DNA from: Mobula hypostoma
Lineage: Eukaryota
Assembly (NCBI RefSeq): GCF_963921235.1
Contig: NC_086108.1
Coordinates: forward strand, 12,586,001-12,650,000
DNA length: 64,000 nucleotides
Direction: 5' to 3'
The notes beneath the pieces are model-generated. The model did no database searches. It was not told the DNA's origin and saw nothing but the letters and a program-made list of their open reading frames with translations. Position numbers and translations under genes: made by a program. Below, in pieces: positions 1-64,000 of the stretch (positions are counted from its first letter, which is position 1; every line of letters starts with the position of its first letter).

Positions 1-1823
1 TTTCTACAGTTATGTTAGTGGCAAAAGGATAATGAGGGATAAAGTTGGTCCCTTAGAGAATCAGAGTGGATGGCTATGTGTGGAGTCAAAAGAGATGGGG
101 GAGATTTTGAACAATTTCTTTTCTTCCGTATTCACTAAGAAGAAGGATATTGAATTGTGTAAGGTAAAGGGAACAAGTAGGGTAGTTATGACAACTATGA
201 CAATTAAAGAAAAGGAAGTACTGACACTTTTAATAAATATAAAAGTGGATAAGTCTCCGGGTCCAGACAAGATATTCCCTAGGACTTTGAGGGAAGTTAG
301 TGTAGAAATAGCAGGGGCTCTGACAGAAATATTTCAAATGTCATTAGAAACGGGGATGGTGCCGGAGGATTGGCGTATTGCTCATGTGGTTCCATTGTTT
401 AAAAAGGGTTCTAAGAGTAAACCTGGCAATTATCGGCCTGTGAGTTTGACGGCAATGGTGGGTAAATTGATGGAAAGTATTCTTAAAGATGGTATATATA
501 ATTTTCTGGATAGACAGGGTCTGATTAGGAACAGTCAACATGGATTTGTGCATGGAAGATCATGTTTGACAAACCTTACTGAATTTTTTGATGAGGTTAC
601 TAGGAAAGTTGATGAGGGTAAAATGGTGGATGTTGTCTATATGGACTTCAGTAAGGCCTTTGACAAGGTTCCACACAGAAGGTTAGTTAGGAAGGTTCAA
701 TCGTTAGGCATTAATATGGAAGTAGTAAAATGGATTCAGCAGTGGCTAGATGGGAGACGCCAGAGAGTAGTGGTAGATAACTGTGTGTCAGATTGGAGGA
801 CGGTGTGTAGCGGTGTGCCTCAGGGATCTGTACTGGGTCCAATGTTGTTTGTCATATATATTAATGATCTGGATGATGGGGTGGTAAATTGGATAAGTAA
901 GTATGCAGATGATACTAAGATAGGTGGCGTTGTGGATAATGAAGTAGGTTTTCAAAGCTTGCAGGGAGATTTGGGCCAGTTAGAAGAGTGGGCTGAAAGA
1001 TGGCAGATGGAGTTTAATGCTGAAAAATGTGAGGTATTACATTTTGGTAGAACTAATCAAAATAGGACATACATGGTAAATGGTAGGACATTAAAGAATG
1101 CTTTAGAACAGAGAGATCTAGGAATAATGGTGCATAGTTCCCTGAAGGTGGAATCTCATGTGGTTAGGGTGGTGAAGAAAGCTTTTGGTATGCTGGCCTT
1201 TATTAATCAGAGCATTGAGTATAGGAGTTAGGATGTAATGTTGAATTTGTATAAGGCATTGGTAAGGCCAAATCTGGAGTATTGTGTACAGTTCTGGTCA
1301 CCGAATTATAGGAAAGATGTCAATAAAATTGAGAGAGTACAGAGGAGGTTTACTAAAACGTTGCCTGGGTTTCATCTCCTAAGTTACAGAGAAAGGTTGA
1401 ACAAGTTAGGTCTTTATTCTTTGGAGCGTAGAAGGTTGAGGGGGGACTTGATAGAGGTGTTTAAAATTATGAGGGGGATTGATAGAGTTGATGTGGTTAG
1501 CCTTTTTCCATTGAGAGTGGGGAAGATTCAAACAAGAGGACATGGGTTGAGAGTTAGAGGACAAAAGTTTAGGGGTAACATGAGGGGGAACTTCTTTACT
1601 CAGAGAGTGGTGGCTGTGTGGAACGAGCTTCCAGCAGAAGTGGTTGAGGCAGGTTCTATGTTGTTGTTTAAAGTTAAATTGGATAGATATATGGACAGGA
1701 AAGGAATGGAGGGTTATGGGCTGAGTGCAGGTCGATGGGATTAGGATAGGGTAAGAGTTCAGCATGGACTAGAAGGGCTGAGACGGCCTGTTTCCATGCT
1801 GTAATTGTTATATGGTTATATAT
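1..1823 (+). mobile_element. CR1 LINE, 3' part of ORF2 (reverse transcriptase) plus 3' UTR; one in-frame stop at 1229-1231
   Basis: ORFs 32-1231 and 1238-1744 carry CR1 RT motifs KSPGPD, NYRPVSLT, QHGF, DFSKAFDKV, GVPQGSVLGP, YADD, LYKALVRPNLEY and FFTQRVV; short AT-rich tail. Confidence 0.95.
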
Positions 1824-4676
1824 GACTGCCCATGGAGATTTCACAGTGACTGTCCACACAGATCTCATAGTGACTGCCCATGGAGATCTCATGGTGACTG
1901 TCCACACAGATCTCACAGTGACTGTCCACACGGATCTCACAGTGACTGCCCATGGAGATCTCACAGTGACTGTCCATGGAGATCTCACAGTGACTGTCCA
2001 CACAGACGGTACAGTGACGGTCCACACAGATCGCGCAGTCACTGTCCACACAGATCTCACAGTGACTGTCCATGAAGATCTTACAGTGGCTGTCCACACA
2101 GATCTCACAGTGACTGTCCACACGGATCTCACAGTGACTGTCCACACAGATCTCACAGTGACTGCCCATGAAGATCTCACAGTGACTGTCCACACAGATC
2201 TCACAGTGACTGCCCATGAAGATCTCACAGTGACTGTCCACACAGATCTCACAGTGACTGCCCATGAAGATCTCACAGTGACTGTCCACACAGATGGTAC
2301 AGTGACTGTCCACACAGATCTCACCGTGACTGTCCATGGAGATCTCACAGTGACTGTCCACACAGATCTCATAGTGACTGCCCATGGAGATCTCATGGTG
2401 ACTGTCCACACAGATCTCACAGTGACTGTCCACACGGATCTCACAGTGACTGCCCATGGAGATCTCACAGTGACTGTCCATGGAGATCTCACAGTGACTG
2501 TCCACACAGACGGTACAGTGACGGTCCACACAGATCGCGCAGTGACTGTCCACACGGATCTCACAGTGACTGTCCACACAGACCTCACAGTGACTGTCCA
2601 CACAGATCTCACAGTGACTGTCCACACGGATCTCACAGTGACTGTCCACACAGATCTCACAGTGAATGTCCATGGAGATCACACAGTGACTGTCCACACA
2701 GATCTCACAGTGACTGCCCATGAAGATCTCACAGTGACTGTCCACACAGATGGTACAGTGACTGTCCACACAGATCTCACCGTGACTGTCCATGGAGATC
2801 TCACAGTGACTGTCCATACGGATCTCACAGTGACTGTCCACACAGAGCACACAGTGACCGTCCACACAGACCTCACAGTGACTGTCCACACAGACCTCAC
2901 AGTGACTGCCCATAGAGATCTCACAGTGACTGTCCACACAGATCTCATAGTGAATGTCCATGAAGATCTCACAGTGGCTGTCCACACAGATCGCACAGTG
3001 ACTGCCCACACGGATCTCACAGTGACTGCCCATGGAGATCTCACAGTGACTGTCCACACTGATCTCACAGTGACTGTCCACACAGATCTCACAGTGACTA
3101 CCCATGGAGATCTCACAGTGACTGTCCACACAGATCTCACAGTGACTGCCCATGGAGATCTCACTGTGACTGCCCATGGAAATCTCACAGTGACTGTACA
3201 CACGGATCTCACAGTGACTGTCCATGGAGATCTCATAGTGACTGCCCATGGAGATCTCACAGTGACTGTCCACACAGATCGCACAGTGACGGTCCACACA
3301 GATCACACAGAGACTGTCTACACTGATCTCACAGTGACTGTCCATGGAGATCTCACAGTGACTGCCCATGGAGATCTCACAGTGACGGTCCACACAGATC
3401 GCACAGTGACTGTCCATGGAGATCACACAGTGACGGTCCACACAGATCACACAGAGACTGTCCACACTGATCTCACAGTGACTGTCAATGGAGATCTCAT
3501 AGTGACTGCCCATGGAGATCTCACAGTGACTGTCCACACAGATCGCACAGTGACGGTCCACACAGATCACACAGAGACTGTCTACACTGATCTCACAGTG
3601 ACTGTCCATGGAGATCTCACAGTGACTGTCCATGGAGATCTCACAGTGACTGTCCACACTGATCTCACAGTGACTGTCCACACAGATCACACAGTGACTG
3701 TCCACACTGATCTCACAGTGACTGTCCACACTGATCTCACAGTGACTGTCCACACAGATCGCACAGTGACTGTCCACACAGATCGCACAGAGACTGTCCA
3801 TGGAGATCTCACAGTGACTGTCCACACAGATCGCACAGTGACTATCCTCACAGATCGCACAGAGACTGTCCATGGAGATCTCACAGTGACTGTCCACACA
3901 GATCACACAGTGACTGTCTACAGAGACCTCACAGTGACTGTCCACAGAATCCTCATGGTGACTTTACACAGAGACCTCACAGTGATTTTACACAGAGAGC
4001 TCTCAGTGACTGTCCACAGAGACCTCAAACTGACACTCAGCAGAAACTTCACAGTGACTGTCCACAGAGATCCCACAGTGACTATCCAAAGAGAACTCAC
4101 AATGATTGTCCAATGAGCCTTCAAGATGACTGTCCATAAATACCCTACAGAGACCGTCCACAGTGACCTTAGAGTCTCTGTACACAGAAACCTCACAGTG
4201 ACCGACCACAGAGACATCACAATGACTCTCCACAGATAACTTACGGTGCCTGTCCACAGATATCTCCCAGTGGCTGTCCATAGAGACTTCACAGTCACTG
4301 TCCATTGATACCTACAAACACCGTCCACAGTGACCTCAGAGTCTCTGTACACAGAGACCACACAGTGACCGACCACAGAGATCTAACAGTGACTGTCAAC
4401 AGAGACCTCACAATAAATCTCCAGGGAGACCTCACGATGGATCTCCAGGCTGATCTCGCAGCAACTGTCCACAAAAACATCGCAAGACTACACCCAACGA
4501 TCTCACTGTGACCATCCACAGTGACTTCAGAATGTATGTCCATAGAGACCTCACAGAAACTATCCACAGAAATCTCCCAGTGATTGACCACAGAGACCTC
4601 ACAGTGACTGTCCACAGTTACCTTAGAGTATCTGTCCACATAGACCCCACAGTGATTGTCCTCAGCGACTATCCAC
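1822..4676. repeat. 24-bp minisatellite (GATCTCACAGTGACTGTCCACACA), about 119 units, degenerate toward the right
   Basis: Directly visible tandem unit; explains the 8-aa periodic ORFs on both strands. Confidence 0.97.
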
Positions 4677-5517
4677 TGTTACGTACCCCGTAACTGGGTT
4701 GCCAAACCAGCAGAAATGGACCACTTAGTTGGAGTCTGGATTACTGGAACTAAGAAAGTTTTATTAAAGAAATAAGCAACACAATACTCTAATAGTAAGG
4801 ATATAAATGCAACAGGTTAGCAATGAATAAACACACATGTACACAGAACTATGATAATAGGATCAATCAAGCTCTATCGCAGTCTAGGGGTAAATGATCA
4901 GTTTCAAGTGACGCAAAGTTCAGTTCAATTTAGTTCAGTTCAGTTCGCAGTAATCGCTGTTGTGCCATTGGGGAGGGGAGAAGAGAGAGAACGAATGAAT
5001 ATGCAAATCGGATTCCAAACAGACCTTCGATATTCCTCGCAGTTAGCTTTCGGGCGAGCCCTTTGTAATGTCTTCTGAGGTCACCGACTGTGACCCCCCC
5101 TGTTCCAGATACGATCGTTCTTCTGCGGTGAACCCGGCACCCAGGCAAGGGCGGACACACACACCAGGTTCCTGCCCGACCGTATCTTTCCACCCTGTGC
5201 GTCTATGGCTGGTCTCACGACCAGACCTCCAAAACTCCCACCAACTTCTGGGGGCACACCGCTTCCAGGGTCTCGTCACCTCGTGGTGTCGTGTGTCTGT
5301 TGCCTTAGCGAACCTGTCCCTTTTTATCCCCCTGCTGGGGTATCGCCTGTCCATCAAACTTCAAACAGTTCAGGGTTCAAAGCCACCGGTCTCTGACAAT
5401 ACTCGGAACTGTGTCTCCTTTTCGTTAATCCCCCTCATCTCTCATTAACATTTCTGAATGTTCCCCCATTGTCCTCTTATCGGCATCAACCTTCTGATAA
5501 TTTGGTCTGTCGTCACA
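4677..5517 (-). mobile_element. Solo LTR (Gypsy-type) inserted in the minisatellite
   Basis: TGTTACG...CGTCACA inverted termini; perfect 4-bp TSD CCAC (4673-4676, 5518-5521); AATAAA on the minus strand near 4760; satellite resumes in register. Confidence 0.88.
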
Positions 5518-5669
5518 CCACATAGACCCCACAGTGACTGTCCACAGTTACCTTAGAGTGACTGTCCACATAGACCCCACAGTGACTGTCCACAGAGGAC
5601 TCACAGAGACTGTCCACAGAGGATTCACAGTGACTGTCCATGGAGATCTCACAGAGACTGCCCACAGAT
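5518..5669. repeat. Continuation of the 24-bp minisatellite (about 6 degenerate units)
   Basis: CACAGTGACTGTCCACA units after the LTR. Confidence 0.9.
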
Positions 5670-6209
5670 ATGCCCTTCGCCACCAACAATGTAGTGTCCT
5701 CATAAACTCCCTTGGCTTGACAGTTTATCTTGCAGATGTGTGATTATGTTGTCTCCTCCTGCTCGTTAAACAGTGTGACTGACAGCCCGATGCTTGTGAT
5801 AAAGGTGGTTTAAGGGCGAGTTGTAAGGCAGTGATCAACATTTAGACAGCACCATCTTTCATTGACTGAAATGAGCTGGGAAGGGAGAGCACTTGAGCTA
5901 ATAATGTGATTCTCTGTAAACATGTTAACAAATCTAATAGTCTGCAACTATCCTTCAGGCATTGAAGCGCTGCTGGAGATGTCCTGCCTCTCTTTGAAAT
6001 AAAGGGAAAAACTGAAGCCAGTATCATTGTGTATATATGAACAGCCCGTAGTGAGAACCCCAGTCCGCACCCATCCCATGGTGTTAGCCTTCTGTTCCTC
6101 TGCCACACAGTCTTCACTCAGAGTTGTTAGGTACGATTCAGCTAGGTTTTCTAATAAACTGTGAAAAATAACAACAAATTCAGAGTCCATCAAATTATAA
6201 GCATATTTC

Positions 6210-8216
6210 AGAGAAGAAACATACAAATTAGCCAGAAAAAGCAGCACACCTGAGGACTGGGAGAAATTCAGAGTCCAGCAGAGGAGGACAAAGGGCTTAA
6301 TTAGGAAGGGGAAAAAAGATTATGAGAGAAAACTGGCAGGGAACATAAAAACTGACTGTAAAAGCTTTCAAAGATATGTGAAAAGAAAAAGATTGGTTAA
6401 GACAAATGTAGGTCCCTTACAGTCAGAAACAGGTGAATTGATCATGGGGAACAAGGACATAGCAGACCAATTGAATAACTACTTTGGTTCTGTCTTCACT
6501 AACGAGGACATAAATAGTCTTCTGGAAATAGTAGGGGACAGAGGGTCCAGTGAGATGGAGGAACTGAGGGAAATACATGTTAGTAGGGAAGTGGTGTTGG
6601 GTAAATTGAAGGGATTAAAGGCAGATAAATCCCCAGGGTCAGATGGCCAAATTCATAGCGGATGCAATTTAAGGAAGTAGCCCAAGAAATAGTGGATGCA
6701 TTAGTGACCATTTTTCAAAACTCTTTAGATTCTGGATTAGTTCCTGAGGATTGGAGGGTGGCTAATGTAACCCCGTTTTTTAAAAAAGGAGGGAGAGAGA
6801 AACCGGGGAATTATAGACCGGTTAGCCTAATATCGGTGGTGGGGAAAATGCTAGAGTCAGTTATCAAAGATGTGATAACAGCACATTTGGAAAGCAGTGA
6901 AATCATCGGACAAAGTCAGCATGGATTTGTGAAAGGAAAATCATGTCTGACGAATTTCATAGAATTTTTTGAGGATGTAACTAGTAGAGTGGATAGGGGA
7001 GAACCAGTGGATGTGGTATATTTGGATTTTCAAAAGGCTTTTGAGAAGGTCCCACACAGGAGATTAGTGTGCAAACTTAAAGCACACGGTATTGTGGGTA
7101 TGGTATTGATGTGGATAGAGAACTGGTTGGCAGACAGGAAGCAAAAAGTGGGAATAAACGGGACCTTTTCAGAACGGCAGGCAGTGACTAGTGGGGTACC
7201 GCAAGGCTCAGTGCTGGGACCCCAGTTGTTTACAATATATATTAATGACTTAGACGAGGGAATTAAATGCAGCATCTCCAAGTTTGCGGATGACACGAAG
7301 CTGGGCGGGAGTGTTAGCTGTGAGGAGGATGCTAAGAGGATGCAGGGTGACTTGGATAGGTTGGGTGAGTGGGCAAATTCATGGCAGATGCAATTTAATG
7401 TGAATAAATGTGAGGTTATCCACTTTGGTGGCAAGAACAGGAGAACAGATTATTATCTGAATGGTGGCCAATTAGGAAAAGGGGAAGTGCAACGAGACCT
7501 GGGTGTCATTGTACACCAGTCATTGAAAGTGGGCATGCAGGTACAGCAGGCAGTGAAAAAGGTGAATGGTATGCTGGCATTCACAGCAAGAAGATTCAAG
7601 CACAGGAGTAGGGAGGTACTACTGTAGTTGTACAAGGCCTTAGTGAGACCACGCCTGGAGTATTGTGTGCAGTTTTGGTCCCCTAATCTGAGGAAAGACA
7701 TTCTTGCCATAGAGGGAGTACAAAGAAGGTTCACCAGATCGACTCCTGGGATGGCAGGACTTTCATATGATGAAAGACTGGATCAACTAGGCTTATACTC
7801 TCTGGAATTTAGAAGATTGAGGGGGGATCTTATTGAAACACATAAAATTCTAAAGGGATTGGACAGGCTAGATGCAGGAAGATTGTTCCCCATGTTGGGG
7901 AAGTCCAGAACGAGGGGTCACAGTTTGAGGATAAAGGGGAAGCCTTTTAGGACTGAGATGAGGAAAAACTTCTTCACACAGAGAGTGGTGAATCTGTGGA
8001 ATTCTCTGCCACAGGAAACAGTTGAGGCTAGTTCATTGGCTATATTTAAGAGGGAGTTAGACGTGGCCCTTGTGGTTAAAGGGATCGGGGATAAGGAGAG
8101 AAGGCAGGCACAGGGTTCTGAGTTGGAATATCAGCCATGATCATACTGAATGACGGTGCAGGCTCGAAGGGCTGAATGGCCTACTCCTGCACCTATTTTC
8201 TATGTTTCTATGTTTA
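6210..8216 (+). mobile_element. CR1 LINE, 5'-truncated ORF2 with 3' UTR and (TTTCTATG)n tail
   Basis: ORFs 6378-6680, 6662-7627 and 7628-8140 with CR1 RT motifs (FADD); same family as 23908-24924. Confidence 0.95.
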
Positions 8217-9626
8217 TTACCTGCAAGGGAAGATCTGCCTCCATATATTAAATCATTGGAAGGAAGCTTCAATGTTACATTTTTATTCTTTTACAAAGTC
8301 CAACAATTCATCAAATTAATGGCTTTGAGGTTGTTTCATCCCATGACAATCCACCCTTATCTGCATCCATCGTATCTGTTCTTTAATCTGTGTATTTGTC
8401 TCTTGAGGCTTCTTCCCCCATGACAGCTGTGCCCTGTTTTTCTTTGTTGTCAATACACTTCTTATCATAAGCACAATATGACTGAGTTCAACTTGAAATT
8501 TGATAGAGAGAAAGCAAAGTCTGACGTAGCAGTATTTCAATGGATTAAAGAAAATTGCAGTGGTATAGAGAGGAGCTGGCAAAGTAAATTGGAAGGAGAT
8601 GCTGGCAAGGATGACAGCAGAACAGCAATGGCTTGAGTTTCTGAAGAAAAATGAAGAAGATGCAGAATAGATGTATTCCAAAAAAGAAATAGTCAAATAG
8701 CAAAATAGTACAACTGTGGCTGACAAGGGAAGTGAAAGCTAAAGTAAAAGCCAAAGAAAGGGCATACAACAAAGCAAAAATTATTGGGAAGATACAGGAT
8801 TGGGAAGCTTTTAAAAACCTGCAGAAAGCATCTAAAAGAGTCACTAGGAGGGAAAAGATGAAATATGAAAGTATGCTAGCAACCAATTCAGTTGTTATGG
8901 ATGAGGTTATGGTATACTTAGTGACACAGGTCAAGATAGGATGAAGTCAGAATAAGTCCCTTAAGGGAAAATCTTGCCTGACAAACCTGTGGGAATTCTT
9001 TGAGGAGATTACAAGTAAGGTAGATAAAGGGGATGCAATGGATGTTGTATATCTGGACTTTCAAAAGGTCTTTGACAAGGTGCCACACTTGAGGCTGCTT
9101 ATCAAGTTAATAGTCCGTGGTATTACAGGAAATTTACTAATATGGTTAGAGCATTGGCTGATTGGTAGGAGGCAGCGAGTGGGAATAAAAGGATTCTTTT
9201 CTGGTTGGCTGCCAGTGACTAGTGGTGTTCCGCAGGGGTCGGTGTTGGAACCACTTCTTTTTATAAATGATTTAGTTGATGGAATAGATGTCTCTGTTGC
9301 CAAGTTTGCAGATGTTATGAAGATTGGTGAGGGGCGGATAGTGTTGACGGAACAGGAAGGCTGCAGAAGGACTTAGACAGATTAGGAGAATGGGCAAGAA
9401 GTTGGCAAATCAAATACAATGTTCTAAAATGCATGGTCATGCACTTTTGTAGGAAAAATAAATGTGCAGATGATTTTCTAAAAGAGGAGAAGATCCAAAA
9501 ATCTGAGATGCAAAGGGACTTGGGAGTTTTCGTGTATAACACCCTTACAGGGTGAGTCAGTGATGAGGAAGGCAAATACAACATTAGCATTCATTTCAAG
9601 AGGTCTAGAATATAAGAGCAGGGATG

Positions 9627-11964
9627 TATCAGTACCTCCAGTTGAACTTTGTCTTTTGTGTGTTTTCCCCCTAGCTGTCAGTCTGTGGTTTTGTATTGCC
9701 ACGTTCTCCTGTCCCCACTCCTGCTCTGCTCCAGCCCCTGTATTACTGAGTACTCCATCTCTCACCTGTTTCTCATTATTACCTGTTTTGCTGCCACCTG
9801 TGTCTCATTGTGCTCCACCTATCATCTGCCTCCCTGTTTATTGCTCAGTGTATTTCAGTCCTGTGTTTTCACCTATTTGTTGCCAGATTGTGCCAGTGAG
9901 TTTTCTGAGCCTTTCCAGCATTTGTATCTGAACTTTGTCTGTCTGAATATTGACTGCCTAATTCTGGTTTTTGGATTTCTCTGGATGTTTTGATCTCTTC
10001 CTGAACTTTGATGTTGACTTTGTTTGCACCTTGGGATTTGTTACCCAGTTAATATTACTGTGTGCACAGTACTGGGTCTGCGATTAGATCCCTGCTCCAG
10101 TGCCCTGACAGTACAATCTGGCCAGCATAGATCCAGCAGGCCCTGATTGTCTGAGAGCTGCCCTGGAACAACAGGGAGTGATGCTGGCGAGACACCAGAA
10201 CCAGCTGGACTCTGTGTTCAGGGCAGTGAAGTTGCTTTCTGCCAATGTAACTGATTTTGTGACCCAGACTCAGTCACTCCAGCTGTCCCAGAGCGCCCAT
10301 CAACATTCTGCGACTGCATCTTCCACCCCGCCCTCTGTGTCCTCACATGCTCCTCCTGTCCAACAGCCCCAGCTGCCTCCTCAAGAAAAGTACTCAGGTG
10401 AGCCCGGTACCTGCTGCTCCTTTCTTTCCTTTCCCAGTACTGCAACCAACAACATTTCTGACTGATCGAGCCAAGGCAGCCTATGTCATCACCCAGCTGT
10501 CCAGTTGGGCGAGAGAATGGGGCACAGCTGTCTGGCAGGCAGGCTCACCTTTCTGCAGTAGTTTTCAGTTATTTTCTGAGGAGATGAGAAAAGTGTTTGA
10601 TTGCTCCAAACATAGGAAAGAGGCAGCCTGTGAAATACTGCACATGCACCAGGGGCACAGATCTGTCAGATTACGCCATAGAGTTCTGGACCCTAGCCAT
10701 CTCCAGCGGCTAGAACTTGGAGGTGCAGTATGACACCTTCCTGAACGGTCTCTCAAAGACATTGAAGATGAGCTGGTCACCCAGGACCTTCCTGCCACCT
10801 TTGAAGCCCTGGTGGATTTGGCCCTCCTTATTGATGTTCACCTTCAGCAGCGCTGCAGAGGGAGGGGTTCCAGAGGGTCCCTGGGGGCACTGGGTGAGTT
10901 CCAAGTTCCTCGTCAATCTACATTGCCCTGCCATTTGCCTCCACCTACAATTCCCGTTCCAGAGCCTGAGGCTACGCATGTTGACCGTACCTGCCTAACA
11001 CTGACTGAAAGACAATGGCGAGTCAGCACCCACTCCTGTCTGACTGTGGCTAACCAGACTACTTCATCTCCACCTGCCCTGTAAAAGCCGGCACTTACCA
11101 GTAGGACAAGGAGTACTGGTGAGTGTAACCCCTGTCCGGCCCTCCTCGATGACACTCACTCTCATACCTGCTTCTCTTGAGTTGGGGGATTTTTGGATTT
11201 TCTCCTCTTTTAGAAAATCATCTGCACATTTATTTTTCCTACAAAAGTGCATGACCATGCATTTTAGAACATTGTATTTGATTTGCCAAATTTCTTGCCC
11301 ATTCTCCTAATCTGTCTAAGTCCTTCTGCAGCCTTCCTGTTCCCTCAACACTATCCGCCCCTCACCAATCTTCATAACATCTTGGACCCCTCTCCCATCA
11401 GGGACTTTCATCACCAGCACCCAGCTCTACCTGTCGTGATGCCAGGAGGTGTCCATGGGGGGTTGGGGGAGGTACTGTCAATATCTCCAGATGAACTGTC
11501 TTTTTGTGTTTTCCCCCTAGCTGTCAGTCTGTGGTTTTGTATTGCCACGTGCTCCCATCCCCACTCCTGCTCTGCTCCAGCCCCTGTATCACTGATTACT
11601 CTGTCTATCTTCTGTTTCTCATTATTACCTGTTTTGCTGCCACCTGGGTCTCATTGTGCTCCACCTATCATCTGCCTCTCTGTTTATTGCTCAGTGTATT
11701 TCAGTCCTGTGTTTTCACCTGTTTGTTGCTAGATTGTGCCACGGAATTTTCCTGAGCCTTCCGAGCATTTGTATCTGTACTCTCTGTTTGAATATTGGCT
11801 CTGCCTGTTTCCTGATTCTGGTTTTTGGATTTCTCTGGATATTTTGATCTCTGCCTGAACTTTGACATTGGCTTTGTTTGCACCTTGGGATTTGTTACTC
11901 AATTAATGTCACTGTGTGCACAGTACTGGGTCTGCGATTAGATCCCTGTGCCAGTACCCTGACA
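9627..11964 (+). mobile_element. Internally deleted Ty3/Gypsy chromovirus (Sushi-like) LTR retrotransposon; 5' LTR 9627-10110, 3' LTR 11476-11964
   Basis: Two direct repeats of about 490 bp ending TGACA; 5-bp TSD GGATG; G-rich PPT at about 11457-11473; chromodomain-end motif ILDPSPIRDFHHQHP. Confidence 0.93.
10127..11084 (+). pseudogene. Frameshifted Sushi/PEG10/RTL1-type gag
   Basis: Motifs PQEKYSGEPGTCCSFL, QPTTFLTDRAKAAYVITQLS..AREW and FLNGLS; degenerate CCHC knuckle near 11035-11080; start MDPA mutated to ATA. Confidence 0.82.
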
Positions 11965-12929
11965 GGATGTGACGTTGAGGCTTCATAAGGCACTGGTGAG
12001 GCCTCACTTTAAGTATCGTGAACAGTTTTGGGCTCCTGATCTAACAAAAGATGTGCTAGCATTGGAGAGGGTTCAGATGAGGATGATTCCAGGAATAAAA
12101 GGGTTATCATACGAGGAACATTTGGCTCTGTCTACATTCACCGGAATACAGAAGGATGAGGGGGGGATCTTGTTGAAAGGCCTAGACAGAGTAGATGTGG
12201 AAGGGATGTTTCCCATGGTGGGGGAGTCTACAACAAGAGAGCAAAGCTTCAGGGTAGAGGGGAGCCCTTTCAAAACATGGAGAAATTTCTTTAGCCAGAT
12301 GGTGGTGAATTTGTTACCACAGGCAGCTGTGTAGGCCAGGTTTTTGTGTGTATTTAAGGTGGAAAGTGATAGGTTCCTGATTGGCCACAGTATCAAAGGT
12401 TATGGGAAGAAGTCCAGGGAGTGGGGCTGAGGAGGTGGAAAAAAAAAATCAGCTATGATTGAATGGCAGAGCAGATTTGATGGGCCAAATGGCCCAATTC
12501 TGCTCCTATCTCTTGTCTTACAAATGCACCCCCGGCTACAATACTGACAAATTTCTTGTAAGCCTTCATCCCAACCAGGAAAACACTCTGGGATCCCTAC
12601 AGGTTCTGTTTGGTCAATTTACATTATACAAAAGTGATTTCTTCAGAGTTACAGATATATTTTCATAAAGTACAGCAGCTCACTTTATTGTAAATGAGAG
12701 ATTAACTTTCTTTGCCTCGTGTATGTGGAAACCTCAAAGTATTGCCAGAACACCATTGCCACTCTCTCAATGTCTCTGCCAGTACATTAGACAGAGGGAG
12801 TAGATCAGACCCTCTGTTCAGTTCCCAGCTGAGGCTGTCACAAGGTCAAATTCTGTTTCAAATGGCTCCATGCCTTTTTAAATCAAGACATCTTTAATAG
12901 GAAAGATGATACGTTTAATAAAATGCCTA

Positions 12930-13628
12930 TCACACAAAATGCTGGAGGAGCTCAGCAGGTCAGGCAGCATCTATAGAAATGAACAGAGTCAATGTTTCAT
13001 GCTGAAACCCTTCATCAGGACTGAGAAGGAATGAGGAAGATGCCTGAATAAAAAGGTGGAGGAGGGGAAGGAGGCTAGCTGGAAGGTGATTGGTGAAACA
13101 AGGAGGGTGGGAAAGGTAAAGGGCTGGAGAGGAAGGAATCTGATGGAAGAGGAGAGTGGACCATTGGAGAAAGGGAAGGAGGAGGGGACCCATGATAGGC
13201 AGATGAGAAGAGGCAAGAGAGGGGAATAGAAGAATGGGAGGGTGAGGGATATTTTTAATGAGGAGATATTGAAATTCATACCATTAGGTTGGAAGCTATC
13301 CAGATGGAATATAAGGTGTTGCTTCTCTACCCCAAGGGTGGCCTCATCTTGGCACAAGAGGAGGCCATGGACTGGCATGTCAGAATGGGCACGGGAATCA
13401 GAATTGAAATGATTAGCCAGTAGGAATTTCCACTTCTGGCAGATGGTGCAGAAGTTGTCAATGACATGGTCCCCCAATTTACGACAAGTCTCCTCAATGT
13501 GGAGGAGGCTGCATCAAGAACACTGGACACAAAGGATGACCCCCAGCAGATTCGCAGGTGAAGTGTTGCCTCACCTGGAAGGACTATTTGGGGACCTGAA
13601 TGGAGGTGAATGGGCAGGTGTGGTACTT
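12930..13628 (-). mobile_element. Penelope-like element 3' fragment (GIY-YIG remnant, polypyrimidine tract, terminal repeat)
   Basis: Homologous to 47224-48000; remnant peptide NHFNSDS...HGLLLC...EKQHLIFHL. Confidence 0.85.
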
Positions 13629-13954
13629 AAGCCTTAGCACTTGGAAATGATATCATTTCCTCCTTCAGTAAAGCCTGGGCTTTCCTTCTGCACGGCCTTT
13701 CAGCAGGTAAGCTACTTTATTAATCATCTTGCTGTTAATCATTAACCCCTTGTTTACCTGAACAATACCAGTAAACCCTGTGGTCAACTCCTGTGATATT
13801 TTAACATACCATTTCTAACTGCTTCTTTCTTCAAAGATTCCAGTTCCTGCATCACTTGCTTCTGAACTTTCCTTTCCTAGCTACAAAGTCTGGAAAATCC
13901 CACTTCCTCCCCTGAACCCTAAGCATGGCAACCAGTTTCCAACACTATCAACAG

Positions 13955-14115
13955 AAATGATTCTGTAGATGCTGGAAATGTTGAGCAACACACACAAAAT
14001 GCTAGAGGAACTCAGCAGGTCAGGCAGCATCTGTGGAGGAAGTAAACCATTGAGATATGATGAAGGGTCTTGGCCCAAAGCATCCCAACTGTTTATTCCC
14101 TCAAGCTCCTCCAGC
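13955..14115. mobile_element. Short Penelope terminal-repeat fragment with inverted arms
   Basis: ACACACAAAATGCTAGAGGAACTCAGCAGGTCAGGCAGCATC motif and degenerate hammerhead. Confidence 0.75.
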
Positions 14116-14614
14116 ATCAGTCCCATCTTTAAGTAACAGTTTAACAGAAGAAACTGAAGGGGGGAGGTGGGTTGGTCAGATAATGTAGTGGTTAGTGTGA
14201 CGCTATTAGACCTCAGGGCATTTGACGTTCGGAGGTCAATAGCAGCACTGAGGGTTTGTTGTGAACAGGGAGTGAGGAAGGCAGAAGTGGAGAGGGGTGA
14301 ATGGGCAAGAGGGAGAGGAGGTGGAGAACAAGGATGATATAAAGGGGGGAGGGAGGTAGACTGAGGAAGAGATTGGGACAGAGTGTGGAAGAAGAGTGGC
14401 AAGGGTGGGATTAAGAGTGAAGAGACACTCAGAAGGAGTGAAAGGGGCTGAGTGAGGAATGGATGGAGCGATGATGAGTGTTCCTCCTGATTTACAAGTT
14501 CAGTTTCTGTCCCTCATGAGTGGTTGGTGTGTGTCAAAAACTCATTGTGCATGGGAGTTTGTGTTAAACTCTTTGTGCAGGAGTTTCAAAGATATCCACT
14601 GCTTTAGATAAACT

Positions 14615-15148
14615 TTTTAGATTTTGAAGACACAGTCCTCTTTTATTGTCATTTAGTAATGCATGCATTAAGAAATGATACAATATTTCTGCTGGTGTGA
14701 TATCACAAAACACAGGACAGACCAAGACTGAAAAATCTGACAAAACCACATAATTATAACATATAGTTACAACAGTGCAACAATACCATAACTTGATGAA
14801 GTCCATGAGCACAATAAAAGTTCAGTTTCTCAAATGTCCCACATCTCACACAGACAGGAGAAGGAAGAAAAACTCCCTGCCATGCCGACCACAATCCGAC
14901 TGTGAGTCATCCGAAAACTTTGAGCTCTGATCAGCTCTCTGACACCAAGCACTGAGCGCCATCTCTGTCGGAACGATTCAACCTCCTTCTCGGTTGCCAA
15001 AAGCAGGCAAGGCCGGGGATTTTGAGGCCTACCCGCCGAAAGATTCCTGACCATGCAGTAACGACAGCAGCAGATGAGCGTTTCAGAAATTTCTCCAGAT
15101 GTGAAAGCAGAGGAACATCCATTCTCCATCAAATCAGAATTGTCCACT
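14615..15148 (-). mobile_element. Unclassified non-LTR retroelement 3' UTR fragment
   Basis: Minus-strand AATAAA followed by a short (AATCTA)-like tail; no coding motif recognised. Confidence 0.45.
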
Positions 15149-15384
15149 TTTCTTGATTTCCTGAGGTGACCTTATCCCTTGTTGGCATTCTGCAGACTTG
15201 ATAATCTTTCTCTGTGGAGTTGCTGTTCCAATCAACGGTGTATGACCTCATCCAGTTAACCTCCACTGATCCCCTCAGCAAAACTCCAGCAACATCCCAT
15301 CACTGAACCTCAACCTTCAATAAATCCATCCAGATATCTTTTTGCATTCCTATCATTGGAGGTATTGTACGGGATTTACACACA

Positions 15385-15950
15385 AGACCATTAGGCACAG
15401 GAGCAGAATTAGACTATTTGGGCCTATTAAGTCTATGCCACCATTATTATCCCTCTCAACCTTATTTCTTGCCTTCTCCCCATAACCTTTGACAACCTGA
15501 CTAATCAAATACCTATCAACCCTCTCTTTAAACATATCCCACAGCCACCTGCAGCAAAGAATACCACAGATTCACTACTCTGGCTAAAGCAACTCCTCCT
15601 TATTTCTATAACTAAAGAAAGGCTCAGGCATTTCTATGGCTAAAGAAATCCATCCTCATCTCTGTTCTAAAGTTATGTCCTCTGGTCCTAGACTCTCCCA
15701 CTATTGGAAACATCCTCGCCATGTCCACTAGTTAGGCCTTTCAGTGGATTTCAATGAGATCTCCCCCCCCTTATTCATCAAAACTCCAACCAGTTCTGAC
15801 CCAGAGCCATCAAATGCTCCCTATACATAAACCCTTTCATTCCAGGATTAGTCTCATGAACCTCTTGACCCTTTCCAAAGGCAGCACACCTTTTTTAGAT
15901 GAGGTCCAATCTGCTCACAATCTAAGTGCATCTGACCTCATAATGCCTCA
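15385..15950 (-). mobile_element. Decayed CR1 3' fragment
   Basis: Reverse complement of the CR1 3' ends seen elsewhere in the window. Confidence 0.8.
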
Positions 15951-16329
15951 TAATTTAAAATACTTCAGAGGAACGTAGTCACCTTCCAATCTGCATTGGG
16001 GTGCTCCAGAGGAGGCAGGGATGGAAAGAGAAGGGATGAAGGATTGGGGAGGAGTTGAAGTAGGAAATAGGAGGAGCAAGGTCACATGGTACAGCTGGTA
16101 GACATGAGGAGAGATCTTTATCAGCCTCTTTGCCCAGTCTGGTTTGCCTATTAAACCTGTGCTGAACCTTACAATCCACCTTGGCAGTAGCGGCGAACAA
16201 GGGGTGCTGCGGGGGGAGGTGAGCCAAGGTCACAGCGAGTGGTAGATTTGATGCAAAGGGTCAGGTCGCCTTCCCTGCGGCAGGGCACAGGAAACAGGAC
16301 ATAGAACTGTACATCTGTGCTAATCATGA

Positions 16330-17120
16330 TGCACTAATCCATATCTTGATGGTGTGTTTTTGGGCCAATTGAGCAATCTAGTGCTTTGAGGTATTGAGTG
16401 AAGTGCAGGGTCTGGGGATGGGATGTGAGCCCATGATCAACTCCATTTCCCTCTTATCTAGCCGATTAAAGCACCGAGGAAGGGTGAAACCAATGAGGGT
16501 GAGAGCAGGTATTCAGCACCAACTACCTGTGGGTGACTGCTCTCTCTCTGACTACCTGTGAGGGGGGGGGGCATTGTGTGTGTGTGTCCCTTTCTTGCTC
16601 AATACGGCCAGAGGAAGGTGCCTGAGTGTGACCAGTCTCTCTGTCTCTCTCCCTCTTGCTCACTGCTCATGGAGGAAGGTGTCTGTGTGACCAGTCTCCC
16701 CCCCCCCCCCCACCCCACCTCATGGTGTGGGAGTCCTGGATCTTTGATCGATGCAATTTGTGGTTTGGACTCTGTAATCCACATTATGATATGTTTCTGG
16801 TTGCCCTTTGTTTTTTGTTGTTGCTATGTTTGTGCAATTTTGATTGGAGCAGACTGGACCTGCAGATAACAGACACAAAAGCACTGGGTTAGGCTGAAAT
16901 GAGCTGCACTGAGACTGCTTGGATTTTTTTTTGATAGCTTCGTGACTTGGTTTTTTTTCCTTAGTTTTTCTTTGCTGTTTGTGCAATTTGTTCTTTGTGT
17001 TGGGGGTTTGATGTTTTCTCATTGAACAAATTTCATGAGTTTCTTTGTTTTGTGGCTGTCTGTGAGAAGACAAATCTCAGGGTTATATACTACATACTTG
17101 ATAATAAATGGACTTTGAAT
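16330..17120 (+). mobile_element. Non-LTR (Rex/L2-like) 3' UTR repeat
   Basis: Ends in AATCTCAGGGTT...TGATAATAAA...ACTTTGAA, like 20090-20155 and 33140-33200. Confidence 0.5.
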
Positions 17121-17349
17121 CGTAATCCTATCTGCCTGCACTTGGTCCATATCCATCAATCCCTGACTGTTCATGTATCTGGCCAAATATCTCTAACATA
17201 GTTGAAGTTTCTTTTTTCTCATAGTGCTCCGGGACCTCCACCCTAACCTCCTGGCTTTTGTTTCCATCACTTTTCACACTGATGGTTCAAACTTATGGAA
17301 TGAGATAGAAGCAGGTGGCAGATGCAATCAAAGTGGTGGCTGCATTCAA

Positions 17350-17776
17350 GGCAAAGTCTGCAGATGCAGGAAATCCAAAGCAACACACAAAATACTGGAG
17401 GAACTCAGCAGCTCAGGTAGCATCTATGGAAATGAATAAACAGTCAAAGTTTTGGGCTAAGACCCTTCAGGATAGAGAAGGGAGGAGGGGTGCAGGGGAA
17501 GTAATAGGCAGATGAGAAGAAAAATGTCAGTGGTGAATAGATGAAGGGAGGGGGAGAGTTATTTCCTCACTGGAAGGAGAAATTGATATTCATGCCAACA
17601 GGTTGGAGGTTGCCCAGACAGAATATAAGGCGTTGCTCCTCCACCTGGAGGATGGCCTCATCTTAGCAATGGATTGACACGTCGGAATGGGAATCAAAAT
17701 TAAAATGTTTGGTCACTGGGAAGTCCCACTTGTAGCAGATGGTGCAGAGGAGTTCAACAAAATGGTCCCCCAATTC
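17350..17776 (-). mobile_element. Penelope-like 3' fragment
   Basis: Same terminal motif and GIY-YIG C-terminal remnant as 12930-13628. Confidence 0.8.
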
Positions 17777-18299
17777 AAGGCAGAAGTTCTTTCTGAAGAT
17801 TGAGACTTAAAAGAGTTGGTGAGAACATGGACGGGGCACAACAACATGTGACAATGGGCAACACTCCTCAGTGCCAACAACACAAGCACACCAGCAGCAC
17901 ATGGGTTAATACTGCTGTTGTTTTTTTTTCTCAACCTGCATTTTGCTATCTGTGGCTAAATCCAGCAAAGGAACAAGTCAATAAGAATTAATTGGAATGG
18001 AGGAGATTATAAATTCTAATCAATCTGAATTCATCAGAAAGACTCACTCTGATCTTTTTGACTTCATTCTGATTAGGGGCTAAAATACCAACATTGAAAT
18101 CAAAATCATTTTGTTTTCTGTGCTGTAGTTTCTATGGTTCTATTCAGAGTGCATTGCAGCTTTGAAAACAAATATTTCTTGGAAACATCAGTGAGACATC
18201 ACAGATAGAAGATTCATGAAAATATTCAGTGGTGGAGATTAGCTAGAGGAGGAAAAAGCTAGGGATTGTTCACTCCCTTTCAGGTACCAGTTGATGCAT

Positions 18300-18705
18300 A
18301 AGAATCAGGTGTAATATCACCAGTAAATGTTGTAAAATTCATATACATTTAAAGAAGTAGTGCAAAAAAAATTAGGGGGGTAGTGTTTATGGATTCAATG
18401 TCCATTCAGAAATCGGCTGGCAGAGGAGAGACAGCTGTTCCTGAATTCTTAAGTGTGTGCCTTCATGCTCCTGTACCTCCTCCTTGATGGTAGCAATGAG
18501 AAGAGGGCATGTCCAGAGTGGTGGGGGTCCTTAATGATGGATGCTGCCTTTTTGAGGCATTGCTCCTTGAAGATGTCCTGGATACTATGGAGGCTAGTGC
18601 CCATGATGAAGAGGAGTTTATAACTTCCTGCAGTTTACTTTGATCCTGTGCAGTGCCCCACCCCCACCCCCATACCAGACGGTGATAAAGCCAGTTAGAA
18701 TGAAC
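18300..18705 (-). mobile_element. Rex1/Babar-like LINE 3' fragment
   Basis: Homologous to 38488-39165 and 45940-46575. Confidence 0.75.
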
Positions 18706-19429
18706 AATAGAGTTGTTAATTACCGGCCATCGACTTCAACAATGACACTCTGATAGATCAGGTATTAGGAGGGGGAGAGATTAAACCATCAATCCATCCC
18801 AAACCATGCGTTATCACTCCAGGTTACTCCTGAAGTATCTTCAGATTTTTCACATCCCCAGGATGTTCCATGGGTATTTTAAGCAATTATTAATTAAGTT
18901 TTAATCTCTGCTGCCTTTTATACTCAGTATCTTATAAGACCACAACTCAATGGGCCATATGGCCTACTCCTGATCCTAGTCTCATGGTTTTATGGTCTTA
19001 TAGAACAGTGTATGCTCTCACCTGTCTGACCATACCCCACACATACTCTCTCCTCTCACACCCTGTTTTGAACGGTTCCCTTGTTTCTGTCCTGGCCCAG
19101 ATCAATCTTCCAGAGAAAATGCTTCACCTGACAAAACTGCATCTGCTATGTGTCTGCCCATTCCACCAGCCTGCTTATAACAGAATCAGAACCAGGTTTA
19201 TTATCAACAGCATGTGTCATGCAGTTTGTTAACTCAGCAATACATGATAATATGGAAAGAAAAAAATAAGTAAGTAAATTAATTACAAAAAACAGTGTTC
19301 CATAATAATATCCCTCTGCACATTCCTCCAGTCTGTTTATATCCCTTTGCAATCTATCCTTCTCCTCCCCACAGTTAAGGAAACTGTCAAGATCATTAAA
19401 CCTGCATTCACCTCAACCCTCTGTGGCAG

Positions 19430-19680
19430 CACACACATAATGCTGGAGGGACTCAGCAGGCCAGGCAGCATCCATAGGAATGAATAAACAGTTATGGGCC
19501 AAGACCCTTCCTCAGAACTGGAAAGGAAAGGGAGAAGTTGGAGTAAGAAGGTGGGGGAGGGGAGGAGAGGAAGAAGTACAAGGTGGCATCTTTTGCATGG
19601 ATGCTGCCTGACCTGCTGAGTTCTTCTGGCATTTTGTATGTTGCTTTGGATTTCTAGCAACTGCAGATTTTCTCATGTTT
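19430..19680. mobile_element. Short inverted Penelope terminal fragment
   Basis: Inverted arms GCTGGAGG..CTCAGCAGG / CCTGCTGAGTT..TGGCATTTTG. Confidence 0.75.
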
Positions 19681-19779
19681 GCCAACTCTCTGTGGTCTGC
19701 TCCTTGGCCAACTTTCTATTCCTATCATCAATATCCATTTTATGCCATTTGGTTAAACTTTGCTCATACTGTAATCCTG

Positions 19780-20155
19780 TCTGCTGTACCCATCCATCAT
19801 CAGAGATCCCCACCACCTAGGTTATGCTTTCTTCTCATTGCTGCCATCAGGTGGAAGATACAAGAGCCTCAGGTTCTGTTCCAGAACAGTTACTTCCCCT
19901 CAACCATCAGGCTCTTCAACAAAAGGGGATAACTCACTTTCAAAGACTCTTTATCTCATGTTCTCATTATTTATTGTTACTTATTTATATTTGCAATTGC
20001 ACAGTTCATTGTCTTCTGTACTCTGATTGATCTTTCATTGATCCTGCTGTGGTTACTATTCTATAAATTTGCTGATTAGGCCCATAAGAAAATGAATCTC
20101 AGGGTTGTATGTGGTGATGTACATGCACTTTGATAATAAAATGTACTTCGAACAT
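19780..20155 (+). mobile_element. Rex-like LINE 3' fragment
   Basis: LPSG.RY.SL...NSYFPSTIRL remnant and 3' UTR shared with 32622-33202. Confidence 0.7.
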
Positions 20156-20329
20156 TGGACCTTATCAAAAGTCACAGTCACACAGTACAGAATCAGAGCC
20201 TTTGGTCCATAGTCCACACAACCTGCATTTCATTCTCCTCACATTTCCATTAACTCACCCCTAGCCCCCAGAGTCTACTACTCACCTCAACACTAGGGCA
20301 ACCGACCAACATTCACACCTTTGTGATAG

Positions 20330-21710
20330 TCATAGACCACTACAGCCCACAGGTGCAGGCCCTTTGGCCCATCTAATCCATGCTTGATCATTTAATCTGA
20401 CTAGAACCATCAGCCTGCACAGGGACCTTAGCCCTCCATACTCCTACCCTCCATGTACCTATCCAAACTTCTCTTAAACGTTGAAATTGAATGCATATCC
20501 ACCACTTTTGCTAACAGCTCCTTCCACACTCTCACCACCCTTTGAGTGGGAAAAAGTTCCCCCTCATGTTCCCCTTAAACTTTTCATCTTTCACCCTTAA
20601 GCAATGACCTCTAGTTCTAGTCTCACCCAACTGCATCGGAAAAAGCCTACTTGCATTTACCCAATCTATATCCCTCAATTTTGTATACCTCTGTCAAATT
20701 TCTCAATCTTCTACTTGTAACATCCTGGTTAAGATTTTTACTGCTATGCTGTAGGTATTTCACTTTAGCAGTTCTGTAAGAGTAGTCTGTTTGAGCTAAA
20801 GATAAGGGGCTATGTTGTTCAATTTAGGAATGCTATGTCAGCCAATCAGAATAGTGGAATTAGGAGACGGGTCTAGAGAACGCTGAGCAGAAAGGTTTTT
20901 GTGGTAGACACTGGCGTAAATCAAGGTCTTTGTTGGTGGGAGCTAGGAGAAGACAGGAGGAAAGATGGCTGAGGATGCTGTCCCTGCTGTACAAGGTGCT
21001 TTGTGCAGATGAATAGCTTCGAGGAGGATGGACGTGGGGGATCCCATTTTCCTCGAGGTAGATTTTGAACGACATTCGGAAAGTGGTGTGTGCTTTCACA
21101 CAGACTGTGGGTCCAGAGCATGAGTCAAAGACAACTTCAAGATGAGCTCCAACCTATGTGCACATTTAGACTGGATTAACTGTGATGGGCCCTGTTTTTT
21201 TTTCTACTGTTTGATAAAGCTGAAATTTGTAAATATGCTTTCTTTATAATTGTATGCAATGTACAATCTGTTATTTCTTGCCGACAGCTAATTGCATGGG
21301 GGCAGTACTTACACAGTATTCACATAGGTCGGACTTTGGGTGGTCAAGACATCCCAACTTCCTGGTGTTGTTGTGACCCAAGTCACACGGACCTAGACGT
21401 ACGAAGTTTGAGAAAGGTAGTTTTCTCACTGCTAGTCCAATGACTGCTAACGAGCGAAGTCTCTAGAGATACCCTGTAAAAAGGAGTTTCATACGCTCTT
21501 GGGAATAAAGACCTAACCTATTCAACTTCTCTCTATAACTCAGATTCTCATGTCGTGGTCACAGCCTTGTCAATTTTCTCTGTACTTTTTCAAACTTATT
21601 TACAACTTTTCTCCAGATAGGTGACCAAAACTGCACACAATACTCCAAATCAGGCCTCAACAACATCTTGTACAACTTCAACATAAAGTTCCAACTCCTC
21701 TACTCAATAA
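20330..21710 (-). mobile_element. CR1 3' fragment interrupted by a solo LTR
   Basis: Colinear with the CR1 at 29690-30294 on both sides of 20716-21491. Confidence 0.8.
20716..21491 (+). mobile_element. Solo LTR
   Basis: TGTAACATCC...GGAGTTTCA termini; 4-bp TSD TACT/TACG; interrupts the CR1 cleanly. Confidence 0.75.
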
Positions 21711-21789
21711 TGGAACCAGAGTGGATGGAGAAGTCCAAGTTTTATTGAATATTCCACTTTGGCATCTCATCACCGCCTCAGTTAAATCT

Positions 21790-22650
21790 ACTGGTACTTT
21801 GGTGACTGCATTTACAGCTGCTACACTGTTCTCAACGTCAGTAAGACCAAATAACTGGTTGTGGACATCAGAAAGGGTAGGATGAGGGAAAACACATCAG
21901 TCTTCATTGAGGAATTAGCAGTAGAAAAAAATGAGCAATTTCAAGTTCCTGAGTGTCAATACCTCTGAGGATCTAACCTGGTCTCAACATAACACGATGT
22001 AGTTACAAAGAAGTCATCTCAGTGGCTATATTTCACTCAGAGTGTGAAGAGATTTGGTATGTCACCACAAATATTCACAAGTTTTTACAGATGTACAGTG
22101 GAGAACGTTCAAACTGACCACATTCCCATCTGGTATGTGAGGGAGGGGCTACTGCACGGGATCAAAGTAAGCTGCGAAGAGTTGTAAAATTAGTCAGCTC
22201 CATCATGGGTGCGAGCCTCTGTAGTATTCAAGACATCTTCAAGAAGCGATGCCTCAAAAAGGTGGCATCCATTATTAAGGACCCCCCACCACCCAGGACA
22301 TGTCCTCTTCTCATTGTTACCATCAGGTAGGAGGTACAGGAGCCTGAAGGCCACACTCATCGATTCAGGAACAGCTTCTTCCCCTCACCCCCCCCCGTCC
22401 CCCCCCCCAACATCCGGTTTCTGAATGGACATTGAACCTATGAACACTATCCCACAACTCTTTTTATTTCCTATTTTTTTGCACTACTTACTTAATTTAA
22501 CTATTTTATAGTTATAGAGGGAGATATATTTACAGTATTTCAGTTTCCTTTTTCTCCCTATTATCATGTATTGCAATGTACTGCTGCCACAAAGATAACA
22601 AATTTTACGACATATGGTGGCGAAATTGAAGCGGATTCTGATCCTGATAC
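21790..22650 (+). mobile_element. Rex1/Babar-like LINE 3' fragment
   Basis: LNVSKTK*LVVD, FKFL and LLPSGRRYRSL remnants; (GATTCT)n-like tail. Confidence 0.8.
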
Positions 22651-23601
22651 TCATTGAAGTGATTGTGATCCTGAGAGCGAGAATCTGTAATATAAATTTT
22701 GCCCACAACCCAGGAAAATATAAGCCCTTGATGGTGTCGTTTCCCATTTCCTCACTAATACGAGTAGTGTCTGAGCCACTCGCAGAGCTGGTAATCCTCA
22801 GACTTCTTTCCATTTCAAATCACTTCACTGATCATCAAGGACACACATCACATTTATTGTTCAAGACAGCTGAAAAAAGGCCATCATTCAAAGGTTTATA
22901 GTCTATTGAATATTATATAGAATTTTATATGTGAATATATCTCATTGTTGCTGCCAATATGTTGTATTTCTGTAATGGTATTATAATCTCAAACAGATCA
23001 AGACTCAGAGATCCATTTCCGCCACTTAAACTTGAATAACATGTTGCAATAATATATTGCATCTCTCCTGCGAGTGTCTAGAAAGCAAAGACACAGATAT
23101 TAATGTATTTCTTTCGCAGACAGCTGTCCTTTGAAAAATTTCTTTAAAATACCTATTAAGTGTTCAGTGATAGTTGACCTTTGGCAGCTTTCCTTTGAAA
23201 AATTCCAAAAAATACTTATTATATGTTGAGTGATGGCGAGTAATGGAGAAAGAAGTCAGCGCACTCCAATGGTGATGGTCTGCCTGTCCACGCTGCGATT
23301 AAACGGTCAGCAACAAAAGGGAATTGAAAATCCAGAGGGGTGATGCTTGGAAGTACAAAGGGTCAGTATGTGAGCTATTGTGTAAAATGTGTGTGAGGAA
23401 CTGAGTGCAGAGTGGTCGTTATTTCCAGAGCCTCCTGTGGCTGGCTCAGGTGGTTCCTGAGATCCACTACTGACCCAGGGAGCAGTCAATCAGGAGTATC
23501 TGCATCTAACAAGATCAGTAAGTAATTTAAAGCAGCACTTACCCTTTTACTGCTCAAACTCCATCCCCTTTTAGGAACAAAAAAGATGTTTATATGTACA
23601 T

Positions 23602-23732
23602 ATGAAAATCTGCAGATGCTGGAAATCCAGAACAGCACATGCAAAATGCTGCAGGAACTCAGCAGGCCAGGCTGCTTCTATGGAAATGAATAAACATGAT
23701 AGGTTTCGGGCCAACGCCCTTCTTCAGGACTC
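23602..23732 (-). mobile_element. Short Penelope terminal fragment
   Basis: Terminal motif plus degenerate hammerhead. Confidence 0.7.
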
Positions 23733-23907
23733 CGTATATGTATATGTGCTACAAAGTCACAGATCTAACCATATTCTCCCTCTCAGCCACCACAACAATG
23801 CCATTGTAACATTAGCATCCTCTGGGTGTCAACTGGGCTGTTCCTTCAGATTCATCAACACTTCTCCTGAATATGTCAAAGTTCAAAGTAAATGTGTTAT
23901 CAAAGTA

Positions 23908-24924
23908 TGCTCAGTGCTGGGACCCCAGTTGTTTACAATATATATTAATGACTTGGATGAGGGAATTAAATGCAGCATCTCCAAGTTTGCGGATGACACG
24001 AAGCTGGGCGGCAGTGTTAGCTGTGAGGAGGATGCTAAGAGGATGCAGGGTGACTTGAATAGGTTGGGTGAGTGGGCAAATTCATGGCAGATGCAATTTA
24101 ATCTGGATAAATGTGAAGTTATCCACTTTGGTGGCAAAAATAGGAAAACAGATTATTATCTGAATGGTGGCCGATTAGGAAAAGGGGAAGTGCAACGAGA
24201 CCTGGGTGTCATTATACACCAGTCATTGAAAGTGGGCATGCAGGTACAGCAGGCGGTGAAAAAGGCGAATGGTATGCTGGCATTTATAGCGAGAGAATTC
24301 GAGTACAGGAGCAGGGACGTACTACTGCAGTTGTACAAGGCCTTGGTGAGACCACACCTGGAGTATTGTGTGCAGTTTTGGTCCCCTAATCTGAGGAAAG
24401 ACATCTTTGCCATAGAGGGAGTACAAAGAAGGTTCACCATATTGATTCCTGGGATGGCGGGACTTTCATATGAAGAAAGACTGGATGAATTGGGCTTGTA
24501 CTCGTTGGAATTTAGAGAGATTGAGGGGGGATCTGATTGAAACGTATAAGATCCTAAAGGGATTGGACAGGCTAGATGCAGAAAGATTGTTCCCGATGTT
24601 GGGGAAGTCCAGAACAAGGGGTCACAGTTTGAGGATAGAGGGGAAGCCTTTTAGGACCGAGATTAGGAAAAACTTCTTCACACAGAGAGTGGTGAATCTG
24701 TGGAATTCTCTGCCACAGGAAACTGTTGAGGCCAGTTCATTGGCTATATTTAAGAGGGAGTTAGATATGGCCCTTGTGGTTACGGGGATCAGGGGGTATG
24801 GAGGGAAGGCTGGGGCGGGGTTCTGAGTTGGATGATCAGGCATGATCATAATAAATGGCGGTGCAGGCTCGAAGGGCCGAATGGCGTACTCCTGCACCTA
24901 TTTTCTATATTTTTATGTTTCTAT
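23908..24924 (+). mobile_element. 5'-truncated CR1, same family as 6210-8216, inserted in an older 3' UTR repeat
   Basis: Near-identical to 7206-8216; FADD motif; TTTCTAT tail. Confidence 0.95.
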
Positions 24925-25302
24925 ACAACCTTGAGATTCGTTTCCTAGCAGGCAGCCACAAAACAAAGAATCCCAATAGAACCCATTTTAAAAAAAAATG
25001 AAGACCGACAAGCACCCAATATGCAGAGAGAGATAAACCAAATCAGGGAAGCAACAAAAGTACGAGGGGTGATTGATAAGTTCGTGGCTTAAGGTAGGAG
25101 GAGTCAATTTTAGAAAACCTAACACATTTATTTTTCAACGTAGTCCCCTCCTACATTTACACACTTAGTGCAGTGGTTGTGGAGCATACAGATCTTGGAC
25201 CTCCAGAAAGTATCCACAGCAGGGGTGATTGATAAGTTTGTGGCCTAAGGTAGAAGGAGATGAGTTATACAGCTCTCGTTACATGCACATGCAGTTCAAC
25301 TC

Positions 25303-27966
25303 ATAGAACATAGAATAGTACACCACAGTACAGGCCCTTTGGCCCACAATGTTATGCTGACCCTCAAACCTGCCTCCCACATAACCCCCCACCTTAAATT
25401 CCTCCATATACCTGTCTAGTAGTCTCTTAAATTTCACTAGTGTATCTGCCTCCATCACTGACTCAGGCAGTGCATTCCACGCACCAACCACTCTCTGAGT
25501 AAAAAACCTTCCTCTAATATCTGCCTTGAACTTCCCACCCCTTACCTTAAAGCCATTTAAACCAGGCAGCATCCTGGTAAATCTCCTCTGTACCCTTTCC
25601 AATGCTTCCACATCCTTCCTATAGTGAGGCGACCAGAACTGGACACAGTACTCCAAGTGTGGCCTAACCAGAGTTTTATCGAGCTGCATCATTACATCGC
25701 GACTCTTAAACTCTATCCCTCAGCTTATGAAAGCTAACACCCCAGAAGCTTTCTTAACTACCCTATCCACCTGTGAGGCAACTTTCAGGGATCTGTGGAC
25801 ATGTACCCCCAGATCCCTCTACTCCTCCACACTACCAAGTATCCTGCCATTTACTTTGTACTCTGCCTTGGAGTTTGTCCTTCCAAAGTGTACCACCTCA
25901 CACTTCTCCAGGTTGAATTCCATCTGCCACTTCTCAGCCCACTTCTGCATCCTATCAATGTCTCTCTGCAATCTTTGACAATCCTCTACATTATCCACAA
26001 CACCACCAACCTTTGTGTTGTCTGCAAACTTGCCAACCCACCCTTCTACCCCCACATCCAGGTCGTTAATAAAAATCGCGAAAAGTAGAGGTCCCAGAAC
26101 AGATCCTTGTGGGACACCACTAGTCACAATCCTCCAATCTGAATATACTCCCTCCACCACCACCCTCTGCCTTCTGCAGGCAAGCCAATTCTGAATCCAC
26201 CTGGCCAAACTTCCCTGGATCCCGTGCCTTCTGACTTTCTGAATAAGCCTACCGTGTGGAACCTTGTCAAATGCCCTACTAAAATCCATATAGATCACAT
26301 CCACTGCACTACCCTCATCTATATGCCTGGTCACCTCCTCAAAGAACTCTATCAGGCTTGTTAGACACAATCTGCCCTTCACAAAGCCATGCTGACTGTC
26401 CCTGATCAGACCATGATTCTCTAAATGCCCACAGATCCTATCTCTAAGAATCTTCTCCAACAGCTTTCCCACCACAGACGCAAGGCTCACTGTTCTATAA
26501 TTACCCGGACTATCCCTATTACCTTTTTTGAACAAGGGGACAACATTCGCCTCCCTCCAATCCTCCGGTACCATTCCCGTGGACAACGAGGACATAAAGA
26601 TCCTAGCCAGAGGCTCAGCAATCTCTTCCCTCGCCTTGTGGAGCAGCCTGGGGAATATTCCGTCAGGCCCCGGGGACTTATCCGTCCTAATGTATTTTAA
26701 CAACTCCAACACCTCCTCTCCCTTCATATCAACATGCTCCAGAACATCAACCTCACTCATATTGTCCTCACCATCAAGTTCCCTCTCATTGGTGAATACC
26801 GAAGAGAAGTATTCATTGAGGGCCTCGCTCACTTCCACAGCCTCCAGGCACATCTTCCCACCTTTATCTCTAATTGGTCCTACCTTCACTCCTGACATCC
26901 TTTTGTTTTTCACATAATTGAAGAATGCCTTGGGGTTTTCCTTTACCCTACTCGCCAAGGCCTTCTCATGCCCCCTTCTTGCTCTTCTCAGCCCCTTCTT
27001 AAGCTCCTTTCTTGCTTCCCTATATTCCTCAATAGACCCATCTGATCCTTGCTTCCTTAACCTCATGTATGCTGCCTTCTTCCACCTGACTAAATTTTCC
27101 ACCTCACTTGTCACCCATGGTTCCTTCACCCTACCATTCTTTATCTTCCTCACCAGGACAAATTTATCCCTTAAGTCCTGCAAAAGATCTCTAAACATCG
27201 ACCACATGTCCATAGTACATTTCCCTGCAAAAACATCATCCCAATTCACACCCACAAGTTCTAGCCTTATAGCCTCATAATTTGCCCTTCCCCACTTAAA
27301 AGTTTTCCTGTCCTCTCTGATTCTATCCTTTTCCATGTTAATGCTAAAGGCCAGGGAGCGGTGGTCACTGTCGCCCAGATGCTCAGCCACTGAGAGATCT
27401 GTGACCTGACCCGGTTCATTACCTAGTACTAGATCTAGTATGGCATTCCCCCTAGTCAGCCTGTCCACATACTGTGACAGGAATCCGTCCTGGACACACT
27501 TAACAAACTCTGCCCCATCTAAAACCTTGGAATTAATCAGGTGCCAATCAATATTAGGGAAGTTAAAGTCACCCACAACAACCCTGTTATTTCTGCACCT
27601 TTCCAAAATCTGCCTCCCAATCTGGGGGCCGAAAGAATACCCCCAATAGAGTAACTGCTCCCTTCCTCTTCCTGACTTCCACCCATACTAACTCAAAAGA
27701 GGATCTTGCTACATTACCCACCCTTTCTGTAGCTGTAATAGTATCCCTGACCAGTAATGCCACCCCTCCTCCCCTTTTTTCTGCCCTCTGTATCGCTTTT
27801 AAAGCACTGAAATCCAGGAATATTGAGAATCCATTCCTGCCCTGGTGCCAGCCAAGTCTCTGTAATGGCCACTACATCATAATTCCATGTATGTATCCAA
27901 GCTCTCAGTTCATCACCTTTGTTCCTGATGCTTCTTGCATTGAGGTACACACATTTCAGCCCTTCT
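25303..27966 (-). pseudogene. CR1 ORF2: APE endonuclease plus reverse transcriptase, disrupted
   Basis: YLNARSIRNK, AITETW, GDFNFP, SDH, then RT motifs in the 595-aa ORF 25819-27606; catalytic motif reads FADN. Confidence 0.92.
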
Positions 27967-28093
27967 ACCTTACTACCTTTACACCCTTTATTCTGCTTCT
28001 TTTTCCTCAAAGCCTGTCTATATGTTAGATCTGGCTTTACTCCATGCACTTCTTTCACTGCTCTATCGCTCTGGGTCCCGTCCCCCTTGCAAA

Positions 28094-29026
28094 TTAGTTT
28101 AAACCCTCCTGAACCATGCTAGCAAACCTACCTGCAAGGATATTGCTCCCCCTCGAGTTCAGGTGCAACCCATCCAATCTGTACAGGTCCCACCTTCCCC
28201 AGAAGAGATCCCAATGATCTGAAAATCTAAAACCCTGCTCCCTGCACCAACTCCTCAGCCACGCATTCAACTGCCATCTCCTCCAATCACTGTCACGTAG
28301 CACTGGCAGCAATCCTGAGAACGCCACCCTCGAGGTCCTGTTCTTCAGCCTTCTGCCTAGTTCCCAAAACTCACACTTCAGGACCTCATGCCTCTTCCTG
28401 CCTATGTCGTTAGTCCCAAAATATTATCACGACTTCTGGTTGCTTTCCCTCTCGTACCAGGATGTCGTGCACCCGGTCAGAGACATCCCGGACCCCGGCA
28501 CCTGGGAGGCAACAAACCATGAGGGTGTCCTTCTCACGTCCACAAAATCTCCTGTCTGCTTCCCTGACTATAGAGTCTCCAATGACGACAGCTCTCCTCT
28601 TCTCCGTCCCACCCTTCTGCACCACAGGGTCAGACTCAGTGCCAGAGGCCCTGCCACCGTGGCTCACAACTGGTCGGTCGTCCCCGCCAACAGTATCCAG
28701 GACGGTAAACTTATTATTCAGGGGAATGGCTACAGGGGTGCTCTGCACTACCTGTCTGCTCACCTTCGCTTTCCCCCTCTGACTGTCACCCAACGACCTG
28801 CTTCTGACAGCCTAGGTGTGACTATCTCTCTGTAGCTCTCATCTATGACTGCCTCATTCTCCCTTATGAGTCGAAGGTCATCCAGCTGCTGCTCCAGATT
28901 CCTTACATGATCTCCCAGATCGCCCAGTCGTATGTACTTCTGGCAGATGTGACTCTGCGGGAGAGGGGCATTCCCCCAAGACTGCCACATATCACATGAG
29001 AGGCACATCACCATCTCAGGAGACAT
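28094..29026 (-). pseudogene. CR1 ORF1: Zn-finger/coiled coil plus SGNH esterase, frameshifted
   Basis: CLSCDMW...LEQQL; VIGDSIVR, CCLPGA and DGLHLN motifs. Confidence 0.88.
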
Positions 29027-29689
29027 TGTAAAGACTAACTGCGAGCAAGCTCGTCCTCCGCCTCTTCTCGTTGAAGCCTCTCAAGTCAAAGCCTCAAAGC
29101 TCCACTCCTTCACTGGCCCACTCACGCACTGGCCGCTTTCCACAGGCCACTTCACTTGAGCTATCCCTCTATTTATCTGTTTGAGCTTTTCAAAATGTTT
29201 GGTCACCTGACCTCGACTGCCCAATCAGCTGCTTTCTGCTGAGTGTGAGCTATTCAAATCTTGATTGTCTAATCAACGGCTTTCTGCTGAAATCTTTGAG
29301 TGATTATGCAGAAAGTTTGAAGTTAATAACTCATCTCCTTCTACCTTAGGCCATGAACTTATTAATCTCCCCTCGTAAGCAAATAGCATTCAGAACAAAA
29401 GCGAGCCCACAGACTCGAAGAACAGAGCAGGCCTTGGCCTCAGGCTCAGTTCAGCAGAGAGCTGAGCAAACATCACGGTGCAGTGAGCAGAACTGGGTCA
29501 ACTATCACCTCCTGTCCTGACACCCTGCCCTTACAATCCATCTGCCCCAACCATCAGTTCAATCCTCGCACAAGGACACAGGTCCTGTCGCATCGATACA
29601 CTCTGGGCCTGGACGCCACTGGCAGGCTTCGGCCTGTAACTGACCTTTCCAAATCAGCCTGCTGCTTAGATGGGATTGAATCTTTCAGT

Positions 29690-32002
29690 CGTAGAAAAGT
29701 ATATCACAGAAACAGGCCATTCAGCCCATCTAGTCTATGCCAAGGCATGTAAACTGCCTACTCCCATCGACCTACACCCAGACTATATCCCTTCCATCCG
29801 TGTCCCTATCAAAACTACTCTTAAACATTGAAATCGAGCTCATTCCACACTCTCACCACCCTCTGAGTGAAGAAATTTCCCCTCATGTTCCTCTTAAACT
29901 TTTCACCTTTCACTCTTAACATATGACCTCTCGTTGTAGACCCACACAACCCCAGTGGAAAAAAGCTGCTTACATTTACCCTATCTATACCTCTTATAAT
30001 TTTGTATACCCCTATCAAATCTCCCCTCTTATCTTCTACTTTCCAAGTAAAAGTCCTAATCTGTTCAATCTTTCCTTATAATTCAGGTCCTCTAGACTTG
30101 GCAACATTCTTGTAAATTTTCTCTGTACTCTTTCAACCTTGTTTACATCTTTCCTGCAGGTTGGTGACCAAAACTACACACGATACTCCAAATTAAGCCT
30201 CACCAACGCCTTATACAACTTCAACATAACATGGCACCTTCTGTCCTCAGTACTTTGATTTATGAAGGCCAGTGTGCTGAAAGCTTTTGTTATGTCATAG
30301 TTATAGTCATACTTTATTGATCCTGGGGAAATTGGTTTTCGTTACAGTTGCACCATAAATAATTAAATAGTAATAAAACCATAAATAGTTAAATAGTAAT
30401 ATGTAAATTATGCCAGTAAATTGTGAAATAAGTCCAGGACCAGCCTATTGGCTCAGGGTGTCTGACCCTCCAAGGGAGGAATTGTAAAGTTTGTTGGCCA
30501 CAGGCAGGAATGACTTCCTATGACGCTCTGTGTTGCATCTCGGTGGAATGAGTCTCTGGCTGAATGTACTCCTGTGCCCAACCAGTACATTATGTAGCAG
30601 ATGGGAGATGTTGTCCAAGATGGCATGCAACTTGGACAGCATCCTCTTTTCAGACACCACCGTGAGAGAGTCCAGTTCCATCCCCACAATATCACTGGCC
30701 TTATGAATGAGTTTGTTGATTCTGTTGGTGTCTGCTACCCTCAGCCTGCTGCCCCAGCACACAACAGCAAACATGATCGCACTGGCCATCGCAGACTCAT
30801 AGAACGTCCTCAGCATCATCTGGCAGATGTTAAAGGACCTCAGTCTCCTCAGGAAATAGAGACGGCTCTGACCCTTCTTGTAGACAGCTTCAGTGTTCTT
30901 TGACCAGTCCAGTTTATTGTCAATTCGTATCCCCAGGTATTTGTAATCCTCCACCATGTCCACACTGACCCCCTGGATGGAAACCCTTAGCTCTCCTCAG
31001 GTCTATCACCAGCTCCTTAGTCTTTTTCACATTAAGCTGCAGATAATTCTGCTCACACCATGTGACAAAGTTTCCTACCATAGCCCTGTACTCAGCCTCA
31101 TCTCCCTTGCTGATGCATCCAACTATGGGAGAGTCATCAGAAAACTTCTGAAGATGACAAGACTCTGTGCAGTAGTTGAAGTCCGAGGTGTAAATGGTGA
31201 AGAGAAAGGGAGACAAGACAGTCCCCTGTGGAGCCCCAGTGCTGCTGATCACTCTGTCGGACACACAGTGTTGCAAGCACACGTACTGTGGTCTGCCAGT
31301 CAGGTAATCAAGAATCCATGATACCAGGAAAGCATCCACCTGCATTGCTGTCAGCTTCTCCCCCAGCAGAGCAGGGTGGATGGTGTTGAACGCACTGGAG
31401 AAGTCAAAAAACATGACCCTCACAGTGCTCGCTGGCTTGTCCAGGTGGGCATAGACACGGTTCAGCAGGTAGATGATGGCATCTTCAACTCCTAGTCGGC
31501 GAACTGGAGGGGATCTAAGTGTGGCCTGACCATAGGCCGGAGCAGTTCCAGAACAAGTCTCTCCAGGGTCTTCATGATGTAAGAGGTCAATGCCACAGGT
31601 CTGTAGTCATTGAAGCCGCTGGGGCGCAGCGTCTTCGGCACAGGGACGAGGCAGGACATCTTCCACAGTACAGGAACCCTCCGGAGTCTCAGGCTCAGGT
31701 TGAAGATATGGCGAAGTACTCCACATAGCTGAGGGGCACAGGCTTTGAGCACCCTGGTACTGACACTATCCGGTCCTGCAGCGTTGCTTGGGTTGAGACG
31801 TTTCAGCTGTCTTCTCACCTGTTCAGCTGTGAAGCCCACCGTGGTGGTTTCGTGTGGGGAAGGGGTATAGTCATGAGAGCAGTGTGGGGGACTGTGAAGA
31901 GGGGTAGGAGGGGAGAGATATGACTATCTACCTGTGATACCACCTTCAATGAAATATGTACCTGTATTCCCAGATCGCTTAGTTCTACCACACTCCTCAG
32001 CT
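29690..32002 (-). mobile_element. CR1 3' fragment (29690-30294 and 31919-32002) split by Rex1
   Basis: GNFFTQRVV remnant; continuity across the insertion with TATG duplication. Confidence 0.8.
30295..31918 (-). mobile_element. Rex1/Babar LINE, 5'-truncated RT
   Basis: DYRPVALTS, FFDFSSAFNTI, GAPQGTVLSPFLF, KFSDD; (TATGAC)n tail; TSD TATG (30291-30294, 31919-31922). Confidence 0.93.
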
Positions 32003-32621
32003 TGATCAAACCTCTCTCTCCATTTAGGTGGCTGGGCCACGAATCTGCTTCTCATCCACTATGACGTTGCTCTGCTCCGCTCGACCCAACTTTGCCTCAA
32101 ATATGCCTCAACCTCGCCTCGACTTTGCCTTGAACGTGTCACTTCACTTCTGCCCTGAAAGAAAAATGATTCCTTTCCTTCCACAGATGTGGCTCAACTT
32201 GAATTCCACCAGCAAAACTTTCTTTTCTCCAGATTCCAGCATCTGCAGTCTCTGTCTTTCCTATTATCCCTCCCTGGGCACACTTAGGGAATCATGAATG
32301 GGAGTGGTTCATTGCTCCCTGTTCCTCTCTCACCTTTTGATATAATTTTCTTTGGCCAAGTATAGGATGAATTAAATGACGCTCGTCAAACTCAAAATAA
32401 GGGTTCAAATTAACTTTAAGAAAACAAAGTCCCTCCTCTAGTCTCCCCACCCCCACCCCAGCAGAATTAGTTTCTTGGTGTGAACCTACACAATTTGGTC
32501 ATCTTGGTCATCTTTCTGTCCTGGGATTCTTTCTCTTTGTAGCTCCCTCACCCCTTTCTTGGGCATGGTCAAGCACAGTGAAATGTGCCTTCACATCTAT
32601 GAATTAGTACATCTTTGACTG

Positions 32622-33202
32622 CAGAGATTTGGCATGACATCTAAAACTTTGACAGACTTCTATAGATGTGTGAGAGTGTACTGACTGGCAGCATCACGGC
32701 CTGGTATGGGAAAAGCAATGCCTTTGAACAGAAAACCCTACAAAAGGTAGTGGATTCGGCCCAGGACATCATGGGTAAAGCCCTCCCCACCATTGAGCAC
32801 ATCTATATGAAACGTTGTCATCGGAAAGCAGCATCCATCAACCGAGGTCCCCACCAGCCAGGTCAGGCTCTTTTCTCACTGTAGCCATCAGGTAGAAGGT
32901 ACAGGAGTCTCAGGACTCACATCATGAGGCTCTGGAACAGTTACTACCCCTCAATCATCAGGCTCTTGAACAAATGGGGATAACTACTCTCACTTGCCCC
33001 ATCATTGAAATATTCCCACAACCAATAATCTCACTTTAAGGACTCCTTATCTCATTATCTCATGCTCTCGTTATTTATTGCTATTTATTTGTACCTGCAC
33101 CTGCACAGTTTGTTGTCTTCTGCATATGCCCACAGGAAAATGAATCTCAGGGTTGTATATGGTGACATATATGAATTTCAAACTTACTTTGAACTTTGAA
33201 CT
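32622..33202 (+). mobile_element. Rex-like LINE 3' fragment
   Basis: ESVLTGSITAWYG remnant; (ACTTTGA)n tail. Confidence 0.8.
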
Positions 33203-34059
33203 TACTTCTTCAGGTGCAAGACTAACAATGTCAAGAGGTCATAACTTCAAAATCCTGATCTGCATCACATCTGCTGCTCCCTTGTGGCCCAGGACTTCAA
33301 ACTAGTCGATTGTCATGTAACCTTTAGGTTATTCTTCCCAGTCCAGCCCACGTGCACTACAGAGCCACAGCAGTAACTCCAGTCCAAAATGACACAGCAA
33401 GACTCGGCTAAAGGTGTTCAAGGTTTGACCTTGCCAAACACAGCCAACACTCCCTTTATTGAAGAATATGAAGCCACAGGTGCAGCTCATCAGCAGAGAC
33501 AGGATGCTCCTTACAGAAGATGGTATCATGTCTACTCTATACTTTCCCTGGACCTTTATCTTCTCCTCTCACTCCTTCTTCAGTCACTTTCCTTCTATAA
33601 CATTGGACCACAGAGATAATGCTTCCTGAATACTCATAGGTGTACCTTGTGGATTTTGGGCTGCTGATCATGAAAATCACCATGAAATTTCCCTATCACA
33701 CACCATTTTTTTAAAATCACCTATATTTGTTATTTCAATTCATTATTCAAGTTGGAATAACAGATGCAAAGATTAAGAAAGGCATTTTTGTTGGTTCACA
33801 AATCAAACAGGTCATCAATGACAGGCAATTCAAAGAACTTCTACTGGGACCGGAGAAAATCAAATGGAAGGCACTCGAGGATGTTGCCGAAAATTTTCTT
33901 GGCAACCACAGAGCACCAAACTACATGCAGCTAGTTGATAACATACTTCAAGCGTACAAAACCATGAAGCACAACATGTCACTGAAGATTAATTGTCTGC
34001 ATTCTCATTTAGACTTATTCCCTGAAAATCCTGGTGCTGACAGGTTTCACTAGGACATT

Positions 34060-36327
34060 TAGTCCGTGAGCCAGTAGGGTTGGTACCTTCTGCGGGGAAT
34101 AATGCTCATAGTGATTTTTGGCAAGGTATACATCTCTAGAGTTAGAAAATATGTGTACGGGTTCTAGTGCCACACTTCCGGAACAATAGGGCCTCAATCT
34201 TGTCACAAAATGCTAAAGACATGATAACGACATCTGTGACTTCTGAGCAGATCAACTCAGATTGGTATCCCTCTCTTGTGGCATAGGCAGCATGGAGAAG
34301 TAGGCGGCCACCTGCTTCTTTTTGTTGACACTGAAGAGCTGACACCTCCTCACTGTCTTGGGATGTGATTCTGTAACATTTGTCATTCACAGTTACATAC
34401 AGAATCTTCTCCTGTAGCCTTGCTCTGTACTCCGCCTTCCTCCATTCATGGACTATGAAGCTAATGAGAGTATTTTTGTTACTGACTTTGGTCAGGAAGC
34501 TCCTCCACTGCTTCACCATCTGTGTGCCTGTGATACCTTACAATTCATGACCAGTCTCTTCACCCCGTAGAGATCCTTCATTATTCTTGATAGAGTTCTC
34601 CTTGTATGAGTCAAACACAACATCTATTCTGCTACTCTGACTGACTTCCCTCACAGCCATACCCAGGATTGTTGTGGCAACACCCCTGAAAGTAACTTGA
34701 TCACCTTTCACTCTTTGGACCAAGTTCATTCCATCAACCACTGTAGCAGAGTTTCCTGGGAGTTGCTCTTCTACTGCTACATTTTTCTGCAAGGTTGTAG
34801 CTAAAGTAGCTTTATTTGTCTTTCTCGGCAACCCTTCTGATGTGGACAGGGCCCAAGGCAATGGTCCAAGAGGATGAGAAAGGATATCCTCCATATGTAG
34901 ACTGCCCCCTTGTGCTATCACTATGATGCTTCCAAACAAGGACCAGTCTGCTTTCAAGATGATTGCCCTCCCATTTGATTTCACTTCTCTCTTCTTACAC
35001 ATATCACTGAATGTTTTCAGCTTGTTGGTTTTCACTGGGTCATGGAATTTCTTTGCTGGTGGGTCTTCCTCTAGTCTCTCATCCTTGAAGGTCGCATAGC
35101 ATTGCTCACCAATCTCATATGCCTTCATCAGGTCGGAGGCAATGTCCTTGGGGGCTGCCTTTGCCGTAGAGATGCTAATGAGGTCCCGATTCTCTGCAAA
35201 TGGGTTGACCCATTCATGTAACCACTGCTGAAACTGCCTCCTCATCTTTCTGGATTCTTTGCCGCTGTAACTCCACATGACAAAGCTCTGATTTGTTGCC
35301 TTGCACCATCTCCCTCAACTGTCCCAGGAATGCACTGCGATGCTCAGCTGTTATGTAGTAATGCTTGATAGCTCCAGCATTCAGGCTGAACTCTGATGTG
35401 CCTCCAGGAGTCTATGTGTCTTTGTTCACTGTGGCTTCAACAGCCTGGTCCACTGGGATCTGCCCAGAGGGGTTGTTACTTGGCAGCTGCACTGAGAATT
35501 GGCCTGTCTTGAAGGCCCCATACACAGAAGGATTCTTCTCTGGGAGGTTCATCATCTGAGCAAAGTAAGGGGACAGGTCATAGTCATAGTCATACTTTAT
35601 TGATCCCGGGGGAAATTGGTTTTCGTTACAGTTGCACCATAAATAATAAATAGTAATAAAACCATAAATAGTTAAATAGTAATATGTAAATTATACCAGT
35701 AAATTGTGAAATAAGTCCAGGACCAGCCTATTGGCTCAGGGTGTCTGACCCTCCAAGGGAGGAGTTGTAAAGTTTGATGGCCACAGGCAGGAATGACTTC
35801 CTATGACGCTCTGTGCTGCATCTCGGAGGAATGAGTCTCTGGCTGAATGTACTCCTGTGCCCAACCAGTACATTATGTAGTGGATGGGAGACATTGTCCA
35901 AGATGGCATGCAACTTGGACAGCATCCTCTTTTCAGACACCACCGTGACAGAGTCCAGTTCCATCCCCACAACATCACTGGCCTTACGAATGAGTTTGTT
36001 GATTCTGTTGGTGTCTGCTACCCTCAGCCTGCTGCCCCAGCACACAACAGCAAACATGATCGCACTGGCCACCACAGAGTCGTGCCACCCCTTACCTCCA
36101 CCGGTACCTGGCATAATTCATCTTATCATAGGCAAAGCACCATGGGATCATGGTTCTTACAGCGTGGAGGTGCATCTCCCAGTCCCCCTCACAGAAAGCT
36201 ACCACCGCTGCAATGCTATCACGTATTTTCTAGCACTAGGGGTGTATACCTTGCCAAAAATCACTCTAAGAATTATTCCCCCCAGATGGTACCGTGGCCT
36301 AAATTTGGGGTCCTGGCTCACGGATTA
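34060..36327 (-). mobile_element. Internally deleted Academ DNA transposon with XPG/FEN-like nuclease domain
   Basis: TAGTCCGTGAGCCAG...CTGGCTCACGGATTA termini extending to about 100-bp TIRs; 3-bp TSD ATT; motifs FAYDKMNYARY, VVDG, VVFDSY..NSIK, EAGGRLLLHA and SEVTDV. Confidence 0.85.
35578..36081 (-). mobile_element. Rex1/Babar 3' fragment inserted in Academ
   Basis: Near-identical to 30295-30800; (TATGAC)n tail; splits the NYARY|LSPYFAQM motif. Confidence 0.93.
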
Positions 36328-36869
36328 ATTGCAGTTATGGAGAAACAGGATCTGCCAATGCTGGCTGATTATTATTGGACACTGAACACAAATGAAAATC
36401 ATCAACAAAAATTTTAGCTTAGCTGAACTTTCACAAGGCATCAAGGCATCAATATGCAATTAATTACATTATACTCAACGAAAGTTAATTTCTTGTTTCT
36501 CCAAATTCTTACGTGATACAAGTAGTTTGAAATTATATTTGTGTTCATCTTCAAGCAGTCTATCATAAACAAAGATAAGTTCTGTGGAAGTAACACCCAT
36601 GAAAGAGTTTGTTGTCCAGTGTGATCGGATGGCTTGGCAGCACTAACTTCTTTGACTATGTCCATCTGTGGTGACTCTCTGAGCATGGGCAGAAGAACAA
36701 AAAGCTGAGGATGACGTTGACTGAAGTGTTGAAGATTCCAGTTTTAATACCTTGTGCCATCAAAGAAAGCCCTCTGAGTCAATGGAGAGGCATTTTGAAG
36801 GGATCTAGTCTAGCTTCCTTTTCCAACTGATATTAAAACCTTCAATGAAGTATTTTGTGATTTAGAACT

Positions 36870-37302
36870 TAGGACAGAAGACTACAGCTCAAGAACAGAA
36901 CCAGCTAAAAGACAAATAAAAAAAAACACCCAAACACTAATCCCTCCTACCTACACCATGTCCATATCCCTCCATCCTCCTCACATCCATGTGCCTATCC
37001 AAACATCTCTTAAAAGCCTCTAATGCTTTTGCCTCTACCCCCATAGTAGGCAACGCATTCCAGGCATCCACGACTCTGAGTAAAAAAACTTAACACTCAC
37101 ATCCCCCTTGAACCTACCCCTCTCACCGTCAATGCATGCCCTCTGGTATTAGATATTTCTACCCTGGGAAACAGATACTCCCTGTCCACTCTATCTCTGC
37201 CTCTCATAATCTATCAGATCCCCCTCAGCCTCCAGCACTCCATGAAAAACAACCCAAGTTTATCCTGACTTCCATGATAGCACATGCACTCTAAACCAGG
37301 AG
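36870..37302 (-). mobile_element. CR1 3' fragment
   Basis: Similar to the 3' end of the CR1 at 25303. Confidence 0.75.
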
Positions 37303-37667
37303 ATGAAGTCTGGGGAAGATCAACCATGATCATACTGAATGGTGGGATGGACTTGAGGGGCCAAGTGACCTACTCCTACCCTTATCTTGATTATTTATTT
37401 ATTGCGATACAGTGCTGAATAGGCCCTTCTGACCCTTTGAGCTGTGCTGCCCAGCAAACCGAGCGGAATTAAGGGACTGGATGGTGGGTTGGAGTCACAT
37501 CTCTACCAAAGGAGGTGGAAAGCATTGTGCTAACCATTGTGCCACTCCTTACCTCCACAAATGCCACCTGACCTGCTCAGATCTTACAGCATTCCGTGTT
37601 TCTGTTTAACATTTCAAATATTTTAACAACGCAGGTACATTAGTCATTGGTTGAACAATTCACAACA

Positions 37668-38335
37668 AGTTCATTTGAATTGACTTTATTACTTACATCC
37701 TTCATATACACGAGGAGTAAAAACCTTTACATTATGTCTCCATCTATATGTGCAATCTGAAATTTATAATAAATAGTATGTACAACAATATAACATAGAA
37801 ATACAGTTTTGTCAGCATGAATTAATCAGTCTGATAGCCTGGTGGAAGAAGCTGTCCTGGAGCCTGTTGGTCCTGGCTCTTGTGCTGTGGTGCCATTTCC
37901 CAGATGGAAGCAGCTGGAACAGTTTGTGGTTGGGGTGACTCAGGCCCCCAAGGATCCTTCAGGCCCTTTTTACACACCTGTCTTTGTAAATGTCCTGAAT
38001 CATGGGAAGTTCACATCCGCAGATGCGCTGGGCTGTCCACACCACTCTCTGCAGAGTCCTGCAATTAAGGGGGTACAGTTCCCATACCAGGCAGTGATGC
38101 AGCCAGTCAGGATGCTCTCAATTGTGCCCCTGTAGAAAGTTCTTAGGATTTGGGGGACCATATCAAACCTCTTCAAACTTCTGAGGGAAAAGCGGCGCTG
38201 TTGTGCCTTTTTCACCACACAATCAGTATGTACAGACCATGTGAGTATGCCAAGGAATTTAAAGCTATTCACCCTCTCAACCCCAGATCCATTGATGTCA
38301 ATAGGGGTTAGCCTGTCTCCATTCCTCCTGTAGTC
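37668..38335 (-). mobile_element. Rex-like LINE 3' fragment
   Basis: VERVNSFKFLG, FYRGTIESILTGCITAWYG. Confidence 0.85.
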
Positions 38336-38487
38336 CAGTGATAATGCGTAATTCATAATGTCTCCAAGCTCAGCCATTGCCTGGATTCCTGAAGTGAGGG
38401 AAACCTGGGGTTTTAGTGACAGAGGCATTTGCAGAAGACATTTTAACTTGCAGTAATTTATGTAATAAATACAATCAGAATTGGAAT

Positions 38488-39165
38488 AAGAATCAGAATC
38501 AGGTTGTTAAATAAGTAGTGCAAAAAAAGTAGTGAGGTAGAATTCATGGGTCCATTGTCCATTCCAAAATTGGATGGCAGAGGAGAGACAGCTGTTCCTG
38601 AATTCTTAAGTGTGTGCCTTCATGCTCCTGTACCTCCTCCTTGATGGCAGCAATGAGAAGAAGGCATTTCCCGGGTGGTGGGGGTCCTTCATAATGGATG
38701 CTGCTTTTTTGAGGCATTGCTCCTTGAAGATGTTCTGGATACTACAGAGGCTAGTGCCCGTGACTGAGCTGACTGAGTTAACAACTCTGCAGCTGATTTT
38801 GATCCTGTGCAGTAGACCCGCCCCCCCCACCATACCAGACAGAGATGCAGCCAGTTAGAATGCTCTCCATGGTACATCTGTAAAAATTTGCGAGTGTCTT
38901 TGGTGACATACTAAATCTCCTCAAGCTCCTAGTGAAATATATTCACTGTTGTGCCTTCTTTGTGACTTTGTCATTATGCTGGACATAGGACAGATCCTCA
39001 GAGACATTGACACCCAGGAACTTGAAATTGTTCACTCTTTCCACTTCTGATCCCTCTGTGAGGACTGGTGTGTGTTCCCTCGTCTTATCCTTTCTGAAGT
39101 CCACAATCAATCCTTTGGTCTTATTGATGTAGAGTACAAGGTTGTTCCTGTGACACCACTCTTTC
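38488..39165 (-). mobile_element. Rex-like LINE 3' fragment
   Basis: WCHRNNLVLYINKTKGLIVDFRK...FKFLGV; (GATTCT)n tail. Confidence 0.85.
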
Positions 39166-41109
39166 TGTGCTCTGGACAACCATAGGTGTGAAGATTGCCA
39201 GTCTGAGCTCCAGGTTTTGGAATTTGATGTCACTCCAGTCCAGTGATGGGGCTGAATTTCATGGCGAGCAGGAGGTGATGAAGAGAAAGCAGGCGAGATT
39301 GGGTACCAGACAGCCAGATGTTAAAAGAGCACCCCTGTCAATTCATGCACAGTTCAGGACAGAACTGTCTCAACACTGTAAAAAAATGAGGTAAATTTTC
39401 CCAGTGTTAGCCTTTTGGAACAAATACCAGCACTGAATATTCAAAAGGTTTCGACTAGTTGGGATGTGCTACCATTGCAAAATATGCAACTTCATCTATT
39501 TACCTGACTATATTCAAAATGTTAAGTTCAGTAGGTGATTATAGAAATTGAAACTTAGTTAATCATATTGGTGTTGAAGTATAAATCATTCTGCCACACA
39601 AGTGAAATTCTCTTGAATTTTTGTGGACTCAATCTCTCCTGGAGCCTTGCTGTGTGAATAAAGACATTTATATTGGTTTGTGTGTTAGGTCACAAACACT
39701 TTGTCACAAATTGAGGTGACATCATCGCAATTGAGTGTTGTTTCTTGCTGAGTGCTCGCATTTCTATTGGCCCGACTGACTCATTGTTGTGATTGGTTGG
39801 CTGTCATGTTGGCCACTTGTCTCTGCCTGGTCCCAGCCAACCAGACAGCTGATTGTTCTCTGCTGGCCTGTATCCCTGGTTATTGGTCGTTGTGAGTGTA
39901 GCCCCCTAGTAAGCCTTAGGCTCACTCAAATCGCTTTCGTCTAGGGGGAGCAGCCTTCAGTCCCGCCAAACTGGGTAATCAACTTTGTGTGGATGCTGTG
40001 TGATGTACCCCTCCCCCACAATAACAGACAATACACCATATGCGATTGAATGATTACAATTTATAGATATTACTGGAACTATGTAATTAATAGAGATAAA
40101 ATATAAAGGGAAAGTAAAAGGCGCCAAACTTACCAAAGTTCAACCACTTCATGTACAACAGTTGGAGTTCAAGTAACGGAGTCTTCTTTCCACCATTCGA
40201 TCCCCTCCGACCCCCTCAACCCGCCGCCTGGGATCAACCATGGTGGTCGACCAGACGCTCCACACGAGTCAGTCTTTGCGTCTCCTCTCCTCGCCGAAGA
40301 CTCTGGGCCTCAGACTCCCGCTCGGGGTCCGTCTCGTTGGCCAGCTTACAGCATCGTGTCTCCTCTCTCTGTCCCCATCGCACCTTCTCCCCCAAAGCCC
40401 GCGCAACACAATTGTTTACAAACACACAAGAAAGAATAACATTTATCCCAATTGGTTCATTCTCTCTCTTATCAATAACATAACCCAAACAAGCAGAGAG
40501 AGAGAGAGAACTCTTTACATCGCAGTTATTTCAGAAAAGCCATTTTAATTATGACATAACAAAGAAGCCATTTTGATTAGCCTACGCAGTAACATAAAAG
40601 AAGAAACCCCTCACACTCTCCCCCCACCAAATAAAGTCATGTCCTCAAGACTTCTAAATAACTCGCCCACCCTTCCTGCAGACACAAAAACCCAATCCAG
40701 GTACAGTCACATGGCTCCCCAAACAGTAGACCTTACGCCCTGTTCCATGAGCACTACATAGGCCAACCTATCTTGTAGTTTCCTAATCCTCCGAGACCTC
40801 CGTATCCCCTCACCTAAACCCTGAAGGCTTAGACACTACTGGGGATACCTCGGGTCTGCTTGCCAACTCCTCTCTCAATCTCTCACTCATGCCCCCACAG
40901 CACTTCGGAGCCCCCGTCCCATGTCCGGGGCCCCGCTTCTTTTCCTTCAGGGTCCTGCAGTAACCCAAGCTGCCCACACCTAGCCCTTCCCACTACCTCT
41001 GACTCAGTGGGAGAAGGGTCAAAAGTCTCTTTCTCAATCAAGAGGAAGTTAGCGAAAGGCAGCATGTACCACACATCTAGCACATCATCCTTCGAATCCG
41101 TATTCTTCC

Positions 41110-41500
41110 TCATTTCCTCGATCGGTAGCTGCTGTTTGATTTTCTCCAAACTGAAGCACTTAGCCTGGGCTGCCTCTGCAGCCTCTCCAGCCTCCTGTGA
41201 TCGAAATGTCAGCTTCTTCTCTGACTCCTCCAACCCTCACCCTAGTCTCAGCAGTTCTGACCCACGCTTCATGTCCATCTCCATCTGGGATGCAATTGCA
41301 CCACCAGCTTCTTCCAATCTGTTCTGGATCGATGTCTTGAGTTTCTGCTGATCCTTTCGAAGGTTGGTCATTGTTTCGTCTCTCTGGATTAATTCATCAG
41401 TACATGACCACAGTCTCGGCTCGGAATTCCATTTCCCCGTCTCCACTTTGACAAGCGTGAACTCTAGGTCTTCAGTGGTTGTCCCGGACTCCGGCACTCG
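41110..41500 (-). pseudogene. Captured fragments of a sarcomeric (class II) myosin heavy chain rod inside the Gypsy element
   Basis: EDLEFTLVKVE...[35 protein letters not shown] and [34 protein letters not shown] match myosin rod motifs as I recall them ([58 protein letters not shown].K). Confidence 0.85.
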
Positions 41501-42363
41501 CCTCACATCATTGTCCCCCAAGGCAAATCCAAACCCTAGGCAATCATCCACATACGCCAAAACTCCAAACACCTCCACATCCCCCATGGTCTTCCTCATG
41601 CCCCACGGGAAGGTTGCAGGGGCTCTGGATAGGCCCTGTGGCATCCTTTTGGATCAGAAGAGTCCTAGGGAACCTATAACAGCCGTCTTCTCCCTGTCAG
41701 CCTCACTCTTCGGGATCTGGCAACATCCACTCCTCAGATCCAGCACATTAAACCACGTCGCACCATACAAACAGACCATAGCATCTTCGGCCCTCAGGGC
41801 TGTATTCTGTTCAATGACAGTGCACCTGTTCAGAGTCCTATAATTGTGTGGATTACGGCGACTGGACTCTGTAGCTGTGGAAGACGTAGGCACACACACA
41901 CTGCCTACGTCTTCCACAGCTACAGGGTCCAGTCGCCGTGACCTCTCTGTCACCGAGGTGTCTTCAGTGGTCAATTCCCCTCCCTCGTGGTATTTCAGAG
42001 CGTCTACTAAGAGGGTCTCACCCTCAGATACCTCCCCCAGGCCGTACCACAATCGGCTCTCGTTTAATTCGGTACCGGCCCGAGGCTGCTACACACGTCC
42101 TCACAAGCAGCTCGAAACACTGGGTGCATAGACAATGCCCCATGAACTCCAGTGTCACTAACCAATATCGTCTTCTGGATAATCACTGGCACTGGTACTC
42201 CAAATCTCCAGTTGCCCTTAATATTGTCAAGGGTAAATGCTTCAGACACCGGTTGTAAAACGAACTGTACAACAACTTGACCTGCGCCCCAGTGTCGAGG
42301 ATGGCTTTAGCATAGCTTCCATCTATCTGTAACGACACACGGGGGCGTAGTCCCTCCAAGCCT
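41501..42363 (-). pseudogene. Degenerate Gypsy protease and partial RT
   Basis: AILDTGAQV protease motif near 42285-42310; RT motifs [36 protein letters not shown] and YVDD. Confidence 0.88.
41855..41939. repeat. Near-perfect inverted repeat: 38-bp arms, 9-nt (CA)n loop
   Basis: Arms 41855-41892 and 41902-41939 differ at one position. Confidence 0.95.
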
Positions 42364-43074
42364 TCAGGAATAGGGTCTTTTCCTTTCAGAAGTTCCTTGG
42401 TACATTGCTGGGAATGTGCTCCCCAGAGACCCCAAGCCGTTCTCCCACTGGGCCTCCTCTAAGTTTCCCAACACCTCTCTGATCAGCTGAACAACTGAGG
42501 GAGTGGCTGATCCCCTGAAATGATCCCCCTGGCACCGCAAGCAATTTAGCCACCCTCCTAGCCAGAGAAGATGCACTGAAAGCTTTTTCCCAATCTCCTG
42601 ACACAGGTATGGAAAGCCCCCCGGGCACTGCATTTTACTTCCAGTCGAACCAGACGCATTTTCCCCCACTTCCAAATAACTGGCAGCTGTCATTATGGGG
42701 TAATTGAACCTGACAGTTCTAACACCATCAACAGCCTGCCTACTCAAACTTTCAACCAATCCCTGTCGCTCTCCCTGAACTGAGCACAGCCACTCATCTA
42801 ACAACTGAGCAATCCGTTCCACCCACGTCTTGTACGCCTCCACCCCTTTAGGGGTGGACAATATCCCAAAAGCCAGGTGGAGCCTGCCATAGCTGGAACA
42901 TTTATCCGCAGACACTACCTCCGAATCAGACCACTTTTTCCTCTCTTTCCTAACAGTATGGACAGCCCCTGGTCCCACCAACACGCATGCAGTAATAACC
43001 AGCAATCCCACAGAGACACGCATCACTAACTGCAATCCCACAGAGACACAGCAGCACTGATTTAAACAGGGCAA
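42364..43074 (-). pseudogene. PNMA-type Gypsy gag remnant
   Basis: YGRLHLAFG...GVEAYKTWVE...LDEW...ERQGLVESL...A resembles the PNMA/Gypsy capsid N-terminal motif. Confidence 0.75.
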
Positions 43075-43098
43075 TCACACAGCACCCCACTGAATCCA

Positions 43099-43116
43099 GT
43101 CCTGGACGAGCCGCCA
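43099..43116 (-). promoter_or_regulatory. Primer-binding site, tRNA-Pro-like
   Basis: TGGCGGCTCGTCCAGGAC lies 2 nt after the 5' LTR; 15/18 match to the tRNA-Pro PBS TGGGGGCTCGTCCGGGAT. Confidence 0.75.
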
Positions 43117-44359
43117 AATGTAGACCCCTGGTAAGCCCCAGGCTCACTCAGCTCGCTTTTGTCTAGGGGGAGCAGCCTTCGGTCCCACCAAACTGGGTAA
43201 TCAAGTTTGTGTGGACACTGTATGATGTACCCCACCACGCCAAATATCAGACAGTACACCATGTATGATTAAATGATTAGAACTTATAGATATTACTGGA
43301 AATATGTAATTAATAGAGATAAAATATAAAGGGAAAGTAAAAGACGCCAAGCTTATCAAAGTTCAACCACTTGGTGCACAACCATTGGAGCTCAAGTAAC
43401 GGAGTCTTCTTTCCACCATTTGATCCCCTCCGACCCCCTCGACCCGCCGCCTGGGACCAACCACGGTGGTCGACCAGACGCTCCACACGAGTCTGTCTTC
43501 ATCTCCTCTCCTTGCTGAAGACCCTGGGCCTTGGACTCCCGCTCGGGTTCTGTCCCGTCGGCCAGCTTGCAGCATCGTGTCTCCTCTCTCTGTCCCCATC
43601 GCGCCTTGTCCCCCAAAGCCCGTGCAACACAATAGCTTACAGACACACAAGAAAGAATAACATCTATCCCAATTGGTTCGTTCTCTCTCTTATCAATAAC
43701 ATAACCCAAACAAGCAGAGAGAGAGAAAACTCTTTACATCGCAGTTATTTCAGAAAAGCCATTTTAATTATAACATAACAAAGAAGCCATTTTGATTAGC
43801 CTACGCAGTAACATAAAAGACGAAACCCCTTACATGGGCATTGGTTCTTCGGGTGGCCACAGCTCACTGCACTGCCCTGATCCCGCAGACACAAAGTGTT
43901 CATAAATTGCATCCAGTTCAATATCCTTGTTAACAGTTTTCCCTTGAGAATCAAGCTTCTAGGAATTCTCTTGATTTCCTGTCTTATGTTTCATCCAGGA
44001 TTTTTGTAGTTTCCCAAACGAACTTGTGTCCTTCTGGGTGTGCCAGAGGATCGTGTCTTCTTATGGCTAGCTGATGTTCATGTAGTCTCATGAGCAGATT
44101 TCTTCCCATCTGTCCTACATCTTGTTTGGGGCAGTCTCCATATTGGATTTGGTATTTTACATTTGTACTCTCCAGATGAGCTGTTGGATCCCAGTTAAAG
44201 CTGCCATGTGGCTCAGATTTAGCACATAAGAAGAGGAAGAAGAGGAGACTTCAGATAATGTGTGGATGAAGAGTTGGATTCCAATTCCAGTGTCTATGGG
44301 GCCAGTTCCACGGAAATTGCTTCAGGCCTGAAACACCTCAGTGCAATAATATTGTGGTA

Positions 44360-44536
44360 GCACACACAAAATGCTGGATAAACCCAGCAGGCCAGGCAGA
44401 GTAAATAGTTAACGTTTCTGGACAAGACCCTTCATCAGGATTGTTTACTCATTTCCATAAATGCTGCCTAGCTTGCTGAGTTCCTCCAGCATTTTGTGTG
44501 TGTTGCTTTGGATTTCCAGTATCTGCAGATTTTCTC
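44360..44536. mobile_element. Short inverted Penelope terminal fragment
   Basis: Inverted arms around a degenerate hammerhead. Confidence 0.75.
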
Positions 44537-45384
44537 AACATTATGGCAGGTTGCTAAACTGATAAGTTGGAACTGGAGAGGAAGGAAGAAAAATAGACGG
44601 AAATGGAAATGAAAGGCAAAAGAGAAAGAGAGAAACAAGAACCAAGACTGTCAGGAAAGGAAGCAGTCTTTGCTTACTGGTACCTCCAGGTTATAAGCTG
44701 AAGGTGCTGATCTCGAGCTCCCCTGTCCATTTTAGCTATAAATTACCCCCAGCAGGCACGGCAGCTCAGTTCCTAGTCAGAAGAGCCTTATTAGAAGGAT
44801 CCTGTCATGAGGCCATAAGGCTTCAGTTAAGGAACTAAAATGGAGCAGTCACACCGCTGGGAGTGTACTGTGGACCGGCAATCACACCACCAAAGGTAGA
44901 AGAAAATATTTCAGTGAGAGCAGGAAGAGTGGGAAACTTTAATTACTCTAATATTAACACAGTGTAAAAGATAGAGGACAAAGAATTCCCAAATGACATT
45001 GAAGAGAAGTTTTCTTCGTCATTATGTCTGCATGCGACAGCAACCACACCCCGGTATACTGCTTTGGCAGGCAGGGTAAACCAGCTGGGGGTACAGGCGG
45101 GCCTCATTCCCTAGTGGGGAAGGGACATGCCTGTCCTGGCACGCCAAGTCAGTTCTGCTGGACTGGGTGGACGAGATCTGATGGCTAGGGAGGCAGGACT
45201 GCAACGCTCCATGGACAGTGAGGGGGATGACGAGGCACAGAAGACATCCACTGCAACCAAGAAGGATCCCAGTTTGTGACGCTTGTTGGTATCACTGGAC
45301 CAGGATGGGCCAAGTCTACGTTTGGTTTTTGGGAAAGGAACGGGGCAGGTTGAAGTGTAGTCAGATATTATTCAATTAGTTTTG

Positions 45385-45712
45385 GAGTCACTACAGCACA
45401 GAAACAGGCCCTCCGGCCTACTTAGTCCATGCCGAACTGTTGTTCTGCCTGTATTCCTCCTACTGACCCCCACCAGGACCATAGCCCTCCAAACCCCTCC
45501 CATCCAGCTACCTCCCCAAACAAATTTTGTAACCAACACCACATCCACTTATGCTGGCAGCTCATTCCACACTCTTCCCATGCTCTGAGTGAAGAAGATC
45601 CCCCTCAGATTCCCCTTAAATATTTCACCTTTCACACTTAACCCACAACCTCGAGTTCTAGGCTCACCCAACCTCAGCAGAAAAAGCCTGCTTACACTTA
45701 TTCTATCTAGAC
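45385..45712 (-). mobile_element. CR1 3' fragment
   Basis: Similar to 29690-30000. Confidence 0.75.
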
Positions 45713-47223
45713 CCTTTGCCATGGAAAAGAATTAGGATAAAATAGCAGTAAACATTCTAAATTGGCAGATGAACAATTGGGAGGTGATTTAGAGCACACA
45801 TCTAAAGAGATTTGAGGAGTTTGGGTCAATCACATTCAGGGGGTTTGAGGTAATCACATTCTACAACTGGAAAGGGTGGGACTACCAGATCTAAGGCCGT
45901 CTCTTCTGCGTTGAGAAGGTGAATGGGGGTAAGGTTATCAAAATCACAATCAGGTTTAATATCACTGGCACATGTCATGAAATTTGTTGGCTTTGTGGCA
46001 GCAGTGCAATGCAATACGTGCTAATAAAAAAAAAACAGGAATTTCTCTAAATGTATATATTACAATAGATTACAACGTTTAAGTTTGGATAGGTAGATGG
46101 ATAGGTAGGGTATGGCTCTGGTGTGGGTCAACAGGAGGAATGCAGGCAGAACATTAGTTAGGCATGGTGTGTGTGTGTGTTTTAATAGTTAAATTAAATA
46201 AGTACTGCAAAAAATGTAGTGGGGTAGTGTTCATGGGTTCAACTTTCATTCAGAAATCTGTTGGCAGAGGGGAAGAATCTGTTCCTGAATCATTGAATGT
46301 GAGCCTTCAGGCTCCTGTACCTCCTTCCTGATGATAGCAATGAGAGCGGGACACAGCATGGGTGATGGGGGTCCTTAATGATGGTTGCCGCCATTTTGAG
46401 GGATCACTCCTTGAAGATGTCCTGGGTGCTGGGAAGGCTAGTGCCCATGATGCAGCTGCCTGAGTTTACAACTCTCTGCAGCTTATTTTGATCCTGTACA
46501 GTAGCTCCCCTGCCCTGTCCTCCCTGCCATACCAGATGGTGATGCCGTCAGTTAAACTGCTCTCTATGCTACATCCCTGAGGCTCCAGAGGGCTCCTGTG
46601 CTGTGGAAGACATCCGGCCTCGTCCCTGTGCCGAAGACGCCGCACCCCAGCGGCCTCAATGACTACAGATCGGTGGCATTGACCTCCCACATCATGAAGA
46701 CCCTAGAGAGACTTGTTCTGGAGCTGCTCCGGCCTATGGTTAGGCCACACTTATATCCCCTCCAGTTCGCCTACCAGCCCCGACTAGGAGTTGAGGATGC
46801 CATCGTCTACCTGCTGAACCGTGTCTATGCCCACCTGGACAAGCCAGCGAGCACTGTGAGGGTCATGTTTTTTGACTTCTCCAATGCGTTCAACACCATC
46901 TGCCCTGCTCTGCTGGGGGAGAAGCTGACAGTGATGCAGGTGGATGCTTCCCTGGTGTCATAGATTCTTGATTACCTGACTGACAGACCACAGTACGTGT
47001 GCTTGCAACACTGTGTGTCCGACAGAGTGATCAGCAGCACTGGGGCTCCACAGGGGACTGTCTTGTCTCCCTTTCTCTTCACCATTTACACCTCGAACTT
47101 CAACTACTGCACAGAGTCTTGTCATCTTCAGGAGTTTTCTGATGACTCTGCCATAGTTGGATGCATCAGCAAGGGAGATGAGGCTGAGTACAGGGCTACG
47201 GTAGGAAGCTTTGTTCACATGGT

Positions 47224-48850
47224 AAACACAAAATAATCTGCAGATACTGGGGTCAAAGCAACACTCACAACACACTGGAGGGACTCAGCAGGTCGGGCAG
47301 CATCCGTGGAAACAATGAGTCGACGTTTCAGGCCAGAACCCTTTGTCAGGACTGAAGGGGGAAGGGGCAGAGGCCCCATAAAGAAGGTAGGGGGAGGGTG
47401 GGAAGGAGAAGGCAGGTGGGTTCCAGGTGAAAAACCAGTAAGGGGAAAGATAAAGGGGTAGGGGAAGAGAGGCAGGGAGGTGATAGGCAGGAAAAGTGAA
47501 GAAGGAATAGGGGAAAACACAATGGGTGGTAGAAGGAGGCGGGACCATGAGGGAGGTGATAGGCAGCTGGGAGAGGGGGCAGAGTGACATAGGGATAGGG
47601 GAAGGGAGGGGGAGGGAATTACCGGAAGTTGGAGAATTCTATGTTCATACAAAGGGGCTGGAGACTACCTGGACGGTATTTGAGGTGTTGCTCCTCCAAC
47701 CTGAGTTTAGCCTCATCATGGTAGTGGAGGAGGCCATGAATGGACATATCTGAATGGGAATGTGAAGCAGAGTTGAAGTGAGTGGCTACTGGGAGATCCT
47801 GTCTGTCTTGGCGGACGGAGCGGAGGTGCTCGACGAAGCGGTCCCCCAATCTGCGTTGGGTTTCACCAATGTAGAGGAGGCCGCACCGGGAGCACCGGAT
47901 GCAATAGATGACCCCAACAGACTCACAAGTGAAGTGTTGCCTCACTTGGAAGTACTGTTTGGGGCCCTGAATGGTGGCAAGAGAGGAGGTGTAGGGACAG
48001 GTGTAGCACTTGCGCTTACAGGGGTAAGTGCCAGGTGGGAGATCCGTGGGGAGGGACCGATCCCTGCGGAAGGTGGAGAGGGGTGGAGAGGGAAAGATGT
48101 GCTTAGTGGTGGGATCCTGTTGAAGGTGGCGGAAGTTGCAGAGGATAATGTGCTGGATCCAAAGGCTAGTGGGGTGGTAGGTGAGGACAAGGGGAACTCT
48201 GTCCCTGTTGTGGTGGCGGGAGGATGGGGTGAGGGCTGAAGTGCGGGAAATGGAGGAGATGCGGGTGAGGGCATCATTGATGACAGCAGAAGGGAAACCA
48301 CGATCCTTAAAGAAAGAAGACATTTGAAATGTCCTGGAATGGAAAGTCTTATCCTGGGAGCAGATGCTGCAGAGACGGAGGAACTGGGAATAGGGAATGG
48401 CATTTTTGCATGTGGCGGGGTGGGAAGAGGTATAGTCGAGGTAGTTATGAGAGTCAGTGGGCTTGTAGAAGATGTCAATGGACAGTCTGTCTCCAGAGAT
48501 GGAGACCGAGAGATTGAGAAAGGGGAGAGAAGTGTCCGAGATAGACCAAGTGAATTTGAGGGCTGGGTGGAAGTTAGAAGTAAAGTGATGAAATTGACGA
48601 GCTCAGCATGGGTGCAGGAAGCAGCACCAATGTAGTCCTCAATGTACCGAAGGAAAAGTTGGGGAGCAGTACCAGAATAGGTTTGGAGCACAGACTGTTC
48701 CACATAACCAACAAAGAGGCAGGCATAGCTAGGGCCCATGCGAGTTCCCATAGCTACACCTTTGGTCTGGAGAAGGTGGGAAGAGCCAAAAGAGAAGTTA
48801 TTGAGTGTGAGAACCATTTCCGCTAATCAGAGGAGGGTAGTGGCGCTGGG
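47224..48850 (-). mobile_element. Penelope-like (Neptune-type) element, inverted copy: partial RT, GIY-YIG, terminal repeat
   Basis: QTKGVAMGTRMGPSYA, RYIED, Cys linker YPCKRKCYTC, VIYCIRC..CGLLYIGET..RLGDRFVEH. Confidence 0.93.
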
Positions 48851-51425
48851 TCCTACCGCCCGTCTGATTCCCCCACTACCTTCTTTCCTCCCCGCGACTC
48901 CCAACTCTCCCTCTACCCCTCATCACTCCTCCATTCCTCTGATCCCTCATCCCTCCCCTAACCCCACTCTCCCTGAACATCCCAACCCCCCTATCCCTCC
49001 TGAGACCTCCCACTCTTCACCCTCCTCCGACTCCAGCCCCAACCCTTGCCGGGTCTTCACCATCCCCTCTGACCTTCCCCTCTCTGAGGCAGAACTTTCT
49101 GTCCTTGGCAAGGACCTCACTTTTGTCCCCCTCCGTCCACAGCTCAGTGAGTTCCATGCCCACCATGATGCTGAACTCTTCTTCCGTCGCCTACGTCTCC
49201 GAGCCTGCTTCTTTGGCACTTCACCATTCCTCTCTCCTGTTCCAACCTCACTTCCTCTGAATGCACTGCCCTCCACTCTCTCTGCACTAATCCCAACCTC
49301 ACCATCAAACCCGCTGACAGAGGTGGTGCCGTAGTAGTCTGGCGGACGGACCTCTACCTCTCTGACACCTCCTCTTACTTACCCCTGGAACAGGACCCCA
49401 CCGAAAAACATCAAACCATTGTCTCCCGCACCATCACCGCCCTTATCAACTCCGGAGATCTTCCATCCTCAGCCGCTAAACTCATAATTCCCACACCCTG
49501 TACCACTCGGTTTTACCTCCTCCCCAAGATCCACAAGGCTGACTGTCCCGGTAGACCCATAGTTTCTGCCTGCTCCTGTCCCACCGAACTTGTATCTGCC
49601 TACCTGGACTCCATTTTGTCACCCCTAGTTCAGTCTCTCCCACATACATCCGTGATACATCCCATGCCCTCCACCTCTTCAATAACTTCCAGTTCCCCGG
49701 TCCCAACCACTTCATTTTCACTATGGATGTCCAATCCCTATACACCTCCATTCCCTATCAAGAAGGCCTCAAAGCCCGTTGCTACTTCCTGGATAATAGA
49801 CCTCACCAGTTCCCCACCACCACTACCCTCCTCCAGTTGGCAGAACTGGTTCTCACACTCAATAACTTCTCTTTTGGCTCTTCCCACCTTCTCCAGACCA
49901 AAGGTGTAGCTATGGGAACTCGCATGGGCCCTAGCTATGCCTGCCTCTTTGTTGGTTATGTGGAACAGTCTGTGCTCCAAACCTATTCTGGTACTGCTCC
50001 CCAACTTTTCCTTCGGTACATTGAGGACTACATTGGTGCTGCTTCCTGCACCCATGCTGAGCTCGTCAATTTCATCGATCTTACTTCTAACTTCCACCCA
50101 GCCCTCAAATTCACTTGGTCTATCTCGGACACTTCTCTCCCCTTTCTCAATCTCTCGGTCTCCATCTCTGGAGACAGACTGTCCACTGACATCTTCTACA
50201 AGCCCAATGACTCTCATAACTACCTCAACTATACCTCTTCCCACCCCGCCACATGCAAAAATGCCATTCCCTATTCCCAGTTCCTCTGTCTCCGCAGCAT
50301 CTGCTCCCAGGATGAGGTTTTCCGTTCCAGGACATCTCAGATGACCTCTTTCTTTAAGGATCGTGGTGTCCCTTCTGCTGTCATCAATGATGCCCTCACC
50401 CGCATCTCCTCCATTTCCCGCACTTCGGCCCTCACCCCATCCTCCCGCCACCACAACAGGGACAGAGTTCCCCTTGTCCTTACCTACCACCCCATTACCC
50501 TCCAGATCCAACACATTATCCTCCGCAACTTCCACCACCTTCAACAGGCACATCTTCCCCTCTCCACCCCTCTCCACCTTCCGCAGGGATCGGTCCCTCC
50601 ACGACTCCTTGGTCCACACGTCCCTCCCCACGGATCTCCCACCTGGCACTTATCCCTGTAAGCGCAAGTACTACACCTGTCCCTACACCTCTTCTCTTAC
50701 CACCATTCAGGGCCACAAACAGTCCTTCCAGGTGAGGCAACACTTCACTTGTGAGTCTGTTGGGGTCATCTATTGCATCCGGTGCTCCTGGTGCAGCCTC
50801 CTCTACATCGGTGAAACCCGACGCAGATTGGGGAACCGCTTCGTCGAGCACCTCCGCTCCCTCTGCCACAACAGACAGGATCTCCCGGTTGCCACCCACT
50901 TCAACTCTGCTTCACATTCCCATTCGGATATGTCCATACATGGCCTCCTCAACTGCCATGATGAGACTAAACTCAGGTTGGAGGAGCAACACCTTATATA
51001 CCGTCTAGGTAGTCTCCAGCCCCTTGGTATGAACATAGAATTCTCCAACTTCTGGTTAATTCCCTCCCCCTCCCTTCCCCTATCCCTATGTCACTCTGCC
51101 CCCTCCCCCAGCTGCCTGTCACCTCCCTCATGGTCCCGCCTCCTTCTACTACCCATTGTGTTTTCCCCTATTCCTTCTTCACCTTTCCTGCCTATCACCT
51201 CCCTGCTTCCCCTCCCCCACCCCTTTATCTTTCCCCTTACTGGTTTTTCACCTGGAACCCACCAGCCTTCTCCTTCCCACCCTCCCCCGACCTTCTTTAT
51301 AGGGCCTCTGCCCTTTCCCCCTTCAGTCCTGACGAAGGGTTCTGGCCCGAAATGTCGACTCATTGTTTCCATGGATGCTGCCCGACCTGCTGAGTTCCTC
51401 CAGCGTGTTGTGAGTGTTGCTTTGT
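48851..51425 (+). mobile_element. Penelope-like (Neptune-type) element, forward copy: RT, GIY-YIG, 3' UTR
   Basis: FYLLPKIHK..PGRPIVS, MDVQSLYTSIP, GVAMGTRMGPSYA, RYIED and GIY-YIG motifs; frameshifted. Confidence 0.95.
51325..51360 (+). ncRNA. Minimal type-I hammerhead ribozyme of Penelope
   Basis: AGTC-CTGACGA-A-GGGT/GCCC stem-GAAA-TGTC-GACT; core motifs CUGANGA and GAAA with closing stem I. Confidence 0.7.
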
Positions 51426-52666
51426 CACATGGTGTGAGCAGAATTATCTGCAGCTTAATGTGAAAAAGACTAAGGAGCTGGTGGTAGACCTGAGGAGAGC
51501 TAAGGCACTGGTGACCCCTGTTTCCATCCAGGGGGTCAGTGTAGAATGGTGGAGGATTACAAATACCTGGGGATATGAATTGACAATAAACTGGACTGGT
51601 TAAAGAACACTGAGGCTGTCTACAAGAAGGGTCAGAGCCGTCTCCATTTCCTGAGGAGACTAAGGTCCTTTAACATCTGTCGGACGATGCTGAGGATGTT
51701 CTACGAGTCTGTGGTGGCCAGTGCTATCATGTTTGCTGTTGTGTGCTGGGGGAGCAGGCTGAGGGTAGCAGACACCAACAGAATCAACAAACTCATTCGT
51801 AAGGCCAGTGATGTTGTGGGGATGGAACTGGACTCTCTCACGGTGGTGTCTGAAAAGAGGATGCTGTCTAAGTTGCATGCCACCTTGGACAATGTCTCCC
51901 ATCCAGTACATAATGTACTGGGTGGGCACAGGAGTACATTCAGCCAGAGACTCATTCCACCGAGATGCAACACAGAGCGTCATAGGAAGTCATTCCTGCC
52001 TGTGGCCATCAAACTTTACAACTCCTCCCTTGGAGGGTCAGACACCCTGAGCCAATAGGCTGGTCATGGACTTATTTCCTGGCATAAAATATTACTATTT
52101 AACTATTTATGGTTTTATTACTATTTAATTATTTATGGTGCAACTGTAAAGAAAACCAATTTCCCCCAGGATCAATAAAGTATGACTATGACTATGACTA
52201 TCTGTAGAAATCTGTGAGTGTCTGTGAGATCCCAAATCTCCTCAAACTCCTAATGAAATATAGTCATTAACTTTATGTTAGGCATAGAAGCGAAACATGC
52301 CAGACACTAAACCTAACAGAGCAGAAACCCCAGCAGTGTATAGAAAGCATGGAAATGAAATTAAAAGTTAAACTAGGAAAGTGAAGACAGGACTGGAGAA
52401 AACACCAGCAAGTCAAAAAGTCAAGGGAAATCCAAGGAAGTTTTATTGGTATGGGGTCAGCGAGCATAACTAGGAAAGGAAAGTTAGGGACCAAAGAGTT
52501 AACCTGGCTGTGGAAGGAGAAGATGTGGGTTAATTCCTCAGGAACTCTTTACAGTTCCCTTTACCAAAAGGCGATGATGCTGAGGGTGTGGTTACAGAGA
52601 AAGTTTGTGAAATATTGGACATAGAGCATAGAAAATAGAACATTGGAAGGGTACATGATAACAGAG

Positions 52667-53119
52667 TGTTGGAATTGGTTGTTCTTTATGTTTTAATAAG
52701 GTTTTTAGCAAGTCTGAACTTGTAGTTTAACTAATATATAATTTGTATTTTTCACTAGATATGGTGTTAGACTCCACCTACTGGTGGCAAAGCAAAATAA
52801 CAGTTACATAACCATTTTTCATCTTTCATTTTTCATTGGCTAAGTGCTAAACATGCTATACCTGTACGTCCTTCTATAGGTCCTTGCATATCTCAGGAAT
52901 GTGGCCTTAACTCAAAATACAAGTGTCAGTTTATGCAAAAATGACCATCTTTGATCTTGTCTTTGTCTTTGTTCTCAGTTCTTTTCTTTAGTTTCATGTG
53001 TTCTATTCCTGTATCCTATTTTAAACTTTCAATAAATGGTCGTGAAGAAGCAATAAGTTTTCAACTCATTCTTGGACTCCTAAAAGAATCTGCGGATCAA
53101 AATGTCACTAGATCCGACA
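52667..53119 (+). mobile_element. Solo LTR in a highly decayed CR1 remnant (about 52400-53165)
   Basis: TGTTGGA...TCCGACA termini; TSD AGAG/AAAG; AATAAA near 53031. Confidence 0.65.
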
Positions 53120-53361
53120 AAAGGAAGCTTTGAGGTGTTTGCATTTCTGAAAGCTGATAAAAGAAGCAAGGACGAGGAGTACAGTGGTTCTGAATCTTAC
53201 ACCACACTGAGGCAGATAAATCTCTATCATTTCAAATTCTCAGCATCAGTTTTAAATCTCACCAAATTTTCCCTCCAGCCTATTGTTCCAGCCATCTTCA
53301 TCCTCTGAGATCGCTGTGTTCCTCTAGTTCCAGCCTCTTGAACAGCACTGAAATTAATCAT

Positions 53362-53495
53362 TCCTGATAAAGGGTCTTGACTCAAAATGCTGTCTCTTTA
53401 TTCCTCTCTGTAGATGCTGCCTGATCTGCTGAGCTCCTCCAGCATTTTGCGTGTGTTGCCCTGGATTTCCAGCATCTGTAGAATCTCGTGAGTTT
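53362..53495 (+). mobile_element. Short Penelope terminal fragment
   Basis: Degenerate hammerhead plus terminal motif. Confidence 0.7.
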
Positions 53496-53561
53496 ATTAA
53501 TCATCCCAGCAGGGGCAACCATGCTTGCAACAGCTTTGGTTCCATGCTTTGGGATTGCCTC

Positions 53562-54070
53562 TGTTGTGACTGTGAACGACATCACCGGGAGGCACTGAAG
53601 CTGGTGGTTATGGAACTCTTTATTCAGCAAAACAAGCAGGCATCATACTAGAGACTCTCTTGGATGAAGAGGCTCATAAACTCAAAGTACATCAGATTTT
53701 TATGCCCTTAAAATCAATGGTAACTCAATATAGATTCAATAGTTAGAATGATATTGTTTACTTCAATACTTTGGGTTGACAATGCTTTTGTTGAGTTACA
53801 TATAATTTTCAAACACCAGATCTTCATACCAACACTCCAGACACCCTAGATTGAATGTTAATCACCACTGTCTCTGAGATGCATTCATGCATATGCAGAC
53901 ATTTCAGGTCAATGGAGTGTTTCCTGGCTCATGATCAACCTCAGTCTGCAGCTCCAGGAAGACCATTGTTCTAAACTGCATATTAAATTCGATCTACAAT
54001 CCACATTCAGATCTGAAGACTTGTCGCTGTTGAAATTAATATTTCCATAACTCCAGAATGTGCCCTAACA
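53562..54070 (-). mobile_element. Possible solo LTR
   Basis: TGTT...AACA ends and minus-strand AATAAA; no TSD found. Confidence 0.35.
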
Positions 54071-54869
54071 GTGTACCTATCTTCCCTCCTTTAAGATACT
54101 CGCTAACAGCTCCCTCTTTAGCCTAGTTCTGGTCACCATTGCCTACAACCCTCTACATGGCCTCTTGTTGTTTTTAAACTTGATAATGCTCCAGTGAAGA
54201 TATTTTAAAGGCAATGTTGTGACCAAACCAAAACCAAAGCCAAGACAATTGCTGCTGCTGGTGAACTTTACTCCAATAATGTTTGTTCCAAAGTCAACTC
54301 CTTTATTCAAGCCTTTATTAGCAAATAGCAAACATACAATCTTGAAGCGATGAAACTTGGGCATACCCAAGTGTATGCTAAGCGTAATTGAGAGTTATTG
54401 AGTGCTCAGCAAGAGATATGACATCTGCCAGACCCAGATACAAACTGTCCTGAACATAGCATGAATACGAAACTTACCCCTTTGCTTTTACCACGTTCCA
54501 CTCATGTAACTAGTTACCATAATAAACATAATAAACGCACAACACGGAATACAATGCAGACAGAGAACAGATATATGGCTCCTATAGACAATTTCAGTTA
54601 GTGTTATTTGTTGTATTCCCTTAAGAGGAAATCTGTGGATTCCTGAAGACACAATACTTAACACCAAGATTAGAGCAACATTTATGGGCTTTTAACAAGA
54701 GGCTGAAACTGATTAAATTCTCTTTAACTTTACTCCCTGGTGATAAGCAATTTATTGTTTTAAATTAAAGGGCAAAATTAGTTTTAAATAAGTTAAATAA
54801 AGCAAGATTTGGGAGAGTTTGAGGTCTTTGGGAATGGTAGCCAAGACAGTAATAAGGATAATAATTCTG

Positions 54870-55157
54870 AGATATAGCCTCAGAATAGAGGGACGTCCAT
54901 TTAGAGTGGAGATGAGGAGGAATTTCTTTAGCCAAGGAGTGGTGAACCTGTGGAATTCATTGTCATAGGTGGTTGTAGAGGCTATATCATTAGGTATATT
55001 TAAGGCAGAGGTTGATACGTCTGGATTAGCAAGGGATACGGTGGGAGAAGGCAGGAGACTGGGGCTGAGAGTGAAATGGATCAGCCATGATGAAATAGTT
55101 GAGCAGACTTGATGGACTGAATGGCCTAATTCTGCTCCTATATCTTCTGGTCTTATG
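54870..55157 (+). mobile_element. CR1 3' fragment
   Basis: RRNFFSQGVVNLWNSL remnant plus 3' UTR. Confidence 0.8.
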
Positions 55158-55657
55158 ATGGAGAAATATAATGCGAGACATAGACTGATTGTAAGAGTTC
55201 ATGCGGTTTGAGAAAAGGGAAAAAGCAATGAAGAAAGACCTTGGTGACTGGGATGGGAGAGATCTTAATGAGGAGGAGAAATGGAATAATCTCAGCCAGA
55301 TATATAGTAGTAGAGGTCAGATCATGTGTGGTGAACAAAGGACCATTGAGGATGAGGAAGTGCACGAGCTTGGTATCATGAAAAGGTAACCATCAGGTAA
55401 TATTAATGTGACTAAGATTCAGCAAGTTCCCTACACCTGGAAGTCCACAACACAGTATTTAACAGAAAAGTCTGTAGAGCAGTGCCATGGGCCCATACCA
55501 TTAACTGTGGACCCAGGCTGGTAACCCCTGTTGTAGAGGTAGTGGATATATTGTACATGTTCTTACATTGGGTAGCAGGGTGGAGCTACGTCTCTACCAA
55601 AGATGTAAGGCACTCTTTCCCTCCACTGACACTAGGCAGACAGTCTCTGAAGGAGTA

Positions 55658-56325
55658 ACACACACAAAATGCTGGAAGAACTTAGCAGGCCAGGCAGCGT
55701 CTATGGAAATGAATAAACAGTCGATGCTTTGAACCAAGACCCTTCATCAGGACTAGAAAGGAAGGGGGAAGAAACCAAAATAAAAAGGTGGGGGGGGGTG
55801 GAGAGTGGAAGGGGGTTAGCTAGAAGGTGATAGGTAAAGCCAGGTGTGTGGGAAAGGTCAAGGACTAGAGAAGGAGGAATCTGGTAGGAGAGGAGATTGG
55901 ACTACAGGAGAAAGGGAAGGGGGAGGGGACACAGGGGGAAGTGATAGGTAGATGAGAAGAGGTAAAAGGTCAGAGTGAGGAACAGAGGAAGGAGGGGGAA
56001 TAAATATTTTGACCAGAAGGGGAAATCTATACTCATGCCATCAGGTTGGAGGCTACCCAGGCAGAATACAAGGTGTTGCTCCTCCACTCTGACTGTGGCT
56101 TGCTCTTGGTACAAGAGGAAGCCATGGACCGACACATTTAAGTGGGACTGAGAATCAGAATCAAAATGTTCGGCAGCCAGGAAGTTGTGTTTGTGGTGGA
56201 TGGTGCAGAGGTGCTCATCAAAGCAGCCCTTCAGTTTACGATGGGTCCCACCAACGTAGAGGAGGAGTCCATATGGGGAGCACCAGACATAATAAGCAAC
56301 TCCAGCAGATTTGCAGGTGAAGTGT
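55658..56325 (-). mobile_element. Penelope-like 3' fragment
   Basis: HGFLLY...RVEEQHLVFCLGSLQPDGM; terminal motif. Confidence 0.85.
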
Positions 56326-56619
56326 GAGGAAAGACTGGACTATTTTTCATTGGAGCAGAGGGAATGGGGAATCTGAAAAAGGTATACAGTATATATGGAT
56401 AACCCTACCTACAGCAGATGTGTATAGAGCCAGAGAGCATAGATAGAGATTTAGGGTAAGGAGTAGAAGATTTAGAGCTGTTGTGAGGAAGGATGGGATC
56501 CGCAACAGTCTCTCTGAGCAGATGGTGGAGGCAGGAACTCGTACAGTATCTGAATGAGCACTCGAATCACAGAGCGGTGATCAGCTGCTATCACCAACAA
56601 TGGCATTTTAAGGTGGAGT

Positions 56620-56748
56620 GCCTGCCTCTGTAAGCAAGCCTGTATGTTCCTTCCCGTACGCGTGTGGGCACCCTCTGGATGCTCCGGTTTCCTCCCACAA
56701 TCCAAAGATACTAATAGGTTAAATGGTCATTGTAAGTTGTCCTGTGAT
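56620..56748 (+). mobile_element. V-SINE/HE1-like SINE core fragment
   Basis: TGCTCCGGTTTCCTCCCACAATCCAAAGA matches the V-domain core as I recall it. Confidence 0.6.
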
Positions 56749-56749
56749 T

Positions 56750-58228
56750 ACAACCACAAGATATAGGAGCAGAATTAGGCCACTTGGCCCATCGAATCTG
56801 CTCTATTTCATCATGGCTGATCTATTTTTCCTCTCAACCCCAATCTCCTGCCTTCTCCCCATATCCCTTCATGCCCTGGCTAATCCAAAATCTATTAACC
56901 TCTGCCTTAAATATATGTAGCCTGGGGAAAAGTACACACTCAGGACATCAAATACTTTTTTGGGTTTTAATTCCTTTATCTGTTTTAGATGTTTAAGTGC
57001 CAGAAGAGGGTTGCAAAACAAAATGAACGAACTTACAATCAGTTATTGCCGTTACAATCTCAGTTTAACTTTTGATCCACACCCTCGTGTATGAACAGAA
57101 TTGTGTATGCAGTATAAAAATAACAGAACTAATACGGTACAAATACGGTACTGGCAATCCTGAAGGAACACAATACAAACAACATTAGAATCCCACCCCA
57201 CTCTGCATCTTATACATAACAAGGAAACTGTAAGCGAATACATCTCATCTAAGACGTACACACGTGCTGAACTTCCGAACAGAGACTAAACATTCACGCT
57301 ATGCGGTTACATGAACAATCAGTCCTGATACAATAAAGTTAGACAAAAGGTACACTTTGGCACAACTTTTACAAGGTATTGCCTGGTAGTTAAATTACAA
57401 GAAGACTGACCTACTTGGTTGGTGAGGAACTTTGCGCAAGCCATGCGATCCTGCGTTGAGTCATTTACTCGAAAAAATCTAAAGCATCCACATATAAAAC
57501 ATGTCAAATTACCGATATTCTCAATTTGCCAACAAGAATAAACAAATTCACATGGATATCGTCAATTAATTTTCGCCTTTCCTCACCATGCCCAGCACAT
57601 TCTGGGAGGAACTCAATTCCAACGCCCCAGCAGCATCTTCAGCAGAAAAAAAAATGGTCTCCCCACTATCCCACGCGTACATAAAGACATCACCGTCTCC
57701 CTTAAAGGCACAGACAACTATTCTAGCATTACCCGGATGGATGCCTAAGTACATTTTTAACGATACTGAATAAGATCCGACGGTCACCCGGTTACATATA
57801 CCCAATGACTTGGCCTCCACAGACCCCTGCGGCCATAAATTCCACAGATTCACCCCTCTCTGGCTAAAGAAATTCCTCCCCATCTCTGTTCTCAGAGATC
57901 AACCCTCTATTCTGAGACTGTGTTCTCTGGTCTTAGACTCCCCTACCTAAGGAAACGTCCTCTCCACATCCATTCTATCGAGGCCTTTCAACATTCAATG
58001 AGATTCCCCCCTCATTCTTCTGAATTCCAGTGAGTAGAGGCCTAAAGCCATCAAACGCTCTTCATATGACAAGCCATTCAATCCCAAAATCATTTTCTTG
58101 AATTCCCTTTGTACTCTCTTCAATGTCAACACATCCTTTCTTAGATAAGGGGCCCAAAACTGCTCACACTACTCCAAATGAGGCTTCAGTAGTGCTTTAT
58201 TAAGCCTCAACATTACACCCTTGCTTTA
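56750..58228 (-). mobile_element. CR1 3' fragment split by a solo LTR
   Basis: RNFFSQRGVNLWN remnant; continuity across 56916-57796. Confidence 0.85.
56916..57796. mobile_element. Solo LTR
   Basis: TGTAGCC...GGTTACA termini; perfect TSD TATA (56912-56915, 57797-57800). Confidence 0.88.
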
Positions 58229-58955
58229 ATCTCTTGCTTACATCCTGTAATCCCCTGGGCCCAGCTTTTCCACTCAAGAACTGCTCTCAGCCAGTTCTGT
58301 GACAGTCAGTAAACAGTTTCCACCACTCCCCTGCAATGTCTTCAAAAGATAAAATTCTCAGCCATGATCTCTTGTGCAAAATGATTCCATTATCCTTAAT
58401 AAAGATTTCAGCATTTAAATATCAGCTTTGGCACTCAGTCACCTGGTAATCTTAATCACCACCTAGCTAATTAATTAGAACATGTTGCTGCCTCAGGAAA
58501 GTGCTTCGTTTTTTTTATTATAATGAAAATCATTCTGACAAATTAATTTTACAGGATTATTGAAGTATATATATGAAAGCAAGATCAGGTTAAGTGGATG
58601 AGGAGTTTGCTTGGAAACCGTCCATGTGTGTCGTACTGTATCCAAACCAGGCGTCTCAACCAAATGAACTTTGTCCTCAGCCATGGGGTCCCACGGGAGA
58701 TGGACATGTACTCAAGGTCCAAAAGATGGCAGCTGCAGTTCATGAAGCCAAGCTGATACTCCTGAGGGTCTCAATCCGAAAGGTCGATAATTTATACCAA
58801 TCCATTATTACTAAACATGTCCTTACCTACCTCTCTCCCATCTCGACAAACTCCCTCCACGACTCCCTTCTCAATTCGTCCCTCCTTATTAAACTCCCTC
58901 CCAGCACCTAGCCCTGCAAGCAGCCTAAGGACAACTATAACATGTATGTAGCGCT

Positions 58956-59889
58956 GATCTCCCCTCGCGTGACTGGGGTCCGATCTCCTCTCATGTGACT
59001 GGTGTCCGGTCTCATCTCGTGTGACTGATGTCCAGTCTCATGTCGTGTGACTGGTCACCGGTCTCACCTCGTGTGACTGGTCACCGGTCTCATCTCGTGT
59101 GACTGGTCTCCGGTCTCATCTCGTGTGACTGGTCTCCGGTCTCATCTAGTGTGACTGGTGTCCGATCTCATCTCGTGTGACTGGTGTCTGGTCTCATCTC
59201 GTGTGACTGGTCAACGGTCTCATCTCGTGTGACTGGTCACCGGTCTCATCTCATGTGACTGGTGTCCGGTCTCATCTCGTGTGACTGGTGTCTGGTCTCA
59301 TCTCGTGTGACTGGTCAACGGTCTCATCTCGTGTGACTGGTGTCTGGTCTCATCTCGTGTGACTGGTCACCGGTCTCATCTCGTGTGACTGGTCACCGGC
59401 TCATCTCGAGTGTGACTGGTCAACGGTCTCATCTCGTGTGACTGGTCACCGGTCTCATCTCATGTGACTGGTGTCCGGTCTCATCTCTGTGACTGGTGTC
59501 CGATCTCATCTCGTGTGACTGGTGTCTGGTCTCATCTTGTGTGACTGGTGTCTGGTCTCATCTCGTGTGACTGGTCACCGGCTCATCTCGTGTGACTGGT
59601 CACCGGCTCATCTCGTGTGACTGGTCTCCGGTCTCATCTCCTGTGACTGGTGTCTGGTCTCATCTCGTGTGACTGGTCAACGGTCTCATCTCGTGTGACT
59701 GGTGTCCGGTCTCATCTCATGTGACTGGTCACCAGCTCATCTCGTGTGACTGGTCTCCGGTCTCATCTCGTGTGACTGGTCACCAGTCTAAATCTCGTGT
59801 GACTGGTGTCCAGTCTCATCTCGTGTGACTGGTCTCTGGTCTCATCTCGTGTGACTGGTGTCTGGTCTCATCTCGTGTGACTGGTCACT
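58956..59889. repeat. 26-bp minisatellite (CTCATCTCGTGTGACTGGTCACCGGT), about 36 units
   Basis: Directly visible tandem unit with variants GTGTCC, GTCTCC, GTCAAC and GTGTCT. Confidence 0.97.
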
Positions 59890-60005
59890 GCACTCTTTAT
59901 GACAAAATCAAATTACATAGTACTACATTAGGTGCTAGTCAGTCATCAGAAGCTTTGGATATTGGGAGGAGGCAGTGAATAGAAAACACACACTCCAGGA
60001 AGTAA

Positions 60006-60163
60006 ACACGAGGAATTCTGCAGATGCTGGAAATTCAAGCAACACACATCAAAGTTGCTGGTGACCGCAGCAGGCCAGGCAGCATCTCTAGGAAGAGGTC
60101 CTGACGAAGGGTCTCAGCCCGAAACGTCAACTGTACCTCTTCCTAGATATGCTACCTGGCCTT
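60006..60163. mobile_element. 158-bp inverted Penelope mini-insertion
   Basis: 10-bp TSD CAGGAAGTAA (59996-60005, 60164-60173); inverted arms flank a hammerhead. Confidence 0.88.
60098..60133 (+). ncRNA. Minimal hammerhead ribozyme
   Basis: GTC-CTGACGA-AGGGTCTCAGCCC-GAAA-CGTC. Confidence 0.65.
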
Positions 60164-60915
60164 CAGGAAGTAAGTTTTGTTTATAAAAAAAAACAATATA
60201 TACAAAATAATTACATGAGTAAGAACAATTCATAATTCTAATATTCTGTTTAGGTTCCAAATTTCAGATAGCAAACAAAAACCAAATTCCTTTTTAGTTA
60301 GAATCAGTGAGATTCATTAGAATAAGCTTTTATTACTTCATTTTCTCTAACTAATTAAATCCAGTGTTATTCCCTATTTAAAGGTTACAGACTAACATTT
60401 CCCTTTTTATTTATCCCTGGTGAGTTACAAAACTAATTGAATTTCTACTCTTAGAATTTCTACACTTAAGTATTGTGGTTAACTTCAGTTTCAGTTCAAG
60501 TTAGTATGTCTACAAATTCAAATTCTATACAGCTTAACTCCTTTCACGACAATTCTACATCACAACTTTTAAACAAAGGAAATCTCGTTCAGAAACTTAT
60601 CAAAGGCTTTGCTAAAATAATCAGTTCTTGCAGAAAATGAAATTTGGATCCTTTGAATGAAAATAAACTTATACATCCAACCGTATTAAATCCTCTACAT
60701 CATTAAACATTTCGTTCCTGTGCTGGATCTTCAATCTTGGGTGATTCGCCATTTTGTTCTTCATTCGTTGGATGAAATGGTTGATCCTCCACGTAAAGTT
60801 GTTCACAATACTTACACAACAAAAAACCTGACAAAATCCATTGGTATGACTTAACAGAACTAATTCCTGGTTACACGGTAGAGATCTTGGACAGTTGTTT
60901 CTGCCAATAGTGTCT

Positions 60916-62105
60916 CATAGAAACATAGAAAACCCACAGCACAATACAGGCCCTTCAACCCACAAAGCTGTGCCAAACATGTCCTTACCTTAGAAATTAC
61001 CTCAGGTTATCCGTAGCCTTCTGTTTTTCTAAGCTCCGTATACCTATCCAGGAGTCTCTTAAAAGACCCTATCGCATCCACCTCCACCACCATTGCCGCC
61101 AGCCCATTCCATGCACTCACCACTCTCTGCTTAAAAAACTTACCCTTGACATCTCCTGTGTACCTACTTCCAAGCACCCCAAAACTGTGTCCTCTTGTGC
61201 TAACTATTTCAACCCTGGGAAAAAGCCTCTGACTAACCACACGATCAATGCCTCTCATCACCTTGTACACCTCTATCAGGTCACCTCTCATCCTCCGTCG
61301 CTCCAAGGAGAAAAGGCCGAGTGCACTCAACCTATTCTCATAAGGCATACTCCCCAATCCAGGCAACATCCTTGTAAATCTCTTCTGCACCCCTTTCATG
61401 GTTTCCACGTCCTTCCTGTAGTGAGGCAACCAGAACTGAGCACAGTACTCCAAGTGGGGTCTGACCAGGGTCCTATATAGCTGCAACATTACCTCTCAGT
61501 TCCTAAACTCATCCCAGGATTGATGAAGGCCAATGCACTGTATGCCTTCTTAACCACACAGTCAACCTGAGCAGCTGCTTTGAGCGTCCTATGGTCTCGG
61601 GCCCCAAGATCCCTCTGATCCTCCACACTGCCAAGAGTCTTACCATTAATACTATATTCTGCCATCATATTTGACCTAACAAAATGAACCACCTCACACT
61701 TATCTGGGTTGAACTCCATCTTCCACTTCTCAGCCCAGTTTTGCATCCTATCAATATCCCACCATTACCTCTGACAGCCCTCCACTCTATCCACAACACC
61801 TCCAACCTGTGTGTCATCATCAAATTTACTCTCCCATCCCTCCACTTCTTCATCCAGGTCATTTATAAAAATCACAAAGAGTAAGGGTCCCAGAACCGAT
61901 CCCTGAGGCACTCCACTGGTCCCCGATCTCCATGCAGAATATGACCCGTCTACAATCAGCCTTTGCCTTCTGTGGGCAAGCCAGTTCTGGATCCACAAAG
62001 CAATGTCTCCTTGGATCCCATGCCTCCTTACTTTCTCAATAAGTCTTACATGGGGTACCTTATCAAATGCCTTGCTGAAATCCATATACACTACATCTAC
62101 TGCTC
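60916..62105 (-). mobile_element. 5'-truncated CR1 RT fragment with tail
   Basis: DFSKAFDKV, GVPQGSVLGP, LYRTLVRPHLEY; (TTTCTATG)n tail. Confidence 0.93.
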
Positions 62106-62309
62106 TACGTTCACCCCCGCTCCCCCAAGTTCACTTTTTAAAAAATTCGGTAAACCTCATTTTCATTCCTCCACAGGTGGAGCTTTCTAATGTTACATCT
62201 CAAAGGTTTCAAAGGTACATTTAATGTCAGAGAAATGTATACAATATGCCTCCTGAAATGCTTTTTCTTCGCAACCATCCACGAAAACAGAGGAGTCATC
62301 TTTGGGTTA

Positions 62310-63032
62310 CATAACACCTGTCAATTCACTTCCATTCAGGGCCCCAAACAGTCCTTCCAGGTGAGGCAATGATTCACCTGTGAATCTGCTGGGGTCGTCC
62401 ATAGTGTGCCTGATGCTCCCAATGCGGCCTCCTCCACATTGGTGAGACCTATCGTAAACTGGGAGAACCACTTCGTCCAGCATTTCTGCTCCATCTGCCA
62501 AAAGTTGAACTTCCTGGTGGTCAAAAATTTTAATTCTAATTCTCAGTCCTGTTCTGACATGTCGGTCCACGGCCTCCTCTTGTGCCACAATGAGTCCACG
62601 CTCAGGGTGGAGGAGCAACACCTTATATTCCGTCTGGGTAGCCTCCAACCTGATGACATGAATATCGATTTCTCATTCCGGTAAGGAAAATATTTTTACC
62701 CTTCACCTTCCCCTCTTCCTCTATTCCCCACTCTGGCCTCTTACTTCTTCTCACCTGCTTATCACCTCTCCCTGGGTCCATTCCTACTTTCCTTTCTCAT
62801 ATGGCCCACTCTCCTCTCCTATCAGATTCCTTTCTCTCCAGCCCTTTACCTTTCCCACTCTCCCCATCCTCCCAGCGTCATACCTCACCTTCAAGCTATC
62901 CTCCTTCCCCTCCCCCTACCTTTTCATTCTGGCATCTTCCCCCTCCCTTCCCAGTCCTGAAGAAGAGTCTCGGCCCAAAATATCGACTGTTCATTAATTT
63001 CCATCAATGCTGTCTGACCTGCTGAGTTCCTC
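62310..63032 (+). mobile_element. Penelope-like 3' fragment (GIY-YIG remnant)
   Basis: SIQGPKQSFQVRQ, RVEEQHLIFRLGSLQP; polypyrimidine UTR; degenerate hammerhead at about 62952-62989. Confidence 0.88.
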
Positions 63033-63430
63033 TAGCAATTTGGGTGGATTGATCTGATATTCCTGACACAGCTGGTGATGATAGGATGTACTGTGGAGTT
63101 AGAGTATATAGCAAATATTAATTTCACCAGCAACCAATCTTCAAATTTGAATGTGGATTGTAGATTGTATTTAAAATGCAGCTCTGTACAAACGTCTCCC
63201 TGAAGCTGCAGGTTAGAATTGATTGCAAACCAGGAAACACTCATTCATTTGATTTCTCCATATGCATGAATACAAGGAGAGAGAGAGAGAGGTGATTAGC
63301 ATTTATTTTGGGTGTCTGGAGTGTGAGTATGAAGAAGGATATAGTTTGAAAACTATATGCAATTGAAAGGAAGCATTGTAGATACATTGTAACTATAGAG
63401 TTGTACTGCTCTTACCAATGATCGTTGGAA

Positions 63431-64000
63431 TAAAGTGCTAGAAAGTTTGTGAACCCTGTAGAATTTTCTCTATTTCTGCATAAATATGACCTAAAATGTG
63501 ATCAAATCTTCACATATGACCTAAAACTAGATAAAGAGAACCCAATTAAATAAATAACACAATATTACATGCATTTGTTGGAAAAAGTATGTGAATCGCT
63601 GGGGTAACGCTTTTTACAAAAGGTATTTGGTGTCAGGTGTTCCAATCAATCAGATGAGATTGGAGGTGTTACTGAAACAGATCTGTTTATGTGCACCATG
63701 CCTTGATCAAAACAACTTTTTAAGGACCTTAGAAGAATTGTAGAGATGCATAAAGCTGGAAAAGGCACTTCCAAAGACCTGAATGTTTATCAGTCCACAG
63801 TAAGAGAAATTGTCTACAAATGGAGGAAACTCAGTGCTGTTGCTACTCTCCCCAGGAGTTGGCATCCTGCAAAGATCACACCAAGAGCACAACATGCAAT
63901 GCTAAAGGAGGTGAAAAAGAACCCAAAAGATCTGTAGAAATCTCTAGAACTTGCTGAAGTCTCTGTTGACTTGTCCACTATAAGAAAAACACTGAGCAAG
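63431..64000 (+). mobile_element. Tc1-like DNA transposon: left TIR and disrupted transposase N-terminus, runs off the window
   Basis: TA-AAGTGCTAGAAAGTTTGTGAACCC TIR-like end; from ATG 63698, paired-like HTH remnant HKAGKG..SK.L.V.QSTVREIVYKW...LPRSWHPAKIT. Confidence 0.85.

Follow-up and report, generated by a model that had tools for sequence, protein, structure and literature searches.

The window analyzed here, a 64,000-nt stretch of the Mobula hypostoma genome (NC_086108.1, positions 12,586,001 to 12,650,000 of the forward strand), carries on its minus strand an LTR element with gag-like, protease and RT sequences followed by pieces of a myosin heavy chain (MYH) and a pol C-terminal tail (Table 1). 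The LTRs lie in direct orientation with TGT...ACA ends and are 91.2% identical to one another (652 matches, 63 mismatches). A PBS-like sequence, TGGCGGCTCGTCCAGG (TGGCGG..), begins 2 nt past the 5′ LTR and is putative, assigned by sequence reading, and the target-site duplication (TSD) of this copy is an imperfect 4 bp (CCCA/CTCA). Of the pol domains, only PR and a shortened RT are left; both RNase H and integrase (IN) are absent. The RT motif YVDD is located at 41554-41543 (minus strand), a single in-frame stop is found in the RT remnant at 41654-41656, and the DNA homology of the RT region to an autonomous copy ends at 41489. The copy is decayed, as gag, protease and RT are each in a different frame and the frame running from RT into the tail contains two stops. 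Reading through the minus-strand frame 41653-40883, YVDD is followed by EDLEFTLVKVETGK..., a TGA at 41239-41237 that falls within the second myosin piece, further myosin peptide and then the tail.

Table 1. Features of the chimeric element, with positions counted from the first letter of the window.
Feature	Position	Strand	Evidence
5′ target-site duplication candidate CCCA	43835..43838	-	3/4 bases match 3′ flank CTCA
5′ LTR, 716 nt, TGTAAGGGG...GGTCTACA	43119..43834	-	Direct-repeat comparison
Putative PBS region TTTGGCGGCTCGTCCAGGAC	43099..43118	-	Sequence reading
gag-like ORF, PNMA-type capsid	42364..43074	-	Pfam PNMA E 8e-11, 42.1 bits vs. cut-off 25
Protease remnant, frame differs from gag and RT here	42183..42458	-	ORF list; homologous to P0006, P0009 and P0010 protease
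RT remnant, ends ~20 codons past YVDD	41489..42088	-	Weak Pfam RVT_1 match; ORFs
MYH piece 1a, 3′ part of donor exon X1	41429..41500	-	82.9% identity to host exon L065 (70 nt)
MYH piece 1b, part of next donor exon X2	41317..41428	-	Window continues into X2-homologous sequence past donor exon end
MYH piece 2, ends ..LEES	41222..41316	-	Alignment to L050; 83.9% identity to donor-type exon L060
MYH piece 3, joined to piece 2 at ELEE(A/S) repeat	41114..41221	-	PDB match MYH7 1386-1421
pol C-terminal tail, in frame with myosin pieces	40883..41113	-	66% identical over 160 nt to autonomous L056
Polypurine tract GGTGGGGGGAGAG	40616..40628	-	Identical 13 nt before 3′ LTR of autonomous L056+L057
3′ LTR, 719 nt, TGTGAGGGG...GGGGCTACA	39897..40615	-	Direct-repeat comparison
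3′ target-site duplication candidate CTCA	39893..39896	-	Flank reading

When the PR-RT region of a longer copy of the element was compared with 1.84 billion representative proteins, full Gypsy-type pols were identified (P0006, P0009 and P0010). The M. hypostoma genome yields 29281 first-look candidate relatives of P0006, the 147 scored having 77-87% amino acid identity to P0006, and open frames in relatives of this type extend up to 1453 aa. The autonomous relatives L056 and P0010 encode RT-RNase H-IN, and L056+L057 has this arrangement where the window holds myosin, in keeping with the original prediction of a Gypsy LTR element in which RNase H and integrase had been replaced. Features common to L056+L057 and the window element include the pol tail, an identical polypurine tract (PPT) and a similar LTR start (TGTATGGGG vs. 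TGTGAGGGG), and the window element is therefore a defective derivative of this Gypsy-type clade that carries the insert in place of RNase H and integrase. The chimera was presumably copied and integrated in trans by the enzymes of such autonomous relatives, although the DNA identity of the examined autonomous copies to the chimera, from 62-68% (L056) to about 80%, counts against this.

The myosin-derived stretch extends from about 41500/41478 to about 41114, inside the interval 41110-41500 where myosin rod peptides had been proposed to follow YVDD on the minus strand. Such peptides are indeed present, as three pieces colinear with the sarcomeric MYH rod, and the top phmmer matches against PDB sequences are all myosins. 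Residues encoded by 41500-41240 matched 13 sequences at E ≤ 10, the best nine of which are myosin-4 or myosin-7 (E 0.0039-0.064) in two stretches corresponding to MYH4 957-1012 and 1139-1175, and the other four, a keratin, two kinesins and apoA-IV, have E values of 3.7-8.7. For 41236-41120, eight of eight matches are to MYH7 or MYH4, at MYH7 1386-1421, with E values between 2.6e-6 and 9.4e-4. At the DNA level, window positions 41500-41432 are 82.9% identical to the host MYH exon L065 (70 nt) and positions 41286-41225 are 83.9% identical to the host MYH exon L060 (62 nt). The Pfam myosin tail model, which had been named as a check, was silent, with no PF01576 (Myosin_tail_1) match for the window ORFs at E ≤ 1 and none for the longer versions L050, P0004 or P0001 at E ≤ 0.1. 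Because Pfam made no Myosin_tail_1 call, the homology is carried by the PDB matches and the host exons; these are myosin-specific, where a result no better than coiled-coil background would have spoken against the original prediction. The myosin resemblance is real and goes beyond generic coiled-coil noise, and the stretch is a decayed fragment derived from a member of the MYH tail family, not a myosin gene.

Two other assignments of the 63 nt at 41478-41416, as a remnant of the RT thumb and as a remnant of RNase H (THKLEFLALKW-like), were considered and dropped, since the variants P0160, P0161 and P0023 together with exon L065 identify this sequence as part of MYH exon X1. The RNase H misreading originated in a long variant that has RNase H-derived sequence near the equivalent of 41478-41416.

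Host MYH genes were located by PF01576 and exon peptides. The donor exon X1 corresponds to L065 (contig C68:14524969-14525196), which reads ERESRADSEQRCAQLLKVKLELEAQVADLNERLLRQEICAAELNTQKCRLQTECRNLGTNIEELESTLVKVETEKQ and is flanked by canonical splice sites (AG|..|GT), with a polypyrimidine-AG acceptor and a CAG|GTGGGT donor, the exon ending in ..GAGAAACAG|gtgggt. Over its full 228 nt, L065 is 91.2% identical to the least-deleted copy of the chimera, L064. A second donor-type exon, L060 (C68:14666491 onward), shares 90.9% identity with L064 and 83.9% with the window, and contains the ELLRL string that had been flagged from the window sequence. A distance of 141 kb separates the two exons, which may come from two genes. 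Judged by these identities, the donor is a divergent host sarcomeric MYH paralog with exons at around 14.52 and 14.67 Mb of contig C68. An Atlas look-up returned only the name "Myosin tail domain-containing protein" for the donor, and the names given by NCBI to copies of the chimera are mutually inconsistent. The insert has 30-40% amino acid identity to MYH7 and to the fast-type host MYH; this low identity was considered as a sign of extreme age and set aside, being mostly explained by the divergence of the donor paralog itself.

The insert crosses exon junctions of the host gene without introns. The window runs uninterrupted across X1|X2 at 41429|41428 and across the Q|IEMNKK junction at 41285|41284, the latter being the acceptor of the L060 exon. 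Longer variants cross X2|X3 and X3|X4 of one host gene whose exons were read, L064 crosses X4|X5, and every variant crosses ELEEAK|KKL, which is also a host exon junction. Because donor exon junctions are crossed without introns, the captured nucleic acid was spliced mRNA. The proposed check of whether the insert crosses exon-exon junctions was thus positive at two positions in the window and at more in the longer variants, and the proposed transduction of a host mRNA by an LTR retrotransposon agrees with a spliced MYH rod in a Gypsy-type element. The intron named in the original prediction at ENK|VKN is present in a host fast-type MYH gene; in the donor paralog the junction lies 5 codons earlier.

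Comparison with other copies accounts for the arrangement of the three pieces. The long variant L050 has a 637-aa open frame and keeps 276 nt absent from the window; in L050 copies of the direct repeat TGGAAGA flank this stretch, and the window retains one of them (41316-41310) at the deletion junction where its second myosin piece starts. The loss is in frame. L050 is itself without 9 nt that the window retains and, as each lacks sequence kept by the other, the window and L050 types are sister lineages. More of the MYH sequence is kept in P0160, P0161 and P0023, which carry ..AELSAQKCRPDTECRACGTTIADLEFTVVNVEKEQRNSEPTLRSCTVELIQ... P0161 aligns to MYH7 912-1088 as one continuous stretch (E 5e-9), and the less-deleted variants align to MYH7 912-1088 and 1300-1425 (E 5e-9). 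The least-deleted copy found, L064 (C1:175392300-175394400), encodes a complete RNase H up to ..YRPGSRNIDVDVLSR.., followed by MYH from the exon start through ..RRELEES, then KKKLTSRLQ..KTKQQPQIEE and the pol tail; no integrase is left between ..NIDVDVLSR.. and its pol tail, and the window lacks more. The 5′ half of the fifth MYH exon (X5) is kept by two copies only, as a search for it gave four matches among 22 candidates, the other two being host genes. The join RRELEE(S/A)|KKKL is common to every variant seen and sits between two ELEEA-coding repeats of the MYH message. An origin of the three segments in three separate captures was therefore dropped, as in-frame deletions left them from one longer captured cDNA. 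Gone from the window subfamily are the RT thumb, RNase H, about 55 codons at the start of X1 and the further 276 nt, and for this reason its three myosin segments directly follow YVDD. The first 12-20 nt of its first myosin piece (41500-41480) align to RT as well as to X1, marking a deletion junction, and the RT-to-MYH transition here would represent a further deletion at short similarity.

The chimera is one of a large family in the M. hypostoma genome (3.48 Gb, 200 contigs), for which first-look counts are lower bounds and overlap between queries. Window DNA 41100-41520 gave at least 847 first-look candidates, of which 40 were scored: the window itself (100%) and 39 copies that are 90-96% identical over nearly the full length. 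The MYH-tail junction (DNA, 41040-41240) gave at least 1102 candidates (40 scored), and the annotated protein P0001, a version with a longer insert, gave at least 1436; all 150 of the latter that were scored are 86-97% identical in amino acid sequence over almost all 227 residues and are distributed over many contigs, with open frames holding the insert reaching 836 aa. Twelve window-type copies that were fetched have an identical layout. In all three of these with both ends available, the TSDs are perfect, 4 bp long and different from each other (AGAC, TAAG and TGTG), and the LTR pairs are 86.6-93.6% identical. The different TSDs and recurrent junctions indicate that the chimera itself transposed many times, long ago. 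Mobilization as a family, raised as a possibility in the original prediction, is thus confirmed by the 847-1436 or more first-look candidates and by the TSDs of the three testable copies. The accompanying claim that the LTRs, PBS, PPT and TSD are retained holds for the LTRs and the PPT; the PBS is putative only, however, and the TSD of the window copy is imperfect.

Proteins with the same MYH-tail junction were identified in Mobula birostris, M. hypostoma, Hypanus sabinus and Hemitrygon akajei, and in P0004 from Hypanus a single 729-aa frame comprises gag, PR, RT, myosin and tail. Since the family is common to manta/devil rays and stingrays, the capture predates the split between them or the family was transferred between them. 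Copies are annotated as "myosin heavy chain, cardiac muscle isoform-like", "myosin-7B-like", "putative uncharacterized protein MYH16", "striated muscle-like", "skeletal muscle-like" and "transmembrane protein 192 isoform X1".

The junctions of the least-deleted copy provide the closest view of the capture event. L064 switches from pol to MYH inside GATCGGGAGAGT, a 12-nt microsimilarity located at the first bases of X1. This 12-mer matches the X1 start at 11/12 positions and pol at 9/12, with pol and the exon matching each other at 10/12. In a search with the RNase H junction, 40 candidates were scored, five of which span the junction (one being the query itself) and 35 of which are of the autonomous type; 32 of these 35 continue for 10-12 nt beyond the junction and stop where the shared 12-mer does. 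The 3′ junction, at about 41114/41113, maps to the interior of an exon in the canonical gene structure, at a point where the autonomous copy is 34% diverged. The 5′ junction pattern would be the signature of a microsimilarity-dependent template switch, a pattern whose placement at an exon start also fits splicing. The original prediction of RT template switching accordingly gains support from the 12-nt microsimilarity at the ancestral 5′ junction, with the switching itself remaining inferred.

The window element is very probably one old, decayed copy of a non-autonomous Ty3/Gypsy family made by LTR-mediated capture of MYH mRNA. The capture most likely took place in a virus-like particle, where RT would have switched between element RNA and co-packaged MYH mRNA at short similarity. 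In the resulting ancestor, almost all of the integrase was replaced by about 1 kb of spliced MYH cDNA, giving the structure LTR-gag-PR-RT-RNaseH|MYH rod|pol C-terminal tail-PPT-LTR. With LTR ends, PBS, PPT and gag kept, the chimera could have been copied and integrated by autonomous relatives in trans. That it multiplied to more than 1000 copies, each with its own 4-bp TSD, is shown. During this replication, in-frame deletions between short direct repeats removed internal sequence again and again, producing several subfamilies, and the myosin piece behaves as a passenger.

A variant of this capture, which we consider doubtful but the most serious of the alternatives, differs in how the 5′ junction was made. 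A sense-oriented element inserted in an MYH intron upstream of X1 could have produced a read-through transcript in which a cryptic donor at the RNase H-integrase boundary was spliced to the X1 acceptor, leaving only the 3′ junction to a non-homologous RT switch. A 5′ junction made by splicing is the classical route for acutely transforming retroviruses. In favor of this origin, L064 is homologous to the donor exon from exon nucleotide 1 onward, with MYH-specific bases already at nucleotides 4 and 7, the 12 nt upstream of the junction match pol (8/12) and not the donor intron (2/12), and the 3′ junction is mid-exon. Moreover, the ancestral 5′ junction falls within 3 nt of the 5′ end of X1, a placement that random template switching predicts about 4% of the time by our own estimate and that splicing would explain better. 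However, the autonomous copy examined, which is not the parent element, has no GT at the equivalent pol site (..GCC GAG GAG TGG AAG AGT GTC..), and the 10/12 similarity between pol and exon fits a microsimilarity switch on its own. A far more skeptical reading would attribute the locus to an LTR element and a processed myosin pseudogene nested by chance, or to generic coiled-coil similarity. The lack of a Pfam myosin tail call in the window copy and its imperfect TSD are in line with such a reading, but identical junctions recur with different TSDs at more than 1000 loci on many contigs, identity to specific host MYH exons reaches 83-91% in DNA, the PDB searches are led by myosins, no poly(A) is found at the 3′ junction and the frame runs straight into the pol tail, making this explanation exceedingly improbable.

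Template-switch capture with a passenger insert must also be weighed against the view, which we regard as unlikely, that the myosin coiled coil, or the open gag-to-tail frame running through it, has been kept because it is useful to the element. The insert might serve polyprotein oligomerization; alternatively, there might be a requirement for the C-terminal tail in cis, or an uninterrupted frame might shield the RNA from decay. The subfamily-level indels seen at the DNA level between RT and the tail, namely a net 117-nt loss, the 276-nt loss and the 9-nt difference, are all in frame, which is suggestive at best. Annotated variants in four species read through, and the insert lies within open frames that reach 836 aa. 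Nevertheless, three in-frame indels would arise by chance with a probability of about 0.04 only, gene models favor open frames, and progressive deletion has eroded the insert in all lineages. Within the window-type family, pN/pS is 0.68 for PR-RT and 0.69 for MYH, and these within-family ratios give an empirical neutral baseline of ~0.7. The between-subfamily excess is 0.60 for MYH, 1.29 for PR-RT and 0.78 for the tail, and the low within-family ratio of 0.28 in long-variant copies is biased downward since those copies were picked by protein score. No constraint on the myosin peptide was detected by pN/pS, the MYH excess being 0.60 against the ~0.7 baseline, in a sample that biases pN downward. 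A broader proposal, in which a myliobatiform Gypsy clade acts as a serial transducer that captures host mRNAs at exon boundaries by splicing, its chimeras persisting throughout manta and stingray history because a continuous gag-to-tail frame across the passenger is needed in cis, with the coiled coil as a selected spacer or oligomerization module, is improbable as well, its likelihood being scarcely above that of a useful insert.

The passenger family provides a clear vertebrate case in which an LTR retrotransposon with a captured spliced mRNA became a high-copy non-autonomous family in several species. Its deletion derivatives at short repeats form a natural series for studying template switching by Gypsy RT, and a junction exactly at an exon start may help to tell splice-mediated from microsimilarity-mediated capture. 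Hundreds of copies can be annotated, as some already are, as "myosin heavy chain-like", "myosin-7B-like" or "MYH16" genes, inflating ray gene counts. A literature search for this ray family, which did not cover bioRxiv supplements, found no report of it.

Oncogene transduction is a related process, in which acutely transforming retroviruses, replication-defective and dependent on a helper, carry spliced host cDNA in place of pol sequence. As in the ray element, a host exon boundary marks the 5′ junction, and the 3′ junction falls within an exon. In contrast, the ray element is an endogenous Gypsy-type element fixed in the germline, with a coiled-coil passenger of no evident selective value. 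Non-autonomous LTR retrotransposons mobilized in trans also include LARD and TRIM elements. The ray element resembles such trans-mobilized elements in being without integrase and RNase H, in PPT/LTR termini that match those of autonomous relatives, in its high copy number and in its TSDs; it differs in keeping gag, protease and part of RT, and in having host coding sequence in its internal region. A further example of mobilization in trans mentioned in the literature is that of MaLR by MERVL (PMC5131818).

The ray family is most directly comparable to the LTR-mediated chimeric retrocopies described by Tan et al. (2016, Genome Res 26:1663, PMC5131818), for which that paper describes microsimilarity at the fusion point and an intronless mRNA copy. 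In those cases as in the ray, part of the internal ORF is replaced by intronless host mRNA with both LTRs kept, and the paper allows for further cycles of retroposition as a pseudo non-autonomous element (PMC5131818). The retrocopies set out there are young and found at one or few sites, with 15 polymorphic cases in Drosophila and, for mosquito, zebrafish and chicken, 1 to 5 LTR-mediated cases each, whereas the ray family numbers at least about 1000 copies in several deletion subfamilies and extends over four ray species in two families. Among crocodilian ERVs, captures of KIT-ligand and nectin3 are described as having 9 and 6 copies with complete ORFs, and purifying selection on the captured gene is reported (Chong et al. 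2014, PMC4299795). These are likewise captures of spliced mRNA in a vertebrate germline, present in several copies and shared between species, as that report presents them; the ray Gypsy-type element differs from them in carrying a rod fragment with no detectable constraint in more than 1000 copies (PMC4299795). The Bs1 element of maize, as portrayed in PMC13317346, is also a non-autonomous LTR retroelement with transduced host gene fragments internally, but it belongs to a plant and draws on three donor genes, where the ray family has one animal donor gene. In the ray family, the insert is fused in frame between RT/RNase H and the pol tail and has been massively amplified. The copy number of Bs1 is low. 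The mechanism and the kind of product are thus already known from other systems, and it is the scale and persistence of the ray family that are unusual for an animal.

The family of non-autonomous Gypsy-type elements carrying myosin heavy chain (MYH) rod sequence has a further copy on the same contig as the window, 3.3 Mb from the window copy (loci L008/L015, G000:C50:15923677-15924119, where G000 is the Mobula hypostoma genome). The myosin region of this copy is 96-97% identical to that of the window copy, compared with 90-93% for the other scored copies. A duplication or a closely related sister insertion may account for this copy. Within the window, the LTR element is flanked by four ORF fragments that look, by eye, like RT or C-terminal parts of LINE-type elements, with example peptides ..HRKSFLPVAIKLYNSS and ..LVPVPKTPHPSGLNDYRSVALTSHIMKTLERLV...

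In public annotation, copies of the MYH-carrying retroelement are found under gene names (database proteins P0002, P0003, P0022, P0023, P0162, P0164, and P0004), including myosin heavy chain-like, myosin-7B-like, and MYH16, and one copy is fused to "transmembrane protein 192". Both the myosin-type and the transmembrane protein 192 names are probably annotation artefacts on these copies.

The host genome also contains a tandem cluster of sarcomeric MYH genes on contig C68, with some 0.65 Mb separating it from the divergent exons of donor type. Its X1 and X5 exon peptides are 79-100% and 77-83% identical to the queries, respectively. The autonomous Gypsy relative (L056+L057) carries a long tandem array, open in all three frames, of the 14-residue unit GEGVAEPPVLQPGL and its variants; this array is absent from the chimeric MYH-carrying family.

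Features noted in the window and elsewhere in the genome (G000)
Feature	Location	Strand	Remarks
LINE-like ORF fragment	window 35728-36117	-	by eye, ORF list
LINE-like ORF fragment	window 38000-38506	-	by eye, ORF list
LINE-like ORF fragment	window 38943-39320	-	by eye, ORF list
LINE-like ORF fragment	window 46556-47236	+	by eye, ORF list
Tandem cluster of sarcomeric MYH genes	G000:C68:15.31-15.90 Mb		at least 8 near-identical genes
Tandem array of 14-residue unit	L056+L057 (G000:C40:64400300-64405600), about nt 2680-3400		inside pol C-terminal region
L021-type chimera loci	L021 (C18), C50:30.69 Mb, C157, C184, C12:196.94 Mb, C12:197.10 Mb

A second myosin chimera, unrelated to the Gypsy-MYH family of the window and with no DNA similarity to it, was observed at G000:C18:48744023-48748231 (L021). 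Here a TE-like ORF with a CCHC knuckle and a peptide resembling a protease is followed in a single frame by an MYH rod of the non-muscle type that lacks introns and matches Pfam Myosin_tail_1 at positions 514-920 (432 bits, 6 stops). DNA spanning the junction was recovered at 6 loci with 77-81% identity to L021. Most of the 195 first-look candidates were explained by the TE half alone. The MYH half shares 87% identity with a host exon at C45:100200138-100200391.
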